Shown here: piece by piece, positions 1 to 64,000 of the stretch
How the letters are laid out: each line of letters starts with the position of its first letter
Position numbering within the stretch: the stretch's first letter is position 1
UHGV virus genome: UHGV-0038495
From: a virus
Strand: one strand, 5' to 3'
Length of the DNA stretch: 64,000 bases
Notes under the pieces: model-generated
Told to the model about the DNA's origin: nothing
The model's database searches: none
Seen by the model: only the letters and a program-made list of their open reading frames with translations
Position numbers and translations under genes: made by a program

Positions 1-93
1 GTTATACAACCATAGTCTACTAGCTCTTGTGTCTTCAAGTCTTTCAGCGCCCATCCGCTGGACTGTGTAGATAAATCAAGAGCAAGCAATAAT

Positions 94-297
94 TTATTTT
101 GTGCCGGTGCTTCCATGTCCGCCGACGCGAGCTTCATTCTCTGGCTTTACGTTCTCTGGAAGAACATATGGGATAAATAAAGCCTGACCAATGCGGTCGC
201 CCTTCTTTATGAGAATTGGATTAGGGGTCATATTTATGAGCTGGATAAAAATCTCACCCTCGTTCTCAGAATTATTATAGTAGTCCCGATCTATAAT
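94..297 (-). CDS. dut: dUTPase, exon 2 (C-terminal half with motifs III-V)
   Basis: Translation gives IIDRDYY (motif III GxIDxDYRG), RIGQALF (motif IV) and RVGGHGSTG (motif V). Motifs I and II are absent here but present in the ORF at 1784..2110. The reading frame stays open upstream of the listed ATG. Confidence 0.6.
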   Translation of the reverse strand: MIDRDYYNNSENEGEIFIQLINMTPNPILIKKGDRIGQALFIPYVLPENVKPENEARVGGHGSTGTK

Positions 298-1783
298 CAT
301 TTTGTTATCGTAAAAGCTTTTTATCTTTTACTTCTTATAGTTTCCTATAAGTTCGGCGTAACTTTTCATAATTAATATAATTATGTTGCGGCCTCGTGGT
401 AGGATTATATCTTTTCACCTACTACGCTCTGCCCCTGACTAAACTTAGTTTAGCCTTCGGTTCGGATTAGCATATTTATTATAACTTAGCTTTCCCGCTT
501 AATTCCGCAATTTAACCTCGGCATTATGCCTTTCTAAAAGTTGTTTTTTCGAGCAATAAATCAGATAAAGTAATTTTATTCAAATGACTATAAGGAATTC
601 TAATTAAAGGAATGTGGTTATCTTTACACCATTGATTTTTAATATTGTCTCGAATAGGTATTAAATCAGAATAATATTTTGAACTTTTATCAAAATGTTG
701 ATTGCCATCAAATTCAATCAAATATTTATTATCAACATAAAAATCAAATGGTAAAACAAGGATATGTTTACATGTTTCAAATACTTTTTCTCTTTCAAAA
801 GGAATATTATTTTCTTTTAAGATTTGTTCTATCTTTTCTTCTCCTCTTGATTTTCGTTTTTCACATCCACAATTAATGCTACGACCATTTCTTAATGAAG
901 GGCTAGATACTTCTCGAATATTACCACATTTGCATTGACATTTCCAATAAATATTTCCATTATAATCTCTTCTATCAGTTTTTTCTAAAACCGTCCAATC
1001 TCCAAACTTCTTTCCAGTTAAAGGTATTTCTGTAGTATGCTTTTGTATTTTTTCTTTACCGCTCAATCCGGCATCAAGCCAAAGCTTGGTAATCATACCT
1101 CTACTTACTTTAAATTTTTCAGCTAATTCATTTGATGTATGGGTATTATACATTTTACAAATTTCTTCTTTATCTTGTGGAGATAACTTATAATCTTTAC
1201 AGCTTTCTACATCGTACCCTATTTTTTTAGCATAATTTAGGACTGCTGTGGCACTACAGTTATATTTTTCACCCATTTTTTTCGCGTTTTTTAATTCATT
1301 ATAAGATTCAATAAATTCCTCTTTTGAAATTTTTGCTATTTTAGCATTTTTTTCAAAAGAACTTTCAATTAAATAATTATTCTTTTTTAAAAAGTTTCTT
1401 ACTGCCGTACCACTACATCCATATTTCTCTGCAACTTTTTTTAAAGTTCCTAACTGCTCATAATCAGCAATTATTTCTTTTAATTTCTCTTGTGGAAGTT
1501 TTATCTCTTTATGATTAGAATTATCATAACCAATTTTTTTTGCATGAGTTAATACAGTTTTTTTAGAACAACCGTAATAATCTGCTACTTTTTGAGCACT
1601 TTTAAGCTCATTATACTTTTGAATAAAAATTTCATCTGAACCAAAATCAAATGCTTTCATATTTTTTCTCCTTTATTGATTTAATTTTAAAATATAAATA
1701 TTTCTATTATATATAAAAAATATTAATAGCACTTGATAATAATTTGCCCAAACTTTTTAAACTTAGGAGAAAAATCTTCGTCT
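298..1783 (-). mobile_element. Putative group I intron carrying a homing-endonuclease ORF, inserted in dut
   Basis: The two dUTPase halves are separated by 1.49 kb. The upstream exon ends in ...GGT (U before the splice site). The insert ends in ...AAAATG, so G is its last base (omega-G). GC-rich stem-like segments occur at 360-470 in an otherwise AT-rich context. An internal ORF has its own AAAGGAG ribosome-binding site. Confidence 0.5.
524..1660 (-). CDS. Homing-endonuclease-like protein inside the dut intron
   Basis: Four repeated helix-turn-helix modules (VADYYGCSKKTVLTHAKKIGY, VAEKYGCSGTAVRNFLKKNNY, MGEKYNCSATAVLNYAKKIGY, LAEKFKVSRGMITKLW). A Cys cluster (CQCKCG...CGCE). A C-terminal YLIEFDGNQH motif typical of Vsr/DUF559-type PD-(D/E)xK nucleases. 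An AAAGGAG site lies 8 nt upstream of the ATG. Confidence 0.55.
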   Translation of the reverse strand: MKAFDFGSDEIFIQKYNELKSAQKVADYYGCSKKTVLTHAKKIGYDNSNHKEIKLPQEKLKEIIADYEQLGTLKKVAEKYGCSGTAVRNFLKKNNYLIESSFEKNAKIAKISKEEFIESYNELKNAKKMGEKYNCSATAVLNYAKKIGYDVESCKDYKLSPQDKEEICKMYNTHTSNELAEKFKVSRGMITKLWLDAGLSGKEKIQKHTTEIPLTGKKFGDWTVLEKTDRRDYNGNIYWKCQCKCGNIREVSSPSLRNGRSINCGCEKRKSRGEEKIEQILKENNIPFEREKVFETCKHILVLPFDFYVDNKYLIEFDGNQHFDKSSKYYSDLIPIRDNIKNQWCKDNHIPLIRIPYSHLNKITLSDLLLEKTTFRKA

Positions 1784-2110
1784 ACCGAGGGTATTTCCTA
1801 TAAAGAGCCACTGCTTGAGCGGCATTGAGCTTCTTGGGGTAATAGCCAGATAATATCCTTCATCAAGATGGACCTTTAAACCTGTTGAAACCATGGTAAG
1901 TCTACCATCGATTTCTTTAATATTCTTTTCATTTTCTTCGAGTGTATTTGCATCACCCTTTGGATACTGTCCATACTTAGACATAAAAGGTGGAATTATT
2001 GTATCTTTTACTGCGCGCAGGTCAAGTCCCGCAGAACCGGGAGTAGCAGGTTGGGGAAGTGGCAGTCCGCAATCTTTATATTTACTTACAAATTCAAAAT
2101 AATTAGCCAT
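1784..2110 (-). CDS. dut: dUTPase, exon 1 (N-terminal half with motifs I-II)
   Basis: GSAGLDLRA (motif I AGxDL) and ITPRSSM (motif II). The listed ORF reads through into the intron (GRRRFFS*). The predicted splice is after ...GNTLG, which gives ...ANTLG-IIDRDYY, colinear with E. coli Dut NSVGLIDSDY. Confidence 0.6.
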
Positions 2111-2124
2111 TTTAATTCTCCTCT

Positions 2125-2340
2125 CTAATCCCAGAATGTGTCATAGTCTTTAGCTATTTTTACAAGGTAGCCAGAGTCTATGACTTCTCCTTTAGACTTC
2201 TTCTCCTTAAAGGTAGTCCCATAGGACTTTAAGGTGTAACCGCCTTTATTTGCTTCTTCTTTACACTCTTCAATAAAACGAGTTGCTTCTTCTTCTGTAT
2301 CAAGTCTATACTGTTCTACTACGCTAATTAATTTTTTCAT
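2125..2340 (-). CDS. hypothetical small protein
   Basis: ORF tightly packed on the coding strand. No recognisable motif. Confidence 0.35.
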   Translation of the reverse strand: MKKLISVVEQYRLDTEEEATRFIEECKEEANKGGYTLKSYGTTFKEKKSKGEVIDSGYLVKIAKDYDTFWD

Positions 2341-3197
2341 TATTCATTCTCCTTTTGTATTTTATCATCTATATTTTTATATTCCTGCTGCCACCAATCG
2401 GGATGCGCTAATGCTGTGGCGTACGATATGCCGAATGTTTCTAAGAATATTTCATTGATTTTCTGCTCATTTGTTTTTATTGGATGCTCTACAAACCACT
2501 TTTTTAAGATTAATTCAGCTTTTTCAGGATAATTTCTTAAAAAATCCTGGCACGGTATTTGTGTGCCATTGTTATCTGAAGTTAAGGGACAATTTATACA
2601 TTCCGCTGTATTATTACATATTTTTTTATATATTTTTATAGCCTCTTGATAACCTAATGGCTTATCATCTGCTTTTATTTCCACTACTTTCTCCTGTTCT
2701 TTCTTTGGTGGTTCAGTGCTTCTGTAGTCTGACCATTCAAGTATTTGGTCTCCTCTTGCCTTAGACCACTCGATATTCACATATGTACCTCTGTTAAAAC
2801 AATAGCACGTTCGTTCATTATAGACATCAAAACAATTCCATATCGGACTATATGGTGTGCCGCCTTTCCATTTCAATCCTGCTTTATGCATTTCATTGCA
2901 GAAGTCCTCAGCTTCCTCTACAGTTTTACAATGCATAGAAACTTCTTTACCTTTCCAAGCATCAAAGTCAAACGGTGTTTCTGATGCAAGACCGGCGATC
3001 ATGTTGTCATACCAATACCATGCACCTCTATCTTCCACCATTTCGTAATAAAGAGATGTTTCAGAAATAAACGCTCTGTGATGAATATCTTTTATAGTTA
3101 TAACCGTGCCCAAATATTTGTCCATTTTTCCATTAGAATCCATGTCTGTTGTTCTATAAGACACTATCCTTACTCTATCGCCCTTTTTATACTTCAT
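2340..3197 (-). CDS. hypothetical protein
   Basis: 285-aa ORF on the coding strand. Cys-containing C-terminal part (CINCPLT...PCQDF). No family recognised. Confidence 0.45.
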   Translation of the reverse strand: MKYKKGDRVRIVSYRTTDMDSNGKMDKYLGTVITIKDIHHRAFISETSLYYEMVEDRGAWYWYDNMIAGLASETPFDFDAWKGKEVSMHCKTVEEAEDFCNEMHKAGLKWKGGTPYSPIWNCFDVYNERTCYCFNRGTYVNIEWSKARGDQILEWSDYRSTEPPKKEQEKVVEIKADDKPLGYQEAIKIYKKICNNTAECINCPLTSDNNGTQIPCQDFLRNYPEKAELILKKWFVEHPIKTNEQKINEIFLETFGISYATALAHPDWWQQEYKNIDDKIQKENE

Positions 3198-3477
3198 TCT
3201 TATTTATCTCCTGTTTCAGTGTTTTCTTATAATTATCTACTGTTTTTCTGTATGTTTCTAATTTCCAAACTTCTGATTTAATATCATCAAGACATTTATT
3301 ATATAATTCTTCCTCAACGAATTTCTGCCTACTAACAATATTTGCGGTTGAAGATATTACCCATCCACATGGAAAAGTAGCTATAATTGTTATTGCTTTA
3401 TTGTTGGGTGTTGTATATACATCTTTTTTAGCTTTATCAACTAATGAGTCTATATATTCGCTTGTTAATTTCGTCAT
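3187..3477 (-). CDS. hypothetical protein
   Basis: ORF on the coding strand. Confidence 0.35.
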   Translation of the reverse strand: MTKLTSEYIDSLVDKAKKDVYTTPNNKAITIIATFPCGWVISSTANIVSRQKFVEEELYNKCLDDIKSEVWKLETYRKTVDNYKKTLKQEINKNEV

Positions 3478-3501
3478 TTTATTTTAATACTCTTTTCATA
3501 A

Positions 3502-3777
3502 TTATATTATATTTATTAATAACTGATTATAACCATTTCTAATCTTTTCTTCTTTTGCAATTTTTTCTCTTAAACCTTCACAATAAGCTTTGTTACCAAC
3601 TAAAGTAACAACATCACTATTATACTTCTTTGCAAAAGAAAGAGTAACATCTGGCAAATTATCTAATTCAAATGAACCAATTTTTCCTGCAAATCCATTA
3701 TCATTTAGTGTATATAAATCAAAAACATTTTTATCAAACATTTTAACATCAATCATTATTTTCATTCTGTATTTCAC
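3502..3777 (-). CDS. hypothetical protein
   Basis: ORF on the coding strand. Confidence 0.35.
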   Translation of the reverse strand: MKYRMKIMIDVKMFDKNVFDLYTLNDNGFAGKIGSFELDNLPDVTLSFAKKYNSDVVTLVGNKAYCEGLREKIAKEEKIRNGYNQLLINII

Positions 3778-4162
3778 CTACCTTTACAATACCTTTGTCA
3801 TAAGGTATTAATACTATACATTCCGCGCCGCGCTCTGAGCTTTGCTTAACCCAAATTTCAACGCTTTGTTTATTATCAGATATTTGAACATCTAATATTT
3901 CTCCAAGATTTGAAGAACAATCTATTACTTCTGCGCCAAATGAAACAGATAAATTAATTTTAGTATCATTTGGCTTTGTGTCATAAACTGTAAAATATCT
4001 AAGATTATGACATAATGCAATATAATAACGATTTTTATGATTATTATGAAAATCATTAATTATAAATTTAGCCTTATTAATACCCGCCCATTTTAATGGT
4101 GGATAGTTTTTTACAAGACTAGCATTAAAATCATACATGCTGTAACCAGATTTAATGTCCAT
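3749..4162 (-). CDS. hypothetical protein
   Basis: ORF on the coding strand. Confidence 0.35.
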   Translation of the reverse strand: MDIKSGYSMYDFNASLVKNYPPLKWAGINKAKFIINDFHNNHKNRYYIALCHNLRYFTVYDTKPNDTKINLSVSFGAEVIDCSSNLGEILDVQISDNKQSVEIWVKQSSERGAECIVLIPYDKGIVKVGEIQNENND

Positions 4163-4238
4163 TAAATTCTCCTTTATTATTTTTGTTAATTTATTATATC
4201 ATATTTTTTATATTATTAATAATTAATGCTTATGGTTT

Positions 4239-4799
4239 TTATTTTCTTTTTATATTTATTGTAGTTATCTTATCCTTTGCAAAAGCTATTGCAAGTTTAT
4301 ATTCCTTTTCATATTTTGTTCCTTTATGAGTTTCTTCAACAGCTTTTTCAAACTTATCTATATTACCATGAAAACAACCGCAAGATACATATATATTTCC
4401 ACCTCTACCTAAAAAGAATGTTGTAAAATCATCTCTGCTACCTATTGGGCCTACTGTAAACCAGTTCTTTTTGTCACTAATCATTGCATTATTCCCAATC
4501 TCTGCATTGCCGCGAACCCATGCATTATCACAAACTATTGTATTGCCATAAATTTGCGCGTTACCTCCAACTATCGCATTATCACGAATTTTCGCGTTAC
4601 TGTAGACTTTAGCATTATTATATACCCATGCATTACCTCCATGGCTTAAATTATTTTCACTTCCAATATACCCACCTAGTTCACCTGTTTTTACACCATT
4701 GAAATCTTTTAAAGCTTCTATTCTATATAATTTTCTTCCACAGATTGTTTTATAATCTTCAGAGATTAATCTATATTTTTTTATATCTGTATTCATCAT
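4239..4799 (-). CDS. Hexapeptide-repeat (left-handed beta-helix type) protein, short paralog
   Basis: About 8 tandem N-A-x-[IV]-x-x hexapeptides (NAKVYS NAKIRD NAIVGG NAQIYG NTIVCD NAWVRG NAEIGN NAMISD). Conserved N-terminus LYRIxALKDF...TGELGGYI.SE.NLSH.GNAWV. Conserved C-terminus VGPIGSR..TTF..GG.I.VSCGCF.G....FE. Paralog of 43740..44588. Confidence 0.55.
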   Translation of the reverse strand: MMNTDIKKYRLISEDYKTICGRKLYRIEALKDFNGVKTGELGGYIGSENNLSHGGNAWVYNNAKVYSNAKIRDNAIVGGNAQIYGNTIVCDNAWVRGNAEIGNNAMISDKKNWFTVGPIGSRDDFTTFFLGRGGNIYVSCGCFHGNIDKFEKAVEETHKGTKYEKEYKLAIAFAKDKITTINIKRK

Positions 4800-4809
4800 T
4801 ATATCTCCT

Positions 4810-5352
4810 TTAAATTTTACAATAAAATTCTTTATTGTATATTATCATATTATCATATCTTTCAGTATTATCATTATATTCTCCGTCTATTAATTCATAT
4901 ATTCTCTGATTTTTACTGCCGCGCATGGCAATTTCATAGGATTTCTGAGATTCAATAAACGGTCCATCTATTATCATATTCACTTTTAATTTTTTTAAGT
5001 TTTCTATTAATTTCTTTGGGAGTTCTTTAAAGAGATAACCCGTCCAAATCCTAATAATTATATCTGGATAGTGTTTTCTTACTTCCTTTACAATAGAAAG
5101 AACAGGTGCACAATTTGCTGGGGTTAGTGGCTCGCCGCCAAGTATATTAAAGTTACGTACTATATTATTCTTTGCTATTGCTTCTATAATTTCATTTAAT
5201 GTTTCTTCTGTAAATAACTTGCCATAGAGATAATCCCACGTCTCTGGGTTAAAACATCCGGTACAATGGTGTGGGCATCCAGATACGAAGAGGGAAACCG
5301 AAATTCCCTCTCCATTGGCTATATCATTATACTTTATATTAGCGTAATTCAT
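4810..5352 (-). CDS. nrdG: Anaerobic ribonucleotide reductase activating protein (radical SAM)
   Basis: N-terminal GCPHHCTGCFN Cys cluster. Size 180 aa. Lies immediately downstream of nrdD. Confidence 0.8.
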   Translation of the reverse strand: MNYANIKYNDIANGEGISVSLFVSGCPHHCTGCFNPETWDYLYGKLFTEETLNEIIEAIAKNNIVRNFNILGGEPLTPANCAPVLSIVKEVRKHYPDIIIRIWTGYLFKELPKKLIENLKKLKVNMIIDGPFIESQKSYEIAMRGSKNQRIYELIDGEYNDNTERYDNMIIYNKEFYCKI

Positions 5353-7467
5353 TTAATCTCCTAAATGAGTGACTCTGTCGTGAATATCTGCCGCACGACC
5401 CTCGTTAAACGGGTTTGTACTTATATATCCGCAGATTCGGAGCGCGACATTCATTTTATTATAATCATCATTACCACACTGTGGACAATGAAACTTTAAA
5501 TCATCGCCCATATAAATATCAGTACAACCACACTTATGGCAATAACTTGTCATTGTATTTATTTCAGCATACATAATATTTTCATATATATACTTAATAA
5601 CTTCTAATATTGCCGGAATATTTTTTGTCATATTTGGAGTTTCAATATAAGAAATCGCGCCACCCGGACTAAGTTCCTGAAACTCGCTTTCGATCTTTAA
5701 TTTAGAAAAAGCATCTATAGGCTGTGCCGGCGTAATATGATAACTATTAGTCACATAATCTTTATCGGTTATTCCTTTAATAATGCCAAATCTTTTCTTC
5801 AATGCTTTTGCAAACTTATAAGTTGTACTTTCTATTGGAGAACCATAAACTGAAAATCCTATAGTAGTTTCTTCTCTCCATTTAGCACAAGCATCATTTA
5901 AAGCTTGCATGACAGATAAACCGAATTCTTTACCATAATCTTCAAGCTGACTTTCTCCTGTCATATATTTAATACATTCAAATAAACCTGCATATCCAAG
6001 TGAAATTGTAGAATAATTATTATATAAAAGTTTATCTATCTTTTCGCCCGGAGCTAATCTCGCATATGCGCCATGTTGCCAGAGTATAGGAGCTACATCT
6101 GAGACAGTACCCTTTAAACTATTATGTCTTGTCATTAAAGCTCTATAACATAATTCAAGCCTCTCATCAAGAATCTTCCAAAACTTTTCCATGTTTCCAC
6201 CAGAGCTTAAAGCTACATCTGGAAGATTAATGGTAACTACACCTTGATTAAATCGACCCCAATACTTATGCCCTTCTGGGTCTGGGGTTAGGAACGACCT
6301 ACAGCCCATACAACCGTAAACGTCGCCCTTAAGTTCTCGCATCTTCTTCGCAGATATATAATCTGGCACTAAGCGCTTTGCGCTACATTCCGCAGCTAAT
6401 TTTGTAAGATACCAATATTTAGTTCCTTTTTTTATATTATTATCATCAAGACAATAAAGCAACTTAGGAAAAGCTATTGTTATAGGCGCACCTTTTTCAT
6501 TTGGAACTCCTTCAATTCTTTGTTTAAGAATTTCTTCAATTAAAGTTGCTAAATCTTTTTTAGTAACTTCATCTTCAACCTCATTAATCCACATAAAAAC
6601 CGAAGTAAAAGGTGCTTGACCATTGGTTGTACTCATTGTAATAAGCTGATACTGAATAGTTTGAACGCCATCTCTAATCTCTTCTCTTACTAAGGATTCT
6701 ATTTGTTCTGTTGTAAAATCTGGATGCTTTCTTTTTATTTCCTGTCTAGATACGTCTATAAAAGGAGCTAGATGTGCGAGCGTGATGGTATTTCCACCGT
6801 ATTGTGAGCTAGCTACTTGAGTAATAATTTGAGTTGCAATAGTACAAGCAGTTCTAAATGAATGAGGTTTATGTATCTGTACTCCAGAAATAACTGTACC
6901 ATTCTGAAGCATATCCTCAAGATTTATCAAACAACAGTTCGACATAGGCATAACGGGAGAATAGTCAGTGTCGTGGTAATGTATAATACCTGCTTCATGC
7001 GCTTCTATAATGTCTTTGGGAAGAATAACTTTTTCTGCTAATTCTCTACAAGTAAATCCTGCAATATAATCTCTCATGGTAGGAATAATTCTTGTATCTT
7101 TATTACTATTTTCTTTATTACTTTCTTCATCCTGTCCGGTAATTAATTTATGTAAGCGCTGATAACGATTTTCTAAATCACTATTCGTGGCTCTATCCTG
7201 TTCTCTTTTATATCTATATCTAATATACGCGCGAGCTACATCAGTTCTTTCAGAATCCATTAAATAAGTTTCAACTAAATTCTGTATCTCTTCGATAGAA
7301 AGAGAATCTACTGAACGCGCAATCTTTTCTATGTCATCAGCAATATCCATTGCTGTTTCATTCTCATATAATTTGCCATCAACTTCTATAAAAGCTTTAT
7401 TAATAGCTTTTATAATTTTGTTTTTATCAAAATCAACCTTACTACCATTTCTTTTAATAACTTTCAT
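5353..7467 (-). CDS. nrdD: Anaerobic ribonucleoside-triphosphate reductase (class III)
   Basis: 704 aa. C-terminal zinc ribbon (CHKCGC...CPQCG) followed by the glycyl-radical motif ALRICGYISTNPFNEGRAADIHDR. Confidence 0.9.
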   Translation of the reverse strand: MKVIKRNGSKVDFDKNKIIKAINKAFIEVDGKLYENETAMDIADDIEKIARSVDSLSIEEIQNLVETYLMDSERTDVARAYIRYRYKREQDRATNSDLENRYQRLHKLITGQDEESNKENSNKDTRIIPTMRDYIAGFTCRELAEKVILPKDIIEAHEAGIIHYHDTDYSPVMPMSNCCLINLEDMLQNGTVISGVQIHKPHSFRTACTIATQIITQVASSQYGGNTITLAHLAPFIDVSRQEIKRKHPDFTTEQIESLVREEIRDGVQTIQYQLITMSTTNGQAPFTSVFMWINEVEDEVTKKDLATLIEEILKQRIEGVPNEKGAPITIAFPKLLYCLDDNNIKKGTKYWYLTKLAAECSAKRLVPDYISAKKMRELKGDVYGCMGCRSFLTPDPEGHKYWGRFNQGVVTINLPDVALSSGGNMEKFWKILDERLELCYRALMTRHNSLKGTVSDVAPILWQHGAYARLAPGEKIDKLLYNNYSTISLGYAGLFECIKYMTGESQLEDYGKEFGLSVMQALNDACAKWREETTIGFSVYGSPIESTTYKFAKALKKRFGIIKGITDKDYVTNSYHITPAQPIDAFSKLKIESEFQELSPGGAISYIETPNMTKNIPAILEVIKYIYENIMYAEINTMTSYCHKCGCTDIYMGDDLKFHCPQCGNDDYNKMNVALRICGYISTNPFNEGRAADIHDRVTHLGD

Positions 7468-7478
7468 TAAAATACCTC

Positions 7479-8309
7479 CTAATCAAGTAAGTCTGCCATT
7501 GCCGCAGTTTCACTTCTCTCTGTTTTAAGAAGTTTTACATATCCAAAACGTGGATGTCCTTTAAGCCTATCAATCGCAGTCATAAGACCATTATTGCGCT
7601 CGAATATGGCTAAATCGGTCTGCTTAAAGTCTCCATTAATCCAGAGGTTGGAACCTTCACCTACGCGCCCTATGAGAAGCTGAATATGCTCTTTCGTCAA
7701 GTTCTCTGCTTCAGAACAAAGAATAATAGAATTCTTAATATCTCTACCTCTTATAAAGCCTAAATGAACTACTTCAACAACTCCCTTTTCTATCATATAA
7801 CTAAGTCCATCAACTCCACCTACATGGTCAGCAAGACACATCGCAAAAGGCAGAAGTTTTTCATTTGATGAACCCGGTAAATGACCTATCGGTTTAGAGT
7901 TTTTAACCTCTATATTATTTCTAACATAAACAAGTTTATCAAAATAACCTTTTTCAATTAAATCTATAGCGGCTGAACTCATTAATAAATCTTTGCCAGT
8001 ACCAAATTTACCAGTCAGAATTTTAATAGTTGTATCTGTATCATACAACATATCAATTCCTAATTTTTGCTGAATATTGCGCGGTTTGATTTTTCCCGCG
8101 AACTTAGATTCAATCGCCTTATACGGGACCTGTGCGAGCCGCCCATCTTTGCACTTAAATAAATCAATGACCTCTTCTTTTTCGTCTCTTGCGATTAAAT
8201 ATTCATTCTCAAGACAACCAAAAGTTTCATTACTTTTTGGGTCATAAAGTGCATTAATGTCATTAGGATTAGTTAAAACTATATCTTTAAAGCCTGTATA
8301 TTCAGTCAT
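7479..8309 (-). CDS. phoH: PhoH-like ATPase
   Basis: Walker A GKFGTGKD. PhoH signature ...RGRDIKNSIILCSEAENLT...LLIGRVGEGSNLWINGDFKQTDL. Confidence 0.7.
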   Translation of the reverse strand: MTEYTGFKDIVLTNPNDINALYDPKSNETFGCLENEYLIARDEKEEVIDLFKCKDGRLAQVPYKAIESKFAGKIKPRNIQQKLGIDMLYDTDTTIKILTGKFGTGKDLLMSSAAIDLIEKGYFDKLVYVRNNIEVKNSKPIGHLPGSSNEKLLPFAMCLADHVGGVDGLSYMIEKGVVEVVHLGFIRGRDIKNSIILCSEAENLTKEHIQLLIGRVGEGSNLWINGDFKQTDLAIFERNNGLMTAIDRLKGHPRFGYVKLLKTERSETAAMADLLD

Positions 8310-8321
8310 TTACAAAACCTC

Positions 8322-8897
8322 TTATATTTCTTTATTATAAAAATTATTAATATAACTACATACTTCACCTACAGCTGATTTCAACTGTGTCTTACTATTA
8401 TTTTTAATTGAATAATAAGGTAAAGCAAGCATATTGTCTTTGTCATATTTTCTTTCGTCATCTATAAAACGACGAATAATTTCATCAACATCGGGGTCTT
8501 TTTCTCTATTTAATGCACGCAATAATCTTTCCTTTGGAGTAGCTTCAACATATATTACAATAGTGAATAAATCAGGATCACTACAAAGCGCCTCGGCAGC
8601 ATTAAAATCACAAGTCATAATATTGATTAAATCATCTTTTAAAACATCTTTACCAGTTCCATAAAACCAGTTATTAAATTCAGCAGCTTCCGCCATCTCA
8701 CAATTCAAAACTTTTTTAGTAAATTCTTCATTATTTATGAAATAATAATCTTTGCCTTCTATTTCATAATCTCTTTTTGGTCTTGTTGTATATCTTACAA
8801 CAGGTGAACAGATGGAAGATTTCTTTAGAACTTTTTGATAAATAGTATCTTTACCACAGGCGCTTGGACCAATAATACATACAAGTTTCTTTTTCAT
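8322..8897 (-). CDS. Guanylate-kinase-like (d)NMP kinase
   Basis: IGPSACGKDT P-loop. TTRPKRDYEIEGKDYYFI..EEF (GMP-binding TTRPPR..E.DG.DY.FV). NWFYGTGK. Confidence 0.65.
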   Translation of the reverse strand: MKKKLVCIIGPSACGKDTIYQKVLKKSSICSPVVRYTTRPKRDYEIEGKDYYFINNEEFTKKVLNCEMAEAAEFNNWFYGTGKDVLKDDLINIMTCDFNAAEALCSDPDLFTIVIYVEATPKERLLRALNREKDPDVDEIIRRFIDDERKYDKDNMLALPYYSIKNNSKTQLKSAVGEVCSYINNFYNKEI

Positions 8898-9259
8898 ATG
8901 AAAATTACCTCATTTGCGCGACTACACATAAATCCCATATATCTAGTAAATTCAGGTGGAAGGATAGTATTTGTGTCGACATAGACCCTATCTAACGTCT
9001 CATACTCCCTTCGGTCTTTAAGCTGCGGCGCGCATATCCATACTTTATTTCCTTTTGCATAACCTAAATAAGGAAAATCTTCTTTTTTGCTATATACTGT
9101 TACATTATTTCTTATAAATAAATCTCTTATTAAATCAAAATTCCTTGAAAAGATTATTGATACCCTTGCGGGCTTAGGTTTGCTACGACCGCCATAAAGT
9201 GACTGATAATAGTTAATACTATCATCTGTCCATAAAGTAGATTGTCTTTGTATCTTCAC
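8894..9259 (-). CDS. hypothetical protein, translationally coupled to dnaE
   Basis: Its start overlaps the DnaE stop codon. No motif recognised. Confidence 0.4.
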   Translation of the reverse strand: MKIQRQSTLWTDDSINYYQSLYGGRSKPKPARVSIIFSRNFDLIRDLFIRNNVTVYSKKEDFPYLGYAKGNKVWICAPQLKDRREYETLDRVYVDTNTILPPEFTRYMGFMCSRANEVIFI

Positions 9260-12200
9260 TATTCCTCACCTTCTTCTTCTATTCCTCTTGCACGTTCACT
9301 TGTTATCATTATATTACCAAAATCATCTATTTCTGATACTCTATATAAAGTATGTCCACCTTGGCTAGCATATTTTTTAGCTACGAAGTCATTATCTCCT
9401 CTTCTCATACCGTTAATAACTAACATATTTCCTTTTGTAAACCAAGATTTTTCAATTATTTTCTTTTTACCATCTTCGCCCATAATTGAAATCTGTTTGT
9501 CATATATACTATAATAAGCTTTTGGGAATTTAATTGTTACAACAGTTCCGCCGCGAGTTAATAAAGATATAATATTTTTATTTTTATCTTTTGCAATAAC
9601 AGTTCCTATAATTTTACTTAGCTCAAACATATTGATTGTTCTGCCGCCTTTTTCAAACGAATTTGCTACGCGTGGTTCCACTGGAAGAGTTTCAAAATCT
9701 CGTAAACCATATTTACCATTATTTATATTTTTTAATTCATGTTCATGGAAATATAAACAAGTGCTTTCCATTTCCCAAGAACTATAATTAGGACGTTTTA
9801 CATATTTATCCCAATCTTCTTTAAATATCTTTTCATTTAATCTAAATAATACTTCTTCACCATCTTCTTTTAACCATTCTCTTAAATTATCCATTTCTTT
9901 TTGATAAATTTTATCCCATTGCTTTATTTTTAATATTTTATCATAATTTACAATAGAAAACAAGTCAAGATAGTTATTCTCAATAAATGATAAAGCTCTT
10001 TCGTCTAATTTATAATTTTCTGCATCAGATTTACAAATAGCCTTTAAATATCTATTAAATTCAAAAACCGCGCGCTCATGATTAAGGTTACTTGGAACGA
10101 GGTCTTCGAGAATAAGCTTACGCATATTCTGTAAAGTTAAACGTTTCTTTTTATCACAAGTACGCCAAATATACCAACCCATTAATTCCATTCTATTGGG
10201 TTCTAAACTGTCAAAAGCACCACTCTTTATTAATGATAACACTGCTGGTTTTTTTAATTTAACTCTATTTAAAAAATCTGGTACAGATACAAAAGGTCGA
10301 TTACTTATAATCTGTGAGATAACATCATCACCAACACTAACCAAACTTTTAAAACCATAATATATACAATTATTATCTACATCTGGCGCGAATATGGCTT
10401 CTGACTTATTGACATCTGGCGGAATGATTTTAATACCATTCTTTTTCATCTTTCCTATTGCGATAGCTATTTTATTATAGTCTGCACTTTCATTTTCTTT
10501 TGCGGCACCGCTATCTGTTATAAGACACGCGCAGTTCCAAAAAATGATCGGATACTTAAAACATAAGTTCATTTCCTGTAACCCTATGATACTATATGCT
10601 AGAGTATGTGAAAGATTAAAACCATATCCCCTAGATGTAGCTACTAGAACGTTCCATACATAGCGACAAAGATTTGGGCTTAAGTCTTTTTCCTCCACAG
10701 TTTTATAATATTCTTCTTGGAGCTTCATGTATGCTGTTGGATTTTTTTTGGCTATAGATTTACGGAGGGAGTCCGCCCACGTTAATGACATACCACCGCA
10801 CTCAGGAAGTTGAACAAGCATCATGAACCTTTCCTGCGATTCACATATCCCATATGAAGACTTTAAGATTGGTTCTAAAAGTTTTTGTTCTTCTTTGGTC
10901 AGACCATATCGATCCATTTCTGCATACCACAAAAATATATCTTTCTTAAAGCGCGCATATTTGTTTAATGGCTGCTCATCTCCAGGTTCTTGCGCCATAA
11001 GTCTAATTACAGAATTTAATGTTGCTAAATCATCCAAACACTCTGGTTTAGTGAGCGCTATGCCCTGAACTCCTGATTGTTTTTCCATCTGAAATAATGA
11101 TTCAATCTTGTGTGACCAAATCATTTTCCACATATCTTTATTTTCTCTTTCAAGGTTATAAACACCAATCGCCTTTTCATAAGTTTCTTTTAAAGTTGCA
11201 CCCGGTTCTAGATATTTATATTCTACAAGTAGGTCTAAGCACGTATGAATTTTATCAAGAGCTTCGACCGAAAGTAAATCTATCTTGATCAAGCTTACAT
11301 CCTCTGAATCATGGAGATCAAACTGAGTAACCACATCTCCATTTGGAACTCTCATGAGCGCGGTTGATTTTGTAAAAGGCTCGTCTACGAAAATAACACC
11401 ACCTGCATGTTCTCCGATTCCGCATACAAGACCTTCTATCCTTTGCGCAACAGACCAAAGTTCTGGATATAACTTCATCTGTCTTACAAACTCTGGTACT
11501 GGTTTAAAACCATTTTCTTCATCGCCATAATAACACTGTTTTAAAGTACGCGCAATACCTCTATCTACTGGTACAAGAGAAGCAAGATAAAGAGAAATGT
11601 CTACATCTATACCTAACCCACGCGCGGCAGTCTGCAAGGCACTTTTACTTTTTTCAGTTCTAAAAGTAATAACATTAGACACGCGGTCTTGCCCATAAAA
11701 ATCTCTTAAAGCCTGAAGTGTTTGTGCTCGTCTTCCCCCTTCGATATCTGTATCTATATCTAAGACTGATACTCTAGATGGATTAAGGAAGCGCCATGGA
11801 TATAATTTGGTTGTTTCCCAAAGAGGATTTATCTGAATTATATCTAAAAGATATAATAATATAAACCCTACGCCAGAACCACGACCGCATCCTACCAACG
11901 TGCCTGAATCCCAGCACACTTCAATAATTTTTTGAAGATTTAAGAAATATGCGCTCCAGTGCGCGTTGTTTACCTCTGAACTTTCCCAAGTCATCTGTAA
12001 ATTAATTTCAACTTCATCGTATATTCTCTGAGTCTGTAAGCGCACATCAGATTCTAATTTTTCAATGATTGCTCTCGCTAAAACTTTATCGCCATTAAAT
12101 GATGATTCAACGAACTTTTTAAGTGAAGGAATCCTCTTAAAATACACGTCTGGGATTATTTTTAAAGTCGGCTCATTCCATACAAGAGAAGGAATAACTA

Positions 12201-13122
12201 AAGGTTTCATTAAACTATAATCTCGCGCGCGTGCAGCAACTTCTGCGATTGTTTCATTTGCTTTTACGATTATCTCTTCTTCTATAAAATCATTTAATTC
12301 ATTACCAGACATTAAATAAGTTGTAGCATAGAATGATTTTACTTCACGTTCACCTTCTTGTGCATTAAGAAAAGCTTCGTGAATTGGTGCATCTTCAGGT
12401 CTAGCATAATGACTATCGGTCGTGATTATATATGGTATATCTAATTCTTCAGACAATTTTAACAAACCTGCATTTGCTATTTTCTGCTCTTTATATTTAG
12501 AAGGCTGTAATTCTAATAAGAAATTACCTTTACCAAAAATACTCTGCATTGATAAACACCAACCAAGAATATTATTCCAAAGCGTAGGATCTGGATTCTC
12601 ATTATATTGGAGTAGTTTATTATCTAAGAATCCACCCAAGCAGGCTGTCGCGCCAACTACATGACCCGGATTTGCGCTTATAATATCAATTAAATCTTGA
12701 TAGTATGTAGGTCTGCGCGCCATCTTACCTGTTTTCCAACTGCGCATCCAAGCACGTGTTGATAATTCTCTTATTTGTTCATGTCCTGTTGCATCTAAAG
12801 CGAGTAAAATAAAATGGTAAAATTTATCCTGACCTTTAATAAAGTTATCTTTAGTCAATTCATCTCTACAAAGATATATTTCATTACCTCTAATAACTTT
12901 AAAGTCTGGATGCTTTTCTTTGATTTTATTATAATACTTTTCTATTTTTATCGCATTTGATACAGTTTCATGTTCTGTTATGGCTATTACCTTATGTCCA
13001 AGTGCAATCGCTGTATCTATTAACCCTCCTATTGTATTAATAGAATCTCTTAAATACAAATTGCTATAATCGGTATGATTGTGTAATGAGCCTATGTATT
13101 CTATTGTTCTTAAAGAATCCAT
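9259..13122 (-). CDS. dnaE: DNA polymerase III alpha subunit (DnaE-type, family C) with N-terminal PHP domain
   Basis: PHP motifs LHNHTDYS and AITEHET. Finger/palm region with VVTQFDLHDSEDVSLIKIDLLS (compare DnaE DFLGL). 1287 aa. Confidence 0.85.
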   Translation of the reverse strand: MDSLRTIEYIGSLHNHTDYSNLYLRDSINTIGGLIDTAIALGHKVIAITEHETVSNAIKIEKYYNKIKEKHPDFKVIRGNEIYLCRDELTKDNFIKGQDKFYHFILLALDATGHEQIRELSTRAWMRSWKTGKMARRPTYYQDLIDIISANPGHVVGATACLGGFLDNKLLQYNENPDPTLWNNILGWCLSMQSIFGKGNFLLELQPSKYKEQKIANAGLLKLSEELDIPYIITTDSHYARPEDAPIHEAFLNAQEGEREVKSFYATTYLMSGNELNDFIEEEIIVKANETIAEVAARARDYSLMKPLVIPSLVWNEPTLKIIPDVYFKRIPSLKKFVESSFNGDKVLARAIIEKLESDVRLQTQRIYDEVEINLQMTWESSEVNNAHWSAYFLNLQKIIEVCWDSGTLVGCGRGSGVGFILLYLLDIIQINPLWETTKLYPWRFLNPSRVSVLDIDTDIEGGRRAQTLQALRDFYGQDRVSNVITFRTEKSKSALQTAARGLGIDVDISLYLASLVPVDRGIARTLKQCYYGDEENGFKPVPEFVRQMKLYPELWSVAQRIEGLVCGIGEHAGGVIFVDEPFTKSTALMRVPNGDVVTQFDLHDSEDVSLIKIDLLSVEALDKIHTCLDLLVEYKYLEPGATLKETYEKAIGVYNLERENKDMWKMIWSHKIESLFQMEKQSGVQGIALTKPECLDDLATLNSVIRLMAQEPGDEQPLNKYARFKKDIFLWYAEMDRYGLTKEEQKLLEPILKSSYGICESQERFMMLVQLPECGGMSLTWADSLRKSIAKKNPTAYMKLQEEYYKTVEEKDLSPNLCRYVWNVLVATSRGYGFNLSHTLAYSIIGLQEMNLCFKYPIIFWNCACLITDSGAAKENESADYNKIAIAIGKMKKNGIKIIPPDVNKSEAIFAPDVDNNCIYYGFKSLVSVGDDVISQIISNRPFVSVPDFLNRVKLKKPAVLSLIKSGAFDSLEPNRMELMGWYIWRTCDKKKRLTLQNMRKLILEDLVPSNLNHERAVFEFNRYLKAICKSDAENYKLDERALSFIENNYLDLFSIVNYDKILKIKQWDKIYQKEMDNLREWLKEDGEEVLFRLNEKIFKEDWDKYVKRPNYSSWEMESTCLYFHEHELKNINNGKYGLRDFETLPVEPRVANSFEKGGRTINMFELSKIIGTVIAKDKNKNIISLLTRGGTVVTIKFPKAYYSIYDKQISIMGEDGKKKIIEKSWFTKGNMLVINGMRRGDNDFVAKKYASQGGHTLYRVSEIDDFGNIMITSERARGIEEEGEE

Positions 13123-13506
13123 ATACTTTACTCTCTTTCTTTAAAACTAAAATAAGATATATAATAAATAAATTATTATATATCTTATATATATTATTAT
13201 ATAATATATTATTTATATATTATATATATTATTTAGATTTATGATCTTTACTCTACATACACTTTTCTTTTTTGTTTTTCTTTCTTTGTTTTCTTTATTA
13301 TACCATATTTTTTTTCATTTTCCAAATATTTTGAGAATTATTTTTAGCACAGTAATTTGGATTTTCAATTTTCAAAGAATTAAATTGCCTTTTATCAATT
13401 CAATCAAATAATTTTTAATTGAAATGAACACTTTATCACCTCACTTATTTTTATGTTCAGACGACTAAAAATAAATTAGTCTCTGAACATATTTTTTAAT
13501 AAGGAA

Positions 13507-15765
13507 TTAATCTTTTTTTATAATAACAAGTTTATCTATCGCGCGAGTTACTGCGGTATAAAGCCAGCGTTTATGTTCTTCATTTTCGAATGGGAATCCT
13601 TCCTCTATAACAAGGACCTTATCGAACTGGCTACCTTGCGATTTATGGGTCGTGATCACATACCCATAAGCTACGTCATTGGGAAGAGGGCTGTGAAACC
13701 GCTTATTTTTTCTTAACTTATATAAATCCTGCCCAGTTAAAATAGAAGTTCCTGTAGCTAACATCTGTTTCTCAACAATAACATCACGAATAATATCATC
13801 ATTATCTAATCTTAAATCTACTTTATAACAAGGAATAATTCTTTCAGATTCAGATTCTTTTAACCAATAAGGTAAAACAACTTCATATTCTCTAATATTT
13901 TCAACAGTTCCTATCGTACCATTTGTTAAACTTGCTTCTTCACTATCAGAGACTTTATCATCATAATTATGTAAACAAATAAGTCTTTCACCCGGAACTA
14001 ACAACTTGTCTGAATACCCAAGTTGCTTACGCACATTGTTATTATAAGCTATTCTTTTTTTATTAGTTGCGCATAATGTAACATCAGCCCACGTCAACAT
14101 ACCTTCAGTCAAATCCGCCGCATTAAATATTTGTACTTCTTTCCCATGAAATTCTTTTAAAGACTCACCTTCTCGAATTTGCATAGAGACCTGTATTATT
14201 TCACTTTCTTTTGCCTGTCTCATTATCTCATCTAAGAATACATGAGGATGATCTAAGAGATGATTATCATCATTCTTAGAGATTGGAGGTAGCTGTCCGG
14301 GGTCTCCGCAGCATATAAGATAAACAGGATACGAGAGCAAGTCCTGAATCATCTTAGTTGGGACCATAGATACTTCATCTATTACTATAACCTTTGGACC
14401 CAACTCTTTTCTCTTTGTTCTCATATAAGTGCCATTAGGCATTTGTGTGTTATAGTACAAGAGCTTATGAAGTGTAGTTGCGCCTGGATTGCCTTTGTCT
14501 TTTAAAACCTGCGCGGCTTTACCTGTAAATGCACAGTAAGCTACGTCCATTTCATCTAAGTCTAGGGCTGCTATAATAAAATTAACTACAGTGGTATTAT
14601 GAGTAACTATAAAGTCATTTGTAAGATATAAATGCTCTTCATTATCAACATAAATACATATCATTTCTGTACTATAATTTTCTTTTATTATTTCTACTAT
14701 TGAATTCTTATTATAATTTTTATTCTTAATGTAATTCTTAGCCTTTATAGCTATTTCTTTTTTACGAGGTAATCTAAATAATTTATATTTTTCTTCATTT
14801 GGTATATTAATATTTAAATTATAGCATTTTCCAGTGCTATATTTATTACTTCTTTTATCTTCTGTAATGGTTGAGCTATAACTTAAAGATTGTAAAACTT
14901 CTTTTACATCTAAAATTAACTGTAAACTTGTAGACGTATATCGAATATTAAATCTATTATTACTTTCTGTAATAGACCCATCTGTATCTAGTATACCTTG
15001 TAATAAACTTAAACGCTGTTCTATTGACCCCCTTTTATAAATTTCAGGAATTCTTTTATCTTGAGCTGCACAACAAATTTCTTCTTGAAATTCACTAAAA
15101 AATTGATTTGTTTGAAATTTTAAAGTAGTCCAACCATTTCCTTCTATTGGGGCTGGAAGTAAAAAAGTCCAATTATAATTATCCACAGAATTTTTTTCTA
15201 CATCCTTTGCGCCGATTAAATCTTTTATAAAAATTGGAATTTGTTCGTTTTCAGAAGATATAGTTAATTGTCTTTGCTTACAACAACCATCTCCTAGAAA
15301 AGCACCAATAACATACGGGTCTATTTTATAATCTTGTTTTTCATACTGTACGGGTAAATTATTTGGCACAGCATATTTAAAACCTGCCGAATTAGTTAAA
15401 CCTTTGTTAAGAAGTTCTTCTGTCGTTAAAGTCTGCTTCTGATTTTTCTTATTTAAAACTGTCCATAAATGGTCTCCCGCGCACTGAGTTTCTCTTTTGT
15501 CTTTTAACTTTAAAGTATAGACTTTTTTTTCTCCTTGAGGATAAATTCCCATAACTTTTGTAGGTAATCCTTTTCTATCAAAGACATAATCTCCTATTTT
15601 TAATTCTCCTATTTTTCTCCAACCATTAGGAGTAGGGACCATCGTATCTATAGGCTGTGCTTTGCCTGCACCTGCATACCCAGATATCACGGTCATTTTC
15701 TCTCCGTCTCGATACCTTTTAACGGCTATTTTAACCGCTTCTTTCTGCTTTGCTGTTAATTCCAT
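13507..15765 (-). CDS. RecD/Dda-like SF1 helicase interrupted by a LAGLIDADG intein
   Basis: N-extein ...VISGYAGAGK. C-extein TTVVNFIIAA...AYCAFTGKAAQVL...ATTLHKLL...VIVIDEVSMV...GDPGQLPP (helicase motifs I, Ia, II, III). The removed 355 aa restores the GAGKTT P-loop. Confidence 0.8.
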   Translation of the reverse strand: MELTAKQKEAVKIAVKRYRDGEKMTVISGYAGAGKAQPIDTMVPTPNGWRKIGELKIGDYVFDRKGLPTKVMGIYPQGEKKVYTLKLKDKRETQCAGDHLWTVLNKKNQKQTLTTEELLNKGLTNSAGFKYAVPNNLPVQYEKQDYKIDPYVIGAFLGDGCCKQRQLTISSENEQIPIFIKDLIGAKDVEKNSVDNYNWTFLLPAPIEGNGWTTLKFQTNQFFSEFQEEICCAAQDKRIPEIYKRGSIEQRLSLLQGILDTDGSITESNNRFNIRYTSTSLQLILDVKEVLQSLSYSSTITEDKRSNKYSTGKCYNLNINIPNEEKYKLFRLPRKKEIAIKAKNYIKNKNYNKNSIVEIIKENYSTEMICIYVDNEEHLYLTNDFIVTHNTTVVNFIIAALDLDEMDVAYCAFTGKAAQVLKDKGNPGATTLHKLLYYNTQMPNGTYMRTKRKELGPKVIVIDEVSMVPTKMIQDLLSYPVYLICCGDPGQLPPISKNDDNHLLDHPHVFLDEIMRQAKESEIIQVSMQIREGESLKEFHGKEVQIFNAADLTEGMLTWADVTLCATNKKRIAYNNNVRKQLGYSDKLLVPGERLICLHNYDDKVSDSEEASLTNGTIGTVENIREYEVVLPYWLKESESERIIPCYKVDLRLDNDDIIRDVIVEKQMLATGTSILTGQDLYKLRKNKRFHSPLPNDVAYGYVITTHKSQGSQFDKVLVIEEGFPFENEEHKRWLYTAVTRAIDKLVIIKKD
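14596..15660 (-). mobile_element. Intein (Hint domain plus LAGLIDADG homing endonuclease) inside the helicase P-loop
   Basis: Block A-like start AQPIDTMVPTPNGWRKIGELKIGDYV. Block B ..AGDHLWT. Two LAGLIDADG motifs (YVIGAFLGDG and LLQGILDTDGSI). C-terminal FIVTHN followed by +1 Thr. The first intein residue is Ala rather than Cys or Ser. Confidence 0.7.
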
Positions 15766-15893
15766 TCCTTTTTCTCCTTTTAACTTTTCTAATATTCTTT
15801 TTATTTCTTATTTATATTTTATCATATTTTTTATTTTCTTTAAAAATAGAACAAAAAAACAGGAAAATCTACTAGAGACTTTCCTGTTCTTTA

Positions 15894-16721
15894 TTAATTT
15901 ACGAAATAATTATATGCAGCTCGCGCATTTGCTTGACGCTTACTACAAGTACCAAAAGAACCTCTACCATAAGCATATAAATATGCTTTAGCAGCTTCTT
16001 CTGGTGAAGTTAAATTACAAAAGTCTTTATAAGTAAAGCCAGACTTATATAATCTACCATAGGTATTGAAATTTGATTCAAGTGTATTTGCTAAATAATT
16101 TAACTGAACAAGCGTGGACGCGCCATGAATACCATAGGACTTACTCCATTGACATAACCCGTAGTATTTTCCCGTAGGATTATATACATAAGGGTTTAAA
16201 TCTAAAGTTCCGCCGCCACATTCTTGCATCATGTTACCAAGTATTCCAGCTGTAACCGCGTCATTATATCCCTTAGACTTTAAAAAAGCCCAAACCTCGC
16301 CTGCAACAGGAGAAGAAGAAATCTTAGCATACATCTTTTTACCTTCTTCTATTTTCTTCTGTTCAGCATATTTATTTTCATAATGTTGTTTCGCGCTTTT
16401 TGCTTGAGCATATTCATCTTGTGCCAGTTGAATTACAGCATGTTCTTCATCATAAGATAAATTTCTTGCAGCTTCAGCCATATCATGCGCGTCATCCATT
16501 CGTTTCTGACTTTCTTGAATTAAACTATTTAATTTATTTAAATCAGTAGTTTCAACAATCGCATAAGACGCGGAAAGAGGTTTAGGATCTTCAGTCTCAG
16601 CTGTATCTGCATGAGCCCTAATTCCTATGACCGCTATGGCGGCTGCCGCGACTAAACCTATAATAATTATATTCTTTGTTTTCATAATGTTGTTCTTCCT
16701 TTCTCTTGTTTCTAGTAACAA
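15894..16721 (-). CDS. Membrane-anchored coiled-coil protein with C-terminal GH73-like (glucosaminidase/lysozyme-like) domain
   Basis: N-terminal transmembrane/signal segment IIIIGLVAAAAIAVIGI. C-terminal AGILGNMMQECGGGTLDLNP...GLCQW...YLYAYGRG, resembling the A.ESG.G catalytic region of FlgJ/AcmA-type hydrolases. Confidence 0.45.
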   Translation of the reverse strand: MLLETRERKNNIMKTKNIIIIGLVAAAAIAVIGIRAHADTAETEDPKPLSASYAIVETTDLNKLNSLIQESQKRMDDAHDMAEAARNLSYDEEHAVIQLAQDEYAQAKSAKQHYENKYAEQKKIEEGKKMYAKISSSPVAGEVWAFLKSKGYNDAVTAGILGNMMQECGGGTLDLNPYVYNPTGKYYGLCQWSKSYGIHGASTLVQLNYLANTLESNFNTYGRLYKSGFTYKDFCNLTSPEEAAKAYLYAYGRGSFGTCSKRQANARAAYNYFVN

Positions 16722-16845
16722 CTATAAGACAAGAGCCGTTGTTTGGGCATTATGAAATAGCTTGTGCTTACTATTCCATTTTAATTAATCATAATTATAC
16801 CATATTTTTCATTATTAACGACTCTTTTTCATTCAGAACTCTTTC

Positions 16846-18603
16846 TTAGAAATTATATCCGACCGATTCAATGCAATAATCTTCTATAATAATTTGAGGA
16901 TTTATACGACCATTCCATTCGTTCTTTTCACATTTACCTACAACAGTAAGAATTTTAGAAGTGAAATCTGTTAATCCGCTAATTATACTTTCGTATTCCT
17001 CTTGTGAAGCTCTGAACTTAATAAAATTCGTCCCATTTGATAAACTTATCTTTAGAGTTGGGTTTCTATCTGGAGACATTAACTGTATATTGTTTTTAGT
17101 TACTGAAACTCCAGTAACTACAACTAATGGTTCTTCAACCCCATGTGCCCACAGATGATGATACTCTGCTATTTCAAGTATATCTTCTGACTTTAAAGAA
17201 TTTTTATCATAAATAAAATCAACCCTGTATATTGCCGAAAACTGAATGTTCGCAAGAGCAGAATTAGAATATTCAACAAGCGCGCTTAGGTTTTGGTCTT
17301 TTACCGAGGTACCGAATGCCTGAGGATGTCCACTTGCATATTCAACCAATCCAGAATTCGCGAGAAACTGTCTAAAATCATCGAAACCTACATTATTAAT
17401 CCCTCTTCCAGACCCAGACCACATAAGCCCGCCCGCGTCATTATAGCTTTCATGCAGAATTAATGTTGGATGCTGATATTTATTAGCAATTTGAGTTGCT
17501 ACTAAACCAGTAAGACCACGTTCCATTGCGCCATCCGGCAAACATACTATAATTAACTTATTTTCAAATAAGTCTTGCTCTAAGATTTTGCGTTCTATTT
17601 CTTCTGTTGCAACATCTCTGAGCTTCTTTTGTCTATTCTTTACATTTGTCGCAGTTCTAACAGCTTGTTCAACCACTGTTTCAAACTGCCCCTTACAACC
17701 ACGTTTAGTTGAAGGAATTTCTTTATATGCTTTATATTCTAAGAATGATTCAAAAATTAATCTTTTTTCTTCCATTGTTCCAACTCGTGTAACCGCATTT
17801 ACAAAAGGAACAATATAAAAGGAGATTCCAAATGGTGTTAATTCTGGACCAATGCTAAATGAGTTACGTTCAGCCATAGTTATAATGAAAGGATTCTTGA
17901 TATTATCTATGCCTTTTGCTATCATGGCTCTATTTTCTAATGGTCGGACGTCCATTATATCACTTATTTCTGATAGTCCAGCCAAATCAATATAATCATC
18001 TGCTATGTCAGTTTTAAAAAATTCATCTAAGAATTTACAAAACTTGTAAACAACACCACCACCACATAAAAATTTATTTGGATACTCACATATCATTGGG
18101 TTGATTATTACTGCGTCTGTCGCGGGAGTGCCCGTGTAGTGATGATCTAAGATAAGAGTATCAATACCTCGTTCTTTTAAACGAGAGACAATCTCACATT
18201 CATTCGAAGCAGCATCTGGGACTATGAGGAACTGAATATCATCAGTTATAGCTTCCTCAATAATACCATGAGCTTTCTTATTATGAAGCACATAGCGCAC
18301 ACAATTTTCTATATATGTGGGTACAAGTCGATGAAGATAGTTAAGAAGGAGCGCGGCGCTGGCATAACCATCTTGATCCGAGTCCACAACTACTAAAGTC
18401 TGACTTCGCATAGCAATATGTTTAGCTAAAAGCTCTGCACCCTCGCGCATATTATCTAAATCTTCTGGAGGTAAAATAAAAGTATCTTTAGGAAAAAGAT
18501 ACTTACTTATTTCTTCTCTCTTTAAACCTCGGTTTAATAAAATTTTAGTTATAGGGGCATCATCTGATTCAATCTCAGGTGATTCTATTAATTTATATTC
18601 CAT
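16846..18603 (-). CDS. RecJ-like DHH/DHHA1 phosphoesterase (ssDNA exonuclease)
   Basis: DHH motifs VVVDSDQDGYASAALL and LILDHHYTG. DHHA1 GHPQAFG. Confidence 0.7.
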   Translation of the reverse strand: MEYKLIESPEIESDDAPITKILLNRGLKREEISKYLFPKDTFILPPEDLDNMREGAELLAKHIAMRSQTLVVVDSDQDGYASAALLLNYLHRLVPTYIENCVRYVLHNKKAHGIIEEAITDDIQFLIVPDAASNECEIVSRLKERGIDTLILDHHYTGTPATDAVIINPMICEYPNKFLCGGGVVYKFCKFLDEFFKTDIADDYIDLAGLSEISDIMDVRPLENRAMIAKGIDNIKNPFIITMAERNSFSIGPELTPFGISFYIVPFVNAVTRVGTMEEKRLIFESFLEYKAYKEIPSTKRGCKGQFETVVEQAVRTATNVKNRQKKLRDVATEEIERKILEQDLFENKLIIVCLPDGAMERGLTGLVATQIANKYQHPTLILHESYNDAGGLMWSGSGRGINNVGFDDFRQFLANSGLVEYASGHPQAFGTSVKDQNLSALVEYSNSALANIQFSAIYRVDFIYDKNSLKSEDILEIAEYHHLWAHGVEEPLVVVTGVSVTKNNIQLMSPDRNPTLKISLSNGTNFIKFRASQEEYESIISGLTDFTSKILTVVGKCEKNEWNGRINPQIIIEDYCIESVGYNF

Positions 18604-18644
18604 TTAAAACTCCTTATAATATATATAAAAATTCTTCTATAGTG

Positions 18645-19760
18645 CTAGTGTGAAAATGCCCAACCGTAAACAATTCTTGTTTGAAAAAGTTTTAAAAAAG
18701 TATCTAACCCACAATCTATAGGACTATCTTTATACCCCAATAAATCATTTCTATCAAATACAATAGAAATGGTAATTTCATTACCAAATGTTTTAGCTTG
18801 TTTAATTAACTTTTTCTTTACTTTTTTAAATTCTTCACTAGCCTTATCTGTAAAATCTTTATCAAAACATAATACCATTTCTTTCGCGCCAAACTTTTTT
18901 AATAATTCATATTGTCTATTTGATAATGTACTGCCGCAACAGGCAACACTAATATCATTACATGCTCCTACCGCAGTCCGATACTTGAGAACTGACTTTT
19001 CACTCTCAAACACTAATGCTCTACCGGCTCGTTTTATATTCTCTTTACTTTTATCTAAGTTATAGAGATTACCTCCAATTGCGTGATTATAAAGTATACC
19101 ATTTATCCTAAGAGGACGATATTTACCATATTTCTCTGCCTCTGGGATAATTAAGCTGCGTCCGCGCAATCCAATAAATCTACCATTATAATCATAATGA
19201 GGAATAGTAATTTGCTCTCCTCCGGGGTAATACCCAATACGCGCTTCATTCATTACCTCTTGCGAAATACCTTCTTTAAGCCAAGGTACAATAGGAATAT
19301 AAGAAAAACGATTAAGTATACTATCATCATAAGGTTCATATATTATTTCTCTGCCTTTAATACTCTTATGATTTGCGCGCCCAGCATATTTTTGGAAGAT
19401 TTTGGCATCTGCATTATCTAAGGTTTCAAATTCACTTTTCTGTTCTCTTGCAATTCCAAAATAATTTGTAATATAATCAAGTGCTGCACTGATACCTAAG
19501 TCAATATTGCGTTGCACCTTAAAAACTTTACAAGTTAATTCAATTATATCAAATCTATCTTGACACCCAGTAAAACAAGAAAATAATTGAGTATTCTGAT
19601 AATAATATAATTTTTGGCTACCCTCTCCGGGTAGGTTGTGACATATGGTATCAGCGACAAGCCCAAAGGATTTAAAGACTGGGTTGCCGCCAAAGTTATT
19701 AACTAATTCATATATTTGTTCTATTGTAAGAGATTCTTTAACCCTCTGTAGTTCTTCCAT
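18645..19760 (-). CDS. dnaG: DnaG-type DNA primase
   Basis: CHC2 zinc finger CHNLPGEGSQKLYYY....FSCFTGC. TOPRIM with LVFESEKSV (catalytic E) and VLCFDKDFTD (DxD). Confidence 0.7.
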   Translation of the reverse strand: MEELQRVKESLTIEQIYELVNNFGGNPVFKSFGLVADTICHNLPGEGSQKLYYYQNTQLFSCFTGCQDRFDIIELTCKVFKVQRNIDLGISAALDYITNYFGIAREQKSEFETLDNADAKIFQKYAGRANHKSIKGREIIYEPYDDSILNRFSYIPIVPWLKEGISQEVMNEARIGYYPGGEQITIPHYDYNGRFIGLRGRSLIIPEAEKYGKYRPLRINGILYNHAIGGNLYNLDKSKENIKRAGRALVFESEKSVLKYRTAVGACNDISVACCGSTLSNRQYELLKKFGAKEMVLCFDKDFTDKASEEFKKVKKKLIKQAKTFGNEITISIVFDRNDLLGYKDSPIDCGLDTFLKLFQTRIVYGWAFSH

Positions 19761-20004
19761 TTTTTACCTCATACTCTTTACAAAAACGAGGAATATTTTC
19801 ATAATCAATCTTTTTATCTTTTAAAAGACATTCTTTTATCTCTGGTAAGAAAGGAATTGGTAAAGTGCGCGCTCTATAATATTTACAATATTTACAGCGC
19901 TTATGTTTTTGCCTATAAGCAATCATATTTTTGTCCATTAAAAAGCTCCTTTTTCTACGTTTATATTTGTTCCTTTTAAACCTTGAACTATTTGATAATC
20001 CCAA
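19738..20004 (-). CDS. possible small basic Cys-containing protein (uncertain)
   Basis: 88-aa ORF that fills the 177-nt gap between helicase and primase but overlaps both. Very basic; contains CKYCKYY. Confidence 0.25.
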   Translation of the reverse strand: MGLSNSSRFKRNKYKRRKRSFLMDKNMIAYRQKHKRCKYCKYYRARTLPIPFLPEIKECLLKDKKIDYENIPRFCKEYEVKNGRTTEG

Positions 20005-21467
20005 GTTGTTGCTATTGTAAAATCTACTCTACAAACACCTAATCTTTTATATCCAAAAAGATATATACCATTCCAAGGTGAACGTCTGTTTTTATAAATA
20101 GCTAACTTTATATCTGGGATTCTACCATCTGAGAATAAATGTTGCATACTCGTGAGCATATCTCGGTCTCTATCATTGAGAGGTAAAAGATGACATCCAA
20201 AGTCTAGCTTGTCTCCTACTGCCTTAGACCCCCGTAATAATCTCTGGTCTGGGGTGGAAGTATCTAAATCACCTGATAACTGCGTTGAACTTATTATCCA
20301 AACATTATAAAGAACTGCTATTTCTTTTATTTTTGTTGCCAAAAGAAAGAGAATCTGATCTTCTCTGATATTATTGACTTTAGTCCTATTAGATATTTCT
20401 GCTAATATTTTCATTGTACTTTGAATATAATCAAAACAAATATAAGTTGCATTTCTTTCTTCTATATTATATTTAATCCTGCGCTCTATATCTTCTAAGC
20501 TAAAGTCTGGAAGAAATTCAAGATATAATGGAGAATTCTCAAGAATTTGTATTCCTTTTAATATTCTTTCATATTCATCTTCTTCATAGTCACCAGTTAA
20601 TATATGACTTTCATTGACTTCGCATATAAAAGAAAGAAGTAAAGTCTGCGCTTCTGACCTGTCCTGCTCAGTCAAAATAAATAAAGTTGGCGCGGGAGCT
20701 GGATTCTTAACCCATCCACCCTTGGCACTATCATAATATTCTATACATGATAAGAATGCGGCATCCTGCGCTAAGAGTCTTGACTTACCGACTCCGGTCG
20801 GCGCACTACGTAAATAGAACTTACCCAAACGCGCGCCCATTGTTACAGTTGTATATACAGGGTCATAGAATGGAAGACCATATGCCGGATGCTGACGCAA
20901 TTCTTCTACTAAATCTGCCGCGCCCTCAGCAGCCTGGCAAGATAAATCCTCAGAACCGCCGCCATAATTATTTACTACTTTATCTATTTGCTTTTGTATT
21001 CTATCGGAAATGTCTGTCAAACTTGCATTATTTAACCATTCTTCTTGTTTTTCTTTCTTTTTTGTATCTATTAAATTATCTTCATCTAAAATATCAGAAA
21101 CATCAACGCCGATTTTACTGAGCTGGCGCAATAAAGTCATTTTCTGTAATCTTTCAGCATAATAATTAAAACCAGTTTCTTCTGCATTTTCTGCGCAGTT
21201 ACGTATAAAATCTATACCACCACCAGACTTAAATACAGCTTCAGCTTTAGGCTTATTCTCAAGATAATCTAATATTACATTTTCTGAAAAATCTGTTATC
21301 TTATTATTAAAATAAAGATTATATAAAGTACCATAAACTATTTTATGAAATTTATTTGGAAAATCTTCATTAGTTAAATAAACCTTTTCTAAAAGAGAAG
21401 GATTATTATAAATATTTCCTATTACCTGTACAGTACAGGTTGTATCTAAAAACCTAATTCTCTCCAA
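19938..21467 (-). CDS. DnaB-like replicative helicase
   Basis: 509 aa. RecA-fold Walker A RSAPTGVGKSRLLAQDAAF. Walker B-like LFILTEQD. Sits between a putative loader and the primase. Confidence 0.55.
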   Translation of the reverse strand: MERIRFLDTTCTVQVIGNIYNNPSLLEKVYLTNEDFPNKFHKIVYGTLYNLYFNNKITDFSENVILDYLENKPKAEAVFKSGGGIDFIRNCAENAEETGFNYYAERLQKMTLLRQLSKIGVDVSDILDEDNLIDTKKKEKQEEWLNNASLTDISDRIQKQIDKVVNNYGGGSEDLSCQAAEGAADLVEELRQHPAYGLPFYDPVYTTVTMGARLGKFYLRSAPTGVGKSRLLAQDAAFLSCIEYYDSAKGGWVKNPAPAPTLFILTEQDRSEAQTLLLSFICEVNESHILTGDYEEDEYERILKGIQILENSPLYLEFLPDFSLEDIERRIKYNIEERNATYICFDYIQSTMKILAEISNRTKVNNIREDQILFLLATKIKEIAVLYNVWIISSTQLSGDLDTSTPDQRLLRGSKAVGDKLDFGCHLLPLNDRDRDMLTSMQHLFSDGRIPDIKLAIYKNRRSPWNGIYLFGYKRLGVCRVDFTIATTWDYQIVQGLKGTNINVEKGAF

Positions 21468-22137
21468 TATTATCCTCCTCTAAGAACCCGAAAAGTGGTT
21501 TGCGCATTTCTATTTTTATAGGTGTGCGCTCTGGTTCTTTGATTGTTACATTCTTTATCTCTTGCGTGGGATTTGCTTTATATTCCAAATTTTCTTGTTT
21601 ATTGCGCTGTTGCAAAAGCCAAATGTTATAATAGTAATTGTATGCACTATCATAAACATATGGAATAATACCAATGCCACCCGTACTTTTCATTGGGTCA
21701 TTTCCCATTTTTTGATAATAATAAATAAGACTACGCATCATACCGGAATATGTATAACCATATTTCTTTTTATAACTATTAATCTGTCGCATAATACGTG
21801 ACCAAACCGCTTTATTACCAAATAAATCTCTAATAGTATCTTTGAGTCTTTCTAAATCTTCTTTTTCTTTTTGTTCTTCTTTAAGTTGCGCGGATTTTGC
21901 TGTAACCGCGCCGGTCTGCATATTTATAGTTATCTGCTCTTGTTCTTTATTTAAAACAAGTTGTTCATTATTTTGTTTTAAACTTTGCGCTGGGGTTACT
22001 GCTTCCATGGTTTTTATCTCAGGATGTTGGTCCGCGCAAGTTTTATGAGCATATCTACGAGAATTTACTTTAACAGCTTCATATATATCTCTGTCAAATG
22101 TTTGCCCGCAAATTAAACACTTTACATTATGTGCCAT
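21454..22137 (-). CDS. Zinc-ribbon protein, possible helicase loader/replication initiation factor
   Basis: N-terminal CLICG...HKTC. Overlaps the DnaB-like gene start by 14 nt. No catalytic motif. Confidence 0.35.
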   Translation of the reverse strand: MAHNVKCLICGQTFDRDIYEAVKVNSRRYAHKTCADQHPEIKTMEAVTPAQSLKQNNEQLVLNKEQEQITINMQTGAVTAKSAQLKEEQKEKEDLERLKDTIRDLFGNKAVWSRIMRQINSYKKKYGYTYSGMMRSLIYYYQKMGNDPMKSTGGIGIIPYVYDSAYNYYYNIWLLQQRNKQENLEYKANPTQEIKNVTIKEPERTPIKIEMRKPLFGFLEEDNIGEN

Positions 22138-22305
22138 TTTTGTCTATTCTCCTTTCCTTTATATTATAACAAATTTTAAATAAAAACACAAATAGGGTTA
22201 TAAGAAGTAAATCTTATAACCCTAAAATTGGTTTAAAAATTTGTTAAATCACTTTTTGTTTCTGGGGACGGGTTCTACGACCGCTTGCCGCCCAAGGACA
22301 GAAAC

Positions 22306-23310
22306 CTAAACATTTGTATGTTCAGAAACCATAGCCTTTAATTCATCAACAACAAGTGATAAAAGCTCAGCCTGCTCTCTCGAACATTGACTAACTTTCT
22401 TTCCCTTACCAAGAATCTTATCTGTAATCTCTGTTACTCGCGGCGCCCAAAATTCAGCAAAATTCGCTTCCTTTGAGAGAGAAGTTATGATTGTGTTAAA
22501 CTCTTCAAGAATCTTGTCAAAATCATAAGTAACAACTTCTTCTCTTACAATTTTCTTATCTGTTACTGCACCGGCGCCATTCATTTCAGCTTCTTTATCT
22601 ATTGCTTCATTTAAAGCATCAACAAGTGGTTTATAACCAAATGGAATCTTTTCTGCCATATAAGGGAATCTTGTACCACAATCTATTGTACCGTCATTAC
22701 TTCTGAGATACATAACTCTCTCGCCTGTGCGCCAATCCATACAACCATAACCAATAATATCTGCCATATTTTTAATTATGTTATTTACTGAATCAGAAAC
22801 TGTAGGTACAATCTTTGTATACTCCGTTCCATCAGGTCTAGTAATTGTCTTCTCTTTATCATGTCCTATAAAAAGAATCGCATAGCCCTGGAGTGCAAGG
22901 TCTCTAAATGTAGTTTCAATCTCTTTCTTCAACTGAGTCCACCCTCCACCCCAGCTTATATCACCCAGTTTCTCGACTCCGTTCTGAGAACAAACCCATT
23001 TCTCACAAAGGCTAGCCGCAACATCAATAGTATCTATGGCAAGTGCCTTATATCTTTCCTTAAACCTTGGGTCTTTAGCAAGTCTCGCGATTGTTCTTAC
23101 ATCACCCCAAGACTGCATTATCTGCGCGTACGCGCCGGACATTGCCCTAGTACCATCTTCAAAGGATAAGATTAAAGCACCCATGTCCTTAGCCAAAGTG
23201 GATTTACCAACTTTCGGCGCACCAAAGACATAGGTAATATATCCTGAAAGGTCGCGCGATACAACTGACGGCTCCATATTAATTAATGAATCTAATGTAA
23301 AATTTGCCAT
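22306..23310 (-). CDS. Sak4-like (AAA_24) RecA-fold ATPase
   Basis: Walker A VFGAPKVGKST. Walker B ALAIDTID. Size and context typical of phage Sak4. Confidence 0.6.
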   Translation of the reverse strand: MANFTLDSLINMEPSVVSRDLSGYITYVFGAPKVGKSTLAKDMGALILSFEDGTRAMSGAYAQIMQSWGDVRTIARLAKDPRFKERYKALAIDTIDVAASLCEKWVCSQNGVEKLGDISWGGGWTQLKKEIETTFRDLALQGYAILFIGHDKEKTITRPDGTEYTKIVPTVSDSVNNIIKNMADIIGYGCMDWRTGERVMYLRSNDGTIDCGTRFPYMAEKIPFGYKPLVDALNEAIDKEAEMNGAGAVTDKKIVREEVVTYDFDKILEEFNTIITSLSKEANFAEFWAPRVTEITDKILGKGKKVSQCSREQAELLSLVVDELKAMVSEHTNV

Positions 23311-23394
23311 ATATTAAATCTCCTTATTATTAAAGGGGCAAGTTTAACTTACCCCTTATTATTTATTTTAACTAACTTAAATCATATTTAATTA

Positions 23395-24414
23395 TTAAAA
23401 ATTAAAACCGCCCGGTGCAGGAGAAGCCGTAGGAGTTGACTGGAAAGCATTTGCACCATTCTTCTTTGCTTCCTTTCTATCAAGATATCTCTGCTTTAAC
23501 TCAGCAAGATGAAGTTCTCTATCCTGCATAGCCTTCTGAATATCTTCAACTGTTAAATCATCACTTGGGAATTCATAAGGTTCAGCCGCCGCCCAAGTAA
23601 TAATCCAATCTTTTCTCGTAGAAGTAAATTCCTTCACAATAGGTTCACCAAAAGCGCCCTGTTCTTCTCTCTTAGTCTTTACAACACTTGAAATCTGCTT
23701 ACCCTTAATTCTAGTAAATAAAGGATTTGAATTTGAAATATCGCAGTTTTCAAAGTAATTCATCGCAGCTGAGTCAAGAACTGAAAACTCAACCGGCAGA
23801 AGCGCGCCGCTATAATTAAATACTGCACCACTTACAATCATCTTAGCCGGTCTATCATTTTCTTCATCAGCTTCAATCATTCTTGTTCCTTTTGCAAAGA
23901 AATCAACATCAAACATAGCTCTTGAAGATTCATCTTCCGGAAGTTCCTTTATCAGAGAAATAAAACCACCATCATTTATCTTTGTACTAATAAATGTAGG
24001 TTCATCTCCACCTTCTCTATTGTCTATATAAAATTCATTTATACCAACACTTGGAGAACACTTAACCTTTGCAGCTTCTTCCTTTGAGGAATTCATAACA
24101 GTCTTTAAATCACCATCAATAATTCTCTTAAGAATCTTATAAGTACTATTTTCTCTTGGTTCATTACTACCCGGCTTTGGTGGGAAAAATTCTGCTACAT
24201 AAGAATAGTTTATAGTAATTATGTTTGTACAGGCTTCATCTGTTGCAACCTTAATTTCACCACCAATGTATTCAGTTCCCGGATGCTTAGAATTTTCACC
24301 TGTTTTTCTTATCTTAAGTGCGCGGAAGGATTCTGGGTCTGTATCTACTTCATAGAGATAACCCCAAATTCCTGCTACTGAGCCCTTACCATTGTTATTA
24401 ATCATCTTCTTCAT
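23395..24414 (-). CDS. hypothetical protein (possible ssDNA-binding or annealing partner of Sak4)
   Basis: Placed from context only. C-terminal low-complexity tail. Confidence 0.3.
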   Translation of the reverse strand: MKKMINNNGKGSVAGIWGYLYEVDTDPESFRALKIRKTGENSKHPGTEYIGGEIKVATDEACTNIITINYSYVAEFFPPKPGSNEPRENSTYKILKRIIDGDLKTVMNSSKEEAAKVKCSPSVGINEFYIDNREGGDEPTFISTKINDGGFISLIKELPEDESSRAMFDVDFFAKGTRMIEADEENDRPAKMIVSGAVFNYSGALLPVEFSVLDSAAMNYFENCDISNSNPLFTRIKGKQISSVVKTKREEQGAFGEPIVKEFTSTRKDWIITWAAAEPYEFPSDDLTVEDIQKAMQDRELHLAELKQRYLDRKEAKKNGANAFQSTPTASPAPGGFNF

Positions 24415-24477
24415 AAAATTATTTTCTCCTTTAATTATTAAATACTAAACTTATTTTTTTTCTTATTACTATTTTTA

Positions 24478-24849
24478 TTATTCTTCAGTAAACATCTGAG
24501 TCGTATCTACTGCTATGCCCAGTTCTGTTAATACATAAGCAGGAGGTGTAGAACCTTCAACCTTTGTAATATATCCCTTTGTTATTAACTTTCTTGTGCC
24601 ACCAGATGCTGTTCTGCCTGTAACTTCAAAACCAGCTATTGTGCTAACTGCTTCACCAAGCATCTTTGCAGTAAACTCACAGTCTGGGTCTGCCTGCATC
24701 GCGGCAAGTATTCTATATCCAAGTTCCGTAATCTCAGGAACTTCCTTTTCTTTCTTATTCTTGATTGTTTCAAAATACTTAACGGCTTCCTCTGGAGCCT
24801 GTGTCATCATTGGTTCAACATAATTAATAAATACTTCTCTGTTAGTCAT
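24478..24849 (-). CDS. hypothetical protein, possible winged-helix
   Basis: GRTASGGTRKLITKGYITK resembles a MarR-type recognition wing. Weak. Confidence 0.3.
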   Translation of the reverse strand: MTNREVFINYVEPMMTQAPEEAVKYFETIKNKKEKEVPEITELGYRILAAMQADPDCEFTAKMLGEAVSTIAGFEVTGRTASGGTRKLITKGYITKVEGSTPPAYVLTELGIAVDTTQMFTEE

Positions 24850-24926
24850 AGTTATTTCTCCTTTTTTAATTTCTTTAGTAATTCAAATGACTCATTAATT
24901 ATAACAAATTTTTTCTGACTTTCAAA

Positions 24927-25205
24927 TTAATCAACCGCTAATGTGTAGCCGTCCAAATAACCCGGTGCGCAATAGCGAGCAAATAATTCAAGGTCATCTA
25001 TAAGATAATGCTTATCTTCAAATTCTTCTTCATTCTGCAAAAGAAAAGAATAAGTATAAACCTTAATATCTTTATATCCCATAAGTAATGCTTTCATGTA
25101 AATATCCTGCGGATTTGCAGCAAAAATAGGTAAACCGCGGATTGCAGCAAACTCAATAAGTTCCTGCGTCTTTCCAGAACCTCTGCCATTAATAATTCTC
25201 TTCAT
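24927..25205 (-). CDS. hypothetical protein
   Basis: ORF on the coding strand. GRGSGKTQ near the N-terminus. Confidence 0.3.
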   Translation of the reverse strand: MKRIINGRGSGKTQELIEFAAIRGLPIFAANPQDIYMKALLMGYKDIKVYTYSFLLQNEEEFEDKHYLIDDLELFARYCAPGYLDGYTLAVD

Positions 25206-25573
25206 TAATAACCCTCGCTTTCTTTATTAATAAACCGCTGATAGTATTAATTCAATTTCTTCTTCTGATAACTTAAAATTCCATCTTAAAAAATCTTCTA
25301 CTTCATCTTCTTCAATATCTCCTTCTTCTAACACAGTTCTTGCAGTTTCTACCACTTTATCCAAATATTCGCAGCGCGCAGCATACATCATTTCATCACT
25401 ATTCATCTTTAAGTTTTACTCCTTCTTCTTCTAAAACTCTCCTTACCATTTCACTGTCAATGATTGACATTCTATTACTTTCAGCAACTGCTACGCGCCA
25501 TGCCAAAGTTTCAATAATATCAATCATTTCTTCTCTTGTCATAAAATCAATCTTTTTCATTTATTCGTTCCTC

Positions 25574-25617
25574 AACTTTCTATAATTATTATAACAAAAT
25601 TTTTTGAGTTTTTGAAG
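25574..25617 (-). promoter_or_regulatory. Conserved sigma-A-type promoter cassette (TTCAAA-N17-TGTTATAAT)
   Basis: Minus-strand reading is cTTCAAAaactcaaaaaattttgTTATAATaattatagaaagtt, followed by GAGGAA and ATG of an unlisted 52-aa ORF. Confidence 0.55.
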
Positions 25618-25625
25618 TTCATATC

Positions 25626-26546
25626 TTAGCGCGAGCCGCTAACAGTATTAAATCCAGATGCAACAGAGTCATAAAAATCAATCCAATAAGATTCTAAATC
25701 AGCAAGTTCATTAACATTACCAGTTTGTAAAATCTCAAATGTAAAGTTCTCAACACCAAGAGTAAACAAAGTATTATAGAACGGCGCCGTTCCCTTAGAC
25801 GCCCTTAATCCACATCTTATGTGCTGACGGAATCGTTCTGCAATATCTACACTACGTCCTATGTAACATCTACCATCAGGAATATAAGTTATCTTATAAA
25901 TACCTAAAACTCTATCAGAACCAACAACTCTGTCTATCATTTCTCCTGTTAAACTTTGATAATATTCTTTCCAAATAAGTTTATATAAAACATCCGGATT
26001 TTTTAATTCTAAAGCTAAATTTTTAAGCTTCTCTATATCATTCAAATTTGCAATAGGAACACAAACACGATGATAATCGCGGTCGGCATGTTCTTTTTCA
26101 GCTAATTTGCGTGCAGTATTAGCAGCTTTTATTTTCGCGCGCTCCTCGCTTAAAGTTCTTTTTGCCTGGTTTAATTCTTCTACAATCTTACCTGCATCGG
26201 TTGCATACTCAGCGCGCATCCTATCTAACATTTCTTTTTGCTTTTCCTCTTGCTCAATTTCTAATTGCGCGAGCCTTTCTTTATTTTGCTGTCTTTGCGC
26301 GTCTAACTTACCAGATTCGAATAATAGGTTTTTTGAAAGTTCATCTTGTTCTTTTGTTAGTTCATCAACTTTTTCTTTACCTTTTGCAATTAAATCTTCT
26401 ATATCTTTATAAGTAGTTTTTTTACTTTCTAATTCATTATTCATTAAAGTTATATTGTGATGAATTTTTTTAGCTTTTTTATTTAAAAAATAAAACCACG
26501 CGCCAGTTGCCATTGCAAATAAAATACTAAATATTGTTCCCGCCAT
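25626..26546 (-). CDS. Transmembrane, coiled-coil protein with C-terminal GIY-YIG nuclease domain
   Basis: N-terminal transmembrane segment IFSILFAMATGAWFYFL. About 150 aa of heptad-rich E/K/Q sequence. C-terminal GIYKITYIPDGRCYIGRSVDIAERFRQH...E (GIY-10 to 11 residues-YIG, with Arg, His and Glu). Confidence 0.6.
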   Translation of the reverse strand: MAGTIFSILFAMATGAWFYFLNKKAKKIHHNITLMNNELESKKTTYKDIEDLIAKGKEKVDELTKEQDELSKNLLFESGKLDAQRQQNKERLAQLEIEQEEKQKEMLDRMRAEYATDAGKIVEELNQAKRTLSEERAKIKAANTARKLAEKEHADRDYHRVCVPIANLNDIEKLKNLALELKNPDVLYKLIWKEYYQSLTGEMIDRVVGSDRVLGIYKITYIPDGRCYIGRSVDIAERFRQHIRCGLRASKGTAPFYNTLFTLGVENFTFEILQTGNVNELADLESYWIDFYDSVASGFNTVSGSR

Positions 26547-26617
26547 TTATTCCTCCTAAAAAAAATAGAGGGTATTCAAACCCTCTATTTAATTATATAT
26601 TAAGTTATATTAATATC

Positions 26618-26902
26618 TTATTCAGCTGGAGCTGCTTCAAGGTCGTGTGCAAGTCCATCTTCGTTCATTCTCAGGAATTTAACTTCCTTTTCAGTACCAT
26701 CAGACATCTTAACCTTAGCAGGCTCTCTGAAGCCATATTTATTCTGACCCTTTACGTCAATACACATAGTAAATACACCATTTACCTGTCTTACTGAAAG
26801 ACCAGTTTCCTCAGCGATATCTGCCGCAGTAACCTTTTCACCTGCGATTTCATGCTGCTTAATTGCGTTAAAAATTTCCTTAGTTGTAGCCTTTACTGCC
26901 AT
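26618..26902 (-). CDS. Small HTH-containing protein
   Basis: TAADIAEETGLSVRQVNGVF helix-turn-helix. Confidence 0.4.
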   Translation of the reverse strand: MAVKATTKEIFNAIKQHEIAGEKVTAADIAEETGLSVRQVNGVFTMCIDVKGQNKYGFREPAKVKMSDGTEKEVKFLRMNEDGLAHDLEAAPAE

Positions 26903-26972
26903 AATTATTTTCTCCTTTTTAATTAAAAATTTAATGATTTATTGTATAAACATTATATCAAAAGTTTTTATA

Positions 26973-27158
26973 TTAAGCAAAACTTTTCGACATTTTTTCT
27001 TGGATAATTTCATCGAGTTTGATAAAGTCGTAGGCGGTCAGACCTTCGCATAATTCCTCTATCTTTTTCTCCGCATGAGCAAGTTCAACTTTACTGTGTG
27101 AACTGGTAAGAATTTGTTCATACTTAATGATATTATCTGCGATTTCTTGAAGAGTCAT
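26973..27158 (-). CDS. hypothetical small protein
   Basis: ORF on the coding strand. Confidence 0.3.
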   Translation of the reverse strand: MTLQEIADNIIKYEQILTSSHSKVELAHAEKKIEELCEGLTAYDFIKLDEIIQEKMSKSFA

Positions 27159-27246
27159 ATCTTTTTTCTCTCTCCTTAACTTTGTATATTTATTATATCA
27201 AAATTTTTAAGAGCAGTAAACTATTTTTACTGCTCTTTTACTGTGT

Positions 27247-28392
27247 TTATGAAAAAGTTTCTTCAATGGTGCAATCGCGCGCTGGCTTATCATCACGGAA
27301 CTGAACTATAAATGGGTGGCGTAGGGTATGCTCTTTTTTATCTCGACTCATAGCCTGAATAGCTACTACTCTGCCTTCATACTTAGATGGATTCTCCGCA
27401 AGGTCCGCGCGCAGTTCATCAGTAAGTCCACTTGATACAGTTCCAATTTCTTCTATTTCACCTTTGCTATTGTATAAACCTATTCTTATAGCTGTCTTCC
27501 AACCATAATAATAAGCTTTAGTTATCGGGTGATAAATATGAGGATTATGTTGATAATCTTCATAATAATATCCTTTTGTTTTTTCCCATCTATAATTGCC
27601 ATCTTTATCAGCTTCTAAGCGCTCTTCCCAATATTCCCAAGACTCTATATCCTTGCCATTATATTCGCGTGTTGGATCAATGCCTCCAAGGCATATAACA
27701 TCTACATAATCGACACTTTTAACCTTAAAGTTCGTCTGAGGCCTCTTATCACACTCGTATACTCCAGTCTTAAGTTTCATAACGATTCCTTCTCCACCCT
27801 CAGAGATAATTCGCGCAGCGCGACCCTTGAAGTCATCAAAAAATGCTTCAGCTAAATGAATATTAGGATGTTCAAGATTATATTTCTCCCAAACTTTCTG
27901 TAAGATGCAATAGCGTTCAAGATTAGTAGCCTTACCTGTAATTAAATTAATGCCATTATACCAAAGAATATCGTGGACATAATATGAGATATAACCATAT
28001 TCACCCATCTGTCTTTCTTTTGCCTTTTCTGGCAAACATCCCATTATACTTGTGACATTCTTAGAAGTGCCATTAGGATAATAAATTTCACCTAAAAGAA
28101 TCGTACCTTTAGGCAGTACACTCAGAGCATTCATAATATGTGGAACATTTTCAGATTTATCCACAAGCAGACCAGTTTTCTTACTTGGAGTTCTCGAAAA
28201 TAAATAATCACCTTTTTCTGTTAAAGTGGCTAAATACAGCGCACCATCTATTTTCTTTTCTCCAAACCAATCATTAGTTTCACAAGCTCTATCAATCTTT
28301 TCATCAGAAGCTGCATAATACTTCATAGGTGGAAACATCATATTCTCTGCACCCGGATATAATTCTGCTATTTTCTCTTTATCAAATCCCAT
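27247..28392 (-). CDS. ATP-dependent DNA ligase
   Basis: Motif I GEKKIDGA (KxDG). Motif IV/V-like EGIVMK. 381 aa. Confidence 0.75.
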   Translation of the reverse strand: MGFDKEKIAELYPGAENMMFPPMKYYAASDEKIDRACETNDWFGEKKIDGALYLATLTEKGDYLFSRTPSKKTGLLVDKSENVPHIMNALSVLPKGTILLGEIYYPNGTSKNVTSIMGCLPEKAKERQMGEYGYISYYVHDILWYNGINLITGKATNLERYCILQKVWEKYNLEHPNIHLAEAFFDDFKGRAARIISEGGEGIVMKLKTGVYECDKRPQTNFKVKSVDYVDVICLGGIDPTREYNGKDIESWEYWEERLEADKDGNYRWEKTKGYYYEDYQHNPHIYHPITKAYYYGWKTAIRIGLYNSKGEIEEIGTVSSGLTDELRADLAENPSKYEGRVVAIQAMSRDKKEHTLRHPFIVQFRDDKPARDCTIEETFS

Positions 28393-28400
28393 ATTATCTC

Positions 28401-30734
28401 CTATATTTTACTAACACTTTTAATATTTCCACTTTCTACTAACTTATTACCTTTGCTTCCACGATCAAGTGTTGGTAATTCTTTAGCAGGTATTACTATA
28501 TTATTTCTCGCGCAAGAGAAAAGAAGAATATCATCATCTGAAACCATCGCGGCGCCAGCTATCTTAGAGTCCGAATATCTAAGTCCCTTCCCGCCACGCG
28601 ACTGCTGGCGCATTTCTTCTTTACATTTATAACCATAACCATTTTCATTTGCTATTGCAAGCTTATCATTATTATCTCTAACTATAAGCGCGGAAACAAT
28701 ATAATCATCTTTGGTTAATTCTATACCCTTTACACCTATAGTTAATTTACCCATTGGTCTAACTTCTGAGGAAGGAATTCTAATTCCGATACCGTTTTTA
28801 GTTAATAAGATTATATCTTCATCATTTAATAAAGTAACTGCTATAAGTTCATCATTGTCCTTAATCTTAATAGCGGCAATACCTTTCTTACGTCTTGTAG
28901 AAGTATATTCTGAAAGTAAAGACTTCTTTAAAATACCATTCTTGGTTACAAACAGCACATATTCAAAGTTGCTATCATCTGATAATGAATAAATAGTTGC
29001 AACCTTTTCATTAAAGTCCATACCAACTAACATTGCAAGACTTGTACCGCGCGCAGTATTAGTTCCTTCCGGAATATCATTAACTTCTATTTTATATAAC
29101 TTGCCTAAAGAAGAGAATACCAACAATGAATCAACTGTATTAGTTCTAATAGTTATTTTTGTTATATCTTCCTGTGACTTAACGCCTTTTCCGCCACGGT
29201 GCTGTACTTTATAAGAAGATGTTGGAATCCTCTTAATATTTCCAGTTTCAGTTAATACTACCATACAAGGTACTGGTGCGGGCTTTGGTTTAATTGTTTT
29301 CTTTCCTTTTGTAGTAGGCTCTTCAATATCTAATAATTCTGTGCGTCTTGCATCACCATATTTCTTTACTATTGTGTCAAGTCTTGTAATTAATTCTTCT
29401 ATCTGTTTGTCTTTATTGTTTATTAATATATTTAAGCTTTCAATAGAATTTAATAATGCTTTGTATTCATCATTTAAAGCAATTTTTTCAAGATTAGCTA
29501 AGCTACCTAATCTCATACCTACAATCGCTTTTGCTTGATTTTCTGTAAAGTTATACTGAGATATTAAATTATCTTTAGCATCTGCACTACTCTTAGATTT
29601 TTTAATTAAAGCTATAATATTATCAATATCTTCAAGCGCACGCAGTAAACCTTCTAGTATTTCCTGTCTTGCTTTTGCTTTTGCTAAATCAAATTCAGCT
29701 TCTCTTTTAATACAAGAAGTATTATGATTAATATATATTTCAATACACTGCTTTAAATTTAATTCTGTCGGTGTCTTACCCACAAGAGCAACTTGATTAT
29801 AAGATATAGAAGTCTGTAAAGAAGTTTTTTCAAATAGAAGTTTAGCTATATAGTTTGGGTCAGCAGTTTTCTTACATTCAATAACTACTCTAACACCTTT
29901 TTTATTAGTTTCGTCACGAACATCTGAAACTCCTTCAATTTCCTTCTTGTCGCAAACCGCACCAATTTCATTCATTATCTTTTCTATTGAAACGCCATAA
30001 GGTATTTCATAAAAAACAATGTTATTTTTCTCAATTTTATAGCGCCCACGCAGCCTTACACTACCATGACCTGTTGCCATAATCTTTGGAATATCTCTTG
30101 TATTAATAACTATCCCGCCTGTAGGAAAATCTGGACCTGGAAGAGTTGGCTCTTCACCTTTAAGATACATTTTAATAGCTTCAGATACTTCAGTCAAGTT
30201 ATGTGGTAACCACGATGTAGCTATCGCAACCCCGATACCTGAGTTAGGATTACACAAGAGGTTAGGAAAAATGGAAGGTAAATCTACCGGTTCTTCTAAT
30301 GTTTCATCATAATTTGGTTTAAAATCAACATTCTTCTTTTTAATATTTACAAGTAAACCATCTTCTGAAATTTTGCTAAGGCGCGCTTCGGTATAACGAC
30401 TCGCAGCTGGACCATCGCCCGACTGCGTGCCATTAGACCCGTGCCAATCTATAAGAGGATATCTAAGCACCCAATTCTGAGATAAACGAACCATTGCGCC
30501 ATATATAGAACTATCTCCATGAGGATGATACTGACCCATAGTGTTTCCAACAATTCTCGCACTCTTTACGTGAGGTTTAGAGTATGTATACCCAGATTCA
30601 TGAGCTGACCATAATATTCTGCGCGCGACTGGTTTAAGACCGTCGGTCGCGCTTGGGATACTTCTATCTGTATTACAAGCTACAGCATACTCAATAAAGT
30701 TCTTCTTTAATTCATTTTGTACATCATTAAACAC
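28401..30734 (-). CDS. Type IIA topoisomerase, A subunit (T4 gp52/GyrA-like)
   Basis: GLKPVARRILW, YHPHGDSSIYGAMVRLSQ, active-site AASRYTEARL. Confidence 0.85.
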   Translation of the reverse strand: MFNDVQNELKKNFIEYAVACNTDRSIPSATDGLKPVARRILWSAHESGYTYSKPHVKSARIVGNTMGQYHPHGDSSIYGAMVRLSQNWVLRYPLIDWHGSNGTQSGDGPAASRYTEARLSKISEDGLLVNIKKKNVDFKPNYDETLEEPVDLPSIFPNLLCNPNSGIGVAIATSWLPHNLTEVSEAIKMYLKGEEPTLPGPDFPTGGIVINTRDIPKIMATGHGSVRLRGRYKIEKNNIVFYEIPYGVSIEKIMNEIGAVCDKKEIEGVSDVRDETNKKGVRVVIECKKTADPNYIAKLLFEKTSLQTSISYNQVALVGKTPTELNLKQCIEIYINHNTSCIKREAEFDLAKAKARQEILEGLLRALEDIDNIIALIKKSKSSADAKDNLISQYNFTENQAKAIVGMRLGSLANLEKIALNDEYKALLNSIESLNILINNKDKQIEELITRLDTIVKKYGDARRTELLDIEEPTTKGKKTIKPKPAPVPCMVVLTETGNIKRIPTSSYKVQHRGGKGVKSQEDITKITIRTNTVDSLLVFSSLGKLYKIEVNDIPEGTNTARGTSLAMLVGMDFNEKVATIYSLSDDSNFEYVLFVTKNGILKKSLLSEYTSTRRKKGIAAIKIKDNDELIAVTLLNDEDIILLTKNGIGIRIPSSEVRPMGKLTIGVKGIELTKDDYIVSALIVRDNNDKLAIANENGYGYKCKEEMRQQSRGGKGLRYSDSKIAGAAMVSDDDILLFSCARNNIVIPAKELPTLDRGSKGNKLVESGNIKSVSKI

Positions 30735-32636
30735 TTATATATCACCTTCCGCTTCTTCTGAATGATTCTTAATGTATTCTTTTCTTGGAATTGAACTTGT
30801 TCCCATCAAATCATCAAAAAGTTTATTTGTACCTTCTATATCTTCTACAGTTATCTGTTTTATTATTCTATTCGCGGGATCGGTTAAAGTCTCTTCGGTC
30901 TCGTCTGCCGACATTTCGCCCAAGCCTTTGAGTCGGTTCACTAGGTACTTTCCCTTAGGATTAGCTTCTCGGAACTTTTCCAATTCCGCATCATTCTTTA
31001 AGTATTTATATTCTTTACCTATAGTAATTTTATAAAGAGGCGGAACCCCTGCATATATGTAACCTTCAGATATAAGTTCCGGGCAGAAGGTCCAGATAAA
31101 AGTGTAAAAGAGGTTCTTTATGTGACTTCCATCTATATCTCCATCACTCATTATAATGATTTTCCCGTAACGCAAGTCCTCTGAGCGGTAAGTCACCTTC
31201 ATGGTCTTAACATCTATAGTTAAACCAAATGCTTCTATCATAGTCATAATTTCTGCATTCTTCTGAATCTGCTCTAAAGTCGCTTTTCTAGTATTAAGAA
31301 TTTTACCTCGTACCGGAAGGACAGCCTGAAACTCATTATCACGAGCTAACTTAATGTTCCCAGAAGCAGAGTCGCCCTCTACGATATAGATTTCGCACTT
31401 TTTTCTATCCTTGGAATAACAATCAGCCAGCTTCGAGTCAAATTTAAGAACCTTTTCCTTTTTCTTTTTATCAATCGCGCGTGCTGCATCTCGCGCTTTT
31501 TTTGCTGCTTCGCGCGCTTTTCTTGCTCCTATTGCTTTATCTGCAATTATCTTAACTTCTTTTTCATTAGCATGTAACCAATAATTTAAGGCTTCCGCAA
31601 AAGGAGAGGTAAAAGGTTTCATATCTATCTTAGAGACCCTTGACTTAACCTGAGCATCATAAGCCACGCCCGCGCAAGTTAAATTGAAAACAAAATATAA
31701 ACCTTCATTTATATCATCTCCACTTAAATTTTCGTCTTTTTCTTTTAACCATTTCTTTTCCTTAAAGAACTTATTCATTTCTCTTGTAAAAATGGTTTTT
31801 AACTGTGTTATATGCTGTCCACTTTCAGTTAAACCTGCATTTACATATGGTACAATAGTAGAAGAATAATTAGATGTATAAGTTAAAACTAAATCTAACT
31901 TATTTTTACCATCGGTATAATTCATTGCAAATCTATTGTTAATAATCTCTTTATCTTTAATTGCGGCGTCCAGTAAATCTGAGATACCATTCTTAGAATG
32001 ATACTTAATAACTGGTTTATCATCTATATATAAATTAATAGTTAAACCGGGGCAGAGCGCAGCTAAAGTCTTAAATAGGTCTTTTACCTTATTAATTTCA
32101 ACTTCTGTATGAGTAAAAAATTCTTCGCTTGGCGTCCATGTTACTGTAGTACCATGAAGAGTCTTATCAACCTGTTTAACTTCTCTCTTATCAAACACAC
32201 CTTCAACAAAATCAATCTTTTCACTTAAGCCATCGCGGAAAGTGGTTACGGTCAAAGAGTGAGATAAGAAGGTCGCTAACTTAGACCCTATACCGTAACT
32301 TCCTAATGAAGTCCCCTCATAGCTACCATCTTCACGATATTTACCACTAGTATTAAGTACCGAAAATGCAGCTTCAAGGATTGTTTTGCCATCATCACGA
32401 AAAGAATTAGGTATAAAACCCTGACCTTCATCTATGACCGTAACTTTAGATTTATCTATACTAACTTCTATCATAGACCCATGTCCTGCGCGGAATTCAT
32501 CAATAGAGTTAGATATAATCTCTATTAAGAGTTGAGTCGAATACTCACAATCGCCTACATAGACCTGTGGTCTAAGTCTTGTAAATTCAAGAGGTGAAAG
32601 TGATTCAATAGATTTTTCATCGTATAACTTTCCCAA
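30735..32636 (-). CDS. Type IIA topoisomerase, B subunit (ATPase plus TOPRIM; T4 gp39/GyrB-like)
   Basis: GHKL ATPase region. TOPRIM IYIVEGDSASG. PVRGKILN. Stop abuts the A-subunit start. Confidence 0.85.
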   Translation of the reverse strand: MGKLYDEKSIESLSPLEFTRLRPQVYVGDCEYSTQLLIEIISNSIDEFRAGHGSMIEVSIDKSKVTVIDEGQGFIPNSFRDDGKTILEAAFSVLNTSGKYREDGSYEGTSLGSYGIGSKLATFLSHSLTVTTFRDGLSEKIDFVEGVFDKREVKQVDKTLHGTTVTWTPSEEFFTHTEVEINKVKDLFKTLAALCPGLTINLYIDDKPVIKYHSKNGISDLLDAAIKDKEIINNRFAMNYTDGKNKLDLVLTYTSNYSSTIVPYVNAGLTESGQHITQLKTIFTREMNKFFKEKKWLKEKDENLSGDDINEGLYFVFNLTCAGVAYDAQVKSRVSKIDMKPFTSPFAEALNYWLHANEKEVKIIADKAIGARKAREAAKKARDAARAIDKKKKEKVLKFDSKLADCYSKDRKKCEIYIVEGDSASGNIKLARDNEFQAVLPVRGKILNTRKATLEQIQKNAEIMTMIEAFGLTIDVKTMKVTYRSEDLRYGKIIIMSDGDIDGSHIKNLFYTFIWTFCPELISEGYIYAGVPPLYKITIGKEYKYLKNDAELEKFREANPKGKYLVNRLKGLGEMSADETEETLTDPANRIIKQITVEDIEGTNKLFDDLMGTSSIPRKEYIKNHSEEAEGDI

Positions 32637-32864
32637 TTATTCTTCCTCCACTATTTCTATAATTTTTTCTATATGTTTATTAACTTCTTCGCCATAATCT
32701 TGTTTAAAAGGACATCTATAATTATCATTAAAATCATCAAAAAAATTGCAACTTAAATCATCTGTTAGTTGTCTATACATTGCAATAGGACAATCAGCAT
32801 AACAGTCTGGTGCATCCGAAATGAAATATTCTGACAAATCTTTAAATATTATTACCTTTGTCAT
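32637..32864 (-). CDS. Small acidic Cys-containing protein
   Basis: DCYADCP...CNFF...C. Confidence 0.35.
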   Translation of the reverse strand: MTKVIIFKDLSEYFISDAPDCYADCPIAMYRQLTDDLSCNFFDDFNDNYRCPFKQDYGEEVNKHIEKIIEIVEEE

Positions 32865-33064
32865 TAGTTTAACCGTCCTTTCACATATTCCAATAAAGTT
32901 TCTAACGCGTGAACCTGCTCTGTTAAAAAAATAGCAAAATCAGTTCCCTTTGCCTCTTTCTTTATTAACTGTTTATCTGTATCTATAATAGATTCAACTA
33001 TTTTAACTGCCTGCATAATCGTCATTTTTATCACCTCTCATTTCATATATATTATAACAAAATT

Positions 33065-33571
33065 TTAAAGGTTTTTATAATATTCTTCCAATATCTCATA
33101 CGACTTAAAAACATCCTCAGATTTGAGCAATTTTTCAAGTTTCTGAGTGTTTTTTGAGGCAAGAGCATCACATAATTCGTTGTCAAGAACACCATTATGA
33201 CCTTTGACCTTGATTACATCGCAAGAGCAAAGGAATGAAAGGTCGTAAAGTTCCTTAACTAAATCTAAATTTTCAACGCGCGCGCCCTTGCTTCGAGTCC
33301 AGTCAGCTCTAGCCCATTTGAACATCCAGTCATTATAAAGATTTACGACGTAGGCTGAGTCACTATAAATCGGAACCGCGAATAAATTTTCACTGCGCGC
33401 CCACTTTAAAGCTTCTATTAGAGCTTTCATTTCCATTCTATTATTTGTAGTATTTTCTTCATAATCAAACCAATACCAAACAATTCCTTTTTCATTGTCT
33501 CTTGCTATCGCGGCAGCGCCTCCTGGTCCAGGGTTTGGAGCTGCGCTTCCATCTGTATATATTTCAATCAT
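33065..33571 (-). CDS. RNase H (RNase HI-like)
   Basis: IYTDGS....GPGG, TNNRMEMKALIEAL, IYSDS. Confidence 0.8.
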   Translation of the reverse strand: MIEIYTDGSAAPNPGPGGAAAIARDNEKGIVWYWFDYEENTTNNRMEMKALIEALKWARSENLFAVPIYSDSAYVVNLYNDWMFKWARADWTRSKGARVENLDLVKELYDLSFLCSCDVIKVKGHNGVLDNELCDALASKNTQKLEKLLKSEDVFKSYEILEEYYKNL

Positions 33572-33763
33572 TTAATTTTCCTCGCATCGTATACAATCAA
33601 TATTAATGACATTAATAAGATTGTTTGTTATATGTTCATCTTGCCAATCGACAATATAAGAGAGTAAATCTGCTACATTTTCTGCATATTTACAAATATC
33701 TTGATTTTTACAATGGTCGCATTTAATAAATAACATTTTTTGATGAATCACTTTCTGTGCCAA
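33572..33763 (-). CDS. Small Cys-rich protein (CxxC...CK[YF] / DCxxCEEN family)
   Basis: CDHCKNQDICKY ... IDCIRCEEN. Paralog of the next two ORFs. Confidence 0.4.
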   Translation of the reverse strand: MAQKVIHQKMLFIKCDHCKNQDICKYAENVADLLSYIVDWQDEHITNNLINVINIDCIRCEEN

Positions 33764-34046
33764 CTACAGGAGAAGTTCCGCTATAAAACTTTACAGGACT
33801 TGATTCTATATTTTTATCTATATATGATTTATTTTTATTTTCCTCACAATGACAAATATCAACACTAATTATATGTAATTTATTTTTATTTTCTTCGCAA
33901 CCCTGGCAATCAATATCAATATTAATTATATCGTCTGCTTCATAACTCTCTATCCAATCGTTCGTATAAAGCTGTAATTTTCTTAAAGGTTCTATAAATT
34001 TACAAAATTTTTTATGGTTACAATGTTCACATTTATTAAAATTCAT
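33723..34046 (-). CDS. Small Cys-rich protein (same family, duplicated CxxCEEN module)
   Basis: CEHCNHKKFCKF ... IDCQGCEEN ... ICHCEEN. Confidence 0.4.
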   Translation of the reverse strand: MNFNKCEHCNHKKFCKFIEPLRKLQLYTNDWIESYEADDIINIDIDCQGCEENKNKLHIISVDICHCEENKNKSYIDKNIESSPVKFYSGTSPVVGTESDSSKNVIY

Positions 34047-34262
34047 TTATCTTAATAACACCTCACTTATAGGGTTTAGCTCATTTAATTTAGAAGTTCT
34101 TATCTCGGAATAGACTTGCTTCGGTTCAAAATAAATACATTTTAAAGTAATCGTATAAATAGGTGAATTACCCTTTAATTCATTGACCTTATTTTCTATA
34201 TCTGTAATTTCCGAAATATACTTACAAATAGATACATTTTTACATTTAGAACAATATTCCAT
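34047..34262 (-). CDS. Small Cys-rich protein (same family)
   Basis: CSKCKNVSICKY. Confidence 0.4.
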   Translation of the reverse strand: MEYCSKCKNVSICKYISEITDIENKVNELKGNSPIYTITLKCIYFEPKQVYSEIRTSKLNELNPISEVLLR

Positions 34263-34408
34263 TTTTCACTCCTTTTACTTTCTTCATTAACTTATATAAA
34301 TATTATAACAAATTTTTTATAAGAATGATAATTTATACGTATAACTTCTTAAAAAAGTCAGAATAATAAAAAAAAGAGGAAAATCTATTGAAAGATTTTC
34401 CTCTTTTT

Positions 34409-34777
34409 TTAAATCGGTGGGTTTGTATCATCTATATAACCATTATCTTCTAAAGTAAAGTCCATAGCTTTAGCTTGAGCATACTTAATTCCATCTCCAT
34501 CAGATGAAGTATTTTCATCTCTATTCTTATCTACAACGCGCGCGAGTACAACTGAAACCCCTATGCCTAATGGAGAAAAGATCGCGGTCCAGCAAATTAA
34601 AGAACCTACATAATCCATTTGTATACTTAAAACTGCGAGTCGATATCCTCCGGCTAGTCCAAGCGCGAGAAAAAGTGTAAGGTAAAGCGCGAGACGGTTA
34701 GTAAAACCTAACTTTTTTAAATGTCTAAAAGGCGCGGTTATAGCTCGACGTATCTTATGTTTAGACTTTTTGCTCAT
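34409..34777 (-). CDS. Holin-like membrane protein
   Basis: Two hydrophobic segments (LALYLTLFLALGLAGG and ICWTAIFSPLGIGVSVVLA). Basic N-terminus. Lies immediately downstream of the endolysin. Confidence 0.45.
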   Translation of the reverse strand: MSKKSKHKIRRAITAPFRHLKKLGFTNRLALYLTLFLALGLAGGYRLAVLSIQMDYVGSLICWTAIFSPLGIGVSVVLARVVDKNRDENTSSDGDGIKYAQAKAMDFTLEDNGYIDDTNPPI

Positions 34778-35580
34778 TATGCTTTACCCATGAGTTTTGC
34801 GAAGCGATAAAAGATCGTGACAGCTTGTTCTCTGGAGAGTTGGTCTGCCCACATATAGTTTGGCTCTCCCTTCGCGTCCTTACCCGAACCCGTGACAATG
34901 CCATTCTTGATGGCCCACTCGCGCGCCTCTGCCGAATAAACATTGCAGTCATTATCTTGAAGAGTTTTTCTATACTCTTTCATCATTGAATTGAATTGCT
35001 CTTGTGTCATTTCTTCTTCCTCCTTTTGCGGCGTTTGATTTACGCCCTTTACTCTATTCATAAAATTTTCCCATCTAGCATTACCCTCTGAGGTATGGCA
35101 CATTGGTGCTGGGCATAGCTTCCCGGTCACGGACCAATGTCTTGTCACATTAGAGCTAGGTATATGGTACTTCGACATAAGTGCGCGCGTCAATTCAACA
35201 GCGTGGTTAATAGTTGCTTCCGGTATATAATAATTACCTTTTGAATCAGTATGGCTAACCATTTCTATTGATATTGAATTGCCGTTTGTACATTTTCCTT
35301 TAAGTTGCGCACCACCATTAGTATACTTTTGTCTATCTCCCACCGCATATGCGGCATGGGTATCGGGTACACATTGGTAGATTATATTACCTTCATCACA
35401 AATGTAATGCGCACTAGCCTTGCGGTCTGTGGTGTGGAAATAGTTTGCGTTACCCTTGGCCGTAGCCTTCAGACCGCTATTCGCGGTGTAGTGAAGGACT
35501 ATATACTTGATACTTGATGTAGAGCGAGGGGTTTGGTTATAGTACCTCGCGCGGATTGAGCTGTTTATAGTATAACTCAA
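34777..35580 (-). CDS. Endolysin: N-acetylmuramoyl-L-alanine amidase (Amidase_2/PGRP) with C-terminal SLH-like wall-binding module
   Basis: IVLHYTA, HY.CDEGNIIYQCVPD, AYAVG, ISIEMV, CP. C-terminus AREWAIKNGIVTGSG....MWADQLSREQAVTIFYRF resembles an SLH repeat. Confidence 0.75.
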   Translation of the reverse strand: MSYTINSSIRARYYNQTPRSTSSIKYIVLHYTANSGLKATAKGNANYFHTTDRKASAHYICDEGNIIYQCVPDTHAAYAVGDRQKYTNGGAQLKGKCTNGNSISIEMVSHTDSKGNYYIPEATINHAVELTRALMSKYHIPSSNVTRHWSVTGKLCPAPMCHTSEGNARWENFMNRVKGVNQTPQKEEEEMTQEQFNSMMKEYRKTLQDNDCNVYSAEAREWAIKNGIVTGSGKDAKGEPNYMWADQLSREQAVTIFYRFAKLMGKA

Positions 35581-35603
35581 ATTATATTAACCTCCTTTAT
35601 TGT

Positions 35604-36533
35604 TTATTTAATAGTTTTATATAAAATCCAATCTAAATTAAGATTATCTTTGATTAAATCATAATTCAAATCTTCTCTATTCTTATGCGCTATATTAAAC
35701 TCTGGTTTATATTTATTAATAAGAATAGCTTCTAATAAGTCTAATTCTTTTTTAGAGCCGCAAGTTGTATAGTATATTTCGCCTTTAAAATTATATAATT
35801 TATCTTGAGTATGCTGCTGGACTCTTCTTTTTAGAGAAATTGTCTGTCCAATATAAACAATATTGTCATTAGATACATATTTATATAAATAAAAATTATC
35901 ATTAGAAATATTAGAAACTTCTTCCAAAGAGTTAGGATTTTCATAAAAAGTAAAAGTTTTAGTTGTTTTATCTAAAATAAGAAAACCTTTGTTTATAAGT
36001 TCTTTGAGAACAGTTCTATATGTTGTATGAGAAAAATTACATTTATCAAGAATATCTTTTGTACTTAATGGTTGAGAAAGTTGAGAACTTAAAGAAGAAA
36101 AATAACACCATGCTTTGAATTCATTAGCAGATAATATTTTCATAGCATAGAACATTGCTTGATAAGAAAAAACAATGTTCTGAACATTTTCTTCTTTATT
36201 TATACAAATACTTCTTTGATTTGGCACTTTCTTTGTAATAATATTAAAAGGATCTTCATAAAAATTCCAAATTTTCATTCGTTTTTCTATAGTACTTTCA
36301 GAAGTTTCTTTTAAAAACCCTTTTTCAATCAGCTCTTTAATCGCTTTATTATATTTATATTCAGTTAATCCAGAATTTTTATTAGATAAAGCAAAATCAG
36401 TTGATTGATTCTTAATATAAGAATATAAAACAAATCCTTCAGGAGAAAGACTATTTAAAATTACACTTATATCTTTTATTTCTCCTCTTATAATTCTTAT
36501 AAATTTTTGGTTGTTGAAATTTGTTGTAGCCAT
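35604..36533 (-). CDS. GIY-YIG endonuclease with N-terminal winged-helix repeats (free-standing homing-endonuclease-like)
   Basis: C-terminal FYLYKYVSNDNIVYIGQTISLKRRVQQH....E. Two KxIKELIxKGFL wHTH-like repeats in the N-terminal half. Confidence 0.55.
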   Translation of the reverse strand: MATTNFNNQKFIRIIRGEIKDISVILNSLSPEGFVLYSYIKNQSTDFALSNKNSGLTEYKYNKAIKELIEKGFLKETSESTIEKRMKIWNFYEDPFNIITKKVPNQRSICINKEENVQNIVFSYQAMFYAMKILSANEFKAWCYFSSLSSQLSQPLSTKDILDKCNFSHTTYRTVLKELINKGFLILDKTTKTFTFYENPNSLEEVSNISNDNFYLYKYVSNDNIVYIGQTISLKRRVQQHTQDKLYNFKGEIYYTTCGSKKELDLLEAILINKYKPEFNIAHKNREDLNYDLIKDNLNLDWILYKTIK

Positions 36534-36846
36534 TCTCTGCTACCTCCTTTTATTTTTTAAATTTTGAAATATATAATTGTAGATTATCACTATCCTCAAA
36601 ATAAAATACATTCATCCAAGGTCTATCTCTATTAGGAGAAATTTTAACTATTTGGAAGTGATTATCTGTTAAAAACCTTGCAAGAGCAAGTGAGAAGCAA
36701 GGGAATAATTTTTTTTTCATTCTTTCACTCCTTTTTATTGGTATAATTTGCCTACTTTGTCTTTTTAAATTTTAAAATCTTAAAATAATAGGGAAGTAGA
36801 ATCAACCACTTCCCTAAAATATATAAAAATTATTTACAGCGCCTTA

Positions 36847-37317
36847 TTATTCATTGACCTTAATATTTTTACTACGGCGGGCGCGCACTTTATCATATAG
36901 ATCTGTTTTACTCTCTATATACTCCTTTAATTCTTTTCTCATTACCGTAACCTCTTCATTAATAAACTTTATTTCATCTCTACAGCGATTTGCTGCGCGA
37001 TAAATCATATAACCATTCTTATCTTTTTCTTCTTTTGCATTAACTCCATTCTCTAAATGCTCAAGAATCTTTAACTGCTGACTAAGCTCTATGTCTCTTA
37101 TCCAAGTAAGATAATTAATCATAGCTCTTGTTTCTGCAATAGCAAGACCGGTCTTTTCAGAACAAAACTCCATATCTTCAGGCGCGCACTGTGCTGTGCC
37201 TATAAAAACATTATCTGCAACACAAATAGTTACTGAAGCAAAGCCATCCTCATCAAACTGATACTCTTTCTTAATTCTTCTAATGTCTAACATTCTGTTT
37301 CCTTTCATTAATATCAT
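36847..37317 (-). CDS. hypothetical protein
   Basis: ORF on the coding strand. Last gene of the kinase/phosphoesterase operon. Confidence 0.35.
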   Translation of the reverse strand: MILMKGNRMLDIRRIKKEYQFDEDGFASVTICVADNVFIGTAQCAPEDMEFCSEKTGLAIAETRAMINYLTWIRDIELSQQLKILEHLENGVNAKEEKDKNGYMIYRAANRCRDEIKFINEEVTVMRKELKEYIESKTDLYDKVRARRSKNIKVNE

Positions 37318-37822
37318 TTAAAATTGTTTCTATATTAACTGGACAACAATCATGCGCCTCCAGTGAAACACAATATATCTTCTTATCTTTTATCTCAAAC
37401 TTTTCTTTGCTATGTGTATGCGCTGAAATATTCCATACATTAACGGGGTCGTCAAAATTATTGACAAAAGTAGGGTAATGTGACAGATAAAAACGCGTGT
37501 TCTTAGATGCTTTAAGCCTAGCTCCAAACTGTACGTCCTCAAATATACCTTCTTCAACATAGGTTTTTATCCTTTGGTCTGTGTCATGGTTACCGATAAT
37601 TAAGACCTTATGACCATTCATCTGTTTTATATATTCTATAGCGACAGCTGTATTACCTAGCGCGCAATCTCCTAGTACATAGACCGTATCCTCTGGAGTC
37701 ACGCGCGCGTTATGTCTTTCTACTATTGCTTCATTCATTTCTTCAATAGAATTAAATCCACGTGTTTTCCATATAAAATCTTTATCGTGACAAAAATGCC
37801 AGTCTCCGCAAAACCAAATCAT
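37280..37822 (-). CDS. Calcineurin-like metallophosphoesterase
   Basis: GDWH, VLGDCALG, IIGNHD, SAHTH motifs. Confidence 0.7.
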   Translation of the reverse strand: MIWFCGDWHFCHDKDFIWKTRGFNSIEEMNEAIVERHNARVTPEDTVYVLGDCALGNTAVAIEYIKQMNGHKVLIIGNHDTDQRIKTYVEEGIFEDVQFGARLKASKNTRFYLSHYPTFVNNFDDPVNVWNISAHTHSKEKFEIKDKKIYCVSLEAHDCCPVNIETILNDINERKQNVRH

Positions 37823-37845
37823 AATTTATACCTCCTCTCTTTTTT

Positions 37846-38364
37846 CTAAAAAGTAATACTCCAATACTCCATATTAAAGAATTCTTTCCAAAAGCGCTTT
37901 TCACTATCAGTTACTGGTTCAATAGAATCGGTCTGTTTTGAGATTACTTCAGAACCAACCTGCTCGCGCCCTAATCTTTTCTTGTCTCTTGCAATAGAAA
38001 TAGAAGGTTTTGTATCTATATGCATTACAATAACTTTATAACCATGTTCCTGCAAAGGTTCTTTAATAGCATTTAAAATTTTCTGTCTACTTGAGAAGTT
38101 TAAATGAGTTGCATCTAAAATAACATTATTTATTTCTGCTTTTATAGCTTCACAAGCCAAATGTGCGAACGTCTTAAATACTTTCTTTTCTTTTGCAAAA
38201 TATGCTTCATTCTCTTTTACAAGAGAAAAACGGACTGCATCGCGCGAAATCACTATAGAGTCCGAAAACTTAGACTGAAAATCACGTACCCAGGTAGACT
38301 TCCCCGAGCCACTTATTCCCATCATTAAATATAATTTTTTCATTAATGAAATACCTCTTTCCAT
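37846..38364 (-). CDS. P-loop polynucleotide-kinase-like kinase
   Basis: MMGISGSGKST Walker A. ISRDAVR. Size 172 aa. Operon with the metallophosphoesterase. Confidence 0.55.
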   Translation of the reverse strand: MERGISLMKKLYLMMGISGSGKSTWVRDFQSKFSDSIVISRDAVRFSLVKENEAYFAKEKKVFKTFAHLACEAIKAEINNVILDATHLNFSSRQKILNAIKEPLQEHGYKVIVMHIDTKPSISIARDKKRLGREQVGSEVISKQTDSIEPVTDSEKRFWKEFFNMEYWSITF

Positions 38365-38687
38365 TCATTTTTTTTAATAATTCTTCTCATATTTTCTCTT
38401 CCTACTGGATTAGCAGTATGGAGATGAATTGATATATTGTTTATTCCTTTTTCTTCCATTTTATCAAGTATCTTTATATAATCACCGCCATAAGCTACAT
38501 ATTCTCCTGCATCATGGTCTAAAGATATTTCTTCAATATCATTACGGAAAGCGAGAATTGTTTTTATTGCTTCTTTTGTGGTTATAATCCACATATAACC
38601 CTGTGGAGCAGGTCTTACATCATCTATCCAAAGTTTCATCATTTTATTTTTTCCTCTCTTTAACTTCTGATTGCTATTGCATAGCAA
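38343..38687 (-). CDS. hypothetical protein (first gene after a promoter-operator module)
   Basis: ORF on the coding strand. No motif recognised. Confidence 0.35.
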   Translation of the reverse strand: MLCNSNQKLKRGKNKMMKLWIDDVRPAPQGYMWIITTKEAIKTILAFRNDIEEISLDHDAGEYVAYGGDYIKILDKMEEKGINNISIHLHTANPVGRENMRRIIKKNEWKEVFH

Positions 38688-38691
38688 TCAC

Positions 38692-38735
38692 ACTTTCTAT
38701 AATAATTATAACAAAAAATTTACTGTTTTTGAAAA
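38692..38735 (-). promoter_or_regulatory. Conserved promoter cassette copy, followed by an 18-nt perfect palindrome
   Basis: Minus-strand reading TTTTCAAAAACAGTAAATTTTTTGTTATAATTATTATAGAAAGTG. Downstream lies TTGCTATtgcATAGCAA (38670..38688), then the ribosome-binding site of the 38687 gene. Confidence 0.5.
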
Positions 38736-38771
38736 TAGAAAAAGTCCTACTGTTAAGTAGGACTTAATTTA

Positions 38772-40094
38772 TTACATTTCTTCAAGTATATCTTCTGAAA
38801 GATTGGTCGCGCTTTCTGCTGTTTTTTCTACAATAATACCAGAAATTAACTTAAACAAATAATTTTTTAACTTATATGCTTCAAATTTTGGTGAATTTAC
38901 CTTACGTACAACTACACCTTCTCTTACATGAGTTCCATCTATTGGATCTGGGCCACTAGCATACTGTTCCGCCATCTGATAAACCCAATTACCCGCAGTC
39001 TTAAAACCTAACTGGTCTAAGGTTTCTTGGTCTGGAATAAATGTGCGCAGAAAAAGAGGCGGAGTCTTTATATTCATACGCTCACAATAAATTCTCATTA
39101 CATCTGGTGGTATTTCTATAACATCTTTATCCTCGTTAGTCATTGTCATTCTATAAACATAAATATCATGTTCTGCTGGCGTGCAACCATATGAGAATAT
39201 TATTTTATTACCATACTGCTTCTGATAATCCTTTGGAACTTTTGCTTCTCCCATAATAGGAGTTCCATCATTAGTATAACCAACAATTTCATAATAAGCA
39301 GTTACATCTTTAAATAACTTATCTGCAAATTCCTTTTCGCAATCTATTCTAAATGTATTATCATTATAGTAACCATCGCCTTCTTTGCGCGGATCCAGTA
39401 CCGTTCTCCTAGTACCAGATACATACCCCCAATCATAAACTGGCTTACCTTCGCGCTTAAAGATATGATCTAAGAACGACTTCTTAAATCCCTTTAATGT
39501 TGGAAGATGCGCAGTTCTACCTGAAGTACCATGGAGCTTAAGTGTAATCTCTATAAGGTCGCCTGGCGCGAACCTATCAAGATTATAAGCCAACTGCTGT
39601 GTATCTACATGCTCTTCAAACAAAGGCGCAATAGGAACAGAAAACTTCTTCTTTTTTGGAGTATAAGTACCTTCACGATGCTGGCGGCGCGGAACATACT
39701 TAGTTGCAATAACATGACCATTTAAAGTATCTACACAATCACCTATATTTACTTCGTCAAGATTTATACCTGTATACACAAGAGCAGACAATGGTAAGAA
39801 TAAGCCATCTGATTTTTCTCCTCTCAGTGCGATTGTTTTTACATTTCTCTTGTTAGGGTCTAAGTAACCTCCAATATTATTACCTGCGGCGTCCTTCTTT
39901 CTGCAAAGATTATTTTCTTCACAGAATTCCTCAGAAAGCTGTGCGCCTTCTGAGATATAAACACCTATTTCTCCTTCAGCGTAAGAAAGGTCTACACAAA
40001 TAGTATTACCAAAACATTCACCAAGCTGTAGTCTATCTGCATTTGGATGTTTTCTAAGATTCTTTAATGTTGTTACATAAGCATAATTAGACAT
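38772..40094 (-). CDS. Rnl2/Rnl5-like ATP-dependent RNA ligase with N-terminal tRNA-binding-type OB domain
   Basis: N-terminus LKNLRKHPNADRLQLGECFGNTICVDLS....GVYISEGAQL (Myf/Trbp111-type tRNA-binding OB signature). Motif I ITLKLHGTSG (KxHGxN as in T4 Rnl2). Motif IV REGVVVRK. Motif V YKLKN. Confidence 0.55.
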   Translation of the reverse strand: MSNYAYVTTLKNLRKHPNADRLQLGECFGNTICVDLSYAEGEIGVYISEGAQLSEEFCEENNLCRKKDAAGNNIGGYLDPNKRNVKTIALRGEKSDGLFLPLSALVYTGINLDEVNIGDCVDTLNGHVIATKYVPRRQHREGTYTPKKKKFSVPIAPLFEEHVDTQQLAYNLDRFAPGDLIEITLKLHGTSGRTAHLPTLKGFKKSFLDHIFKREGKPVYDWGYVSGTRRTVLDPRKEGDGYYNDNTFRIDCEKEFADKLFKDVTAYYEIVGYTNDGTPIMGEAKVPKDYQKQYGNKIIFSYGCTPAEHDIYVYRMTMTNEDKDVIEIPPDVMRIYCERMNIKTPPLFLRTFIPDQETLDQLGFKTAGNWVYQMAEQYASGPDPIDGTHVREGVVVRKVNSPKFEAYKLKNYLFKLISGIIVEKTAESATNLSEDILEEM

Positions 40095-40098
40095 TATA

Positions 40099-40917
40099 TC
40101 ACTCTCCTATCATTCTCCAAGATTTATAATACTTATTTCTTTTCTTTGCGGCTTCTAATATTTTTTCTGCAATTTCACTCTCTTCCTTATCTTCGATTTT
40201 CTTCTCAGATATAAGCCATTTTGCTGCTTCATTTGCTGTTTTAAAGGAATGTGTGACCTTCTTTTTAGTTGAAATCGTAACAATGGTTCCGCGCGGCAGG
40301 TCAGATTCAGTCCACTTAGGCTTAGGTTTAGCCTCTTCAAATTCGGTCAAGCGTGCCACTATCTTTTTTATTTCTGCTTTTTTATATTTCTCTTCACAAG
40401 AGTGAATAAACTGTAAAAGTATAGCATCATTTAAAGCATTATGATCCTGTTCTTTTGTATGGTCAAATGCCTGTGCAACTCTTAATAAACCACGCTGCTT
40501 AATATTATATCGCTGACAAAATCTCGTACCATAATCAGTAAGTCCGCCCGCTATATCGCCTAAAATCAGTCTTGCGCACGGGTCACTGGCACAATCCTTA
40601 AACGTACCTTTTACAAAATGAATATCTTCTGAACCCCAACAAAACCATTCGGGATTCCAATTTACTTCATTTTCTTTTGCCTCTTCCTCCTGTGCAAGTA
40701 CCCAATTATAAAATTCATTGAATACTTCTATTGCGCCTTTAGCATTATCAATATCTTCAATAGTAATTCCTGTAAGCTCTGTAATCATTTTACTAATTTT
40801 ATACCTACTCTCTGGCTTTACGAGAGAATAAAAAAAGTGACCATTCTCACAAACCGCGCCAATGGATATAATTCTATGACTAAACTGTGTTCCTTCAAAA
40901 TCTAAAAAATATTTCAT
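40099..40917 (-). CDS. DEDDh (DnaQ-like) 3'-5' exonuclease with C-terminal extension
   Basis: Exo I FLDFEGT. Exo II-like. Exo III HNALNDA. Confidence 0.7.
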   Translation of the reverse strand: MKYFLDFEGTQFSHRIISIGAVCENGHFFYSLVKPESRYKISKMITELTGITIEDIDNAKGAIEVFNEFYNWVLAQEEEAKENEVNWNPEWFCWGSEDIHFVKGTFKDCASDPCARLILGDIAGGLTDYGTRFCQRYNIKQRGLLRVAQAFDHTKEQDHNALNDAILLQFIHSCEEKYKKAEIKKIVARLTEFEEAKPKPKWTESDLPRGTIVTISTKKKVTHSFKTANEAAKWLISEKKIEDKEESEIAEKILEAAKKRNKYYKSWRMIGE

Positions 40918-41666
40918 TATCTATCTCCCTTTGCTAAAATATTCTTAAATAAATCTATAAATGCTTCCTTATTTCTTTCGTTTATATTTGTTGAAGTCAA
41001 AGTTGTTTTACAATCATATAACTCATATGGAATTTCGCGCGGACCTACTTTGAAAACTTCAGAACTATTCTTTATATTCATTAAAACTATGCTGCGCGCA
41101 GCAGATAATTCATATAAATTAGCATAGTTATTATTACAATATTTTTCAGCAGAATCTATTAATCTTAAATGATTTGCTAATGACTTGCCGTTAGAAACTT
41201 CCTTCTTTTCTTTTTCTCTTGCATCATCTAAATAAGATTTAGCTTGACCTAATATAGAGTTTATAGTCTTATTTGGATTTCCCTGTAAAAAAGAAAATCT
41301 CATATTTCTTAATTTTTCCCATTCTTCTATATATTTTTCATTTATTATTACATAGGACGTAAATAATAATTCGATAGTTGAAAAGTTACCTTTATCTAAT
41401 TCTTTAAAGAAGTCTATTAAATTCTTTGTAGTAATTTTATTATCATTAGCAGCTCCTATTTTAAATGTTGCATTTTTATTATAGCCAAACAAAACTTCTT
41501 TATAAGATGGTACTGTTATACAATACATATCTATATCAGAATTTTCATCTGCAAGACCATAATTCTGGCTTCCATAAAGAAAATATCCAAAGACTTCTTT
41601 ACTAGCTTCTATATTCGCCATTTCAGCCATGTGTTTCATATTTTCTATTATTGTTTTTCTTTCCAT
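40917..41666 (-). CDS. Pol-beta-superfamily nucleotidyltransferase (ANT/KNTase-like)
   Basis: FLYGSQNYGLADENSDIDMY matches GS-x9-13-SDID of minimal nucleotidyltransferases (AadA/LinB/KNTase-like). About 150 aa of helical C-terminus. 249 aa. Confidence 0.5.
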   Translation of the reverse strand: MERKTIIENMKHMAEMANIEASKEVFGYFLYGSQNYGLADENSDIDMYCITVPSYKEVLFGYNKNATFKIGAANDNKITTKNLIDFFKELDKGNFSTIELLFTSYVIINEKYIEEWEKLRNMRFSFLQGNPNKTINSILGQAKSYLDDAREKEKKEVSNGKSLANHLRLIDSAEKYCNNNYANLYELSAARSIVLMNIKNSSEVFKVGPREIPYELYDCKTTLTSTNINERNKEAFIDLFKNILAKGDR

Positions 41667-41686
41667 TTTATTTTCCTTTCTTCCTT

Positions 41687-41730
41687 AACTTTCTATAATT
41701 ATTATAACAAATTTTTTTGAGATTTTGAAA
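41687..41730 (-). promoter_or_regulatory. Conserved promoter cassette copy
   Basis: aactttctataattattataacaaatttttttgagattttgaaa (plus strand). Minus-strand reading gives TTCAAA-N17-TGTTATAAT. Confidence 0.5.
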
Positions 41731-41808
41731 AGTGAAAAAATGGCTTGTATAAAACAAGCCATTTAAAAGAAATTTATGTTTAACACTAATACTAATTAGT
41801 GATTTTAA

Positions 41809-42705
41809 CTATTTTTCAGTTATAAAAGCATTATAGCCTTTAACTCTTAAATCATCTACAACTTTCTGCGCATTTGCTTTTTTGCTAAAAACGCCAACCT
41901 GACATTTATAAAGTCCATTTATAAGTTTACAATAAGCATTTTTATACCCTGCACCAATAGTATCTTCTAATCTTTTTATTCTATCTACAAGAGCAAGGCA
42001 ATTAGTCTGAGATTTAAATGCGCCAACCTGTACTGTATATAAAACCTTTTTAACTGGTTCTTCAATAGGACTAATAGTTGTCTTTCTATAAAAGCAAATT
42101 ACATTATCAACTGCGCGATTGTAGTTCTCTGAGGTTATAGATTCACCTTTGACTAAAATTTTTGTACTGCCGCCGCCATCTAAGTTTATTGCATGAGTAC
42201 AGTGTAAACCAAGCATAATATTAGTTAAGCCAGTAAAAGTTAGACCTCTGCCTTCAACAGCGACAAGAAATATCTTATTAGCATTATAACCAAGTGCAGT
42301 TCTGCGCGCCTTATAATCGAGTTCTTTAGCTATATCAGTCGAAACTCTTACACCATTGCACACAAGTGGAGGATATCCACTGATAAAATCAATGAATTTA
42401 CCTTCATCAATATTACCATATTCTAATTCACCTGTTGCGCGATTAATACCCATACCAATCTTATATTTTACTGTAGTAGAAATTGCTTTATCACCTGTTC
42501 TATACTCAAACATAGTAACGCCGTCAGCCATATTAAACAAGCCGCCATTACATATAACGTCTGGTTTTATTGTCTGCCTCTTGTAAAAAGAGCTTAAAGT
42601 CTCGCGCGGCTGCTGACATAAAGCAAAATGAATCTTTGAAAGTTCTGATTTTTCAAACTCTACTACAGTTATATCCGCATTATTTACATATTTATATGTT
42701 TTCAA
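41809..42705 (-). CDS. Phosphodiester glycosidase (NAGPA/DUF2233) fused to C-terminal SPOR domain
   Basis: CNGGLFNM, RTALGYN, AINLDGGGST (NAGPA core). The C-terminal ~75 aa YTVQVGAFKSQTNCLALVDRIK....GYNAFI is a SPOR-type fold signature. Confidence 0.55.
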   Translation of the reverse strand: MKTYKYVNNADITVVEFEKSELSKIHFALCQQPRETLSSFYKRQTIKPDVICNGGLFNMADGVTMFEYRTGDKAISTTVKYKIGMGINRATGELEYGNIDEGKFIDFISGYPPLVCNGVRVSTDIAKELDYKARRTALGYNANKIFLVAVEGRGLTFTGLTNIMLGLHCTHAINLDGGGSTKILVKGESITSENYNRAVDNVICFYRKTTISPIEEPVKKVLYTVQVGAFKSQTNCLALVDRIKRLEDTIGAGYKNAYCKLINGLYKCQVGVFSKKANAQKVVDDLRVKGYNAFITEK

Positions 42706-42716
42706 TTATTGTCTCC

Positions 42717-43082
42717 TTAATAGCTATCATAAAAGATAACTTCTAAATCTGATTCTTTTTTCATTCTTTTAATTAATTTATTAAGTGTTTTAATATCTCT
42801 TTTAAGACTTTTTCTTATTTCTTCCCATTCCCAAATACTACCACCATTCTCGCTCCAATTTTCTTTATTAAGAGTCTTTAAAGCATAGTATATATCTACT
42901 AAATTATCAAGAGAAAGGGAATATTCAAACAACATTTCATTTGGATCTATACATTCAAAAATCAATCTTCTTATATTCCAACACTTACGCCAGTAACAAA
43001 TTTCTTTTTTTTCTATACCATTTTTATTTTTTATAATAATACCATTATCCAGTCCCATATTTATTCTCCCATTAATCTGCAA
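42717..43082 (-). CDS. hypothetical protein
   Basis: ORF on the coding strand. Confidence 0.3.
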   Translation of the reverse strand: MQINGRINMGLDNGIIIKNKNGIEKKEICYWRKCWNIRRLIFECIDPNEMLFEYSLSLDNLVDIYYALKTLNKENWSENGGSIWEWEEIRKSLKRDIKTLNKLIKRMKKESDLEVIFYDSY

Positions 43083-43226
43083 AAGCTAAGCAAAAAGCAA
43101 AAAGCATAGTTAAAAATTCAGATATTATTATACGGTGCGTAGGAATTTCTTTATCAGATATTGCATCTGAAATACCAAGGAATCCCCATATTAAACCAAC
43201 CGCTATCCATATCATTTTTGTTATCA

Positions 43227-43412
43227 TTAATATGTCTCCTTTTCTCTTAATTTTCTAATCTTTTCTTTCTTTTCATTTAATATCTTTACTCTGGCGCGCG
43301 GCTTATAAAGATTGCAGTGCTGGCAATATCCCGTCATCTCTGCCTCCCTGCCCTTTAAGCAGTTCCCGCGACTTTCATAATAAATGCAAGGTATTAATTT
43401 ATCCTTTGCCAT
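43227..43412 (-). CDS. Small Cys-containing basic protein
   Basis: CIYYESRGNCLKG....CQHCNLY. Confidence 0.3.
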   Translation of the reverse strand: MAKDKLIPCIYYESRGNCLKGREAEMTGYCQHCNLYKPRARVKILNEKKEKIRKLREKETY

Positions 43413-43636
43413 TAATAATTCATCCCCTCTTCTACTAAATCTGCAATGTCCTTGCTATCAACTGGCAGAACATCATTATCTGTAATGTATTTTAAAGTAA
43501 TATATTCAGTTTCATTTTCGCCATAATACCCCATAGCCTGTTCCATTGCATTTTTATAATTATCTGCTATAATAAAACCATATTCAACATTATTTTCTTC
43601 ATATTCTTTTACTTCTACTCTATAAATATTTTTCAT
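43412..43636 (-). CDS. Small acidic protein
   Basis: ORF on the coding strand. Confidence 0.3.
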   Translation of the reverse strand: MKNIYRVEVKEYEENNVEYGFIIADNYKNAMEQAMGYYGENETEYITLKYITDNDVLPVDSKDIADLVEEGMNY

Positions 43637-43659
43637 TTTTTTTATTATCCTCTCTCAAT

Positions 43660-43701
43660 AACTTTATAATTATTATAACAAAATTTTTTGAGTTTTTGAA
43701 G
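43660..43701 (-). promoter_or_regulatory. Conserved promoter cassette copy
   Basis: actttataattattataacaaaattttttgagtttttgaag. Confidence 0.5.
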
Positions 43702-43739
43702 TTATAATTTTATCCTTTTTTACTGCAATTGTTATTATT

Positions 43740-44588
43740 CTATAAACTCCTGTACTTCATTTTTCTTTTTGCGAACTCTATTGCAAGCATATAATCTTCC
43801 TCATGTCTAGTACCAGAATGTTCTTTATGAACTTTATTTTCAAATTCCTGTAAACTACCACTAAAACATCCGCAAGAAACAATAATTTCACCTCCACCAT
43901 TTGTTGCAAATGTTGTATATCCTTCTCTACTGCCTATTGGACCAACTACAAAATAATCAGTCATTTTTTCAACATATGCTTTACCTGATAGATGTGCATT
44001 GCCAGATATTCTTACAGACCCACTTACCTGTGCTTCACCAGTAACCTGTGCGAAACCAAGTATAGTTGCTTTATCAGACACCTTGGAGTTACCATATATC
44101 CGTGCTTTATCTAATAAAAACACATTTCCAGATACTTGGGCATTATCATATATACGAGAATCGTCATGTATATGTGCATAATCACGAACTATTGCACAGC
44201 CGCAAACACATGAATTTTCATACAGCTGGGCATTTTCTAAAATCTGTGCATTACCATAAACTATAGCACCATTATGGATTTTAGCATTACCAGATATTTG
44301 AGCATTACCGGCTATTCTTACGTCATCTGAGAGTGATGCATTTCCGAAAACTCGTGCATACTGAGATACTAATGCATTATCACGAACTATTGCATTTTCA
44401 CAAACCCAAGCACTATTAGCTACCCAAGCATTACCTTCATGACTTAAATTATCTTCACTTTCAATATACCCACCTAGTTCACCTGTTATGATATTTCTAA
44501 AATCTTTTAATGCTACTATTCGATATAATCTATGTCCAAAAATTTCTATAAAATCATCTTTAAGTAACTCATATTTCCTGTTTACCAT
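43740..44588 (-). CDS. Hexapeptide-repeat (left-handed beta-helix type) protein, long paralog (about 25 repeats)
   Basis: Same N-terminal (LYRIVALKDF..ITGELGGYIESEDNLSHEGNAWV) and C-terminal (VGPIGSREGYTTFATNGGGEIIVSCGCFSG) modules as 4239..4799, with an expanded NAxIxx array. Confidence 0.55.
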   Translation of the reverse strand: MVNRKYELLKDDFIEIFGHRLYRIVALKDFRNIITGELGGYIESEDNLSHEGNAWVANSAWVCENAIVRDNALVSQYARVFGNASLSDDVRIAGNAQISGNAKIHNGAIVYGNAQILENAQLYENSCVCGCAIVRDYAHIHDDSRIYDNAQVSGNVFLLDKARIYGNSKVSDKATILGFAQVTGEAQVSGSVRISGNAHLSGKAYVEKMTDYFVVGPIGSREGYTTFATNGGGEIIVSCGCFSGSLQEFENKVHKEHSGTRHEEDYMLAIEFAKRKMKYRSL

Positions 44589-44592
44589 ATTA

Positions 44593-45024
44593 TTAATTTC
44601 CTTCTATTTCCCAAGTAAGCATTTTTTCAACACTAAATCTTGTATAATTAGGGTCGCAAAAACCAAATAGCCCTTTATGTAACTCATACGTCAGCATATA
44701 TTCTGTTTCATTTTCACTTGGTTGCCAAAATATGTTTCCAAGTGTATCTCTATAAATCTCTCCATGCTGTAATACTTCTAAAAAATGCCATTCTCTTTTT
44801 GTTAATGTAGGTGTCTCTTCATGCTCTTTATAAAACCATTCATAGCGTTTTTGGATACAAGGTTTATCTTCTTCTTCATAACTATCAAAGATACAATCTT
44901 TACAATTCGAGAGCGAACAAGTTTTTATACAATTATCTGCTGGTGCATTTCGTATAACTGCTATACTCTGACATTTACTTGCATTTTCTAATATAATATC
45001 TTTAAAAAACTTAAAATTTGTCAT
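44593..45024 (-). CDS. Cys-rich small protein
   Basis: CQS...C..C.L..CKDCIFD.....KPC....W. Confidence 0.4.
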   Translation of the reverse strand: MTNFKFFKDIILENASKCQSIAVIRNAPADNCIKTCSLSNCKDCIFDSYEEEDKPCIQKRYEWFYKEHEETPTLTKREWHFLEVLQHGEIYRDTLGNIFWQPSENETEYMLTYELHKGLFGFCDPNYTRFSVEKMLTWEIEGN

Positions 45025-45089
45025 TTTTTTTCTCCTTTTCTTTTTTTTCTATAATTATTATAGCAAATTTTTTTAAAAAATTTTAATAG

Positions 45090-45656
45090 TTATTTTTTAT
45101 CAGACTTTTCTTTGCAGTCACAGCAATCTCCGCATGGAACTGTAGATGAAACTGTTTTTGTACTATGGTCATGGTTGTCATAAGTATTGCATTGATCAGG
45201 GTGAAACATTAATGTTTCCGCTTCATTTATTAATTGTTGCAAATAAGAACCATAAATTAAATCATCTTTCTCTACATGAATTGAAGCACTGCCATTTGCA
45301 CTTTCTGTTGGCAAGACTCCTCCTTTATTTAAAGCTTTTGCAACAGCATTAAAAGATTCTGCTGTTAGAAATTGTTCATTTGGAAAAGAAGAATCTTCAA
45401 TAAAACGCCACCTCGTAACGTGTGTTTTTTTACTTTTATTATATCTAGCGTCATCAATATATTTCATAAGAGCAATCCAATCTTTTCTACTCCAATAACC
45501 AGACTCTCCATGTCCAATAACTTCATTGAATTGAACGCATCCCCATTCTGGTAAAGAAATTTGACTTTTTACAGTTTGCCCATGTTCGCAAAGATTTTGA
45601 CATGAATCACAACGAGTACAAATTTCTTCTGTTACTGTTTTGCCTTGGTCGCCCAT
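45090..45656 (-). CDS. Cys-rich protein
   Basis: N-terminal CTRCDSCQNLCEHGQTV. C-terminal CGDCCDCKEK. Immediately downstream of the radical-SAM gene. Confidence 0.45.
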   Translation of the reverse strand: MGDQGKTVTEEICTRCDSCQNLCEHGQTVKSQISLPEWGCVQFNEVIGHGESGYWSRKDWIALMKYIDDARYNKSKKTHVTRWRFIEDSSFPNEQFLTAESFNAVAKALNKGGVLPTESANGSASIHVEKDDLIYGSYLQQLINEAETLMFHPDQCNTYDNHDHSTKTVSSTVPCGDCCDCKEKSDKK

Positions 45657-45657
45657 A

Positions 45658-46893
45658 TTATAACCTCCTTGCTATAATACTATTGAAATACCTTATAAAA
45701 GAATCACTATTACTATCTCGCATATTTTCTATTAAATTGCGCGCCAAGTAAAAATTCATTAACTTCCAAGAGCAATCCATATTTGCATGAGTATATAAGT
45801 TACCAAACAAATCCATATTAGTAGAAGGACAAGATTTATTCTTACATATTTCTTTTCTTGGACAATCTATACATAAAGAAGGCGTTTCGCAGATTACAAT
45901 AGAAGAAGAATTAATAAATCTATTTATAAGATTAATATGTCTTGCTTTCTTATATCCAGTTTCTATGTTTCCTAAGTAAAACTTACTTCTCTTACCATGC
46001 GTGGCTTGTTCTTGACATCCATAGATAGAACCATCATAACCTATTCCCACGCAATCTTCACCCATTCCACAGTGATGCGCGCTGCGGCTATAAAATATTT
46101 CCTGCTCGCACTGAATATTTTCCTTAATAGCATCTGAAATTTGAATAAAATCTATAAATGGCTTCTTATTATCACTAAAGACTTTATCATAAAATTCATA
46201 AATCATGCCTAATTGTTCAAAAAGTATCATTTTACTCTCAGCCGTCCAGTTTTCTCGAACGTTTGGGGTAAAAAAGCAGTTAGAAAAACCCATTCGTAAA
46301 GCATAAATAAAATTATCATAAAGAAAACATGCACTTTGCGGGGTTATTGTAGCTCGGAAAGTAACTTCTGGGAATAATTTTATCATTGCAGGAATAATAT
46401 CTTGTAACTTCTCAAAGCTACTATTACCATCTTTACAAGGTCTGTTCATATCCTGAGTCTGCTTCGCGCCATCCATTGAAAAATGAGGATAAATATTATG
46501 TTCTTTCATCCATAAAAGACGTTTATAAGTTAATAAAATTCCATTTGTAGTAATAGAAAATGTGAACATCTTAGGATATGTTTGCTCAGCATAGTTTACA
46601 ACAGGAACAATAATAGAATCCCAGCAAAGTAATGGCTCACCACCGAAGAAGGTTATTCTACCTTCAGCTTTATTTTGCTCTTGTATATTATTAGCTAAAT
46701 AATCTACCGCGCTTTTTGCTGTGTCTAAAGTCATATAATGAGGATTCTGCTCAGTAAAACAATAAACACAACAATTATTACAATCATCTGTTACATTAAA
46801 AACAGCATTTGTAGGTTTATGTTTTAATTTATCATTTTGCTGCGCTTTTTGCTGGCGCGCGCCTATAATCTTTTTTCTTTCTTCTTTTGTCAT
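45658..46893 (-). CDS. Radical SAM enzyme with C-terminal SPASM/twitch-like Cys clusters
   Basis: DDCNNCCVYC contains Cx3Cx2C. GGEPLL. C-terminus CGMGEDCVGIGYDGSIYGC and CIDCPRKEICKNKSCP auxiliary-cluster-like motifs. Confidence 0.7.
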   Translation of the reverse strand: MTKEERKKIIGARQQKAQQNDKLKHKPTNAVFNVTDDCNNCCVYCFTEQNPHYMTLDTAKSAVDYLANNIQEQNKAEGRITFFGGEPLLCWDSIIVPVVNYAEQTYPKMFTFSITTNGILLTYKRLLWMKEHNIYPHFSMDGAKQTQDMNRPCKDGNSSFEKLQDIIPAMIKLFPEVTFRATITPQSACFLYDNFIYALRMGFSNCFFTPNVRENWTAESKMILFEQLGMIYEFYDKVFSDNKKPFIDFIQISDAIKENIQCEQEIFYSRSAHHCGMGEDCVGIGYDGSIYGCQEQATHGKRSKFYLGNIETGYKKARHINLINRFINSSSIVICETPSLCIDCPRKEICKNKSCPSTNMDLFGNLYTHANMDCSWKLMNFYLARNLIENMRDSNSDSFIRYFNSIIARRL

Positions 46894-47013
46894 ATTCTAC
46901 CACTTTCCTTTTTTCTTTTTTAACTTTCTTTCTTTTAATATATTATAACATAAATTTTACTGTTTCCAAATTTACTATAAAAAAAAAGGCTACCTTTCAA
47001 AGTAGCCTTTATA

Positions 47014-47436
47014 TTAAAATGTTTCAATAACCATTAAAGTAAGTATTGCGCTTGTTGCAGCAGACAATGTAAATGTAAGTGTATTAGTGGTCGCACTTAC
47101 TGCTGTAATTTTCGCATAATCTTCATCAGAACCACTTGCTTTTGCAATTAGTGGCGGCTGTGCAAACTGCGCGCCAGTTACTGTAATTACCTTAGAGCCT
47201 GAAGAGCCAGAAGGTAAAGCCACTGTCCAATTTCTACAATAAGCCCCTTTTGGTTGATAAGCCTCATCTGCAACGGGTTTTGTTAATGTGCCATCATACA
47301 ATTGTTTTCTTTCTGATGAACTTACATCCATAAAGATTTTCCCAGTATCTGTAGTAAAATAAATAGAACCTTCATCTTTCGCAGTTGGCAGATTGGCTTC
47401 TTTACCTTTTTTAAATTTTACTTTTACTTTTGCCAT
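47014..47436 (-). CDS. Virion structural protein (short fibre-like)
   Basis: Its N-terminus MAKVKVKFKKG....YFTTDTGKIFMD is shared with the tail-fibre ORF 47613..48896. Ala/Thr/Ser-rich. Confidence 0.4.
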   Translation of the reverse strand: MAKVKVKFKKGKEANLPTAKDEGSIYFTTDTGKIFMDVSSSERKQLYDGTLTKPVADEAYQPKGAYCRNWTVALPSGSSGSKVITVTGAQFAQPPLIAKASGSDEDYAKITAVSATTNTLTFTLSAATSAILTLMVIETF

Positions 47437-47612
47437 TTTATAAACTCCTTTTTACAAAGGTTGGAATATAAACATAAAAAACGTTTTTTATAATTGTATT
47501 CATGCTCTATAATTGAATTATCATTACCGGCTAATTTTAATTCAAGAGCAATAATTCCTTAAAAAGAAAGGGCGCATTTTACTGCACCCTTTGTATAGAT
47601 ATTACTTATTGA

Positions 47613-48896
47613 TTAAAAAGTACCCCAAGCCATAGCTTTATCAGTATATGCTTTTGCATTTGTTTCAGCGGTGCCAGCTTTAGTAGTTGCATCAGTTGCT
47701 GCGGCTTTTACCGCTTCAGTCTTAGCTGTTGCAATAAGACCCGCAACATCAAGTTCTCCGATTGCTGTGATTACACCATCAACTTGAGTTATCTTATTGA
47801 TAGCTTTGCCAGTAGCAGCAGTCTTTACAGCATCAAGTTTACCAATAGCAGTCTTAATCTGAGTTGCTACATTACCACCATCACCAAGTGCATCATTAAC
47901 CTTAGTTTCTAATGCTGTAATTTTACCAGTTGCGCCCTCGACAGCTTTCTTCACGCCACGGATAGTTTCAGCAGCTGGAGTAGTTTCATCACCGAGTAAT
48001 TCAGTCTTAACGCCTGCGGCTGTGCCTGCTCCATCAAATGCTTCTGAATTTTGATATGCAGCAGAACCAAGACCATGAATCTTTACACCTTCACCGTCTA
48101 CAAGGATTTCACCATTCACAGTACCTTCTGCAACAGTCTGAACTGCTGAGTCAGCTTTACCAAGTGAATCCTGTACAGCTTGTTCAAGCTTAGCCTTAGT
48201 TACATTCTTATCAGCAATCTTACCAGTAGTAACTGCTGCATCAGCAATCTTATCTGTTGAAACGCCGCCATCTACTAAAGTTGCAGAAACTTCATGACCA
48301 TTGGCGCCACCAAATGCAAGCTGAACTTCTGTAGCACCTTCAGCGGCAGTATAAATATCAACCAGACCAGCTACATTAATATAAATCTTATCTTGCGTAG
48401 TATTTGCAAGAGTTAAGCAAATATAAGTACCTGGCTCCTGCCCTTTTGGATCTTTAACAACTTCACCCCTAGATACTACCATATCCTTTGGAATATCAAT
48501 AACTGTAATCTGCTTACCATTCTGAGAGAATGTATAAGACTTAGACATTCCTTCTGTAGTTGTTTCTGTTGAAACTGTTACTGCGCCAGCGCTCTGAGCG
48601 TTTTTAATGTCATTTGCTAACTTTACAATAGCCGCAGAAACAGTTGCGCCTACCTTAGCAAAATCACCTACTGTACCGATATTATCTTCAACAATCTTTA
48701 CTCTTGCATCATTATCAGTCTTATAAGTTTCAAGCGCATTTTTAAGAGTTTCTACTTCTGGGTGGTTAGAAAGAAGCTGTTTACCTAAGTAAAGTTCATC
48801 AGTATCTGTAAGATAATAGAAAGTCTTATTATCAGGAGCTGCTATAGCCTTAAAAGCTGTTGAAGTACCACGTAAAAATTTTACATCATATGCCAT
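47613..48896 (-). CDS. Tail fibre protein
   Basis: Ala/Gly/Thr-rich. Repeated ..TDKIADAAVTTGKIADKNVTKAKL.. fibre repeats. N-terminal domain shared with 47014..47436. Confidence 0.55.
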   Translation of the reverse strand: MAYDVKFLRGTSTAFKAIAAPDNKTFYYLTDTDELYLGKQLLSNHPEVETLKNALETYKTDNDARVKIVEDNIGTVGDFAKVGATVSAAIVKLANDIKNAQSAGAVTVSTETTTEGMSKSYTFSQNGKQITVIDIPKDMVVSRGEVVKDPKGQEPGTYICLTLANTTQDKIYINVAGLVDIYTAAEGATEVQLAFGGANGHEVSATLVDGGVSTDKIADAAVTTGKIADKNVTKAKLEQAVQDSLGKADSAVQTVAEGTVNGEILVDGEGVKIHGLGSAAYQNSEAFDGAGTAAGVKTELLGDETTPAAETIRGVKKAVEGATGKITALETKVNDALGDGGNVATQIKTAIGKLDAVKTAATGKAINKITQVDGVITAIGELDVAGLIATAKTEAVKAAATDATTKAGTAETNAKAYTDKAMAWGTF

Positions 48897-48929
48897 ATAT
48901 GTATTTTCCTACCTTTCAAAAATAAAGAA

Positions 48930-49643
48930 CTAACCTTCCAAATATGGAAGTTGTGTAAGTACACCATCAATATAAACTTTACCTCTCGATTCTACAGTTA
49001 CAAGAGGTGTATCATTAGAACCCACGTAGTAATAAGCTACTTGTTCACTTGGAATTGTTAAATTATTGATATTTACTGTCATATTCGCAAAACTTGTTGT
49101 TTGTCTTCCATACGGTTGTATACAAATTAATCCCGCCCATTCATCATCTGTAGTTTTGAGAACAGTATTACCCTTTACGTTTATTGTGCAAACAGGTTCT
49201 TGTTTAATACCAATGCGCACTCCACCAGTAAGTTCAAAAACATTATTATTTATGTCAATAGTCGCGCCTTCTGCTGCGCCATATAGATTAATATGGTTGT
49301 GAGTGCAACTATTTTCAACAAAATAATTATTAGAGAATGACGAACCATTTTTCAGTTTAGTATTTAATTCAAGCATATTATAAACTGTATTATTGTTCGT
49401 ACCAAAGAAACAATAGGTAACAGAAATCTTTGTTTCTTTGTCTCCTAAAGTTTTTAACCAATAACCCTTAGAAGTGGTTGAGTCTGGGTCGTTAGAAAGA
49501 TTATAAATTCTACAGTTAGTTATCACTAATTCTTCAGCATTTATAACTCTTATATACCCTTCTTCAGTAAAATCAAAACCATCCAAAATTACTGTTTTAC
49601 CTTCTCCATTAATGGTAATTGGTTTGGTGATTTTTGTTGCCAC
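48930..49643 (-). CDS. Right-handed beta-helix protein (tailspike or depolymerase-like)
   Basis: Asn-rich. Repeated ..N..V.N../..NN.F. strands typical of pectate-lyase-like folds. Within the structural block. Confidence 0.4.
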   Translation of the reverse strand: MATKITKPITINGEGKTVILDGFDFTEEGYIRVINAEELVITNCRIYNLSNDPDSTTSKGYWLKTLGDKETKISVTYCFFGTNNNTVYNMLELNTKLKNGSSFSNNYFVENSCTHNHINLYGAAEGATIDINNNVFELTGGVRIGIKQEPVCTINVKGNTVLKTTDDEWAGLICIQPYGRQTTSFANMTVNINNLTIPSEQVAYYYVGSNDTPLVTVESRGKVYIDGVLTQLPYLEG

Positions 49644-49982
49644 TTACATCACCTCCTGCTTGAAATTTTGTTTTACGCCCGCGGCGCTACCAGCAAACTT
49701 AGCGCTTGCTGCAACCGCAAGAGGTCGTGAAACATCACAATTACAAGTTATTTCTACAGGATCTTCTGCAAAAGTGGCTTCTGACAGAATAGAAGAAATG
49801 TCGTCAACTGAATTCGCGGTATATGTATTGCCAAAACTGCCCCACTGGCGCGTTTCTTCTAAGCTATCTATTGCTTTTTTTAAATCTGCTATTGTTGTAT
49901 CATCTAATTTAGCTAAAAGCGCATCAACGAATTGCTTATTAACTAAATCAGTATTATCATTAATTCTTGCATTTAATCTCAA
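49644..49982 (-). CDS. structural-module hypothetical protein
   Basis: ORF in the tail gene block. Confidence 0.35.
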   Translation of the reverse strand: MRLNARINDNTDLVNKQFVDALLAKLDDTTIADLKKAIDSLEETRQWGSFGNTYTANSVDDISSILSEATFAEDPVEITCNCDVSRPLAVAASAKFAGSAAGVKQNFKQEVM

Positions 49983-49995
49983 ATTAATTCACTCC

Positions 49996-50592
49996 TTAGT
50001 TTAAATAAGCAGTTCCCTTAACAGGTTCATCAAAATGAATTGTTAAAGTATTATCGTTTACATATTCTATATCACCTAAAACACTCTCGCGTCCATTATC
50101 AAAATCACCTATGATAGTAACAGAAGGATATTTCTTCATATCATGTTTGATAGTCCAAACATCTGCGGCTTCCGTTTGAGCGTAAATAAATGTTTTATCA
50201 GAACCATCTGGAATACCTTCAAGGAAAATCTTATAATAATTTTCATCTGTAACTGGTGTTCCTGCTGGCGTATCCTTTAAAGTGATATAAACATTACCAT
50301 TAAAACTAACAGTAGTCATTGCCTCATATGCCTTAGTCGGATCATAAACACCGCCGGCTTTGATTGTGGCGATAGAACCTGGAGTATCAGATCCTCCACT
50401 AGTGCTCGTATTTTTTACATGCCACTGCGCATCATGTCCTAAGATATATTCGGTAGAATTAGCGATACAATAAGCTGTGCTACCCGGTTGAATTTTTACT
50501 GGGAGCGCGTTCAAATCTTCAAGAGTATCACAAGTGTAATGTTTTAAACCATACACCGGATGACCATTTTGATAAGAAATTGATGAAGCCAT
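49996..50592 (-). CDS. structural-module hypothetical protein
   Basis: ORF in the tail gene block. Preceded by a 24-nt conserved upstream element. Confidence 0.4.
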   Translation of the reverse strand: MASSISYQNGHPVYGLKHYTCDTLEDLNALPVKIQPGSTAYCIANSTEYILGHDAQWHVKNTSTSGGSDTPGSIATIKAGGVYDPTKAYEAMTTVSFNGNVYITLKDTPAGTPVTDENYYKIFLEGIPDGSDKTFIYAQTEAADVWTIKHDMKKYPSVTIIGDFDNGRESVLGDIEYVNDNTLTIHFDEPVKGTAYLN

Positions 50593-50678
50593 TGTATAAC
50601 TCCTTGCTTATGTTGTTTATTATTTCCTATTGTATATAAAAAATAATTTCAGCAGCTTATAGAAGAATGCCCAAAAAA

Positions 50679-51434
50679 TTAATCTGTCGTTGATTCAACA
50701 AAAGGAAAGACATAATAATAAGAATCGTCTCCCGTAGATTTTAAAGTTTTTCCTGTTGTAGAGTCGTATTCATAAGTAATTTTTGAGGTTAAATTATCAA
50801 TTAAAACAGTTGGACTGTGTGTTGTTTGTGCGGTAAAAGGTTTTAACCATAAAATTCTTAAACCGGGTTCAGAAGCCGCCCATAAACTTCCAATAACTAT
50901 TATATAAGATTTTGTCGGGTCTAAAGAAATTGTTGCATTAGTATTATCATCACCCTCAATATATCCCTTTAATGTTTGCGCAGTTCCCACTACGCCCGCT
51001 ATTGTATTACCTTTTGCTATTTTATCTGCGGTAATTTTATATCCTTGTGTGACTGCTCCAACTGGAATTCCTATTTGAGTTGTTTGGTCAATAAGCCATC
51101 TTTGAGAAGTATCTTGATAAAACAATCTTGCTTCAAGATTGTTCGTAGAAGGTGAAACAGTGCAAGTTATTTGAGGTGCTAAGAAAATATCTTTATGTGT
51201 TGGAAAGCATCCATCTTTAATAGTTCCAGTTACTTTCTCTGGTCCATTAGTATAAGCAGTTTTACCCTCTACAATATCTGCGGCAGTAGCAGTACCATCA
51301 AAATTAAAAGTTGCAGTATTATCTATAGCATCAATAGCGCTTGGAAAGTCAGAAGCTTTTATTTTATCAGCTGAACCTGTTTTATTTCTAATCGCAGCCG
51401 CAATAGAAGAAAAGAGTGTTGTTAAATCAGTCAT
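50679..51434 (-). CDS. structural-module hypothetical protein
   Basis: ORF in the tail gene block. Confidence 0.4.
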   Translation of the reverse strand: MTDLTTLFSSIAAAIRNKTGSADKIKASDFPSAIDAIDNTATFNFDGTATAADIVEGKTAYTNGPEKVTGTIKDGCFPTHKDIFLAPQITCTVSPSTNNLEARLFYQDTSQRWLIDQTTQIGIPVGAVTQGYKITADKIAKGNTIAGVVGTAQTLKGYIEGDDNTNATISLDPTKSYIIVIGSLWAASEPGLRILWLKPFTAQTTHSPTVLIDNLTSKITYEYDSTTGKTLKSTGDDSYYYVFPFVESTTD

Positions 51435-51631
51435 TAATAACTCGCCTCCATTGCTGCACCAACCGCTGTAGAAATAGCTTTATCTACATATTCCTTAGTT
51501 ACTATACTATTTATATTTCCTAAAGCTTTATTAAAATCTTCTTCTGTACCAGTATAACCACCTGCAAGAGCATAAAGATAAGCAGACTTACCACTACCGG
51601 CAACTTGAATACCATTTACTGTAAAAGCCAT
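51434..51631 (-). CDS. structural-module small protein
   Basis: AAGGAGG ribosome-binding site. Preceded by the same 24-nt conserved upstream element. Confidence 0.4.
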   Translation of the reverse strand: MAFTVNGIQVAGSGKSAYLYALAGGYTGTEEDFNKALGNINSIVTKEYVDKAISTAVGAAMEASY

Positions 51632-51806
51632 TTTATCCTCCTTTATTTTATTTCCTATTGTATATAAAAAATGTGTTGCGTGCTTTGCAGTAAAATGACC
51701 AGAAAAATTTACTAAACCACTTTTCGTTCTGAGAAGTCGGTTTAAGTGGTCGTCTGCCGCGCGAGCATTTGCCTAAAGATCTCGCACCTACTTTCGCGCA
51801 TAATAA

Positions 51807-51832
51807 AAGAGCTATCAATTAAGATAGCTCTT
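51807..51832 (-). terminator. Intrinsic terminator (10-bp stem, loop AATTAA, T-tract) after the tRNA cluster
   Basis: Minus strand AAGAGCTATC-TTAATT-GATAGCTCTT followed by TTTATTA. Confidence 0.5.
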
Positions 51833-51866
51833 TAAATAAAGAGGGACTAAAGATGTGTAAACAAAC

Positions 51867-51958
51867 TGGAGGAAGGAGTGAGATTCGAACTCACATGCCG
51901 AAGAACTTCGACCTAACGCTTTAGCAGAGCGCCCTCTTTACCATTTGAGTACCCTTCC
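51867..51958 (-). tRNA. tRNA-Ser (GCU), class II with long variable arm, CCA encoded
   Basis: Acceptor GGAAGGG/TCCTTCC. Anticodon stem GCGCU/AGCGU, loop CU-GCU-AA. 7-bp variable-arm hairpin GTCGAAG-TT-CTTCGGC. T arm GTGAG-TTCGAAT-CTCAC. Ends TCCA. Confidence 0.8.
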
Positions 51959-52312
51959 TTATCTATATCCTACTTTATCATACATTGGCGCGAATGTCTT
52001 TACTCTATTATGAGTTACAATACCTAACAATTTCTTTTTATTATCTTTTTCTTTAATATAAATCTTGGATTCATCTGTACTGACCGCGCCTCTACCTTTA
52101 GGGTACGTAAACCGCTTCGCGCATTTTTCAAGATATTTCATATCAACCGTTGGTATTTCCATGCGCCCAGCAGAACTAATTATAATGAATACTGGTAAGC
52201 CATCCTTGTTAAAATAAGGATTGGCTTCAGCAATCTTACCACACCAATCTATATGAAATTCAGAATGAACATCTGTAGTTATAAGGTGTGTCTTTATCTT
52301 TACCTCTTGCAT
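51959..52312 (-). CDS. hypothetical protein
   Basis: ORF on the coding strand between tRNAs. Confidence 0.35.
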   Translation of the reverse strand: MQEVKIKTHLITTDVHSEFHIDWCGKIAEANPYFNKDGLPVFIIISSAGRMEIPTVDMKYLEKCAKRFTYPKGRGAVSTDESKIYIKEKDNKKKLLGIVTHNRVKTFAPMYDKVGYR

Positions 52313-52314
52313 AT

Positions 52315-52521
52315 TTATCTCCTTTGTAAGTTTGCGAAAAAATCTGTTATATCTTTATTTTCTTTTCTTGTTTCTATTGTTTCACTTGGTTCTATACTAT
52401 TTGTTTTATGATTTGGATTATTTTCTTTCCAACATTTCAAAAAATGTCTTGACATTCTACTTTCTTTTTCATTTTCAAATTCGCATTTACATATTGGGCA
52501 AATATACATTTTATTCTCCAT
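52315..52521 (-). CDS. Small zinc-ribbon protein
   Basis: CPICKC....H..C. Confidence 0.35.
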   Translation of the reverse strand: MENKMYICPICKCEFENEKESRMSRHFLKCWKENNPNHKTNSIEPSETIETRKENKDITDFFANLQRR

Positions 52522-52875
52522 TTTAAGTTTTCAGGTTTAGATTAAATTGGCGGCGGATGAAGGTAACGCTCCTTCTCTTTTTGGGTCAAAGCCAAATGTA
52601 CTAACTTTTATACGAATCCGCTATATTAAAGCGGGTTCTAAGGTCAACCCGCAGACCGTTCAGAAAGGGGACAAAAAATGAATAAAAAAATATCTTCAAA
52701 TGGAAACTTAAGCCTTTCTAAGTTTCCTCTCTAATTTTCTCTTTACTCCCGGAGATTTCATATTAATTTCTCTCGCGTTAAGTTTTGCAAGTCGCGCACT
52801 ATAAATTGCTTTCTTCTGTTCTCTTGTCATAATCTTTCTCCTTTAGTATATCTTCAAATTCTTTCCTTTTTTTAT

Positions 52876-52950
52876 TGGTGCGCCCGGACGGTTACGATCC
52901 GACCTAATCGAAATTAAAAGTTTCGTGCCTCTCCACTAGGCTACGGGCAC
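52876..52950 (-). tRNA. tRNA-Lys (UUU), non-canonical T arm
   Basis: Perfect 7-bp acceptor GTGCCCG/CGGGCGC plus ACCA. D stem GCCT/AGGC. Anticodon stem CGAAA/TTTCG, loop CU-UUU-AA. T stem has one T-T mismatch and the T loop is ATCGTAA rather than TTCRANY. Confidence 0.5.
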
Positions 52951-52954
52951 ATGT

Positions 52955-53030
52955 TGGTGGAGGTTAAGAGATTCGAACTCTTGACCTTCTGCGTGCAAAG
53001 CAGATGCTCTCCCAACTGAGCTAAACCCCC
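52955..53030 (-). tRNA. tRNA-Ala (UGC), CCA encoded
   Basis: Acceptor GGGGGTT/AACCTCC with the G3-U70 Ala identity pair. D arm GCTCAGTTGGGAGAGC. Anticodon loop UU-UGC-AC. T arm AAGAG-TTCGAAT-CTCTT. Confidence 0.8.
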
Positions 53031-53367
53031 ATTTATTCCTTTTTCCTCCGTCAGAGCAGATTAAGGATAACTGGCACGCGTACTATAAGGATTTTCTCCC
53101 TCAAGCGGAAAACCCGTTAGAAAATAACTACTTCTAATTTAGCAAATCTATACCTTAGACCTATCGAAGAAACATTTTAAAGCAATCGACTTCCGCGGGT
53201 GCAACTACTTTGCAATGCTACCGTATCTTTAGTGATGTGTATAAATCAGTATCCGAGAGACGCCACGAGGAGGCATTAGAAGACTTTTTATCTCTCATAA
53301 GTGGAAGCTGCAATCTCCCACTTTATCTATCATAATGTGAGGAGGTGAATTATGATACATTTCATGC

Positions 53368-53441
53368 TGGAGCCAATAACGAGAATCGAACTCATAACTA
53401 AGCCTTACCATGGCTTTGTTTTACCTTTAAACTATATCGGC
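53368..53441 (-). tRNA. tRNA-Thr (GGU), CCA encoded
   Basis: Acceptor GCCGATA/TATTGGC (one G-U). D arm GTTT-AAAGGTA-AAAC. Anticodon stem AAGCC/GGCTT, loop AU-GGU-AA. T arm ATGAG-TTCGATT-CTCGT. Confidence 0.7.
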
Positions 53442-53861
53442 ATTTCTGATATTAGTCATTCAAATGAATGTGCAGGTTGAACCACGTGCAGGTTTCAGAT
53501 TTCTCAACCCTTACGGGCTTTTTGCAAGCCCGCATTTGAAAGGAAGGTAATTTAAAAATGTTTATCTATATAAAAGGATTTTTGCATGATAAGCGGCTAA
53601 GGGTTAATTATTTAACACTTTTGCATCTTAGCCGCATCAACCTTTTTTTATAAAATTAAAAGCGGGCGTTAAAACGAAAGTTAATCAGACTTTTAATAAA
53701 AAGGAAACGCCTTTGCTTTTAAAGTTGCGTTTTGCGGAAGGTAAGTAAAATATTTTCTAAGCCTATAAAAAGGAACCTTCTATGCAAAACTCTATATTTA
53801 TAAAAAGCGAAGAGTAAAACACTTGCAACAATAATATCCCGAAAAGGAACTCTTTATGCTT

Positions 53862-53905
53862 TTTATTACATATTTATTATAACAAAATTTTTTATATTTG
53901 TAAAA
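53862..53905 (-). promoter_or_regulatory. Promoter cassette copy upstream of the tRNA cluster (first of two tandem copies)
   Basis: ttattacatatttattataacaaaattttttatatttg. The same 30-nt core recurs at 53966..54008. Confidence 0.45.
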
Positions 53906-53965
53906 AGCGAAGAGTAGGATTTTAATATTTTAAGTATTATAATAAAGGAACTCTTTGTGCTTTTA

Positions 53966-54008
53966 TTACATATTTATTATAACAAAATTTTTGAAGTTTT
54001 TAAACAAA
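53966..54008 (-). promoter_or_regulatory. Promoter cassette copy upstream of the tRNA cluster (second tandem copy)
   Basis: ttattacatatttattataacaaaatttttgaagtttt. Confidence 0.45.
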
Positions 54009-54176
54009 CACTTTTTTCTTTGCTACAAGCACTTGTTTTAGTTGATGAACAGTTATTCGCTGCCGAAAGTTTTTTTCGTCTTGGTTAAGTCGAAACTTTG
54101 TAGCGCACTTTCAAAACCTCACTTACCATACCTTCTTTGATTTAAAAGAGTGAAGCATAAGTAGTAACTTCTCTTT

Positions 54177-54220
54177 AACTTTCTATAATTATTATAACAA
54201 AATTTTTATTATTTTTCAAT
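54177..54220 (-). promoter_or_regulatory. Conserved promoter cassette copy
   Basis: aactttctataattattataacaaaatttttattatttttcaa. Confidence 0.5.
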
Positions 54221-54247
54221 TAAGTTCTTTTTCTACAGCAAGCGCCA

Positions 54248-54913
54248 TTACCAATAAATACTTAACTGATTATTTGTTATTTCATATTCATATCCCTGCT
54301 CAGCAAGAATCTTTATTAAATCATTTAAGTGTTCCATAATACATTTTCCTACTACTACGCCACACTCCTCAAAATTCATGGAAGCACTTCTCTCACCTTC
54401 ATTTGCTTTGCCCATAATCAATATTCCGATATATGTTATAATAGAATCAAAATTGTTAAGTCTATTATTCGCAAGATTAATCATTTCATCTACGGATTTG
54501 ATATTATAATATTCTTCCATTGTTTCTTCCATTCTTACATTTAATAATAAATTATCTTCATCTTTTAACCATGCATCTAACACCTTACCACAACTCCAAT
54601 TATATACATTATGAAGTGCACAGTAATCGCAATCTATATCTTCATCTAGACATTTACATATGCCTAATTTAATATTTTCTTTTCTTTTATCTATTGCGAC
54701 ATTATCAACAAGAAGAGAGAGAATTTTATCTTCCCACTCTTTATCATTCCACTTAGACAATAACCATTCAAGAGAAATATCTTCAACATCTAAAGTATTT
54801 TCTTCTTCATCTAATATTAATATATCTTTCTTGAAGAAATCTTTTCCATCTGTTCTATATGTCTGTATTATTATATCTGCCAAAGCATCTTTATATTTAT
54901 CATAATTTCTCAT
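54248..54913 (-). CDS. Cys-x2-Cys family protein, intact two-module copy
   Basis: N-module M.NYDKYK..LADI.IQ.Y.TDG.....LGICKCLDEDIDCDYCA....W.CG....WLKDED. C-module MEEYYNIKSVDEMINL....NFDSIITYIGILIMGKANEG. Colinear with the split pair 55652..56038 plus 55471..55671. Confidence 0.5.
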   Translation of the reverse strand: MRNYDKYKDALADIIIQTYRTDGKDFFKKDILILDEEENTLDVEDISLEWLLSKWNDKEWEDKILSLLVDNVAIDKRKENIKLGICKCLDEDIDCDYCALHNVYNWSCGKVLDAWLKDEDNLLLNVRMEETMEEYYNIKSVDEMINLANNRLNNFDSIITYIGILIMGKANEGERSASMNFEECGVVVGKCIMEHLNDLIKILAEQGYEYEITNNQLSIYW

Positions 54914-55094
54914 GTTATTTTCCTTTTATTTTTCTTTCTATAATTATTATAGCAAAATTTTTAAAGTTTTAAAAATGAGAGAATTTTGGTTGACGGTATT
55001 CACAGGTTTCTCTCAGAACCACCGGTAAAGTAATCTCTCAACCTTACAAATATATTATATCAAAAATTTTAAAGTTTTTGCAATAGAAAACAAA

Positions 55095-55337
55095 TTAATA
55101 ATTCATTGATAACTCAGCCTTTTTATGCGCCAGCGATACTGTGCGCTCTGCAATATCCAGTTCCATAATAGCACAATCAATAAACTCTTCATCAGCATAA
55201 TTAAATCTCTGTTCTGCCGCTTTCTTTTCTGCTATTGCAAATCTAAAATCTCTTACAGCTATATCATATACAGTTGGCACACTTTTCTTCTTAAACAATC
55301 TCATAAAAAGTCTCCTTTTTTCTATAAAAACAATCAT
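55095..55337 (-). CDS. hypothetical small protein
   Basis: ORF between the two duplicate copies. Confidence 0.3.
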   Translation of the reverse strand: MIVFIEKRRLFMRLFKKKSVPTVYDIAVRDFRFAIAEKKAAEQRFNYADEEFIDCAIMELDIAERTVSLAHKKAELSMNY

Positions 55338-55470
55338 CTAAATAGATTCTGAAATTACTATCTTCATACGTAAATAATATCTGTTTTAGTTATTATATTA
55401 ACTCCTTACCAGTGAATATGTAAGTAATGAGCTTCTATTTCACACTTGTATCCCTACTCAATGAGAATCT

Positions 55471-55671
55471 TTATTCACCTAAGTAACGCGTAAAGCATCT
55501 TCTTATAGATACACCATATTCTTCAAGATTTATATAAATTTCTTGCCCGCCTTCGTTTGCTTTACCTTCAATTAATCTTCCTATATATTTTATAATAGAA
55601 TCAAAATTATCAAGTTTATCATGCATAATTTCAACCATTTTATCAGCGGATTTAATATAATTCTGTTCCAT
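55471..55671 (-). pseudogene. C-module fragment of the duplicated Cys-x2-Cys gene (truncated)
   Basis: MEQNYIKSADKMVEIMHDKLDNFDSIIKYIGRLIEGKANEG... aligns with residues ~130-195 of the 221-aa copy. The downstream DNA still resembles the C-terminus of copy 1 but is out of frame and has a stop. Confidence 0.45.
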
Positions 55672-56038
55672 TGTCTATTACCTCATTACTTTCATCTTCT
55701 AGCCAGTGTCTTATTGAACGACTGCATCCCCAGTCAGACATATTAGCAAACGCGCAATGATTACAATTTATCTCATCGCAAGAGCATAAACCTAATGCAA
55801 TATCATTATCCTCACGGCTGTCTAATGCTATTGTATCTACAAGTTTACAAAGAATTTCAGGCTTCCACCAGAATTTTTCATCCCATCTTAAAAGAAGCCA
55901 ATCAAGCGGAATACTCTCAATACACTCAAAATCTTTTAATATTAAGTTATCTTTACTCCATAAAGATTCTCCATCTGTCTTATAATTCTGTATTACTATA
56001 TCTGCTAAAACTTCTTTATATTTATCATAATTCGTCAT
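55652..56038 (-). CDS. N-module fragment of the duplicated Cys-x2-Cys gene
   Basis: MTNYDKYKEVLADIVIQNYKTDGE....LGLCSCDEINCNHCAFANMSDWGCSRSIRHWLEDES. Overlaps the next ORF by 20 nt in another frame. Confidence 0.45.
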   Translation of the reverse strand: MTNYDKYKEVLADIVIQNYKTDGESLWSKDNLILKDFECIESIPLDWLLLRWDEKFWWKPEILCKLVDTIALDSREDNDIALGLCSCDEINCNHCAFANMSDWGCSRSIRHWLEDESNEVIDNGTELY

Positions 56039-56062
56039 ATTTATCCTCCAATTTATTTCTTT

Positions 56063-56395
56063 TTAAACAAACTCATAACCACCACATTCTATTTCTTCTT
56101 TTGTAAAATATTCTTCTATAACGACTCTTCTTTTATATACTTCTGAAATTGAAGTATATATTGAATAATCATTTTCCTGCATTTCAGTTTTACCCTCTAA
56201 CCAGTTTACTTCAAAATATCTATTTCCTATTTTTATAATAGTTCCTTTTACATTCTCCCAACGACTAGCTTCGTCTATAGTTTTCTCTTTTATAGTTTCC
56301 ATACCGGGAATTTTTTCCCAAACTATCTGCTGTATTTCATAAGGAGTAAATTCATTTGTCATTTCATATCTTTCAATTATTTCTTTCGCTGTCAT
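56063..56395 (-). CDS. hypothetical protein (paralog of 56598..56945)
   Basis: TIIKIGNRYFEVNW aligns with TVVKVKNRFFEIFW in the other ORF. Confidence 0.35.
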   Translation of the reverse strand: MTAKEIIERYEMTNEFTPYEIQQIVWEKIPGMETIKEKTIDEASRWENVKGTIIKIGNRYFEVNWLEGKTEMQENDYSIYTSISEVYKRRVVIEEYFTKEEIECGGYEFV

Positions 56396-56589
56396 TATGG
56401 TCTTGCCCTCAACACATTCTTTATTCTTTCAATTTTATAATTATATTCTCTAAGCGTTCTAAATAAGTGACGGATTTCATCCGAGGTTATATCTGGCTTA
56501 ATCTTCGTAAGGTCCATTTCTACCTTCTCTAAACCTGCTTCGCGCGCCTGCGCTATATTAATGATTACTGTCTCAATTACCTTTTGCAT
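56395..56589 (-). CDS. hypothetical small protein
   Basis: ORF on the coding strand. Confidence 0.3.
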   Translation of the reverse strand: MQKVIETVIINIAQAREAGLEKVEMDLTKIKPDITSDEIRHLFRTLREYNYKIERIKNVLRARP

Positions 56590-56597
56590 AGCTTCTC

Positions 56598-56945
56598 CTA
56601 ATAATATATTACAGTTTCTACTGTATGTGGGAATACTTCATTGACATCGTCAACATAAAAATTAAGTTCACTAAAATTTCCAAATAATACTTCACATTTC
56701 ATATCCCAAAATATTTCAAAAAATCTGTTCTTTACTTTTACTACTGTTATATAAGTTTTTTTATAGATAGATTCAATATCATTTTCAGCTCTTTCTGCTA
56801 CGATTTCAAAATTATCTATTGCATATTTTAAATCTTTTTCTGAAAACTTTTCATCTAAATTATCATATATTTCTATAAACCTATCTTCTGTCATTAAGTT
56901 CACTCTCCAATCCATATCTACAAACATCACATGCGCAAGAGCCAA
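56598..56945 (-). CDS. hypothetical protein (paralog of 56063..56395)
   Basis: See 56063..56395. Confidence 0.35.
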   Translation of the reverse strand: MALAHVMFVDMDWRVNLMTEDRFIEIYDNLDEKFSEKDLKYAIDNFEIVAERAENDIESIYKKTYITVVKVKNRFFEIFWDMKCEVLFGNFSELNFYVDDVNEVFPHTVETVIYY

Positions 56946-57014
56946 GTTTTATACAGTACTTTGCGCAACAATTTTCTCCAAATAAATTCATTAATAATTC
57001 TTTCATATTATTTC

Positions 57015-57071
57015 CCTCAACTTTCTATAATTATTATAACAAATTTTTTGAGAATTTGAAAGTCGGAGCCG
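57015..57071 (-). promoter_or_regulatory. Promoter cassette copy (long variant, near-identical to 61935..61991)
   Basis: caactttctataattattataacaaattttttgagaatttgaaagtcgga. Confidence 0.5.
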
Positions 57072-57087
57072 CGCAATGGCAAAAAAG

Positions 57088-57113
57088 AAAGCACACTAAT
57101 TAAAGTGTGCTTT
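57088..57113 (-). terminator. Intrinsic terminator with AATTAA loop directly upstream of a promoter cassette
   Basis: Minus strand AAAGCACACT-TTAATT-AGTGTGCTTT followed by CTTTTTTGCC. Confidence 0.5.
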
Positions 57114-57129
57114 GAAAAAATATTTTTAT

Positions 57130-57471
57130 TTAAAACTTACTTAAATCTATACCAAGATTTGTAAGTAAAGTATCAACATTCTTTCTTTCTTCATCTGATA
57201 TTTCTAACTTTTCCTTTTCTTTAGCCGCAGCTTCCGCTGTAACAAACGCGCCAGCATTAGACGAAGGCGTCGTAATAGTAGGGCTTGGAGTACCCTGACG
57301 AGGAATTAAGGTCTTTGGACAGCTTAAAGCTACAGCAACCTGGATTGGTTCTCCATCTTCCACGAACTCGAATACCGCGCGCTTCTTATCGTCCATACCA
57401 ACCCAGTGTTCAGGGAGTGCAGCCTTGAGCGCGTCTATAATTTTATCCTTTGATGTTCCACCTTTTGCCAT
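57130..57471 (-). CDS. hypothetical protein
   Basis: ORF on the coding strand. Confidence 0.35.
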   Translation of the reverse strand: MAKGGTSKDKIIDALKAALPEHWVGMDDKKRAVFEFVEDGEPIQVAVALSCPKTLIPRQGTPSPTITTPSSNAGAFVTAEAAAKEKEKLEISDEERKNVDTLLTNLGIDLSKF

Positions 57472-57995
57472 TAGTGCACCTCCTTTTCGAGTTCGTCAAT
57501 TTCTGCTGTAAGGTCAGCAAGCTCATTATATAACTTCATCTTCTTAGTTAAATCAGATTCATAAATAAGATGTGTTGTCTTAGAAAGAAATTCCTTCTGA
57601 AGCTTAAATAATCTCTTTTCTTTTTCTTCTTTTGTATCCTCAGATTCTGTACAATTACAGTCACAATTGTTACTGCAATGGGATTCATACTCTTCATTTT
57701 CTATTGTATCGTCAAACATATCGAAATCTATAGCTCGCGCGCAATCATCCATCTTATAATAATTATAAGAGGTATCATATTCATCTTCTATTGCAACACA
57801 CCATTCTCTATCATCAAAAACAATAGATGGGTCTAAATGGAAAGTTTCCATACCTACACCATCTTTCATAACTAAAACAGCGTCATCCATTTCCTCTATA
57901 TCAACTAATCCTATAGCTGTGCCCATCTTTCTCATTGCATCATCAGCAACAAAATAACCATTCTTAATAAATTCAATAGCTGTTGAAAATTTCAT
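57471..57995 (-). CDS. Acidic Cys-containing protein
   Basis: CSNNCDCNCTESED. Confidence 0.35.
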   Translation of the reverse strand: MKFSTAIEFIKNGYFVADDAMRKMGTAIGLVDIEEMDDAVLVMKDGVGMETFHLDPSIVFDDREWCVAIEDEYDTSYNYYKMDDCARAIDFDMFDDTIENEEYESHCSNNCDCNCTESEDTKEEKEKRLFKLQKEFLSKTTHLIYESDLTKKMKLYNELADLTAEIDELEKEVH

Positions 57996-58071
57996 ATTTA
58001 TTGTTCCTTTCTACTGTGATTTTTAATCACCTTTAACTTACAAATATATTATAACAAAAAATTTATTGTTT

Positions 58072-58854
58072 TTAATCTGAGAGAATATCTTTCATTTTTT
58101 CTGCAATAGCCGCAACAGAAGAACAGAAATTACAAGGCTTATTCTCAGTAATACAAGCCAATTTACAGTTCCTGCGCCTGACTCCAAATTCATTATATAT
58201 TAAACAATTATTCGCGCGCGGCATACGAGGTCCGAGCATCTCAAGGTCAAAAAACCATTCTCCATTAAAATAGATTTTTGTGAGCGTTTTTTCTATAGTT
58301 ATATTGTTTACATGTGAGAAATCAATCGTCTTAAAAACATCCTCATATAAGTCAATATCTTCCGGTCTAATAAAGCAAGATTCTAACTTATCTTCCGCAC
58401 TTAAAATTGGTGAGCATCTAAGCTCAACCATACTTGCAAAAGGAAGTAAATCATCATGCGATAAAAGAAGCGCGCCAGCCACTCCGACTGAAATAACGCC
58501 CATAGAGATATATCGCTCTATATCTTTGATACTTATGGCAGGCGCCGCGCAATAAAACTTGTTTGTAACTTTTCTATTGTTTTTAAAAAATACCTCTGCT
58601 TTCTGAGGCGTGTCAAAGCGCAAAGGTACTATCTCAGCAAAATCCGCGAGTAATTTTGTATCTTCTTCATTAAGCGGATTCTGCGGGCAGTCGAGTGTGA
58701 ACCTAATCTTAGGGTACGTCGTCATAAAGTCAGGCAACTTACGGCGACTGCGCCATGGCACTATAACTTCTCTCACCAAATGAGAGTCTAAATTTTTTCT
58801 ATCTTTCTTTTTCTTTGGAAGATTAATACAAAAAGTAATCTTCTTATTCGTCAT
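58072..58854 (-). CDS. hypothetical protein
   Basis: 260-aa ORF with C-terminal Cys cluster (CKLACITENKPCNFC). Confidence 0.4.
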   Translation of the reverse strand: MTNKKITFCINLPKKKKDRKNLDSHLVREVIVPWRSRRKLPDFMTTYPKIRFTLDCPQNPLNEEDTKLLADFAEIVPLRFDTPQKAEVFFKNNRKVTNKFYCAAPAISIKDIERYISMGVISVGVAGALLLSHDDLLPFASMVELRCSPILSAEDKLESCFIRPEDIDLYEDVFKTIDFSHVNNITIEKTLTKIYFNGEWFFDLEMLGPRMPRANNCLIYNEFGVRRRNCKLACITENKPCNFCSSVAAIAEKMKDILSD

Positions 58855-60154
58855 CTGGTTCTAACCACCCTTCTGTTACTTCTTTCTCTTGCCAGCAATC
58901 TATATGATATTCATTATTGTTACGATCAGATATAGTATATTCTGATGGATTTATAACTCCACCACAATAAGGACATAACTTAGGCGCGCGGCATTTGGTA
59001 CAAACTCTTAAGGTTACACCGTCAATATTTTTACCCACTTCTCCGGGTTTAATCACATCCCCGCATTTTAAACAGTGAACCTCGTTATCAAATAAAATAT
59101 TCTCATATTTACTATACTGCTGTTGCGCATTAATCCAGTAAGTTAATTTGCCATAGAAATCATTATATCCATTGGCATTGGATATAATTAAAGATACTGG
59201 ACATTCATTTGTCGCTCTTGTAATAGAATGGTCAACATGACTTTTAGCAATATCTGCTTCTATTTTTGTATAAGGTATATTTATATTATTATTGCTTAAT
59301 AATTCCCTTAAATAACCAACAATTTTTTCAGTAAGCTGTTCGCTGTCATATGGATACGCGCGCCCAGGTACAATGAAATCTTGGTCTATGTAAACGAGCT
59401 GGCGCCACATCTTAGAATTCCATTCTCCTACGCCATCCCAATCATAGTTCTTTTTATCATCTTTTAAATAAGCTACTATAGTATTAGGTGCGCCAATATA
59501 TGCAAGAGTAGAAGCATGATATAAACCATTGTCATGCCAATTATAACAAGACTTCCAATTGGAGCTATTATCTGATAAAGTTAAATAGTCCATCGGTAAT
59601 GCGCTCAAGCACAAAGTACCGCGCAAAGTCTTGGTTGAGAGGATTTTAGCGTGCTCACGCCTGAACTCCTCAAACTCTTCCATGTCAAGGCCCAAGGCCT
59701 CAGATACTTTACGCAGCGCGCGCATTATCTTCATTCCTTCTTTTATCTGGATTTCTACACCATTAAGGCATATATTATCTTTTACTTTAGAAGTATTACC
59801 AATTAAGTTATTTACTTCCACAAAATCTAAAAGCAAACCTTTAATCTGTTCCGCTGTTGCACCATCTAAGTTTGTCGTTGATATATAGTAATGTACTGCC
59901 GCGGTATAATTAGAAACAAACTTATTATTATCTAAAAGCTGAGTCATATTATAATCAAGACTTGCTGAGTTTGCATTAATTATAAAATTAGGATATTCTT
60001 TATACATATTGGGTCCAAGCAAGAGCTGAATAAAATCAGACTTCTTCCAAAAGTTTTTTAAATAACTTTCTGCGCCCATAAAATCCTGTTCATAGAATGA
60101 AATATATTTATCTACAAGTTCAATCTGTTCCTTTAAAGTATTATTATCAATCAT
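58844..60154 (-). CDS. hypothetical protein with C-terminal zinc ribbon
   Basis: 436 aa. C-terminus CLKCGD....CTKC....CPYCGG. Confidence 0.4.
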   Translation of the reverse strand: MIDNNTLKEQIELVDKYISFYEQDFMGAESYLKNFWKKSDFIQLLLGPNMYKEYPNFIINANSASLDYNMTQLLDNNKFVSNYTAAVHYYISTTNLDGATAEQIKGLLLDFVEVNNLIGNTSKVKDNICLNGVEIQIKEGMKIMRALRKVSEALGLDMEEFEEFRREHAKILSTKTLRGTLCLSALPMDYLTLSDNSSNWKSCYNWHDNGLYHASTLAYIGAPNTIVAYLKDDKKNYDWDGVGEWNSKMWRQLVYIDQDFIVPGRAYPYDSEQLTEKIVGYLRELLSNNNINIPYTKIEADIAKSHVDHSITRATNECPVSLIISNANGYNDFYGKLTYWINAQQQYSKYENILFDNEVHCLKCGDVIKPGEVGKNIDGVTLRVCTKCRAPKLCPYCGGVINPSEYTISDRNNNEYHIDCWQEKEVTEGWLEPDDE

Positions 60155-60232
60155 TCTGTCATAAGCCTTCCTTTAATTATTAATTTATTTTATACAAATA
60201 TTATAACAAGTTTTTTAAAAAATTTGAAAAAG

Positions 60233-60430
60233 TTAAATTAATAAATGGAGTGTGTATTTTCCTAATGTATAAATCGCAAGAGCAAAGATGACTGCGAATA
60301 CTGAATCAAGAACCAATTTTAATATGCCATCATAATAAGTAATATCATATATAAAAGCAAACATTAAAAAAGCAGTGCTAAACAATAAGAATAACATCAT
60401 AACTGCATTAAGAATAATTATAAAGGACAT
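60233..60430 (-). CDS. Small membrane protein (two predicted transmembrane segments)
   Basis: Hydrophobic throughout. Confidence 0.35.
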   Translation of the reverse strand: MSFIIILNAVMMLFLLFSTAFLMFAFIYDITYYDGILKLVLDSVFAVIFALAIYTLGKYTLHLLI

Positions 60431-60582
60431 ATTATCACCCCACTAAACACCTACTCATAATATACAAAAGTATACATTCTAATATAAAGATACAAGTTTT
60501 ATTAAAAAGATCTTCCTGCACGATTATCTGGTAAAGTAAAAAACTTATTAAAGATACAAGAATAACAAAGAATAACAGCGCG

Positions 60583-60771
60583 CTAAACATTAGTCACCTC
60601 ACCTATCATTTTAAAAATAGTAAACATAATAAACATAGACATAATAATAGATATAAGAATATTAACATCTATCTCCTCTCCAAACTCAAATATATCTACA
60701 ATAATGCTACAAAGATTCATAAGCAGCAATCCTAAGATAACTATAAGAGTATATACAATTACTAATCCCAT
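60583..60771 (-). CDS. Small membrane protein
   Basis: Hydrophobic throughout. Confidence 0.35.
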   Translation of the reverse strand: MGLVIVYTLIVILGLLLMNLCSIIVDIFEFGEEIDVNILISIIMSMFIMFTIFKMIGEVTNV

Positions 60772-60885
60772 TTTTCATTCCTTTCTATTGCGCAATAAGT
60801 TATTCCAAAATATAATATCGCGGTAGTCAGCGCGCCAAATAATGGATATATAAACTCAAACATTAAAAAGCTCCAATCTAAGCTG

Positions 60886-61365
60886 CTATAATACAGCTTT
60901 CTTCATACTGTCTATCATGTAAGTAACGTGTCTATCACTTTTTAAAGTTCCATCTTCATTACCTATAAAACTCCAAGGTAAATCTATTGAAACAATACCT
61001 TTTCCTTCCATTGGGTCTTCTTCACCATAAGGCACATACCAACCCCAAAGTTTATGGAAGCGCGCGTGACTAGATTTGAGCGGCTCAAAATTCAAATCCT
61101 TAGCGCAAGAGCCGCAATAAATACGAATAGTATCCCTTGGTCCGCCGAATCCTAAGACATCATGTACTTTATGCGCCGCCCCAGCAGACACAGTAAAAGC
61201 GCATTTCTCCTTTGGATATGCTCTTGCATATTCTAATTCAGTATACCATCTTGCATCTCTTGTATTGCCAGTTCTATTATGCTTAATCTTTACGTAATTT
61301 TTTCCATTCTTCTTGAATGGTTCACTTTCTATTGTATAATTTTTCTGATATGAAGGTGCTATCAT
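60886..61365 (-). CDS. hypothetical protein
   Basis: ORF on the coding strand. Confidence 0.35.
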   Translation of the reverse strand: MIAPSYQKNYTIESEPFKKNGKNYVKIKHNRTGNTRDARWYTELEYARAYPKEKCAFTVSAGAAHKVHDVLGFGGPRDTIRIYCGSCAKDLNFEPLKSSHARFHKLWGWYVPYGEEDPMEGKGIVSIDLPWSFIGNEDGTLKSDRHVTYMIDSMKKAVL

Positions 61366-61368
61366 TTT

Positions 61369-61908
61369 TTACTTATCCTCTCTATTATTAGGGTCTATAC
61401 CCATTTCAAAGTCATATACTATAGGTTTATTATTTTCACAATAGGAAACAATGCTATCAACCGGCGGCTTCTGCATTTCACTTGCTATACGATTTATCTG
61501 ATTCTGCGCTTCTACCTGTAAAGTCTGTGCGTCCTTTAAAACATACTGTAGATAATCTCTAGTATGAGCATTATTTTTAGCAGTAATCTTATTATGTTTT
61601 ATCTGTCTGATAAACCACAAACTTCTTAACCAAGTTATATAATTATTACCCATTATATATTCTTTTTCATACATCATATAATTATCAGGTATATAAGTAA
61701 AAACTCCTTTTAAATCATATGGATTAGTAATTTTGTACTTTTCAGGTGCTAAATTATAAAAATCTTGTATTTTTTCAAGCGGCAATCTTATTGGTGCTAA
61801 ATCTTGTGCTTCCTTATAATCTATAAATTTTACAATAAGATACCCCATACCTACTGCGCCAGTAGCAAAAGCAATAACTCCTGATATCACTAAACTTACC
61901 ATTATCAT
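61369..61908 (-). CDS. Membrane-anchored hypothetical protein
   Basis: N-terminal transmembrane segment MIMVSLVISGVIAFATGAVGMGYLIV. Confidence 0.35.
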   Translation of the reverse strand: MIMVSLVISGVIAFATGAVGMGYLIVKFIDYKEAQDLAPIRLPLEKIQDFYNLAPEKYKITNPYDLKGVFTYIPDNYMMYEKEYIMGNNYITWLRSLWFIRQIKHNKITAKNNAHTRDYLQYVLKDAQTLQVEAQNQINRIASEMQKPPVDSIVSYCENNKPIVYDFEMGIDPNNREDK

Positions 61909-61934
61909 ATAAAATCCCTCTTTTCTTTTTTTCC

Positions 61935-61991
61935 TTCCTTTAACTTATATATATATTATAACAAATTTTTTTGAGAATTTGAAAGTCGGAA
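61935..61991 (-). promoter_or_regulatory. Promoter cassette copy (long variant)
   Basis: ttataacaaatttttttgagaatttgaaagtcgga. Confidence 0.5.
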
Positions 61992-62003
61992 ATATAAATA
62001 GAA

Positions 62004-62033
62004 AAAGAGTTATCTAATTAAAGATAACTCTTT
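62004..62033 (-). terminator. Intrinsic terminator with AATTAA loop directly upstream of a promoter cassette
   Basis: Minus strand AAAGAGTTATC-TTTAATT-AGATAACTCTTT followed by TTCTATTTATATTT. Confidence 0.5.
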
Positions 62034-62228
62034 ATAAGGAGTAAGCATTATATGTATATTAAAGGCGCTGCGCGCCTTGGTTTATGTTATATTATCATAT
62101 ATTTATTAATAATATAAATATTTATAATATATTAATATAATATATTATATTATATATTTATTATCTAGGTCTTTCCTCTTAATCCTCCACACACTTTTGG
62201 CTTTTTTGTTTTTGTTTTTTCTGTAAGA

Positions 62229-62260
62229 AAATTATAACACAAATTTTTTGTTTGTCAAAT
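62229..62260 (-). promoter_or_regulatory. Promoter copy with perfect TTGACA -35 and TGTGTTATAAT extended -10
   Basis: Minus strand gaTTTGACAaacaaaaaatttgtgTTATAATttt. Confidence 0.5.
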
Positions 62261-62494
62261 CAACAGTGAAATACTGTAAAAACGCAATAGCAAACAGAAA
62301 AAGAACGGTCAGCGCGCAGCAAAAAATTTTTTTGGGATTTATACTGCCGCAAACGCGCACTTTTAAAAATGAGAGGGCGACTAAAAACGAATCTCAGACG
62401 CTTTTATTTTTTTAGTTATTTTATTACAAAAATGCCTTATATGAGAAAAATATAAGGCATGATATTTTTGAGATTTATTTTTAGTTACGCGTCA

Positions 62495-62731
62495 TTATAT
62501 TTCTTCCATTAACCAATCGTACATTGCGCTCAGACAATCCTCTTCTTCCCAGAATCTACAATCTTCACAATATAGATCGTTACAAATTATTCCTTCTCCC
62601 TTTGCAGTCGCGCCATGGTCTTTAGAATATATGTGCGCCATTACTTCATCTTGAGTTTTTTCAGAAAGACTATTGTCTCCTTCAAATGTTTTATACATTT
62701 CTTCTGAGAACACTTTTCTAATTCTTTTCAT
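62495..62731 (-). CDS. Cys-x2-Cys small-protein family member (tandem array 1 of 5 or more)
   Basis: LYCEDCRFWEEEDC....WLMEEI-COOH. Confidence 0.45.
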   Translation of the reverse strand: MKRIRKVFSEEMYKTFEGDNSLSEKTQDEVMAHIYSKDHGATAKGEGIICNDLYCEDCRFWEEEDCLSAMYDWLMEEI

Positions 62732-62733
62732 AG

Positions 62734-63135
62734 TTATACCTCTTCATTAAGATACTCTTTCTTTAATTCAGTACAGGAGCCATATTTATCAAAAAGACAG
62801 TTATGACAACTTAGTAAATTACACTTAGCATAGTTATCCCATTTATCTACTGTTATTGTATCATAGATATAGTCCATAATATCTTCATTCTGCTTCTCAA
62901 AATTTGTTGTTATCCATTTATGTGTTGCCCGAATAGCTTCAGCTATATTTTTATGACAAGCAGAATTTATTAAACAATCGTCACAGTAAAGTTCCCTACA
63001 AAAATATATTTTATTATCACCAATACCTATACCAGTATCTTCAGCCAATAAATCAAACAATACTTCTTTATCTCTCTCAAATCTTGTCATTATATCTCCT
63101 CCTCTAACCAAGCTATTAATGTAGGCGTACAGCAA
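62734..63135 (-). CDS. Cys-x2-Cys small-protein family member (two modules)
   Basis: LYCDDCLINSAC ... LSCHNCLFDKYGSC....YLNEEV-COOH. Confidence 0.45.
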   Translation of the reverse strand: MLYAYINSLVRGGDIMTRFERDKEVLFDLLAEDTGIGIGDNKIYFCRELYCDDCLINSACHKNIAEAIRATHKWITTNFEKQNEDIMDYIYDTITVDKWDNYAKCNLLSCHNCLFDKYGSCTELKKEYLNEEV

Positions 63136-63470
63136 AAATAAGAATCTTCAAACCCAAAGAGTTTACATGTTTTAGAAGTACAAGGCACAGTTCTACACCT
63201 CTGAAGCGCGCCATCTTTATCTATCGCTATAACTTCTAATATAAGTTCATATATCTGCGCGCGTTTTAGTTTGTACTGCCAATTACGCTTAAGCCAATCA
63301 AGTTTCATTTCTTTGCCATTAAGACATTTAGACTCAAAAGCGCAATCATCGCACTCTATCTCTCTATCGACGCAGAGAAAAGGCTGATTAGTCTTTGCAT
63401 CTACACCCAATTCTTTCTGTAATAGTTCAAAAATTCTATTCAGTATCTGTGGATTCTCTATTCTCTTCAT
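63090..63470 (-). CDS. Cys-x2-Cys small-protein family member (two modules)
   Basis: ECDDCAFESKC ... CTSKTC......CC....WLEEEI-COOH. Confidence 0.45.
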   Translation of the reverse strand: MKRIENPQILNRIFELLQKELGVDAKTNQPFLCVDREIECDDCAFESKCLNGKEMKLDWLKRNWQYKLKRAQIYELILEVIAIDKDGALQRCRTVPCTSKTCKLFGFEDSYFCCTPTLIAWLEEEI

Positions 63471-63804
63471 CTATTTTCTCCCATATAAAATGATTTGCAA
63501 GATTGCTACACTCACCTGTAAAACTAAAAATACATTCATAGCAATCCATGTCTGTGCAACCACCTATAATATATTTTATGGTAAGTCCAACTGCCGGGCG
63601 CGTTCTATTTACTTTCTTTGTAAATATTTCATCAAAATGTTCCTCATAATAGTTTGCACGATTCACTGCATCACAATGAGCAAAACTTTGAAATACACAA
63701 TCCTTACAGAGTGTTTCTTCACAAAGATTTACTTCATTTACATCTTTATCTATTGCATAGGGCACAAGCGCAAGAGCTTCACAGTATTTAGTTTTCCAGC
63801 TCAT
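63436..63804 (-). CDS. Cys-x2-Cys small-protein family member (two modules)
   Basis: LCKDCVFQSFAHC ... CTDMDCYECIFSFTGEC.....W. Confidence 0.45.
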   Translation of the reverse strand: MSWKTKYCEALALVPYAIDKDVNEVNLCEETLCKDCVFQSFAHCDAVNRANYYEEHFDEIFTKKVNRTRPAVGLTIKYIIGGCTDMDCYECIFSFTGECSNLANHFIWEKIDEENRESTDTE

Positions 63805-63805
63805 A

Positions 63806-64000
63806 TTAAACCTCCTCCAGTAAATAATCTATTCTGCGCTGCGCACAGTTTCCATCTTCAGTGTAGAACATGCAAGAGGAACAGAAATCATCATCCCGTA
63901 CATTGCGGCAGTACCTTACTTTATTGTTCTGAATAGCTAAGTCATAGCTACCTTCGCGCACTATCTGGTCTATGTAGTCTTTGATATTATGTTTATCTAA
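63806..64000 (-). CDS. Cys-x2-Cys small-protein family member, partial (runs off the window)
   Basis: Minus-strand translation ends ...YCRNVRDDDFCSSCMFYTEDGNCAQRRIDYLLEEV*. GGAGGAGG ribosome-binding site for the downstream member. Confidence 0.4.
   Translation of the reverse strand, partial: LDKHNIKDYIDQIVREGSYDLAIQNNKVRYCRNVRDDDFCSSCMFYTEDGNCAQRRIDYLLEEV

Follow-up and report, generated by a model that had tools for sequence, protein, structure and literature searches.

Positions 36789-41729 of the window (the whole 64,000-nt stretch of phage DNA analyzed here) carry a real and complete gene cassette, which we interpret, at a probability of roughly 70%, as an RNA break-repair cassette predicted to heal, trim or refill, and seal broken RNA, with tRNA as its putative substrate. 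The carrier is a phage of gut Clostridia with a genome of roughly 120-135 kb. A sequence-only reading of the window had described a three-gene module of ligase, kinase and metallophosphoesterase within 37280-40094. These open reading frames do lie there on the minus strand with their catalytic motifs intact, and family, fold and motif matches support their interpretation as an RNA end-healing and sealing set. The module is larger than was described, however, comprising six or seven genes that include a cyclic-phosphate-processing receiver-like (cREC) protein and an RlaP-like nucleotidyltransferase. Nor is it unusual, given that such neighborhoods are already published (PMC7824862, PMC9503650, PMC12776372) and the ligase family has thousands of members; the cassette is a further example of a phage RNA-repair kit previously catalogued by comparative genomics.

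Consensus signals predict a layout of two adjacent, co-oriented operons on the minus strand with the same promoter class. Operon 1 (41729-38742) encodes the RlaP-like nucleotidyltransferase, a DEDDh exonuclease and the ligase, and operon 2 (38733-36789) encodes cREC, the kinase, the metallophosphoesterase and orf148. Each is bracketed by a promoter-like motif, common to both, and a terminator-like hairpin, and both gene strings are tightly coupled through overlapping stop and start codons; the division into two operons follows from the hairpin and promoter-like site between ligase and cREC. This split was overlooked in the sequence-only reading, as were the cREC gene and the co-transcribed downstream orf148. 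Promoter-like site P1 (41701..41729, minus strand), a TTCAAA-N17-TATAAT sequence with a TG extension, lies ahead of the RlaP-like gene, where it may act as a promoter. P2 (38705..38733, minus strand), of the same TTCAAA-N17-TATAAT class, lies ahead of cREC and is retained in two related loci (L004 and L005). The exact pattern of this class occurs six times in the window, always on the minus strand, against an expectation of 0.07. An intrinsic-terminator-like hairpin with a T run (38742..38765, minus strand) directly follows the ligase stop codon and is also kept in both related loci, and a second terminator-like hairpin (36789..36816, minus strand) ends operon 2. A perfect 23-nt palindrome (38668..38690, no strand assigned), possibly an operator or a 5'-UTR hairpin, lies downstream of P2 and ahead of the ribosome-binding site of cREC; it has no second copy in the window and no counterpart in L004 and L005, the two relatives compared.

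The 440-aa product at 38772..40094 (minus strand) is an Rnl5-type ATP-dependent RNA ligase according to profile, Foldseek and motif matches. It consists of an N-terminal OB domain (residues ~1-133), a basic, low-confidence linker (134-161) and a C-terminal nucleotidyltransferase domain. Its motifs (H16-P-N18-A19-D20-R-L and, as motifs I, IV and V, T184-L-K186-L-H188-G189-T-S, E392-G-V-V-V-R397 and K408-L-K410) had been identified correctly, including the numbering of K186, the predicted AMP acceptor, and all are invariant among 30 homologues of 55-88% identity. The ligase matched PHROG 968 ("RNA ligase") over its full length (E 9.5e-62), TIGR02306, the DraRnl family (E 3.6e-14; matched by 30/30 family members), and PF09414 (27.5 bits, cut-off 27). 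Foldseek searches with its AF2 model (mean pLDDT 75.8) placed full-length structures of the Naegleria Rnl5 enzyme NgrRnl at the top (E 8e-17), followed by T4 Rnl2 (E 1e-7), REL1 and archaeal Rnl3 enzymes, with T4 Rnl1 at just E 2e-3. Hence, the protein models as an RNA ligase, and not as a DNA ligase, capping enzyme or non-ligase fold. A DNA ligase assignment was rejected, as those enzymes matched at E 3e-3 or worse.

Like characterized Rnl5 enzymes (DraRnl, NgrRnl; TIGR02306; PDB 5COT), the phage ligase has a PheRS-B2-type OB domain first and the nucleotidyltransferase domain second, without a separate C-terminal domain, and shares motifs I (T-x-K-x-H-G), IV (EGVVV) and V (K-x-K); NgrRnl structures are its best full-length structural match. 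In contrast to them, it is ~100 residues longer (440 vs ~340 aa), its model adding the basic linker, a long beta hairpin (190-228) after motif I and a C-terminal helix, and it scores 52 bits on TIGR02306, where the equivalog cut-off is 151. Based on this greater length, the score below the cut-off, and a sequence search of PDB with the phage ligase that did not recover NgrRnl, it belongs to a distinct and very large phage subfamily (PHROG 968), none of whose thousands of members is characterized.

The two genes upstream of the ligase are as the sequence-only reading described. The RlaP-like Pol-beta nucleotidyltransferase (249 aa; 40917..41666, minus strand) matched PHROG 388 (E 2e-19) and, below the cut-off of 23 bits, PF10127 (E 4e-4, 20.6 bits), a family matched by 17 of 25 homologues; its G32-S33...D44-x-D46 motif is invariant. 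In vitro, enzymes of the RlaP family extend damaged 3' ends of RNA by 1-2 NMP (PMC12776372); for the phage protein, addition of 1-2 nucleotides at 3'-OH ends of RNA is predicted. Its stop codon overlaps (ATGA) the start of the DEDDh 3'-5' exonuclease (272 aa, including a C-terminal extension that is conserved; 40099..40917, minus strand; PF00929, E 6e-10), in which D6, E8, D98, H159 and D164 are 100% conserved across 31 homologues. Relatives of the exonuclease also match PF16473 (Rv2179c-like).

Operon 2 begins with cREC (99 aa; 38343..38642, minus strand), located between ligase and kinase. It matched PF20274 (cREC_REC; E about 1e-20, 75 bits, cut-off 27), and residues D7, D8, D44, H75 and N78 are conserved among 21 homologues, although a sequence search returned no solved relative. 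We predict a metal-independent 2',3'-cyclic phosphodiesterase. The PF20274 family is predicted to open cyclic phosphates and has operon links to RNA ligases (PMC7824862), and cREC proteins are described as experimentally uncharacterized (PMC9503650). The kinase was listed as a 172-aa open reading frame (37846-38364); translation most likely begins at M8 (38343), for a protein of 165 aa (37846..38343, minus strand), because there the TAATG overlap with the cREC stop codon, an AAAGAGG ribosome-binding site and the beginning of the T4 Pnk alignment coincide. This T4-Pnk-type polynucleotide 5'-kinase matched AAA_33 (E 5e-17), PHROG 505 "polynucleotide kinase" (E 7e-24) and the kinase part of TIGR04075 bacter_Pnkp (E 6e-12). 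Forty homologues conserve K15, S16, D35, R38, R119 and R123, the first four of which align with the T4 Pnk catalytic residues. Among solved structures, the kinase is closest to T4 Pnk (1LY1, E 2.7e-6) and the kinase domain of Clostridium thermocellum CthPnkp (4GP6, E 5e-4), and assignment as an unrelated dNMP kinase, the outcome that would have spoken against the earlier interpretation, was rejected.

The calcineurin-like metallophosphoesterase (180 aa; 37280..37822, minus strand) matched PF00149 (Metallophos, E 4e-7) and PHROG 547 (E 9e-42) and contains all five motifs (D7-x-H9, G51-D52, G77-N-H-D80, H115 and H135-x-H137), whose residues are at least 85% conserved, except D7. It is a predicted 2',3'-cyclic-phosphate/3'-phosphate end-healing enzyme. 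Activity as a 2',3'-cyclic phosphodiesterase is known from metallophosphoesterases of the lambda-phosphatase/CthPnkp type (PMC2190708); comparison with solved structures detected no relation to that clade, and the best solved relative is the uncharacterized Aquifex aq_1665 (1XM7). The last gene ahead of the terminator, orf148 (36847..37293, minus strand), overlaps the 3' end of the metallophosphoesterase gene and has no assigned function. Homologues confirm its start (MLDIRR), its AF2 model (pLDDT 82) has three beta strands ahead of a long helical hairpin, and its matches are to uncharacterized phage proteins only. It was found in 16/109 ligase loci (see below), and its membership in the module is uncertain.

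Co-occurrence was assessed in 109 non-identical loci of related ligases, which come from related, syntenic phages such that the counts overstate independent support. RlaP was found near the ligase in 68 loci, the DEDDh exonuclease in 30 (directly upstream in 21) and cREC in 22. A short kinase with an adjoining metallophosphoesterase was present in 32 loci, and a kinase-HD fusion took its place in a further 26. This exchange suggests that the roles are equivalent; HD-Pnk is a characterized end-healing enzyme (PMC6097658).

From these components we infer the following activities, order of steps and division of labor. Operon 2 would heal the RNA ends that host ribonucleases of the metal-independent type produce. 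The 2',3'-cyclic phosphate would be opened and the leftover phosphate removed by cREC, the metallophosphoesterase or both, yielding a 2'-OH,3'-OH end, and the kinase would convert the 5'-OH end to a 5'-phosphate. Operon 1 would remodel and seal the RNA, with the RlaP-like nucleotidyltransferase making good a loss of one or two 3'-terminal nucleotides and the exonuclease trimming 3' ends that are ragged or wrongly extended. The ligase would then form ligase-(K186)-AMP, pass the AMP to the 5'-phosphate and seal the 3'-OH RNA/5'-phosphate nick within a duplex or stem context. The cassette probably serves to reverse host RNA-cleaving defenses, such as anticodon nucleases and similar ribotoxins. 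Counting against anticodon repair, a single-stranded anticodon-loop break is not a demonstrated substrate of characterized Rnl5 ligases, which seal duplex nicks with an RNA 3'-OH strand (PMC4408790).

The fusion of an OB domain to the ligase had been proposed as a direct substrate-targeting device. Instead, the N-terminal PheRS-B2/tRNA-binding fold is a defining and already published feature of Rnl5; the homology of the DraRnl N module to the PheRS beta B2 OB fold had been recognized before, and in characterized enzymes lysine adenylylation and nick sealing both require the domain, which touches the ATP gamma phosphate (PMC1807946, PMC4408790, PMC7261155). The domain has the HPNADRL signature and the PheRS-B2-type fold, but Pfam tRNA_bind gave no match for the window ligase and only E 0.26 in one homologue. 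It is therefore doubtful that this domain steers the enzyme toward cleaved tRNAs and that the enzyme acts as a dedicated tRNA ligase in the manner of T4 Rnl1, since the homologous domain of DraRnl and NgrRnl works in adenylylation, nick sensing and ATP contact, and both enzymes are nick sealers without reported tRNA preference (PMC1807946, PMC4408790, PMC7261155). Nonetheless, the signature is consistent with such steering, as are the five tRNA genes of the phage genome, including tRNA-Lys(UUU), and Foldseek matches of the N-domain model to PheRS beta, YtpR, the 3BU2 tRNA-binding protein, MetRS-C, p43 and Arc1p-C (E 1.5e-4 to 4.5e-2).

A role in DNA or RNA-DNA junction repair, or as a replication accessory, is unlikely but has several points in its favor. 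Here, the ligase would seal nicks with a ribonucleotide-ended 3'-OH strand, such as those left by ribo-patch gap filling or found at primer remnants; healing of 5'-OH/3'-phosphate DNA ends would fall to the kinase and phosphoesterase, and their resection to the DEDDh enzyme. Rnl5 enzymes need RNA in the 3'-OH strand only and accept a DNA 5'-phosphate strand, and a part of this kind in DNA repair has been suggested for them (PMC4408790, PMC5397189); DraRnl contributes to radiation resistance, its deletion sensitizing Deinococcus to radiation, which makes DNA or RNA-DNA repair possible (PMC5397189). DNA ends are also substrates of T4 Pnk and HD-Pnk (PMC6097658). The cassette is embedded in a block of replication and recombination genes (DNA polymerase, helicases, RecJ, topoisomerase II), and in L004 this neighborhood includes an RNase H gene. 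The lack of detectable kinship between the metallophosphoesterase and the CthPnkp/lambda clade and the sub-threshold Pfam score of the nucleotidyltransferase likewise count against RNA repair. However, cREC is RNA-specific by its chemistry, as cyclic 2',3'-phosphates occur on ribose only, and of the cellular macromolecules assayed, RlaP accepted RNA alone (PMC12776372, PMC9503650). Other phages link this ligase to genes for Thg1 and NAD salvage, which are RNA-repair themes. It is improbable that the genes are mere syntenic neighbors, with the ligase acting alone and the kinase and phosphoesterase serving nucleotide or signal metabolism, such as the breakdown of cyclic-nucleotide or ADP-ribose-derived defense signals. 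In favor of this reading, processing of cyclic ADP-ribose derivatives is a further predicted activity of cREC and calcineurin-like enzymes (PMC9503650), the genes form two predicted transcription units, a relative with 97% identity does without cREC, and neither kinase nor phosphoesterase was found in the examined flanks of 43/109 ligase loci. Against this, the kinase has the polynucleotide-kinase-specific D35/R38 pair, a kinase-phosphoesterase pair, split or HD-fused, lies beside the ligase in 58 loci in varied gene order, and one promoter class is common to both operons.

Compared with known systems, the proposed RNA-repair cassette resembles T4 Pnkp and Rnl1 in combining a phage-encoded 5' kinase (a T4 Pnk homologue with identical catalytic residues), a 2',3'-phosphate remover and an ATP-dependent ligase. 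It differs in its separate metallophosphoesterase (plus cREC) where T4 fuses kinase and HAD domains, in using Rnl5 instead of Rnl1, and in the additional RlaP-like nucleotidyltransferase and DEDDh exonuclease. With bacterial Pnkp-Hen1 (C. thermocellum Pnkp) it shares P-loop kinase, binuclear metallophosphoesterase and adenylyltransferase ligase chemistries, as well as the kinase matches to TIGR04075 and 4GP6, but the activities are distributed over separate genes in two operons, the metallophosphoesterase lacks detectable Pnkp/lambda-phosphatase kinship, the ligase is Rnl5 and not Rnl4, and no Hen1 methyltransferase was seen among the scanned neighboring genes. Two published accounts (PMC7824862, PMC9503650) describe cREC, nucleotide kinase, calcineurin-like/HD phosphoesterase and RlaP genes operon-linked to an ATP-dependent RNA ligase in medium-sized or large phages, with the same predicted roles. 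Those examples center on T4-like Rnl1/Rnl2, often with sirtuin or KptA, whereas actinophage ligases homologous to ours appear as "rare divergent versions", and the DEDDh partner seen here receives no mention in the sections consulted. Finally, the Runella slithyformis cluster also joins a polynucleotide kinase to an HD phosphoesterase beside an ATP-dependent ligase, comparable to the fusions that replace kinase and metallophosphoesterase in relatives of our phage. The window, in contrast, has a split kinase and metallophosphoesterase without Tpt1, and the domain order is HD-kinase in Runella but kinase-HD in the phage relatives.

The genes of the repair region all lie on the minus strand among the window ORFs, and a reading of the DNA together with consensus scans suggests that they form two operons. 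Operon 1 opens with an RlaP-like nucleotidyltransferase gene (40917-41666), whose stop codon overlaps the start of a DEDDh exonuclease gene (40099-40917; ATGA), and the gene for a 440-aa ligase (38772-40094) begins 4 nt past the end of the exonuclease gene. Operon 2 comprises cREC (38343-38642), a P-loop kinase (listed at 37846-38364), a metallophosphoesterase (37280-37822) and orf148 (36847-37293), which is translationally coupled to the metallophosphoesterase gene, its start (37293) lying inside the 3' end of the latter. Because the kinase ATG overlaps the cREC stop codon (TAATG), M8 of the listed kinase ORF is the likely start, giving a protein of 165 aa. A sequence-only reading had proposed a three-component RNA (tRNA) repair set of ligase, kinase and metallophosphoesterase, with an exonuclease and a nucleotidyltransferase upstream of the ligase. 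All five ORFs were present where it placed them, but it had missed a fourth component of the set, cREC, which sits between the ligase and the kinase.

Consensus scans placed a terminator-like hairpin at 41764-41738, closing the gene upstream of operon 1, and a promoter-like site ahead of the RlaP-like gene (P1, 41729-41701). A second hairpin (38765-38742) marks the end of operon 1 and is followed by a promoter-like site ahead of cREC (P2, 38733-38705), with a third hairpin at the end of operon 2 (36816-36789), all on the minus strand. As these signals are consensus matches, their promoter and terminator functions are predictions. The window contains six copies of the TG-extended pattern TTCAAA-N17-TATAAT (0.07 expected), always on the coding (minus) strand (25588-25616, 38705-38733, 41701-41729, 43672-43700, 60200-60228 and 61955-61983), and every copy of the exact pattern ends in TTGTTATAAT. 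The copies probably represent one phage promoter class, to which both operons appear to belong since they have the pattern in common, and which would be useful for mapping the transcription units of the phage. Between P2 and the cREC ribosome-binding site lies a perfect 23-nt palindrome, TGATTGCTATGCAATAGCAATCA (38668-38690), which is present as a single copy in the window and was not found in 97% (L005) or 78% (L004) relatives; it may serve as an operator or form a hairpin in the 5' UTR.

The 440-aa protein is best compared with Rnl5, the RNA ligase family of DraRnl (Deinococcus radiodurans) and NgrRnl (Naegleria gruberi). The ligase motifs quoted in the sequence-only reading proved to be real and invariant across an alignment of 30 homologues (55-88% identity). 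These include the N-terminal signature HPNADRL (H16, N18, A19 and D20), motif I, T-x-K-x-H-G (K186, H188, G189, T190 and S191, with T184 at least 90% conserved), motif IV (E392-G-V-V-V-R397) and motif V, K-x-K (K408 and K410); inspection alone was used to place motifs Ia, III and IIIa. The same pattern is found in DraRnl (T163, K165, H167, G168 and 305-EGVVV-309; PMC1807946). The whole protein matched PHROG 968 'RNA ligase' (E 9.5e-62), and residues 10-196 matched the Rnl5 profile TIGR02306 (E 3.6e-14) at 52.4 bits, below the 151-bit equivalog cut-off. TIGR02306 was likewise matched by 30/30 homologues, none better than E 1e-19. These scores point to a divergent subfamily and not to a TIGR02306 equivalog, and the protein is also longer than Rnl5 enzymes (440 versus ~340 aa).

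An AlphaFold2 model of the ligase based on the 30-sequence alignment (mean pLDDT 75.8) predicted a beta-rich N domain (residues 1-133, pLDDT ~75-92), a low-confidence linker (134-161) and a nucleotidyltransferase domain (162-440). The modelled protein has the Rnl5 architecture, namely an N-terminal OB module joined to a C-terminal nucleotidyltransferase domain that carries no further appendage, and the OB domain PF21189 was matched by ligase homologues. In a Foldseek comparison with the PDB, the first 13 matches were all to NgrRnl structures, in full-length alignments (E 8e-17 to 2e-15), followed by T4 Rnl2 (1e-7) and then trypanosome REL1 and archaeal Rnl3 enzymes, with T4 Rnl1 (2e-3) and DNA ligases (3e-3 or worse) far behind. 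Hence, the fold comparison that had been proposed as a check of the ligase call returned an RNA ligase, and on its ranking we reject a DNA ligase or a capping enzyme. PDB sequence searches with the ligase, the 30-sequence profile or residues 1-200 did not recover NgrRnl, so the Rnl5 assignment rests on TIGR02306 and the fold comparison.

The ligase clade is large, comprising at least 7962 clusters at 90% identity, with matches to 3301 clusters at 50% identity (E<=1e-3). The best 150 representative matches were all of the long phage type, and no link to the canonical 340-aa Rnl5 enzymes was found among them. Among its members are the proteins annotated 'RNA ligase' in Omega and other mycobacteriophages, and that of Bacillus phage PBC2, the best protein match in a cultured phage (45% identity; L085, KT070867.1 80801-82078). 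A '2'-5' RNA ligase' label on the PBC2 protein looks mis-annotated, given its place in an ATP-dependent Rnl5-like clade. Among the matches listed, six homologues (P0138, P0143, P0151, P0155, P0156 and P0265) are ~790-813 aa long, with the match split at query position ~190-200, just past motif I, a pattern suggestive of an insertion, for instance an intein. In another homologue (L033 5998-7353), a single in-frame TAG (6658-6660) at the position of V219 in the window ligase interrupts an otherwise intact gene; a nonsense mutation, an error in sequencing or recoding of the stop codon may explain it.

The feature that the sequence-only reading found most exciting was the fusion of the ligase to a Myf/Trbp111-like, tRNA-binding OB domain. 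The fold was called correctly: in Foldseek, the modelled N domain matched the PheRS beta subunit (1.5e-4), YtpR (3e-3), the tRNA-binding protein 3BU2 (6e-3), MetRS-C (8e-3), p43 (9e-3) and Arc1p-C (4.5e-2), showing that it shares the fold of tRNA_bind OB domains. The tRNA_bind profile itself (PF01588; Myf/Trbp111/CsaA/PheRS B2) was not significantly matched, with no match in the window ligase at E up to 0.01 and one in a single homologue at E 0.26 over 17 residues only. The OB-ligase fusion is a textbook Rnl5 signature. The 2007 description of DraRnl already joined a C-terminal adenylyltransferase to an N-terminal module regarded as putatively homologous to the OB fold of PheRS B2, and it mentioned homologues in phages (PMC1807946); the OB fold was confirmed by NgrRnl (PMC7261155). 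Rnl5 enzymes are distinguished by ATP-dependent sealing of 3'-OH(RNA)/5'-phosphate duplex nicks, with Mn2+ preferred. Their N domain touches the ATP gamma phosphate and is required for lysine adenylylation and for nick sealing, but is dispensable when the nick is pre-adenylylated (PMC4408790, PMC7261155). Binding of tRNA by an Rnl5 N domain is not described in these studies (PMC1807946, PMC4408790, PMC7261155).

Among the end-healing candidates, the kinase matched PHROG 505 'polynucleotide kinase' (E 7e-24), and its best solved relatives were T4 polynucleotide kinase (1LY1/1LTQ; phmmer E 2.7e-6), the CthPnkp kinase domain (4GP6) and Pnkp1 (4XRP). GSGKST, SRDxxR and RxxxR align in register with T4 Pnk, and across 40 homologues conservation is 90-100% at K15, S16, D35, R38, R119 and R123, the first four being numbered as in T4 Pnk when counted from the corrected start. 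The essential residues of T4 Pnk are K15 and S16 of the P-loop, the general base D35 and R38, which bind the 5'-OH polynucleotide, and R126 of the lid. That the T4 Pnk residues are aligned and conserved argues against a dNMP kinase, an alternative raised for the P-loop protein at the outset and rejected on its best solved relatives, and the protein is predicted to be a T4-Pnk-type polynucleotide 5'-kinase.

The metallophosphoesterase matched PHROG 547 (E 9e-42) and PF00149 (31 bits, cut-off 21.5) and contains all five metal-binding motifs (D7-x-H9, G51-D52, G77-N78-H79-D80, H115 and H135-x-H137), with conservation of 85% or more across 42 homologues at every position but D7. The one solved relative to reach significance was aq_1665 of Aquifex, itself uncharacterised. 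Comparison with solved structures gave no match to the lambda-phosphatase/Pnkp type, a type with demonstrated 2',3'-cyclic phosphodiesterase activity (PMC2190708), and the role predicted for the metallophosphoesterase is therefore drawn from its context. cREC matched PF20274 (cREC_REC, 'cyclic-phosphate processing receiver domain') at 75.1 bits (cut-off 27), with the receiver-like aspartates D7, D8 and D44 100% conserved and H75 and N78 also conserved among homologues. A sequence search found no solved relative, and the family is explicitly described as experimentally uncharacterised, with a predicted activity (PMC9503650).

[quoted passage not shown] Its product scored just below the cut-off of PF10127 (20.6 bits, cut-off 23), which was matched by 17/25 homologues at E<1e-3 (best 2e-6), and matched PHROG 388 at E 2e-19; the Pol-beta motif GS...DxD (G32, S33, D44 and D46) is invariant among the homologues. 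Sequence comparison turned up no solved RlaP structure. The DEDDh exonuclease matched PF00929 (40.4 bits, cut-off 24), with the Exo I (D-x-E), Exo II (D) and Exo III (H-x4-D) motifs present and the catalytic residues D6, E8, D98, H159 and D164 all 100% conserved. A C-terminal extension of ~90 residues (~185-272; 40099-40380), which has no Pfam match and in which A231, I253, Y263 and W267 are conserved, may be a nucleic-acid-binding module. The orf148 protein has no Pfam match either. Its AlphaFold2 model (pLDDT 82, confident) shows three beta strands and, after them, a helical hairpin of some length, for which Foldseek found nothing significant in the PDB (best Rv1738 at E 0.024, with weak dsRBD-like matches) and uncharacterised phage proteins only in BFVD.

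To place the cassette in context, we compared the window proteins with the ORFs of 120 loci taken from genomes, assemblies and viral contigs and counted neighbors within ~6 kb of the ligase in 109 non-identical ligase loci, which come from mutually related phages, so that the counts are not independent events. The RlaP-like gene was near the ligase in 68/109 loci, the DEDDh exonuclease in 30 (immediately upstream of the ligase in 21 of those), cREC in 22 and orf148 in 16. In mycobacteriophage Omega, too, a DEDDh gene lies two genes from the ligase. A short kinase with an adjacent metallophosphoesterase was found in 32/109 loci and a ~300-aa kinase fused to an HD phosphohydrolase domain in 26/109 (e.g., L008 8684-9676, L035 8148-9074, L051 9873-10745, L081 9742-10683 and L016 10102-11001); the HD domain, confirmed by Pfam in 5/5 tested, is C-terminal. 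This order is the reverse of that in Runella HD-Pnk, a characterised end-healing enzyme encoded beside a ligase (PMC6097658). Gene order differs among loci, and the alternation of the split kinase and metallophosphoesterase with the kinase-HD fusion gives the strongest support from context for the metallophosphoesterase as the 3'-end healing partner.

Close relatives have gained or lost accessory repair genes. L005, whose ligase is 97% identical, cleanly lacks cREC, and the shared promoter there leads straight into the kinase (L005 7290-7460 versus window 38300-38800). The 78% relative L004 has cREC and lacks the RlaP-like gene; the accessory genes are thus facultative. In a 180-kb relative (L001 10828-17347), the ligase neighborhood contains Thg1, an isochorismatase-family protein, NAPRTase, a nucleotidyltransferase, NAD synthase, NADAR and a metallophosphoesterase, and RNA repair is linked to NAD salvage there. 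Thg1, RtcB, KptA and 2H were not found among the other ORFs of the window.

In its mode of action the cassette would resemble T4 Pnkp-Rnl1 and bacterial Pnkp-Hen1, yet it belongs to neither, having another ligase family, another phosphatase type and split rather than fused genes. Bacterial Pnkp (TIGR04075) is a single polypeptide with a kinase, a lambda-phosphatase-type metallophosphoesterase and an Rnl4 ligase, partnered by Hen1. Here, TIGR04075 matched the kinase part only (44.5 bits versus a cut-off of 750), the genes are separate, the ligase is of Rnl5 type and the metallophosphoesterase is nearest to aq_1665. The cassette fits the phage RNA-repair neighborhoods of Aravind and co-workers: in the portions of their two papers drawn on here, cREC and RlaP are tied in operons to RNA ligases, polynucleotide kinases accompany calcineurin-like or HD phosphoesterases, actinophage-type ligases are mentioned only as rare divergent versions and a pairing of ligase with DEDDh exonuclease is not mentioned (PMC7824862, PMC9503650). 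Our results show that gut phage metagenomes contain the actinophage-type ligase clade in abundance, regularly with a DEDDh exonuclease as its partner. The find is incremental: the ligase architecture, the healing enzymes and the phage linkage had all been described.

The analysis establishes gene content, motifs, fold, a predicted operon layout based on consensus signals and co-occurrence in related loci; all enzymatic activities and their order, the role of the exonuclease and the substrate are inferred. In the proposed pathway, cREC and/or the metallophosphoesterase would turn a cyclic phosphate into 2'-OH,3'-OH ends, and the kinase would make the 5'-phosphate. The RlaP-like enzyme would then add back one or two nucleotides where these had been excised, as shown in vitro for Pseudomonas RlaP (PMC12776372), with inappropriate 3' ends removed by the DEDDh exonuclease, and the Rnl5 ligase would seal via ligase-(K186)-AMP and AppRNA intermediates. 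Since Rnl5 prefers duplex nicks, the substrate could be a break in or beside a tRNA stem, an rRNA helix or an RNA-DNA junction. The cassette may instead serve DNA repair (PMC4408790, PMC5397189). The finding is real, and the earlier call of ligase, kinase and phosphoesterase as an RNA end-healing and sealing set is a sound one. If RNA repair is the right reading, a gut Clostridia phage carries a full toolkit against RNA cleavage by host defences, adding evidence for RNA repair as a common phage counter-defence beyond the T4 model. Six co-regulated enzymes from one phage would also be a compact natural system for reconstituting an RNA-repair pathway and a route to the physiological substrate of Rnl5, the activity of cREC and whether Rnl5 works on tRNA.

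A more specific and tentative version, to which we give perhaps one chance in four as a whole, is that the RlaP-like protein, DEDDh exonuclease and Rnl5 ligase form one 3'-end editing machine that would trim, refill and seal. Such a machine would be specialised for nucleotide-excising RNA damage, as with RloC-type 'smart' ribotoxins; the ligase OB domain would hold the broken tRNA stem, and cREC would be a swappable accessory fitting the healing operon to the end chemistry of the host nuclease. If true, this would make the very abundant long Rnl5 clade found in gut phages a system dedicated to countering ribotoxins, and would provide the first physiological substrate for Rnl5 ligases.

A megablast of 37000-42000 against GenBank phages gave no match, and the phage has no close cultured relative; its close relatives are contigs of 123-134 kb. 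The host is probably a gut member of the Clostridia, as ligase relatives are binned or prophage-like in Clostridia MAGs and isolates from the gut (Clostridiales bacterium CCNA10, Dysosmobacter segnis, Hominicoprocola fusiformis, Lachnospiraceae and Oscillospiraceae). The window also encodes a PolC/DnaE-like DNA polymerase, helicases, RecJ, DnaB, Sak4, both topoisomerase II subunits and, at 51867-53441 on the minus strand, five tRNAs (Ser-GCT, Gln-TTG, Lys-TTT, Ala-TGC and Thr-GGT). PrrC classically targets tRNA-Lys(UUU), so the tRNA supply of this phage and its RNA repair may complement one another. The cassette is not a known defence system according to PADLOC, which returned only a generic DEDDh match. 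Just downstream of the repair operons (35604-36533, minus strand) lies a gene whose 309-aa product combines winged-helix DNA-binding domains with a GIY-YIG nuclease domain at the C terminus; the gene is probably homing-endonuclease-like.

Follow-up and report, generated by a model that had tools for sequence, protein, structure and literature searches.

In the window, as we call the whole stretch of 64,000 nucleotides analysed here, a nucleotidyltransferase assigned by its sequence to the RlaP family, a DEDDh exonuclease and a predicted Rnl5-type RNA ligase form one three-gene operon, which is bounded by terminators. A second operon with the same type of promoter contains the genes for a cREC domain protein, a polynucleotide kinase, a metallophosphoesterase and the small protein orf156. 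Together, the two operons probably encode a phage heal-and-seal system for RNA repair, in which nucleotides would be added and trimmed before ligation. Its purpose is most likely the restoration of tRNAs or other RNAs which were cleaved by host ribotoxins.

Organization of the two operons

A sequence-only reading of this DNA had described two genes, the second beginning where the first ends, just upstream of an RNA ligase gene. This description was recovered in full, with both ORFs on the minus strand and exactly at the coordinates given. The stop codon of the nucleotidyltransferase gene and the start codon of the exonuclease gene share a 1-nt overlap in the sequence TAATG, with a GGGAG Shine-Dalgarno sequence 8 nt upstream. 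The ATG of the ligase gene is located 4 nt past the exonuclease stop codon and has a GGAG upstream. Neither of the two ORFs is fortuitous, because homologues and profile matches exist for both. The 1-nt overlap suggests that the nucleotidyltransferase and the exonuclease are translationally coupled.

The first hairpin in Table 1 closes the upstream NAGPA/SPOR gene and is the 5' boundary of the operon, while the hairpin behind the ligase gene is its 3' boundary. Terminator-like sites are enriched around the operons (11 observed, 2.1 expected). The 22-nt promoter motif TTGTTATAATAATTATAGAAAG occurs in 8 copies on the minus strand of the window, with 0.05 copies expected. The gene order of the cassette is shared with the related contigs L001, L002, L013 and L047.

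Table 1. Genes, domains and signals of the two operons in the window
Feature	Position	Strand	Remarks
Terminator-like hairpin, intrinsic type	41738..41764	minus	11 bp stem and T run
Promoter-like site TTCAAA-17-TG-TATAAT	41689..41729	minus	within the 22-nt motif
RlaP-family nucleotidyltransferase gene (by sequence)	40917-41666	minus	249 aa ORF
DEDDh exonuclease gene	40099-40917	minus	272 aa ORF
DEDDh catalytic domain of the exonuclease	40363..40917	minus	about aa 1-185; ERI-1/3'hExo-like fold
C-terminal domain of the exonuclease and stop codon	40099..40305	minus	aa 205-272, about 68 aa
RNA ligase gene, predicted Rnl5-type, ATP-dependent	38772-40094	minus	440 aa
Terminator-like hairpin	38742..38765	minus	right after the ligase stop codon
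Second copy of the promoter motif	38693..38733	minus	ahead of the end-healing operon
cREC (PF20274) domain protein	38343..38687	minus	likely true start ATG at 38642
P-loop polynucleotide 5'-kinase	37846..38364	minus	AAA_33; phrog_505; partial match to bacterial Pnkp
Calcineurin-like metallophosphoesterase	37280..37822	minus	phrog_547; presumed 3'-phosphatase of the healing step
orf156	36847..37317	minus	without family match
Terminator-like hairpin	36789..36816	minus	closes the end-healing operon

The nucleotidyltransferase

The motif string FLYGSQNYGLADENSDIDMY, on which the sequence-only reading had based its call of a minimal nucleotidyltransferase, was found at residues 29-48 as described. 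The Pol-beta core G32-S33...D44-I-D46 agrees with the pattern hG[GS]-x(9-13)-Dh[DE]h and is invariant or nearly so in two family alignments (A1, A5). E99 is conserved as well, and a C-terminal helical domain follows the core. Homologues of the protein show 24-94% identity. Profile matches were obtained to phrog_388 (2e-19) and to NTP_transf_2 (21.3 bits, cut-off 21).

Taken alone, the window protein scores 20.6 bits against the RlaP model PF10127, which is just below the cut-off of 23, a point against the assignment, and covers the N-terminal half of the model only. The model is matched by 11 of 14 relatives (best E 9e-7), and precomputed PF10127 matches are present on close relatives. A search with the family profile (A5) retrieved 3289 proteins; PF10127 makes up nearly all among the matches listed. 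In hhalign comparisons the family was aligned with NrdC.11 of the T4-like Aeromonas phage 25 (probability 96%, E 3e-9, to residue 143) and with the ligase-adjacent RlaP of Lysinibacillus phage LC76P1 (E 1.4e-20, 174 columns).

The AF2 model of the nucleotidyltransferase (pLDDT 90) consists of an N-terminal nucleotidyltransferase domain and a C-terminal helical domain and could be aligned over its full length with phage nucleotidyltransferases of the RlaP type (TM 0.70, E 8e-12). The claimed Pol-beta fold is therefore supported by the profiles as well as by a confident model. In the crystal structure of PfRlaP, an N-terminal nucleotidyltransferase domain and a C-terminal helical domain form a cleft (PMC12776372). 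PfRlaP itself is absent from the PDB matches of the window protein, both by sequence and by fold.

The family label ANT/KNTase-like, which had been given to the protein before, did not hold. In the PDB, Foldseek lists Hailong HalB (E 5e-5), KNTase and LinB as top matches (TM 0.33-0.46, rmsd >10 A); for KNTase and LinB the values are TM 0.38-0.42 and rmsd >11 A. The family profile matched the PDB entry 9xbd, a 120-aa nucleotidyltransferase-domain protein, with E 0.007 and KNTase with E about 0.07, and a PDB search with the single sequence gave chance matches only. Judged by its sequence, the protein is a member of the RlaP family (PF10127; T4 NrdC.11 family) and KNTase-like in general fold only.

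The RlaP gene is located two genes upstream of the ligase gene in the same operon, an arrangement which is kept in relatives. The RlaPs of Pseudomonas (PfRlaP, PaRlaP) add 1-2 NMPs to the 3'-OH of RNA, not of DNA, and favour a broken-tRNA mimic as substrate (PMC12776372).

The exonuclease and its C-terminal module

The assignment of the second gene as a DEDDh exonuclease was confirmed. All five catalytic residues (D6, E8, D98, H159 and D164) are present and invariant in 23 homologues, and RNase_T (PF00929) is matched with 40.4 bits at a cut-off of 24. The search for homologues gave 64 matches, the best at E 1e-172. Several of them carry the name KapD-like; KapD is a 3'-exoribonuclease (PMC11736430). 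The AF2 model has a pLDDT of 90.8, and its best fold match in the PDB is the nuclease domain of 3'hExo/ERI-1 (1w0h; E 5e-7, TM 0.70, rmsd 3.5 A). ERI2 and RNase T are further matches, and the PolC exonuclease appears at rank 36. From this we infer that the enzyme acts on RNA 3' ends. DEDDh enzymes frequently cleave DNA as well as RNA, which speaks against the RNA-repair reading.

The C-terminal domain shows the order beta-beta-alpha-alpha-beta-beta and is folded in the model. It is homologous to nucleic-acid-binding modules of the NUMOD1 type in GIY-YIG and HNH homing endonucleases. The assignment came only from searching 1.84 billion representatives with a profile and then annotating the multi-domain matches with Pfam. 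Among the isolated C-terminal segments, Pfam gave one sub-threshold NUMOD1 match (E 0.017), and a PDB profile search with the domain returned nothing informative. The homing-endonuclease relatives of the module bind DNA, a point against the reading as RNA repair.

The RNA ligase and the proposed end-healing operon

The ligase has an OB domain at its N-terminus and carries the motif I sequence KLHG. Its profile was aligned by hhalign with DraRnl over residues 5-192, a stretch that includes the OB domain and reaches motif I (probability 98.3%, E 1.9e-14), and K186 is placed on the adenylylation lysine K165 of DraRnl. PF21189 and PF09414 are matched in relatives. The score against TIGR02306 is 52.4 bits at a cut-off of 151 and comes from the N-terminal half only. 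The protein is longer than DraRnl by 100 aa, has no match among PDB chains by sequence and is 42-45% identical to ligases of Bacillus and Lysinibacillus phages. On the basis of the OB domain, the adenylyltransferase domain and the motif I lysine it is classified as an Rnl5-type ligase.

In the second operon, the likely start of the kinase gene is located at 38343 and overlaps the stop codon of the cREC gene, again as TAATG. According to a prediction in the literature, cREC acts on 2',3'-cyclic phosphates. The gene of orf156 directly follows the phosphoesterase gene in the loci checked (L022, L054 and L003). The phage itself also encodes tRNA genes.

Conservation of the gene linkage

Clustering of the exonuclease loci at 60% identity resulted in 18 clusters, which are located on viral or phage-like metagenome contigs. 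In 13 of the 18 clusters, an Rnl5-like ligase gene with the same orientation follows downstream at a distance of no more than 670 nt. RlaP is present within about 5 kb of the exonuclease in 12, usually a few kb apart, and at least one RNA-repair gene was found nearby in 16. For sampling that started from RlaP, loci were clustered at 90% and 75%; single-linkage clustering at 60%, in which 59 loci were chained together, was discarded. This sampling comprised 46 clusters, 17 of them with a ligase nearby, and 11 of these 17 also contained the exonuclease. The conserved unit thus is exonuclease plus ligase, which are linked far more tightly than RlaP and ligase.

A direct contact between the RlaP and the exonuclease genes is confined to the clade of the window. 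Therefore, a stoichiometric complex of RlaP and exonuclease is no general feature. Of the pair which the sequence-only reading had proposed as a unit, the abutment holds in the window, but it is limited to this clade, and the unit that is conserved more widely is the one with the ligase. Cellular homologues of the exonuclease (Ruminococcaceae, Erysipelotrichaceae) form two clades in housekeeping contexts, without repair genes or the cassette, and therefore the family is not intrinsically devoted to RNA repair.

No relative of the exonuclease was found in 50,697 deposited phage genomes (tblastn, E<=1e-3), and the cassette had no megablast match among deposited phages either. Against plasmids, the exonuclease gave two marginal matches only. 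Fusions of RlaP and exonuclease are not among the 120 matches listed for a broad RlaP profile, which are dominated by T4-like NrdC.11 proteins. Among the matches of the nucleotidyltransferase model are giant-virus proteins which BFVD describes as exonucleases; UniProt A0A3G4ZN96 and A0A3G4ZV07 are candidates for a fusion of an RlaP-like nucleotidyltransferase with a DEDDh exonuclease. In the literature searched, the exonuclease is not described as a recurrent partner of Rnl5 ligases; Burroughs and Aravind 2016 (NAR), who named RlaP, lay outside this search.

Proposed function and alternative explanations

In the proposed RNA repair pathway, the end-healing enzymes would convert breaks with 2',3'-cyclic phosphate and 5'-OH ends into 3'-OH and 5'-phosphate ends, with cREC as the candidate cyclic-phosphate esterase. 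Where nucleotides were lost, RlaP would then extend the 3'-OH by one or two NMPs without a template. The exonuclease, anchored on the adjacent duplex via its NUMOD1-like module, may strip surplus or wrong 3' nucleotides, and the Rnl5-type ligase would capture the RNA end once its length is correct. Rnl5 ligases require a properly juxtaposed nick in a duplex with a ribo 3'-OH. The exonuclease would antagonise or edit the products of RlaP, and both enzymes seem to be made in coupled amounts.

The sequence-only reading had offered three roles, namely RNA repair by nucleotide addition or trimming, anti-defence and resistance, and the evidence favours the first of them. Three other explanations have to be weighed against it. 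The enzymes could repair nicks or breaks of the phage DNA via ribonucleotide intermediates, in a manner similar to bacterial LigD, in which ribonucleotides are added by a polymerase and trimmed by a 3' resecting activity, and a ligase closes the nick with its ribo 3'-OH. The exonuclease would then be anchored on DNA via the NUMOD1-like domain, and the modules of homing endonucleases (GIY-YIG and HNH) to which this domain is homologous do bind DNA. Furthermore, Rnl5 ligases accept DNA as the 5'-phosphate strand and as the template strand, and loss of DraRnl leads to sensitivity to ionizing radiation, which is additive with the loss of the linked DEDDh-like gene (PMC5397189). We nevertheless regard repair of DNA as unlikely, since the RlaPs characterised so far leave DNA 3' ends unextended (PMC12776372), the neighbouring operon encodes cREC and cyclic phosphates are a signature of RNA breaks, and the nearest structural kin of the catalytic domain are exoribonucleases. 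The presence of phage tRNA genes and the interpretation of RlaP-ligase-kinase sets elsewhere as tRNA repair point in the same direction.

It is very improbable that the exonuclease serves the phage replicase as its proofreading subunit, i.e., as an analogue of epsilon, and that its place beside RNA-repair genes is incidental. The phage polymerase (9259-13122) is of the DnaE type (domains PHP, pol III alpha, finger and HHH) and lacks a DEDDh domain of its own, the window holds no second member of the exonuclease family, and residues 4-73 of the exonuclease are matched by phrog_192 ('DNA polymerase exonuclease subunit'); in some DnaE enzymes, though, the PHP domain itself is able to proofread. 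For the dnaq model TIGR00573 the score is 20.1 bits, with 71.5 as the cut-off. The scores for the PolC models fall far short of theirs, and no Pol III epsilon chain is among the top 50 fold matches. Epsilon subunits have a flexible polymerase-binding tail, whereas the exonuclease ends in a folded NUMOD1-like domain. Its gene lies 27 kb from that of the polymerase and shares a terminator-bounded operon with the RlaP and ligase genes; 13 of 18 lineages keep it next to the ligase gene. A Pol III epsilon proofreader, the identity which would have made the exonuclease an ordinary part of the replicase, was accordingly rejected on the dnaq score, the ERI-1-like fold and the ligase linkage. Still less probable is a nucleotidyltransferase whose target is a small molecule or whose product is a signal, be it in resistance, as an Abi/MNT enzyme or as an oligonucleotide synthase like HalB, next to an exonuclease which degrades immune nucleotides of the host. 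The HalB, kanamycin nucleotidyltransferase and LinB folds in the PDB and the weak profile matches to 9xbd and KNTase could be read in this way, and a PADLOC model of a CRISPR-associated DEDDh protein matches the N-terminus of the exonuclease. However, these folds stay far behind the RlaP-type phage proteins in TM and E value. The nucleotidyltransferase has no match to NCBIfam resistance models, and its only match to PADLOC defence models is sub-significant (E 0.004, 0 stretches). A gene for a HEPN or antitoxin partner is absent from the locus; RNA ligase, kinase and phosphoesterase genes are the consistent neighbours instead. The earlier suggestions of a resistance-like gene and of an Abi/toxin-antitoxin or anti-defence nucleotidyltransferase were thus abandoned, given the lack of significant model matches, the weak folds and the RNA-repair neighbours.

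Within the preferred reading as RNA repair, RlaP, exonuclease and ligase may even work as a single add-trim-seal machine, in which addition is random, misfits are removed and the ligase serves as a filter for length and pairing. This part of the model is tentative and somewhat less likely than not. If it is true, the phage could restore tRNAs even after the attack of 'smart' anticodon nucleases which excise nucleotides, e.g., RloC. Rnl5 ligases, described as uncharted in their physiological role, would gain a defined partner and substrate, and the 'exonucleases' of giant viruses would be fusions of adding and trimming activities. The paper on RlaP asks why the addition of one or two of any nucleotide aids repair, and also whether a later hydrolysis step trims the RlaP products (PMC12776372). 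For this missing trimming step, the 3' exonuclease of the RlaP operon suggests itself. Before, a pairing of Rnl5 with a DEDDh protein was hinted at by a single Deinococcus operon; now it extends to 13 of the 18 lineages of the exonuclease. The analysis also defines an exonuclease family with a binding module of the homing-endonuclease type and without match in deposited phage genomes. The cassette is a variation on known phage RNA repair and brings no new principle. The three-enzyme system is concrete and testable.

Comparison with known systems

The window nucleotidyltransferase has the Pol-beta GS...DxD core, the C-terminal helical domain and the ligase, kinase and phosphoesterase neighbours in common with the RlaP family. 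The T4-like NrdC.11 proteins are longer, with about 325 aa against 249 aa. RlaP operons of the order RtcB-RlaP-RtcA were characterised (PMC12776372). In the window, RlaP is followed by an overlapping exonuclease gene; the word 'exonuclease' has 0 occurrences in the RlaP paper (PMC12776372).

All five DEDDh residues are shared by the exonuclease and ERI-1, 3'hExo and KapD. Like ERI-1/3'hExo, it combines a catalytic domain with a small nucleic-acid-binding module; this module is C-terminal and NUMOD1-like in the window protein, whereas ERI-1/3'hExo have a SAP domain at the N-terminus. In sequence, the exonuclease and ERI-1 are no more than about 20% identical. KapD of B. subtilis has a role in sporulation (PMC11736430), while the phage members of the exonuclease family belong to RNA-repair operons.

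In D. radiodurans, rnl (DR_B0094, the founding Rnl5) is co-transcribed with the DEDDh-like gene DR_B0095 (PMC5397189), so that the pairing of an Rnl5-type ligase with a DEDDh-like exonuclease gene is shared with the window. The N-terminus of DR_B0095 aligns to the motif I region of the window exonuclease (E 4e-7). The Deinococcus operon has the reversed order with the ligase first and lacks RlaP, kinase and phosphoesterase. DR_B0095 seems to be split over two frames in the R1 sequence, and its readable part contains no NUMOD1-like domain. DraRnl is the only Rnl5 ligase with a phenotype, the radiation sensitivity mentioned above, to which the loss of DR_B0095 adds (PMC5397189). The discussion of the same paper outlines an add-trim-seal scheme of the kinetoplastid type (PMC5397189). 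The RNA-editing core of kinetoplastids, with a terminal uridylyltransferase, a 3' exonuclease and an Rnl2-type nick-sealing ligase, follows the same logic of adding, trimming and sealing at an RNA 3' end within a duplex. This is an analogy only, as its exonucleases and ligases belong to other families and the editing is guide-RNA directed and U-specific.

The heal-and-seal system of phages, known from T4 Pnkp and Rnl1, likewise consists of kinase, phosphoesterase and ATP-dependent RNA ligase in a large tRNA-bearing phage. In the window, kinase and phosphatase are separate proteins, and cREC and the exonuclease are additional components. Bacillus phage PBC2 and Lysinibacillus phage LC76P1 carry RlaP-Rnl-Pnk cassettes with activities akin to those of the window. 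In the literature, the RlaP-ligase-kinase set of other phages was read as a system for tRNA repair.

Organization of the RNA-repair region

The window, with a G+C content of 33%, belongs to a large phage. Its genes specify a DnaE-type polymerase, a topoisomerase II of two subunits, NrdD, RecJ and DnaB as well as five tRNAs. Every gene of its RNA-repair region is located on the minus strand. No match to this region was found at the DNA level among deposited phage genomes; related contigs are found in metagenomes of the gut and rumen as well as in Clostridia-labelled MAGs. The nucleotidyltransferase and exonuclease ORFs share one base within TAATG, and GGGAG is located 8 nt upstream of the exonuclease start. 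Thus, the exonuclease gene begins where the nucleotidyltransferase gene ends and the pair lies just upstream of an RNA ligase gene, as the sequence-only reading had described. Downstream of the ligase, four genes encode a cREC protein, a polynucleotide kinase, a metallophosphoesterase and orf156. A TAATG overlap likewise joins the cREC gene to the kinase gene.

This stretch is enriched in terminator-like hairpins (11 observed, 2.1 expected), and they bracket two transcription units. Both unit promoters are part of the 22-nt motif TTGTTATAATnATTATAGAAAG, an extended -10 box with a conserved downstream block, of which the window has 8 copies, all on the minus strand, with 0.05 expected. Two of these are located directly 3' of terminators, ahead of both operons. 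The motif looks like one phage promoter class which defines a co-regulated gene set. The region is flanked by two cell-wall enzyme genes.

Coordinates of features in the window and of sigma-70 family genes in related loci (L-numbers)
Feature	Position	Strand	Remark
NAGPA phosphodiester glycosidase fused to SPOR domain	41809-42705	-	flank of RNA-repair region
Transcription unit 1	terminators 41764-41738 and 38765-38742	-	between them promoter-like site, RlaP-exonuclease-ligase
Nucleotidyltransferase (RlaP), 249 aa	40917-41666	-	together with exonuclease exactly the 40099-41666 of the sequence-only reading
Exonuclease, 272 aa	40099-40917	-	see nucleotidyltransferase
RNA ligase, 440 aa	38772-40094	-	ATG 4 nt after exonuclease stop, GGAG ahead
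Transcription unit 2	terminator 36816-36789	-	promoter-like site, cREC-kinase-phosphoesterase-orf156, terminator
orf156	36847-37317	-	last gene of healing operon; no family match
GIY-YIG protein with helix-turn-helix domains	35604-36533		between cassette and amidase
Amidase_2 protein	34777-35580	-	flank of RNA-repair region
TTGTTATAATnATTATAGAAAG copies	25576-25597, 27180-27201, 38693-38714, 41689-41710, 45045-45066, 54179-54200, 54934-54955, 57021-57042	-	
Sigma-70 genes	L005:4150-5001, L006:4150-5001		overlap exonuclease start
Sigma-70 gene	L007:3035-3937		about 1 kb upstream of exonuclease
Sigma-70 gene	L086:5024-5707		cellular Ruminococcus locus

Nucleotidyltransferase

The peptide FLYGSQNYGLADENSDIDMY corresponds to residues 29-48 of the nucleotidyltransferase. 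In Pfam, the protein matches NTP_transf_2 with 21.3 bits (cut-off 21) and RlaP (PF10127) with 20.6 bits, below the cut-off of 23; phrog_388 "nucleotidyltransferase" is matched at 2e-19. Most homologues (24-94% identity) carry PF10127, and 11 of 14 match this model when scanned singly. The family profile matched NrdC.11 of a T4-like Aeromonas phage (probability 96%, E 3e-9) and, over 174 columns, the RlaP which adjoins an RNA ligase in Lysinibacillus phage LC76P1 (E 1.4e-20). A broader profile recovered 3289 proteins, and nearly all among the matches listed are PF10127. By these profile matches, the protein can be assigned to RlaP at the family level.

The AlphaFold model (m1691202fecb2, pLDDT 90) consists of an N-terminal nucleotidyltransferase domain and a C-terminal helical domain. 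Over its full length it matches viral models of phage nucleotidyltransferases (Bacillus phage BCD7, TM 0.70, E 8e-12). In the PDB only weak matches were found, to Hailong HalB, kanamycin nucleotidyltransferase and LinB (TM 0.33-0.46). The earlier description as KNTase-like is therefore true of the general fold only, and beyond it the profiles point to RlaP. HalB, which synthesizes oligodeoxyadenylate in the Hailong defence system, is the top solved structure, above the aminoglycoside nucleotidyltransferases (E 5e-5, TM about 0.4); on the model, RlaP and HalB may be distantly related. Two giant-virus proteins matched in BFVD, A0A3G4ZN96 and A0A3G4ZV07, are annotated as "Putative exonuclease" (794 aa) and "small RNA degrading nuclease 5-like" (370 aa) and may be nucleotidyltransferase-exonuclease fusions. 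In a distant cassette without exonuclease, a 233-aa gene (L003:6746-7447) overlaps the preceding RlaP gene; its product contains, at the N-terminus, a further but degenerate RlaP-like region (jackhmmer E 1e-25), along with a CodY-type helix-turn-helix (PF08222, E 6e-8).

RlaP stands for "RNA ligase-associating Pol-beta". The Pseudomonas RlaPs extend the 3'-OH of RNA by one or two NMPs irrespective of the base, favour the 5' half of a broken-tRNA mimic and partly restore aminoacylation of a tRNA short of one nucleotide (PMC12776372).

Exonuclease

The predicted DEDDh exonuclease was confirmed by a match to RNase_T (PF00929) with 40.4 bits (cut-off 24) and by D6, E8, D98, H159 and D164, which are invariant across 23 homologues (25-83% identity). 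Its model (pLDDT 90.8) finds the nearest match in the 3'hExo/ERI-1 nuclease domain (E 5e-7, TM 0.70, rmsd 3.5 A), followed by ERI2, CRN-4, RNase T and a CRISPR-associated DnaQ domain. For some homologues the source gives the label KapD-like; KapD itself is an ERI-1-like 3'-exoribonuclease (PMC11736430).

A separate domain, conserved and of beta-beta-alpha-alpha-beta-beta layout, comprises residues 205-272. Its profile recovered 199 proteins from 1.84 billion representatives, mostly exonuclease fusions of 250-300 aa, with some small stand-alone proteins among the rest. Several matches are GIY-YIG or HNH homing endonucleases, and in the two proteins where Pfam also calls NUMOD1 (P0212 and P0131) the match overlaps it. 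The exonuclease therefore carries a nucleic-acid-binding module of the homing-endonuclease type, a functional parallel to the SAP domain which recruits ERI-1/3'hExo to duplex stems (PMC11736430).

Ligase and end-healing genes

The ligase matches phrog_968 (1e-61), PF09414 and, below the cut-off, TIGR02306 "RNA_lig_DRB0094" (4e-14). Its family profile can be aligned to Deinococcus DraRnl over a stretch reaching from the OB domain at the N-terminus to motif I (probability 98.3%, E 1.9e-14), with K186 (KLHG) on the adenylylation lysine K165, and the ligase is thus classified by alignment as Rnl5-type. Compared with DraRnl it is longer, and its C-terminal half is divergent. The cREC protein matches PF20274 (E 1e-20), for which cyclic-phosphate processing has been predicted in the literature, and the kinase is of the P-loop type. 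For orf156 no match was found in Pfam, NCBIfam or PADLOC. It is matched in four loci (L022, L054, L093, L003) and directly follows the metallophosphoesterase in all three checked (L022, L054, L003); it may therefore be a part of RNA repair that has so far been overlooked.

Conservation of the cassette

The whole cassette is kept in the close relatives L001, L002, L013 and L047. For a wider sample, the exonucleases of thirty IMG/VR loci, metagenome contigs and the window were clustered at 60% identity, and each cassette protein was searched in six frames. At least one RNA-repair gene was present in 16 of the 18 clusters. An Rnl5-like ligase was found at most 670 nt downstream on the same strand in 13, always in the order exonuclease-ligase, and in 12 RlaP lies on the same strand no more than about 5 kb away. 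This adjacency cannot be chance, because the gene occurs about once per 100-400 kb genome. RlaP is usually located 0.4-4.5 kb upstream of the exonuclease, with contact only in the clade of the window; in the genome-derived locus L093 the ligase lies upstream of the exonuclease instead. Starting from RlaP (best 80 of 379 IMG/VR relatives, 46 clusters at 90% identity), a ligase was found within 6 kb in 17 clusters, 11 of them with the exonuclease too. By tblastn, the 50,697 deposited phage genomes contained the ligase in 381 records, RlaP in 25 and the exonuclease in none.

Scanning the prokaryotes with one genome for each species revealed 51 further exonuclease loci, only 11 with any repair gene. 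In a neighbour-joining tree, cassette linkage is found in nearly all viral and phage-like lineages; two clades are cassette-free, the first composed of Ruminococcus/Clostridia and the second mostly of Erysipelotrichaceae. Both Ruminococcus-clade loci examined, one from the cultured isolate Ruminococcaceae bacterium P7, lie amid housekeeping genes. Therefore, the exonuclease family is not intrinsically an RNA-repair family; a cellular ERI-1-like enzyme was recruited, or exchanged, by phages.

Two unrelated phage lineages and one cellular Ruminococcus locus have a sigma-70 family gene upstream of the exonuclease. The phage contig L007 contains an exonuclease-ligase pair with a Thg1 gene nearby. 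Three in-frame TAG codons occur in one endonuclease-like gene of this contig (L007:4276-4995) and none in the genes for the exonuclease, ligase, Thg1 and sigma factor, which suggests TAG recoding in part of this genome. The RlaP-carrying phage Phass-1 is filed under "code 15 clade".

Proposed function of the pair

The pair is probably one half of a phage system for healing and sealing RNA, namely the half that remodels the ends. Nucleotide addition or trimming in RNA repair, one of the roles proposed from sequence, is the reading best supported by the assigned families, the structure of the operons and the exonuclease-ligase linkage. The second operon would convert breaks with cyclic-phosphate and 5'-OH ends to 3'-OH/5'-P ends, and RlaP would replace lost 3' nucleotides without template. 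Since the one or two nucleotides which RlaP adds may carry any base, most of its products are expected to be wrong. The exonuclease, anchored on the adjacent duplex, would trim surplus or wrong nucleotides, and the nick-sealing ligase would fix ends of the right length. We infer an RNA substrate for the exonuclease and an antagonism of addition and trimming; any physical complex would likewise be putative. This add-trim-seal mechanism fits two points left open in the RlaP paper, the benefit of adding any base and a possible later hydrolysis that would shorten the products (PMC12776372).

It is unlikely that these enzymes repair nicks in DNA or hybrids instead. Relatives of the C-terminal module bind DNA, and the one Rnl5 ligase for which a phenotype is known, DraRnl, affects survival after ionizing radiation; DR_B0095, a DEDDh-like gene co-transcribed with it, adds modestly to the sensitivity when lost (PMC5397189). 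This pairing with a radiation phenotype lends repair of DNA or hybrids some plausibility. The Pseudomonas RlaPs are inactive on DNA (PMC12776372). A role of the exonuclease as proofreader of the replicase is very improbable. The PolC exonuclease domain ranks only 36th among its structural matches, no Pol III epsilon chain is within the top 50, and the dnaq model scores 20.1 bits at a cut-off of 71.5. That the nucleotidyltransferase is a resistance, toxin or signalling enzyme can hardly be assumed at all: it shares the general fold of such enzymes, and neither resistance nor defence models match, so the resistance-like and anti-defence roles considered earlier were abandoned.

Comparison with known systems

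RlaP, Rnl5, cREC and healing by phage kinase/phosphatase are known already. No description of a dedicated DEDDh exonuclease as a conserved cassette member was found in the papers searched, with an earlier mention possible in the 2016 paper defining RlaP. The RlaP characterisation paper does not mention any exonuclease (PMC12776372), and in a jumbo-phage survey which catalogues nucleotidyltransferases, ligases, kinases and phosphoesterases the terms DEDD, RNase T and DnaQ are absent. Besides this survey, the literature search yielded the Deinococcus paper (PMC5397189) and an unrelated one about a DNA ligase of Entamoeba. DR_B0095, missing from the PLSDB gene table, was recovered from the D. radiodurans plasmid MP1 (L043:4026-4744). 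At its N-terminus, it can be aligned to the exonuclease family over the motif I region (E 4e-7). In the R1 sequence, motif I lies in one frame, and WGDYD (motif II-like) and H...DD...N in an overlapping ORF of another frame, which suggests a frameshift or sequencing error. The DraRnl-DR_B0095 operon of D. radiodurans is thus a precedent for the pairing of ligase and exonuclease.

Follow-up and report, generated by a model that had tools for sequence, protein, structure and literature searches.

Vertebrate NAGPA, the 'uncovering enzyme' (6PKU/6PKY; human cryo-EM, PMC13474241), breaks the C1-O bond in GlcNAc-1-phosphodiesters, and the D286A substitution in the 286-DGGGS-290 motif of the human enzyme abolishes activity (PMC13474241). 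Bacteria also have members of this family (Pfam PF09992). One example is BACOVA_00430 of Bacteroides ovatus, a DUF2233 protein (3OHG) that is single-domain, exported and of unknown function. No bacterial or phage NAGPA-family enzyme with demonstrated activity was found in the literature searched. In phages, NAGPA domains of lysins or depolymerases have already been catalogued computationally (PMC13284279; PMC9862828), and the idea of such an enzyme in a phage is therefore not new in itself.

Phages are known to carry the NAGPA domain in different settings. The endolysin of Flavonifractor phage Chenonceau (WAK79829.1, ON453904), a cultured 42 kb phage of a clostridial gut host, has an N-terminal NAGPA domain together with Amidase_3, and its gene lies directly upstream of that for the Hol44 holin; the annotation is HHpred-based. 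In SPbeta-like gut phages, NAGPA, Amidase_2 and SH3 are joined in one polypeptide (here called the P0136 type), with RecJ and RNA ligase genes alongside. Other Bacillota phages have large NAGPA proteins in the tail module. SPbeta YomE combines NAGPA (96.8 bits) with a pectate-lyase beta-helix and is encoded with yomF-I, which are tail genes, on one side and the lysis cassette on the other, and the 538 aa 'phosphodiester glycosidase family protein' of Kurthia phage P1, also with NAGPA, lies between lower collar and tail proteins. Both are without SPOR and presumably act at entry, although nothing on the function of YomE was found in the literature searched. The SPOR domain, on the other hand, is a typical wall-binding module of endolysins and autolysins (PMC13284279). 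It is C-terminal in B. subtilis CwlC and in Amidase–SPOR endolysins of clostridial prophages (L007 and L018), whose catalytic domain is a MurNAc-L-Ala amidase.

In the window, the 64,000-nucleotide stretch of virus genome UHGV-0038495 analysed here, these two modules are fused. The window corresponds to the replication region of an SPbeta-related phage of ~140 kb, and the fusion is encoded by a real gene on its minus strand (Table 1). The same MK start is common to all aligned homologues. In total there are 533 homologues, and the best 120 of these all share both domains and a length of ~285-300 aa. Two proteins of uncultured human-gut phages in UniProt, A0A8S5PPV0 (316 aa) and A0A8S5Q173 (297 aa), have the identical two-domain architecture and match over the full length in structure, with 295-298 columns aligned at 28-30% identity. 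The names that they bear there, 'Phosphodiester glycosidase' and 'Sporulation related domain', were given automatically. Thus, the class is known and the protein of the window is another member of it; the finding is the correct annotation of a Pfam-recognisable protein, the function of which we infer.

Table 1. Positions in the window of the NAGPA–SPOR gene, its parts and signals, and the lysis-related genes
Feature	Position	Strand	Details
NAGPA–SPOR gene	41809..42705	minus	298 aa, TTG start, TAG stop; ORF and Pfam domains
Ribosome-binding site AAGGAG	42713..42718	minus	8 nt 5' of the TTG start; read from the sequence
NAGPA-type phosphodiester glycosidase domain	42079..42705	minus	residues 1-209; Pfam, PDB profile, Foldseek, model
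DGGGS loop D176-S180	42166..42180	minus	family motif for catalysis and phosphate binding
Flexible interdomain linker	42055..42078	minus	residues 210-217; sole segment with pLDDT <50
SPOR domain	41812..42054	minus	residues 218-298; Pfam, DSSP, Foldseek
Intrinsic-terminator-like hairpin	41738..41764	minus	11 bp stem, then T run; 45 nt past the NAGPA–SPOR stop codon
Promoter-like element TTCAAA-N14-TGnTATAAT	43672..43700	minus	one of 9 copies
Amidase_2 endolysin	34777..35580	minus	Pfam Amidase_2 84.9 bits; PHROG endolysin and amidase families
Holin candidate	34409..34777	minus	122 aa, two hydrophobic segments (hydropathy); adjoins the Amidase_2 gene
Terminator	34369-34410		directly past the holin candidate

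The preliminary description had recognised both domains from short motifs, all of which are there (CNGG at residue 52, RTALGY at 135, NLDGGGS at 174, YTVQVGAFKSQ at 223 and GYNAFI at 290). It had also named the lack of a NAGPA or SPOR profile hit as grounds for refutation; both profiles match above their curated cut-offs. Pfam NAGPA is found at 71.6 bits (gathering cut-off 25; E 1.2e-19) over residues 75-206, and a profile built from 41 homologues retrieves vertebrate NAGPA chains in the PDB with E 1.5e-12. The AF2 model has a pLDDT of 89.8 and stays above 80 throughout the NAGPA domain. With Foldseek, this domain matches 6pku (E 1.7e-11, TM 0.57/0.64) and 3ohg (E 3.6e-10, TM 0.58/0.60), and it is predicted to have the three-subdomain alpha/beta catalytic-core fold of the family. 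The DGGGS loop with its catalytic Asp, the counterpart of residues 286-290 in human NAGPA, is invariant in all 41 aligned homologues and present in 130 of 149 representatives. R135, N53/G55, R197 and D200 are likewise invariant among the 41, the identity of which goes down to 47%.

The domain shares its fold with the vertebrate enzyme, as well as the motifs NGGFF, RTA(L/I)G and DGGGS, and in sequence alignment the conserved E128 aligns with E226, the GlcNAc-binding Glu of human NAGPA. However, identity is only ~19%, and no counterpart of the human phosphate-binding Arg R316 is evident: in sequence alignment R316 falls at Y206/R207, where no Arg is clearly conserved and position 207 is mostly Leu. 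Invariant R135 or R197 might stand in for it. Unlike vertebrate NAGPA, the protein is cytoplasmic and SPOR-fused, and lacks propeptide, EGF stalk and membrane anchor; the lysosomal glycoprotein substrate of the vertebrate enzyme cannot be that of a protein from a bacterial virus. The core fold and DGGGS motif are also those of BACOVA_00430, at ~20% identity.

For the C-terminal part, Pfam SPOR (PF05036) is found at 40.3 bits (gathering cut-off 21; E 4.2e-10) over residues 222-296, and the SPOR domain of CwlC is matched with E 4.6e-7 from the single sequence and E 1.5e-12 from the 41-homologue profile. In the model, DSSP assigns E223-230, H233-244, E258-262, E265-273, H276-288 and E293-297, so that an RNP-like beta-alpha-beta-beta-alpha-beta fold is predicted, and Foldseek places this part with the SPOR domains of CwlC (1x60, TMt 0.73) and RlpA (6i09, TMt 0.68). 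Q226 in beta1, the glycan-binding Gln of SPOR, and the basic K267 are invariant in 41 of 41 homologues; by alignment they correspond to RlpA Q270 (HMM position 8) and CwlC K47, respectively (PMC6895207). The linker that separates the two domains differs between family members, both in length and in sequence. Identity to the SPOR domains of CwlC and the clostridial prophage endolysins is 32-45%, and among relatives that share only SPOR, Amidase–SPOR endolysins from clostridial (pro)phages come closest. Both domain assignments, backed by profiles, predicted fold and hallmark conservation, are far beyond chance and are confirmed.

The order of parts, that is an N-terminal enzyme, a disordered linker, a C-terminal wall-binding domain and no signal peptide, is endolysin-like. 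This layout, which is that of a stand-alone endolysin, is also a reason to consider that the NAGPA-type domain might itself be a peptidoglycan glycosidase, an N-acetylglucosaminidase-like lysin and not a sugar-phosphate hydrolase. By mechanism, the members of the family are glycosidases, and they have a pocket for GlcNAc (PMC13474241); many relatives consist of just NAGPA and a wall-binding module, and NAGPA-fold viral proteins have been named automatically as, for example, 'N acetylmuramidase' or 'cell wall hydrolase'. However, the strictly conserved phosphate-cradling DGGGS loop argues for a phosphate leaving group, and NAGPA is the only catalytic family detected in the protein, with no peptidoglycan-hydrolase signature in Pfam. 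Moreover, wherever it could be checked, a true peptidoglycan hydrolase accompanies the domain, either fused to it or as a separate gene (in relative L087, a Phage_lysozyme2 gene adjoins the NAGPA gene), which points to an accessory role. Peptidoglycan cleavage by this domain is therefore unlikely, and since no peptidoglycan-hydrolase family is detected, we file the protein as an accessory lysin and not as an endolysin.

The company that the domain keeps in other proteins points in the same direction. At E≤1e-3, 956 cluster representatives of this NAGPA subtype were collected. Cluster look-ups gave no informative names. In the 113 nearest representatives, the wall-binding partners are SPOR (30), SH3_3 (29), SLH (16), PG_binding_1 (10) and LysM (8), and the hydrolase partners are Amidase_2 (13) and Amidase_3 (6), plus M23, M15, GH25, NlpC/P60 and CHAP. 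The nearest one (55% identity) is NAGPA+Amidase_2, and others are NAGPA+Amidase_2+SPOR and NAGPA+M23. Judged from these combinations, the subtype recurs as an interchangeable module in the wall lysins of Gram-positive phages.

Amidase_2 is encoded in the window as a separate gene, which agrees with the earlier statement that the NAGPA activity is distinct from the amidase endolysin; both proteins match phrog_18955. The P0136-type polypeptide is 43% (NAGPA) and 46% (amidase) identical to the two window counterparts and sits in a similar neighbourhood, but there the domains form one protein with SH3, whereas in the window they come from separate genes and NAGPA carries a SPOR domain of its own. 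Another protein, P0122, was considered as a fusion of both window genes and set aside, since its amidase half is unlike the window amidase; only the P0136 type fits. The Chenonceau endolysin covers 92% of the window NAGPA domain at 27% identity (Pfam NAGPA 40.1 bits), with Amidase_3 in place of SPOR. Domain association, fusion and the Chenonceau endolysin together support a wall-directed, lysis-associated role for NAGPA–SPOR, and the Amidase_2 endolysin would be its functional partner.

We therefore propose, at a probability of roughly 55%, that NAGPA–SPOR is an accessory lysin that depends on a holin and cuts wall polymers at sugar-1-phosphate linkages. The soluble protein has no export signal; it would be made in the cytoplasm and would gain access to the wall only once a holin opens the membrane. 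Its SPOR domain would then bind peptidoglycan glycan strands devoid of stem peptides, such as would be produced by the phage Amidase_2 endolysin and host septal amidases, and through these strands it would cooperate with the phage amidase. The NAGPA-type domain would hydrolyse sugar-1-phosphate linkages of the GlcNAc-alpha-1-phosphodiester type. Its target may be the linkage unit by which MurNAc-6-OH carries teichoic acids and secondary wall polymers, or else sugar-phosphate repeat polymers. Removal of anionic polymers from the wall would complement the amidase. It speaks against this reading that vertebrate NAGPA acts on terminal GlcNAc, whereas the GlcNAc of the linkage unit is substituted.

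The nearest matches of the DNA polymerase of the window are SPbeta YorL (38.7% identity) and the polymerases of Enterococcus phages, and by this gene SPbeta is the nearest cultured relative of the source phage. No spanin gene was seen after the holin candidate. Polymerase kinship and missing spanin fit a monoderm host, which is probably a Gram-positive gut bacterium of the Bacillota, of clostridial type. Searches for closer sequences added little: the 9 kb neighbourhood gave no match by megablast against GenBank phages, and the NAGPA–SPOR protein gave nothing at E≤1e-5 by tblastn. With the NAGPA domain alone and a relaxed threshold (E≤5), only weak matches appeared, which were then verified with Pfam. 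A scan of genome contigs used SPOR-derived patterns and accordingly returned mostly SPOR-only proteins; its only two full-length matches are each on a ~150-160 kb phage-like contig binned into a MAG and therefore assign no host.

The neighbours of NAGPA–SPOR in the window are replication and RNA-repair genes, and its relatives, in all cases examined, lie among replication and nucleotide-metabolism genes. The amidase–holin pair is 6.2 kb downstream. Its second gene is a holin candidate by position and topology, and has no family match in PHROG or Pfam. NAGPA–SPOR itself adjoins no holin and lies outside a lysis cassette, the two positions by which a canonical endolysin is recognised. The gene two positions upstream, whose product of 51 aa has two transmembrane segments, was considered as a dedicated holin and rejected, as distant relatives have no conserved equivalent; nor was a conserved membrane-protein gene found to flank the NAGPA–SPOR homologues.

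This location bears on the time and place of action. The preliminary description had left it between entry and lysis, and lysis is the better supported of the two. An entry enzyme would be virion-associated, borne on the tail, and would strip sugar-phosphate wall polymers, as receptor or barrier, during adsorption and penetration. There are precedents in the tail modules of SPbeta (YomE) and Kurthia phage P1, and large NAGPA-fold proteins also occur in Staphylococcus, Bacillus and Lactobacillus phages. However, NAGPA–SPOR is unlike these proteins: it is only 298 aa long, has no beta-helix and no tail-attachment or oligomerisation module, and its gene is outside the structural module, in the replication region in every relative examined. 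Its partner domain is typical of wall binding by endolysins and autolysins (PMC13284279), and denuded glycans, being buried or septal, would be ill placed for an enzyme that approaches an intact cell from outside. Action at entry is accordingly very unlikely.

Expression signals may point to a time before the late phase. The expected number of copies of the promoter-like motif TTCAAA-N14-TGnTATAAT is 0.24, but 9 are present, every one of them on the coding strand; terminator-like sites are enriched across the region, with 14 where 3.9±2.0 were expected. Between the copy listed in Table 1 and the NAGPA–SPOR gene there is neither a further promoter-like element nor a terminator, and this copy probably drives a unit of five genes that ends with NAGPA–SPOR. 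The gene thus appears under a sigma-A-like promoter type common to units of the replication region, and because of this match early or middle, not late, transcription is suggested. In-frame TAG codons in the homologue from L006 were considered as a marker of late expression and dropped, because most L006 genes have them. The absence of a holin neighbour, the setting among replication genes, the promoter of early or middle type and the R316 position stand on record as features that speak against the proposed accessory lysin.

Early or middle expression would suit a modulator of host division or sporulation, in which SPOR would direct the enzyme, while infection is under way, to peptidoglycan of the septum or of engulfment. 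SPOR domains localise at septa (PMC6895207), and CwlC is sporulation-specific. However, NAGPA–SPOR has no hydrophobic segment (maximum KD19 1.13), signal peptide, lipobox or transmembrane segment, so that the wall is out of reach before the holin acts, and no membrane partner gene is conserved next to the gene in relatives. Such a role is extremely improbable.

The same absence of a signal peptide confines release to lysis, which is also compatible with a benefit that comes afterwards: by the same chemistry, the enzyme may clear receptor polymers from debris, and perhaps from neighbour cells, and so spare the progeny. SPOR would keep it on debris that the amidase has processed, its gene is apart from the amidase–holin pair and possibly transcribed earlier, and the NAGPA tail protein of the related SPbeta suggests a role for sugar-phosphate polymers in the adsorption of phages of this lineage. 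Receptor destruction is nevertheless purely inferential, and the NAGPA–amidase fusions within endolysins point to the lysis step itself; we regard it as quite unlikely.

Within the accessory-lysin reading, a more specific and doubtful proposal is that NAGPA–SPOR is the first hydrolase to reverse the LCP-ligase reaction. SPOR would guide it to strands freshly stripped by the phage amidase, where it would release whole chains of teichoic acid or secondary wall polymer at GlcNAc-1-phosphate–6-MurNAc. If true, this would be a new catalytic class, a 'polymer-detaching lysin', widespread in gut phages of Bacillota, while lysin catalogues and enzybiotic engineering are nearly all about peptidoglycan-cleaving domains. 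If phosphodiester-linked polymers are indeed removed by this NAGPA subtype, this would explain how some phages clear away the shield that teichoic acids and secondary polymers form over peptidoglycan. It would also provide a tool to free wall polymers intact and an accessory module with which to improve lysins against gut Clostridia.

First, the gene that the preliminary description had proposed to encode an NAGPA–SPOR fusion coincides exactly with a minus-strand ORF of 298 codons and a TAG stop. It starts with TTG, preceded 8 nt upstream by AAGGAG, and the equivalent Met-Lys begins every homologue aligned with the protein; the gene model is therefore sound. All five motifs quoted in that description are present (residues 52, 135, 174, 223, and 290), and both of its domain calls hold. 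Pfam assigns NAGPA (PF09992) to residues 75-206 at 71.6 bits against a cut-off of 25, and SPOR (PF05036) to residues 222-296 at 40.3 bits against a cut-off of 21. NCBIfam detects the SPOR part only, through its RlpA and FtsN models and below their cut-offs. A profile built from 41 homologues of 47-94% identity (alignment A1) matches vertebrate NAGPA chains from the NGGFF through the DGGGS motif (E 1.5e-12) and the SPOR domain of CwlC (E 1.5e-12). The AlphaFold2 model made from this alignment (pLDDT 89.8) consists of two domains with a disordered linker at residues 210-217. In Foldseek comparison with the PDB, the model resembles guinea-pig NAGPA (6pku, E 1.7e-11, TM 0.57/0.64) and the DUF2233 protein of B. 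ovatus (3ohg, TM 0.58/0.60), and its SPOR part resembles those of CwlC (1x60, TMt 0.73) and RlpA (6i09, TMt 0.68).

In a 2026 study, human NAGPA was found to cleave the glycosidic C1-O bond of GlcNAc-1-phosphodiesters, and its evolutionarily invariant DGGGS loop cradles the phosphate and holds the essential D286 (PMC13474241). D176-GGG-S180 is invariant among the 41 aligned phage homologues, as are N53, G55, R135, R197, and D200, and of 149 representatives at greater distance, 130 have DGGGS. By alignment, E128 of the window protein would be the counterpart of the GlcNAc-binding E226 of the human enzyme, and the phosphate-binding R316 appears to have no clearly conserved aligned counterpart. 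In SPOR domains, the sole highly conserved residue is Q270 of RlpA (HMM position 8), and K47 of CwlC represents the basic patch (PMC6895207). Their counterparts in the window protein are Q226 and K267, both invariant.

The NAGPA domain alone matched 956 cluster representatives at E<=1e-3. Among the best 113 of them, its partners are SPOR (30), SH3_3 (29), SLH (16), PG_binding_1 (10), and LysM (8), together with Amidase_2 (13), Amidase_3 (6), and a few M23, M15, GH25, NlpC/P60, or CHAP domains. The architectures seen include NAGPA–Amidase_2, NAGPA–Amidase_2–SPOR, NAGPA–M23, X–NAGPA–PG_binding_1, and large SH3/SLH surface proteins. This pattern marks NAGPA as a catalytic module that is interchangeable among wall-active enzymes. 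A related SPbeta-like gut phage encodes, adjoining its RecJ and RNA ligase genes, an NAGPA–Amidase_2–SH3 protein (P0136) whose NAGPA half shares 43% identity with the window protein and whose amidase half shares 46% (E 8e-41) with the separate endolysin of the window. Consecutive parts of the phrog_18955 profile likewise match the NAGPA–SPOR and Amidase_2 proteins of the window. In the cultured Flavonifractor phage Chenonceau, the annotated endolysin consists of NAGPA (40.1 bits) and Amidase_3, and a Hol44 holin gene follows immediately. CHAP–NAGPA–SH3_3 is among the gut-phage endolysins of a 2026 survey (PMC13284279), and NAGPA-like prophage "depolymerases" of Curtobacterium have been modelled (PMC9862828). 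The window protein has no export signal, and therefore the wall would be reached only after holin action. That it serves as an accessory lysin is somewhat favoured, with a probability of roughly 0.55.

Teichoic acids and many secondary polymers of Gram-positive walls are joined via a GlcNAc-1-phosphate linkage unit to MurNAc O6, and some wall polymers have sugar-1-phosphate backbones. We infer a mechanism from the established chemistry of both families: SPOR domains bind glycan strands stripped of stem peptides by amidases (PMC6895207), and NAGPA enzymes hydrolyse GlcNAc-alpha-1-phosphodiesters (PMC13474241). The holin would release the NAGPA–SPOR protein along with the Amidase_2 endolysin. 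The amidase would then make denuded glycans on which the SPOR domain docks, and the NAGPA domain would remove phosphodiester-linked polymers, so that the wall disintegrates faster and/or receptor-bearing debris is cleared. That the linkage unit is the specific substrate is much less certain than the accessory-lysin reading, and rather improbable.

Evidence also points the other way. The gene lies outside the lysis cassette, and no activity of any bacterial or phage member of the NAGPA branch has been demonstrated in the literature searched. A promoter-like element and a hairpin terminator delimit a five-gene unit, in which the NAGPA–SPOR gene comes last. The element, TTCAAA-N14-TGnTATAAT (for example, TTCAAAAACTCAAAAAATTTTGTTATAAT), occurs nine times in the window against 0.24 expected, always on the coding strand and between genes. 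The element resembles a host sigma-A promoter with an extended -10 and probably marks the early or middle promoters of the phage. This suggests that the gene is transcribed at an early or middle stage, not late. Such timing does no harm to a cytoplasmic protein, yet it is unlike the need of a dedicated lysis gene. Two genes upstream, the same putative unit encodes a protein of 51 aa that resembles a holin in its size and in its topology of two hydrophobic segments; it is not conserved beside the NAGPA–SPOR gene in distant relatives. Just upstream of the unit lies a gene whose 282-aa beta-solenoid product gives hexapeptide, YdcK-repeat, and bactofilin-like matches and strongly matches phrog_7964, a family of unknown function.

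The NAGPA family can serve entry as well, with NAGPA domains in tail modules of SPbeta and of a Kurthia podovirus, where the gene lies between collar and tail genes. SPbeta YomE, named "hypothetical protein" (L093:5344-7278, AF020713.1 24182-26116), combines NAGPA (96.8 bits, residues 128-305) with a pectate-lyase-like beta-helix, and yomE has the tail genes yomF-I on one side and the blyA/bhlA/bhlB lysis cassette on the other. Thus, YomE is likely a tail-associated depolymerase of sugar-phosphate polymers; no literature on it was found. The window protein, however, has no tail-type module.

Coordinates of the features discussed, in window positions
Feature	Position	Strand
NAGPA–SPOR gene	41809-42705	-
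Hairpin terminator closing the five-gene unit	41738-41764	-
Promoter-like element at the 5' bound of the unit	43672-43700	-
TTCAAA-N14-TGnTATAAT copies	25588, 38705, 41701, 43672, 53976, 54191, 55054, 60200, 61955	- (all)
51-aa protein	43072-43227	-
Beta-solenoid protein	43740-44588	-
Amidase_2 protein of the lysis pair	34777-35580	-
Homing-endonuclease genes	35604-36533, 25626-26546	
RNase T-like to phosphatase cluster	37280-40917	-
Radical-SAM enzyme and Cys-rich protein	45090-46893	-
Five tRNA genes	51867-53441	

The contigs that carry the NAGPA–SPOR gene come from human-gut metagenomes and are 139,874 and 142,038 bp long. All window genes share a single coding strand (G+C about 0.33). They include genes for a PolC/DnaE-type DNA polymerase, DnaB, primase, RecJ, NrdD, ligase, and a Sak4-like protein, and also for RNase T, RNA ligase, a kinase and a phosphatase, gyrase B, and RNase H. 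The closest matches of the polymerase are SPbeta YorL (38.7% identity, 98% of length) and the enzymes of Enterococcus phages of about 140 kb. On the 3' side of the Amidase_2 gene, a 122-aa protein with two hydrophobic segments is followed by a strong terminator, and no spanin gene was found at this lysis pair. The polymerase kinship, the lysis pair without a spanin, and Shine-Dalgarno usage point to a monoderm Bacillota host. The SPOR module is most closely related to those of Amidase–SPOR endolysins from (pro)phages of Clostridia.

The C-terminal ~75 aa of the Amidase_2 endolysin (residues about 190-267; …YSAEAREWAIKNGIVTGSG…LSREQAVTIFYRF…) have no Pfam match; by eye they are SLH- or Amidase02_C-like and possibly a wall-binding module. 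Around the Amidase_2–holin pair, GIY-YIG (+ HTH/NUMOD) homing-endonuclease genes vary in presence and position among near-identical contigs (the window and L001/L002/L004), and in L004 such a gene separates the amidase from the holin candidate. Elsewhere, a cluster encoding an RNase T-like exonuclease, a 440-aa RNA ligase, cREC_REC, an AAA_33/Zeta-toxin-like kinase, and a Metallophos phosphatase resembles the T4-type RNA (tRNA) repair set, and the window carries five tRNA genes. Directly after a 411-aa radical-SAM enzyme (Radical_SAM + Fer4_12) comes a 188-aa protein that is rich in Cys and carries CxxC clusters at both termini; the two may be a maturase–substrate pair.

Altogether 533 homologues of the NAGPA–SPOR protein were found. 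The best 120 all combine NAGPA and SPOR in 281-306 aa, and their contigs reach 163 kb in length. Replication and nucleotide-metabolism genes also surround the gene in four phages with more distant copies (47-58% identity), in one of which it adjoins a Phage_lysozyme2 gene. Full-length copies in the genome collection are confined to two phage-like contigs of about 150-160 kb within MAGs, and BFVD holds UniProt entries of the same architecture from uncultured gut phages under automated names. Given the 533 homologues and the UniProt entries, the architecture is common and already in databases, but unstudied. A 39%-identical homologue with three in-frame TAG codons is encoded at L006:8001-8888 (MAG contig JAFZGJ010000195.1, 151 kb, buffalo rectum). 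If TAG is read as sense, the ORFs of 100 aa or more at this locus add up to 5341 aa instead of 3237 aa, and thus L006 is a TAG-recoded phage. These codons were rejected as a clue to expression timing since TAG is present in most L006 genes.

Both domains of the window protein pass curated thresholds in standard pipelines and are already in the collection's precomputed Pfam annotations, and the idea that phage NAGPA domains act on wall glycopolymers has been voiced before. Because of this standard recognition, the existing database entries, and the earlier idea, the finding is a correct, somewhat under-appreciated annotation of a protein type that is already known and biochemically uncharacterised. 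This analysis contributes the link to amidases by gene fusion, the census of domain partners, the assignment of YomE, and the anatomy of the transcription unit. If a polymer-detaching activity were demonstrated, the NAGPA–SPOR protein would be considerably more interesting.
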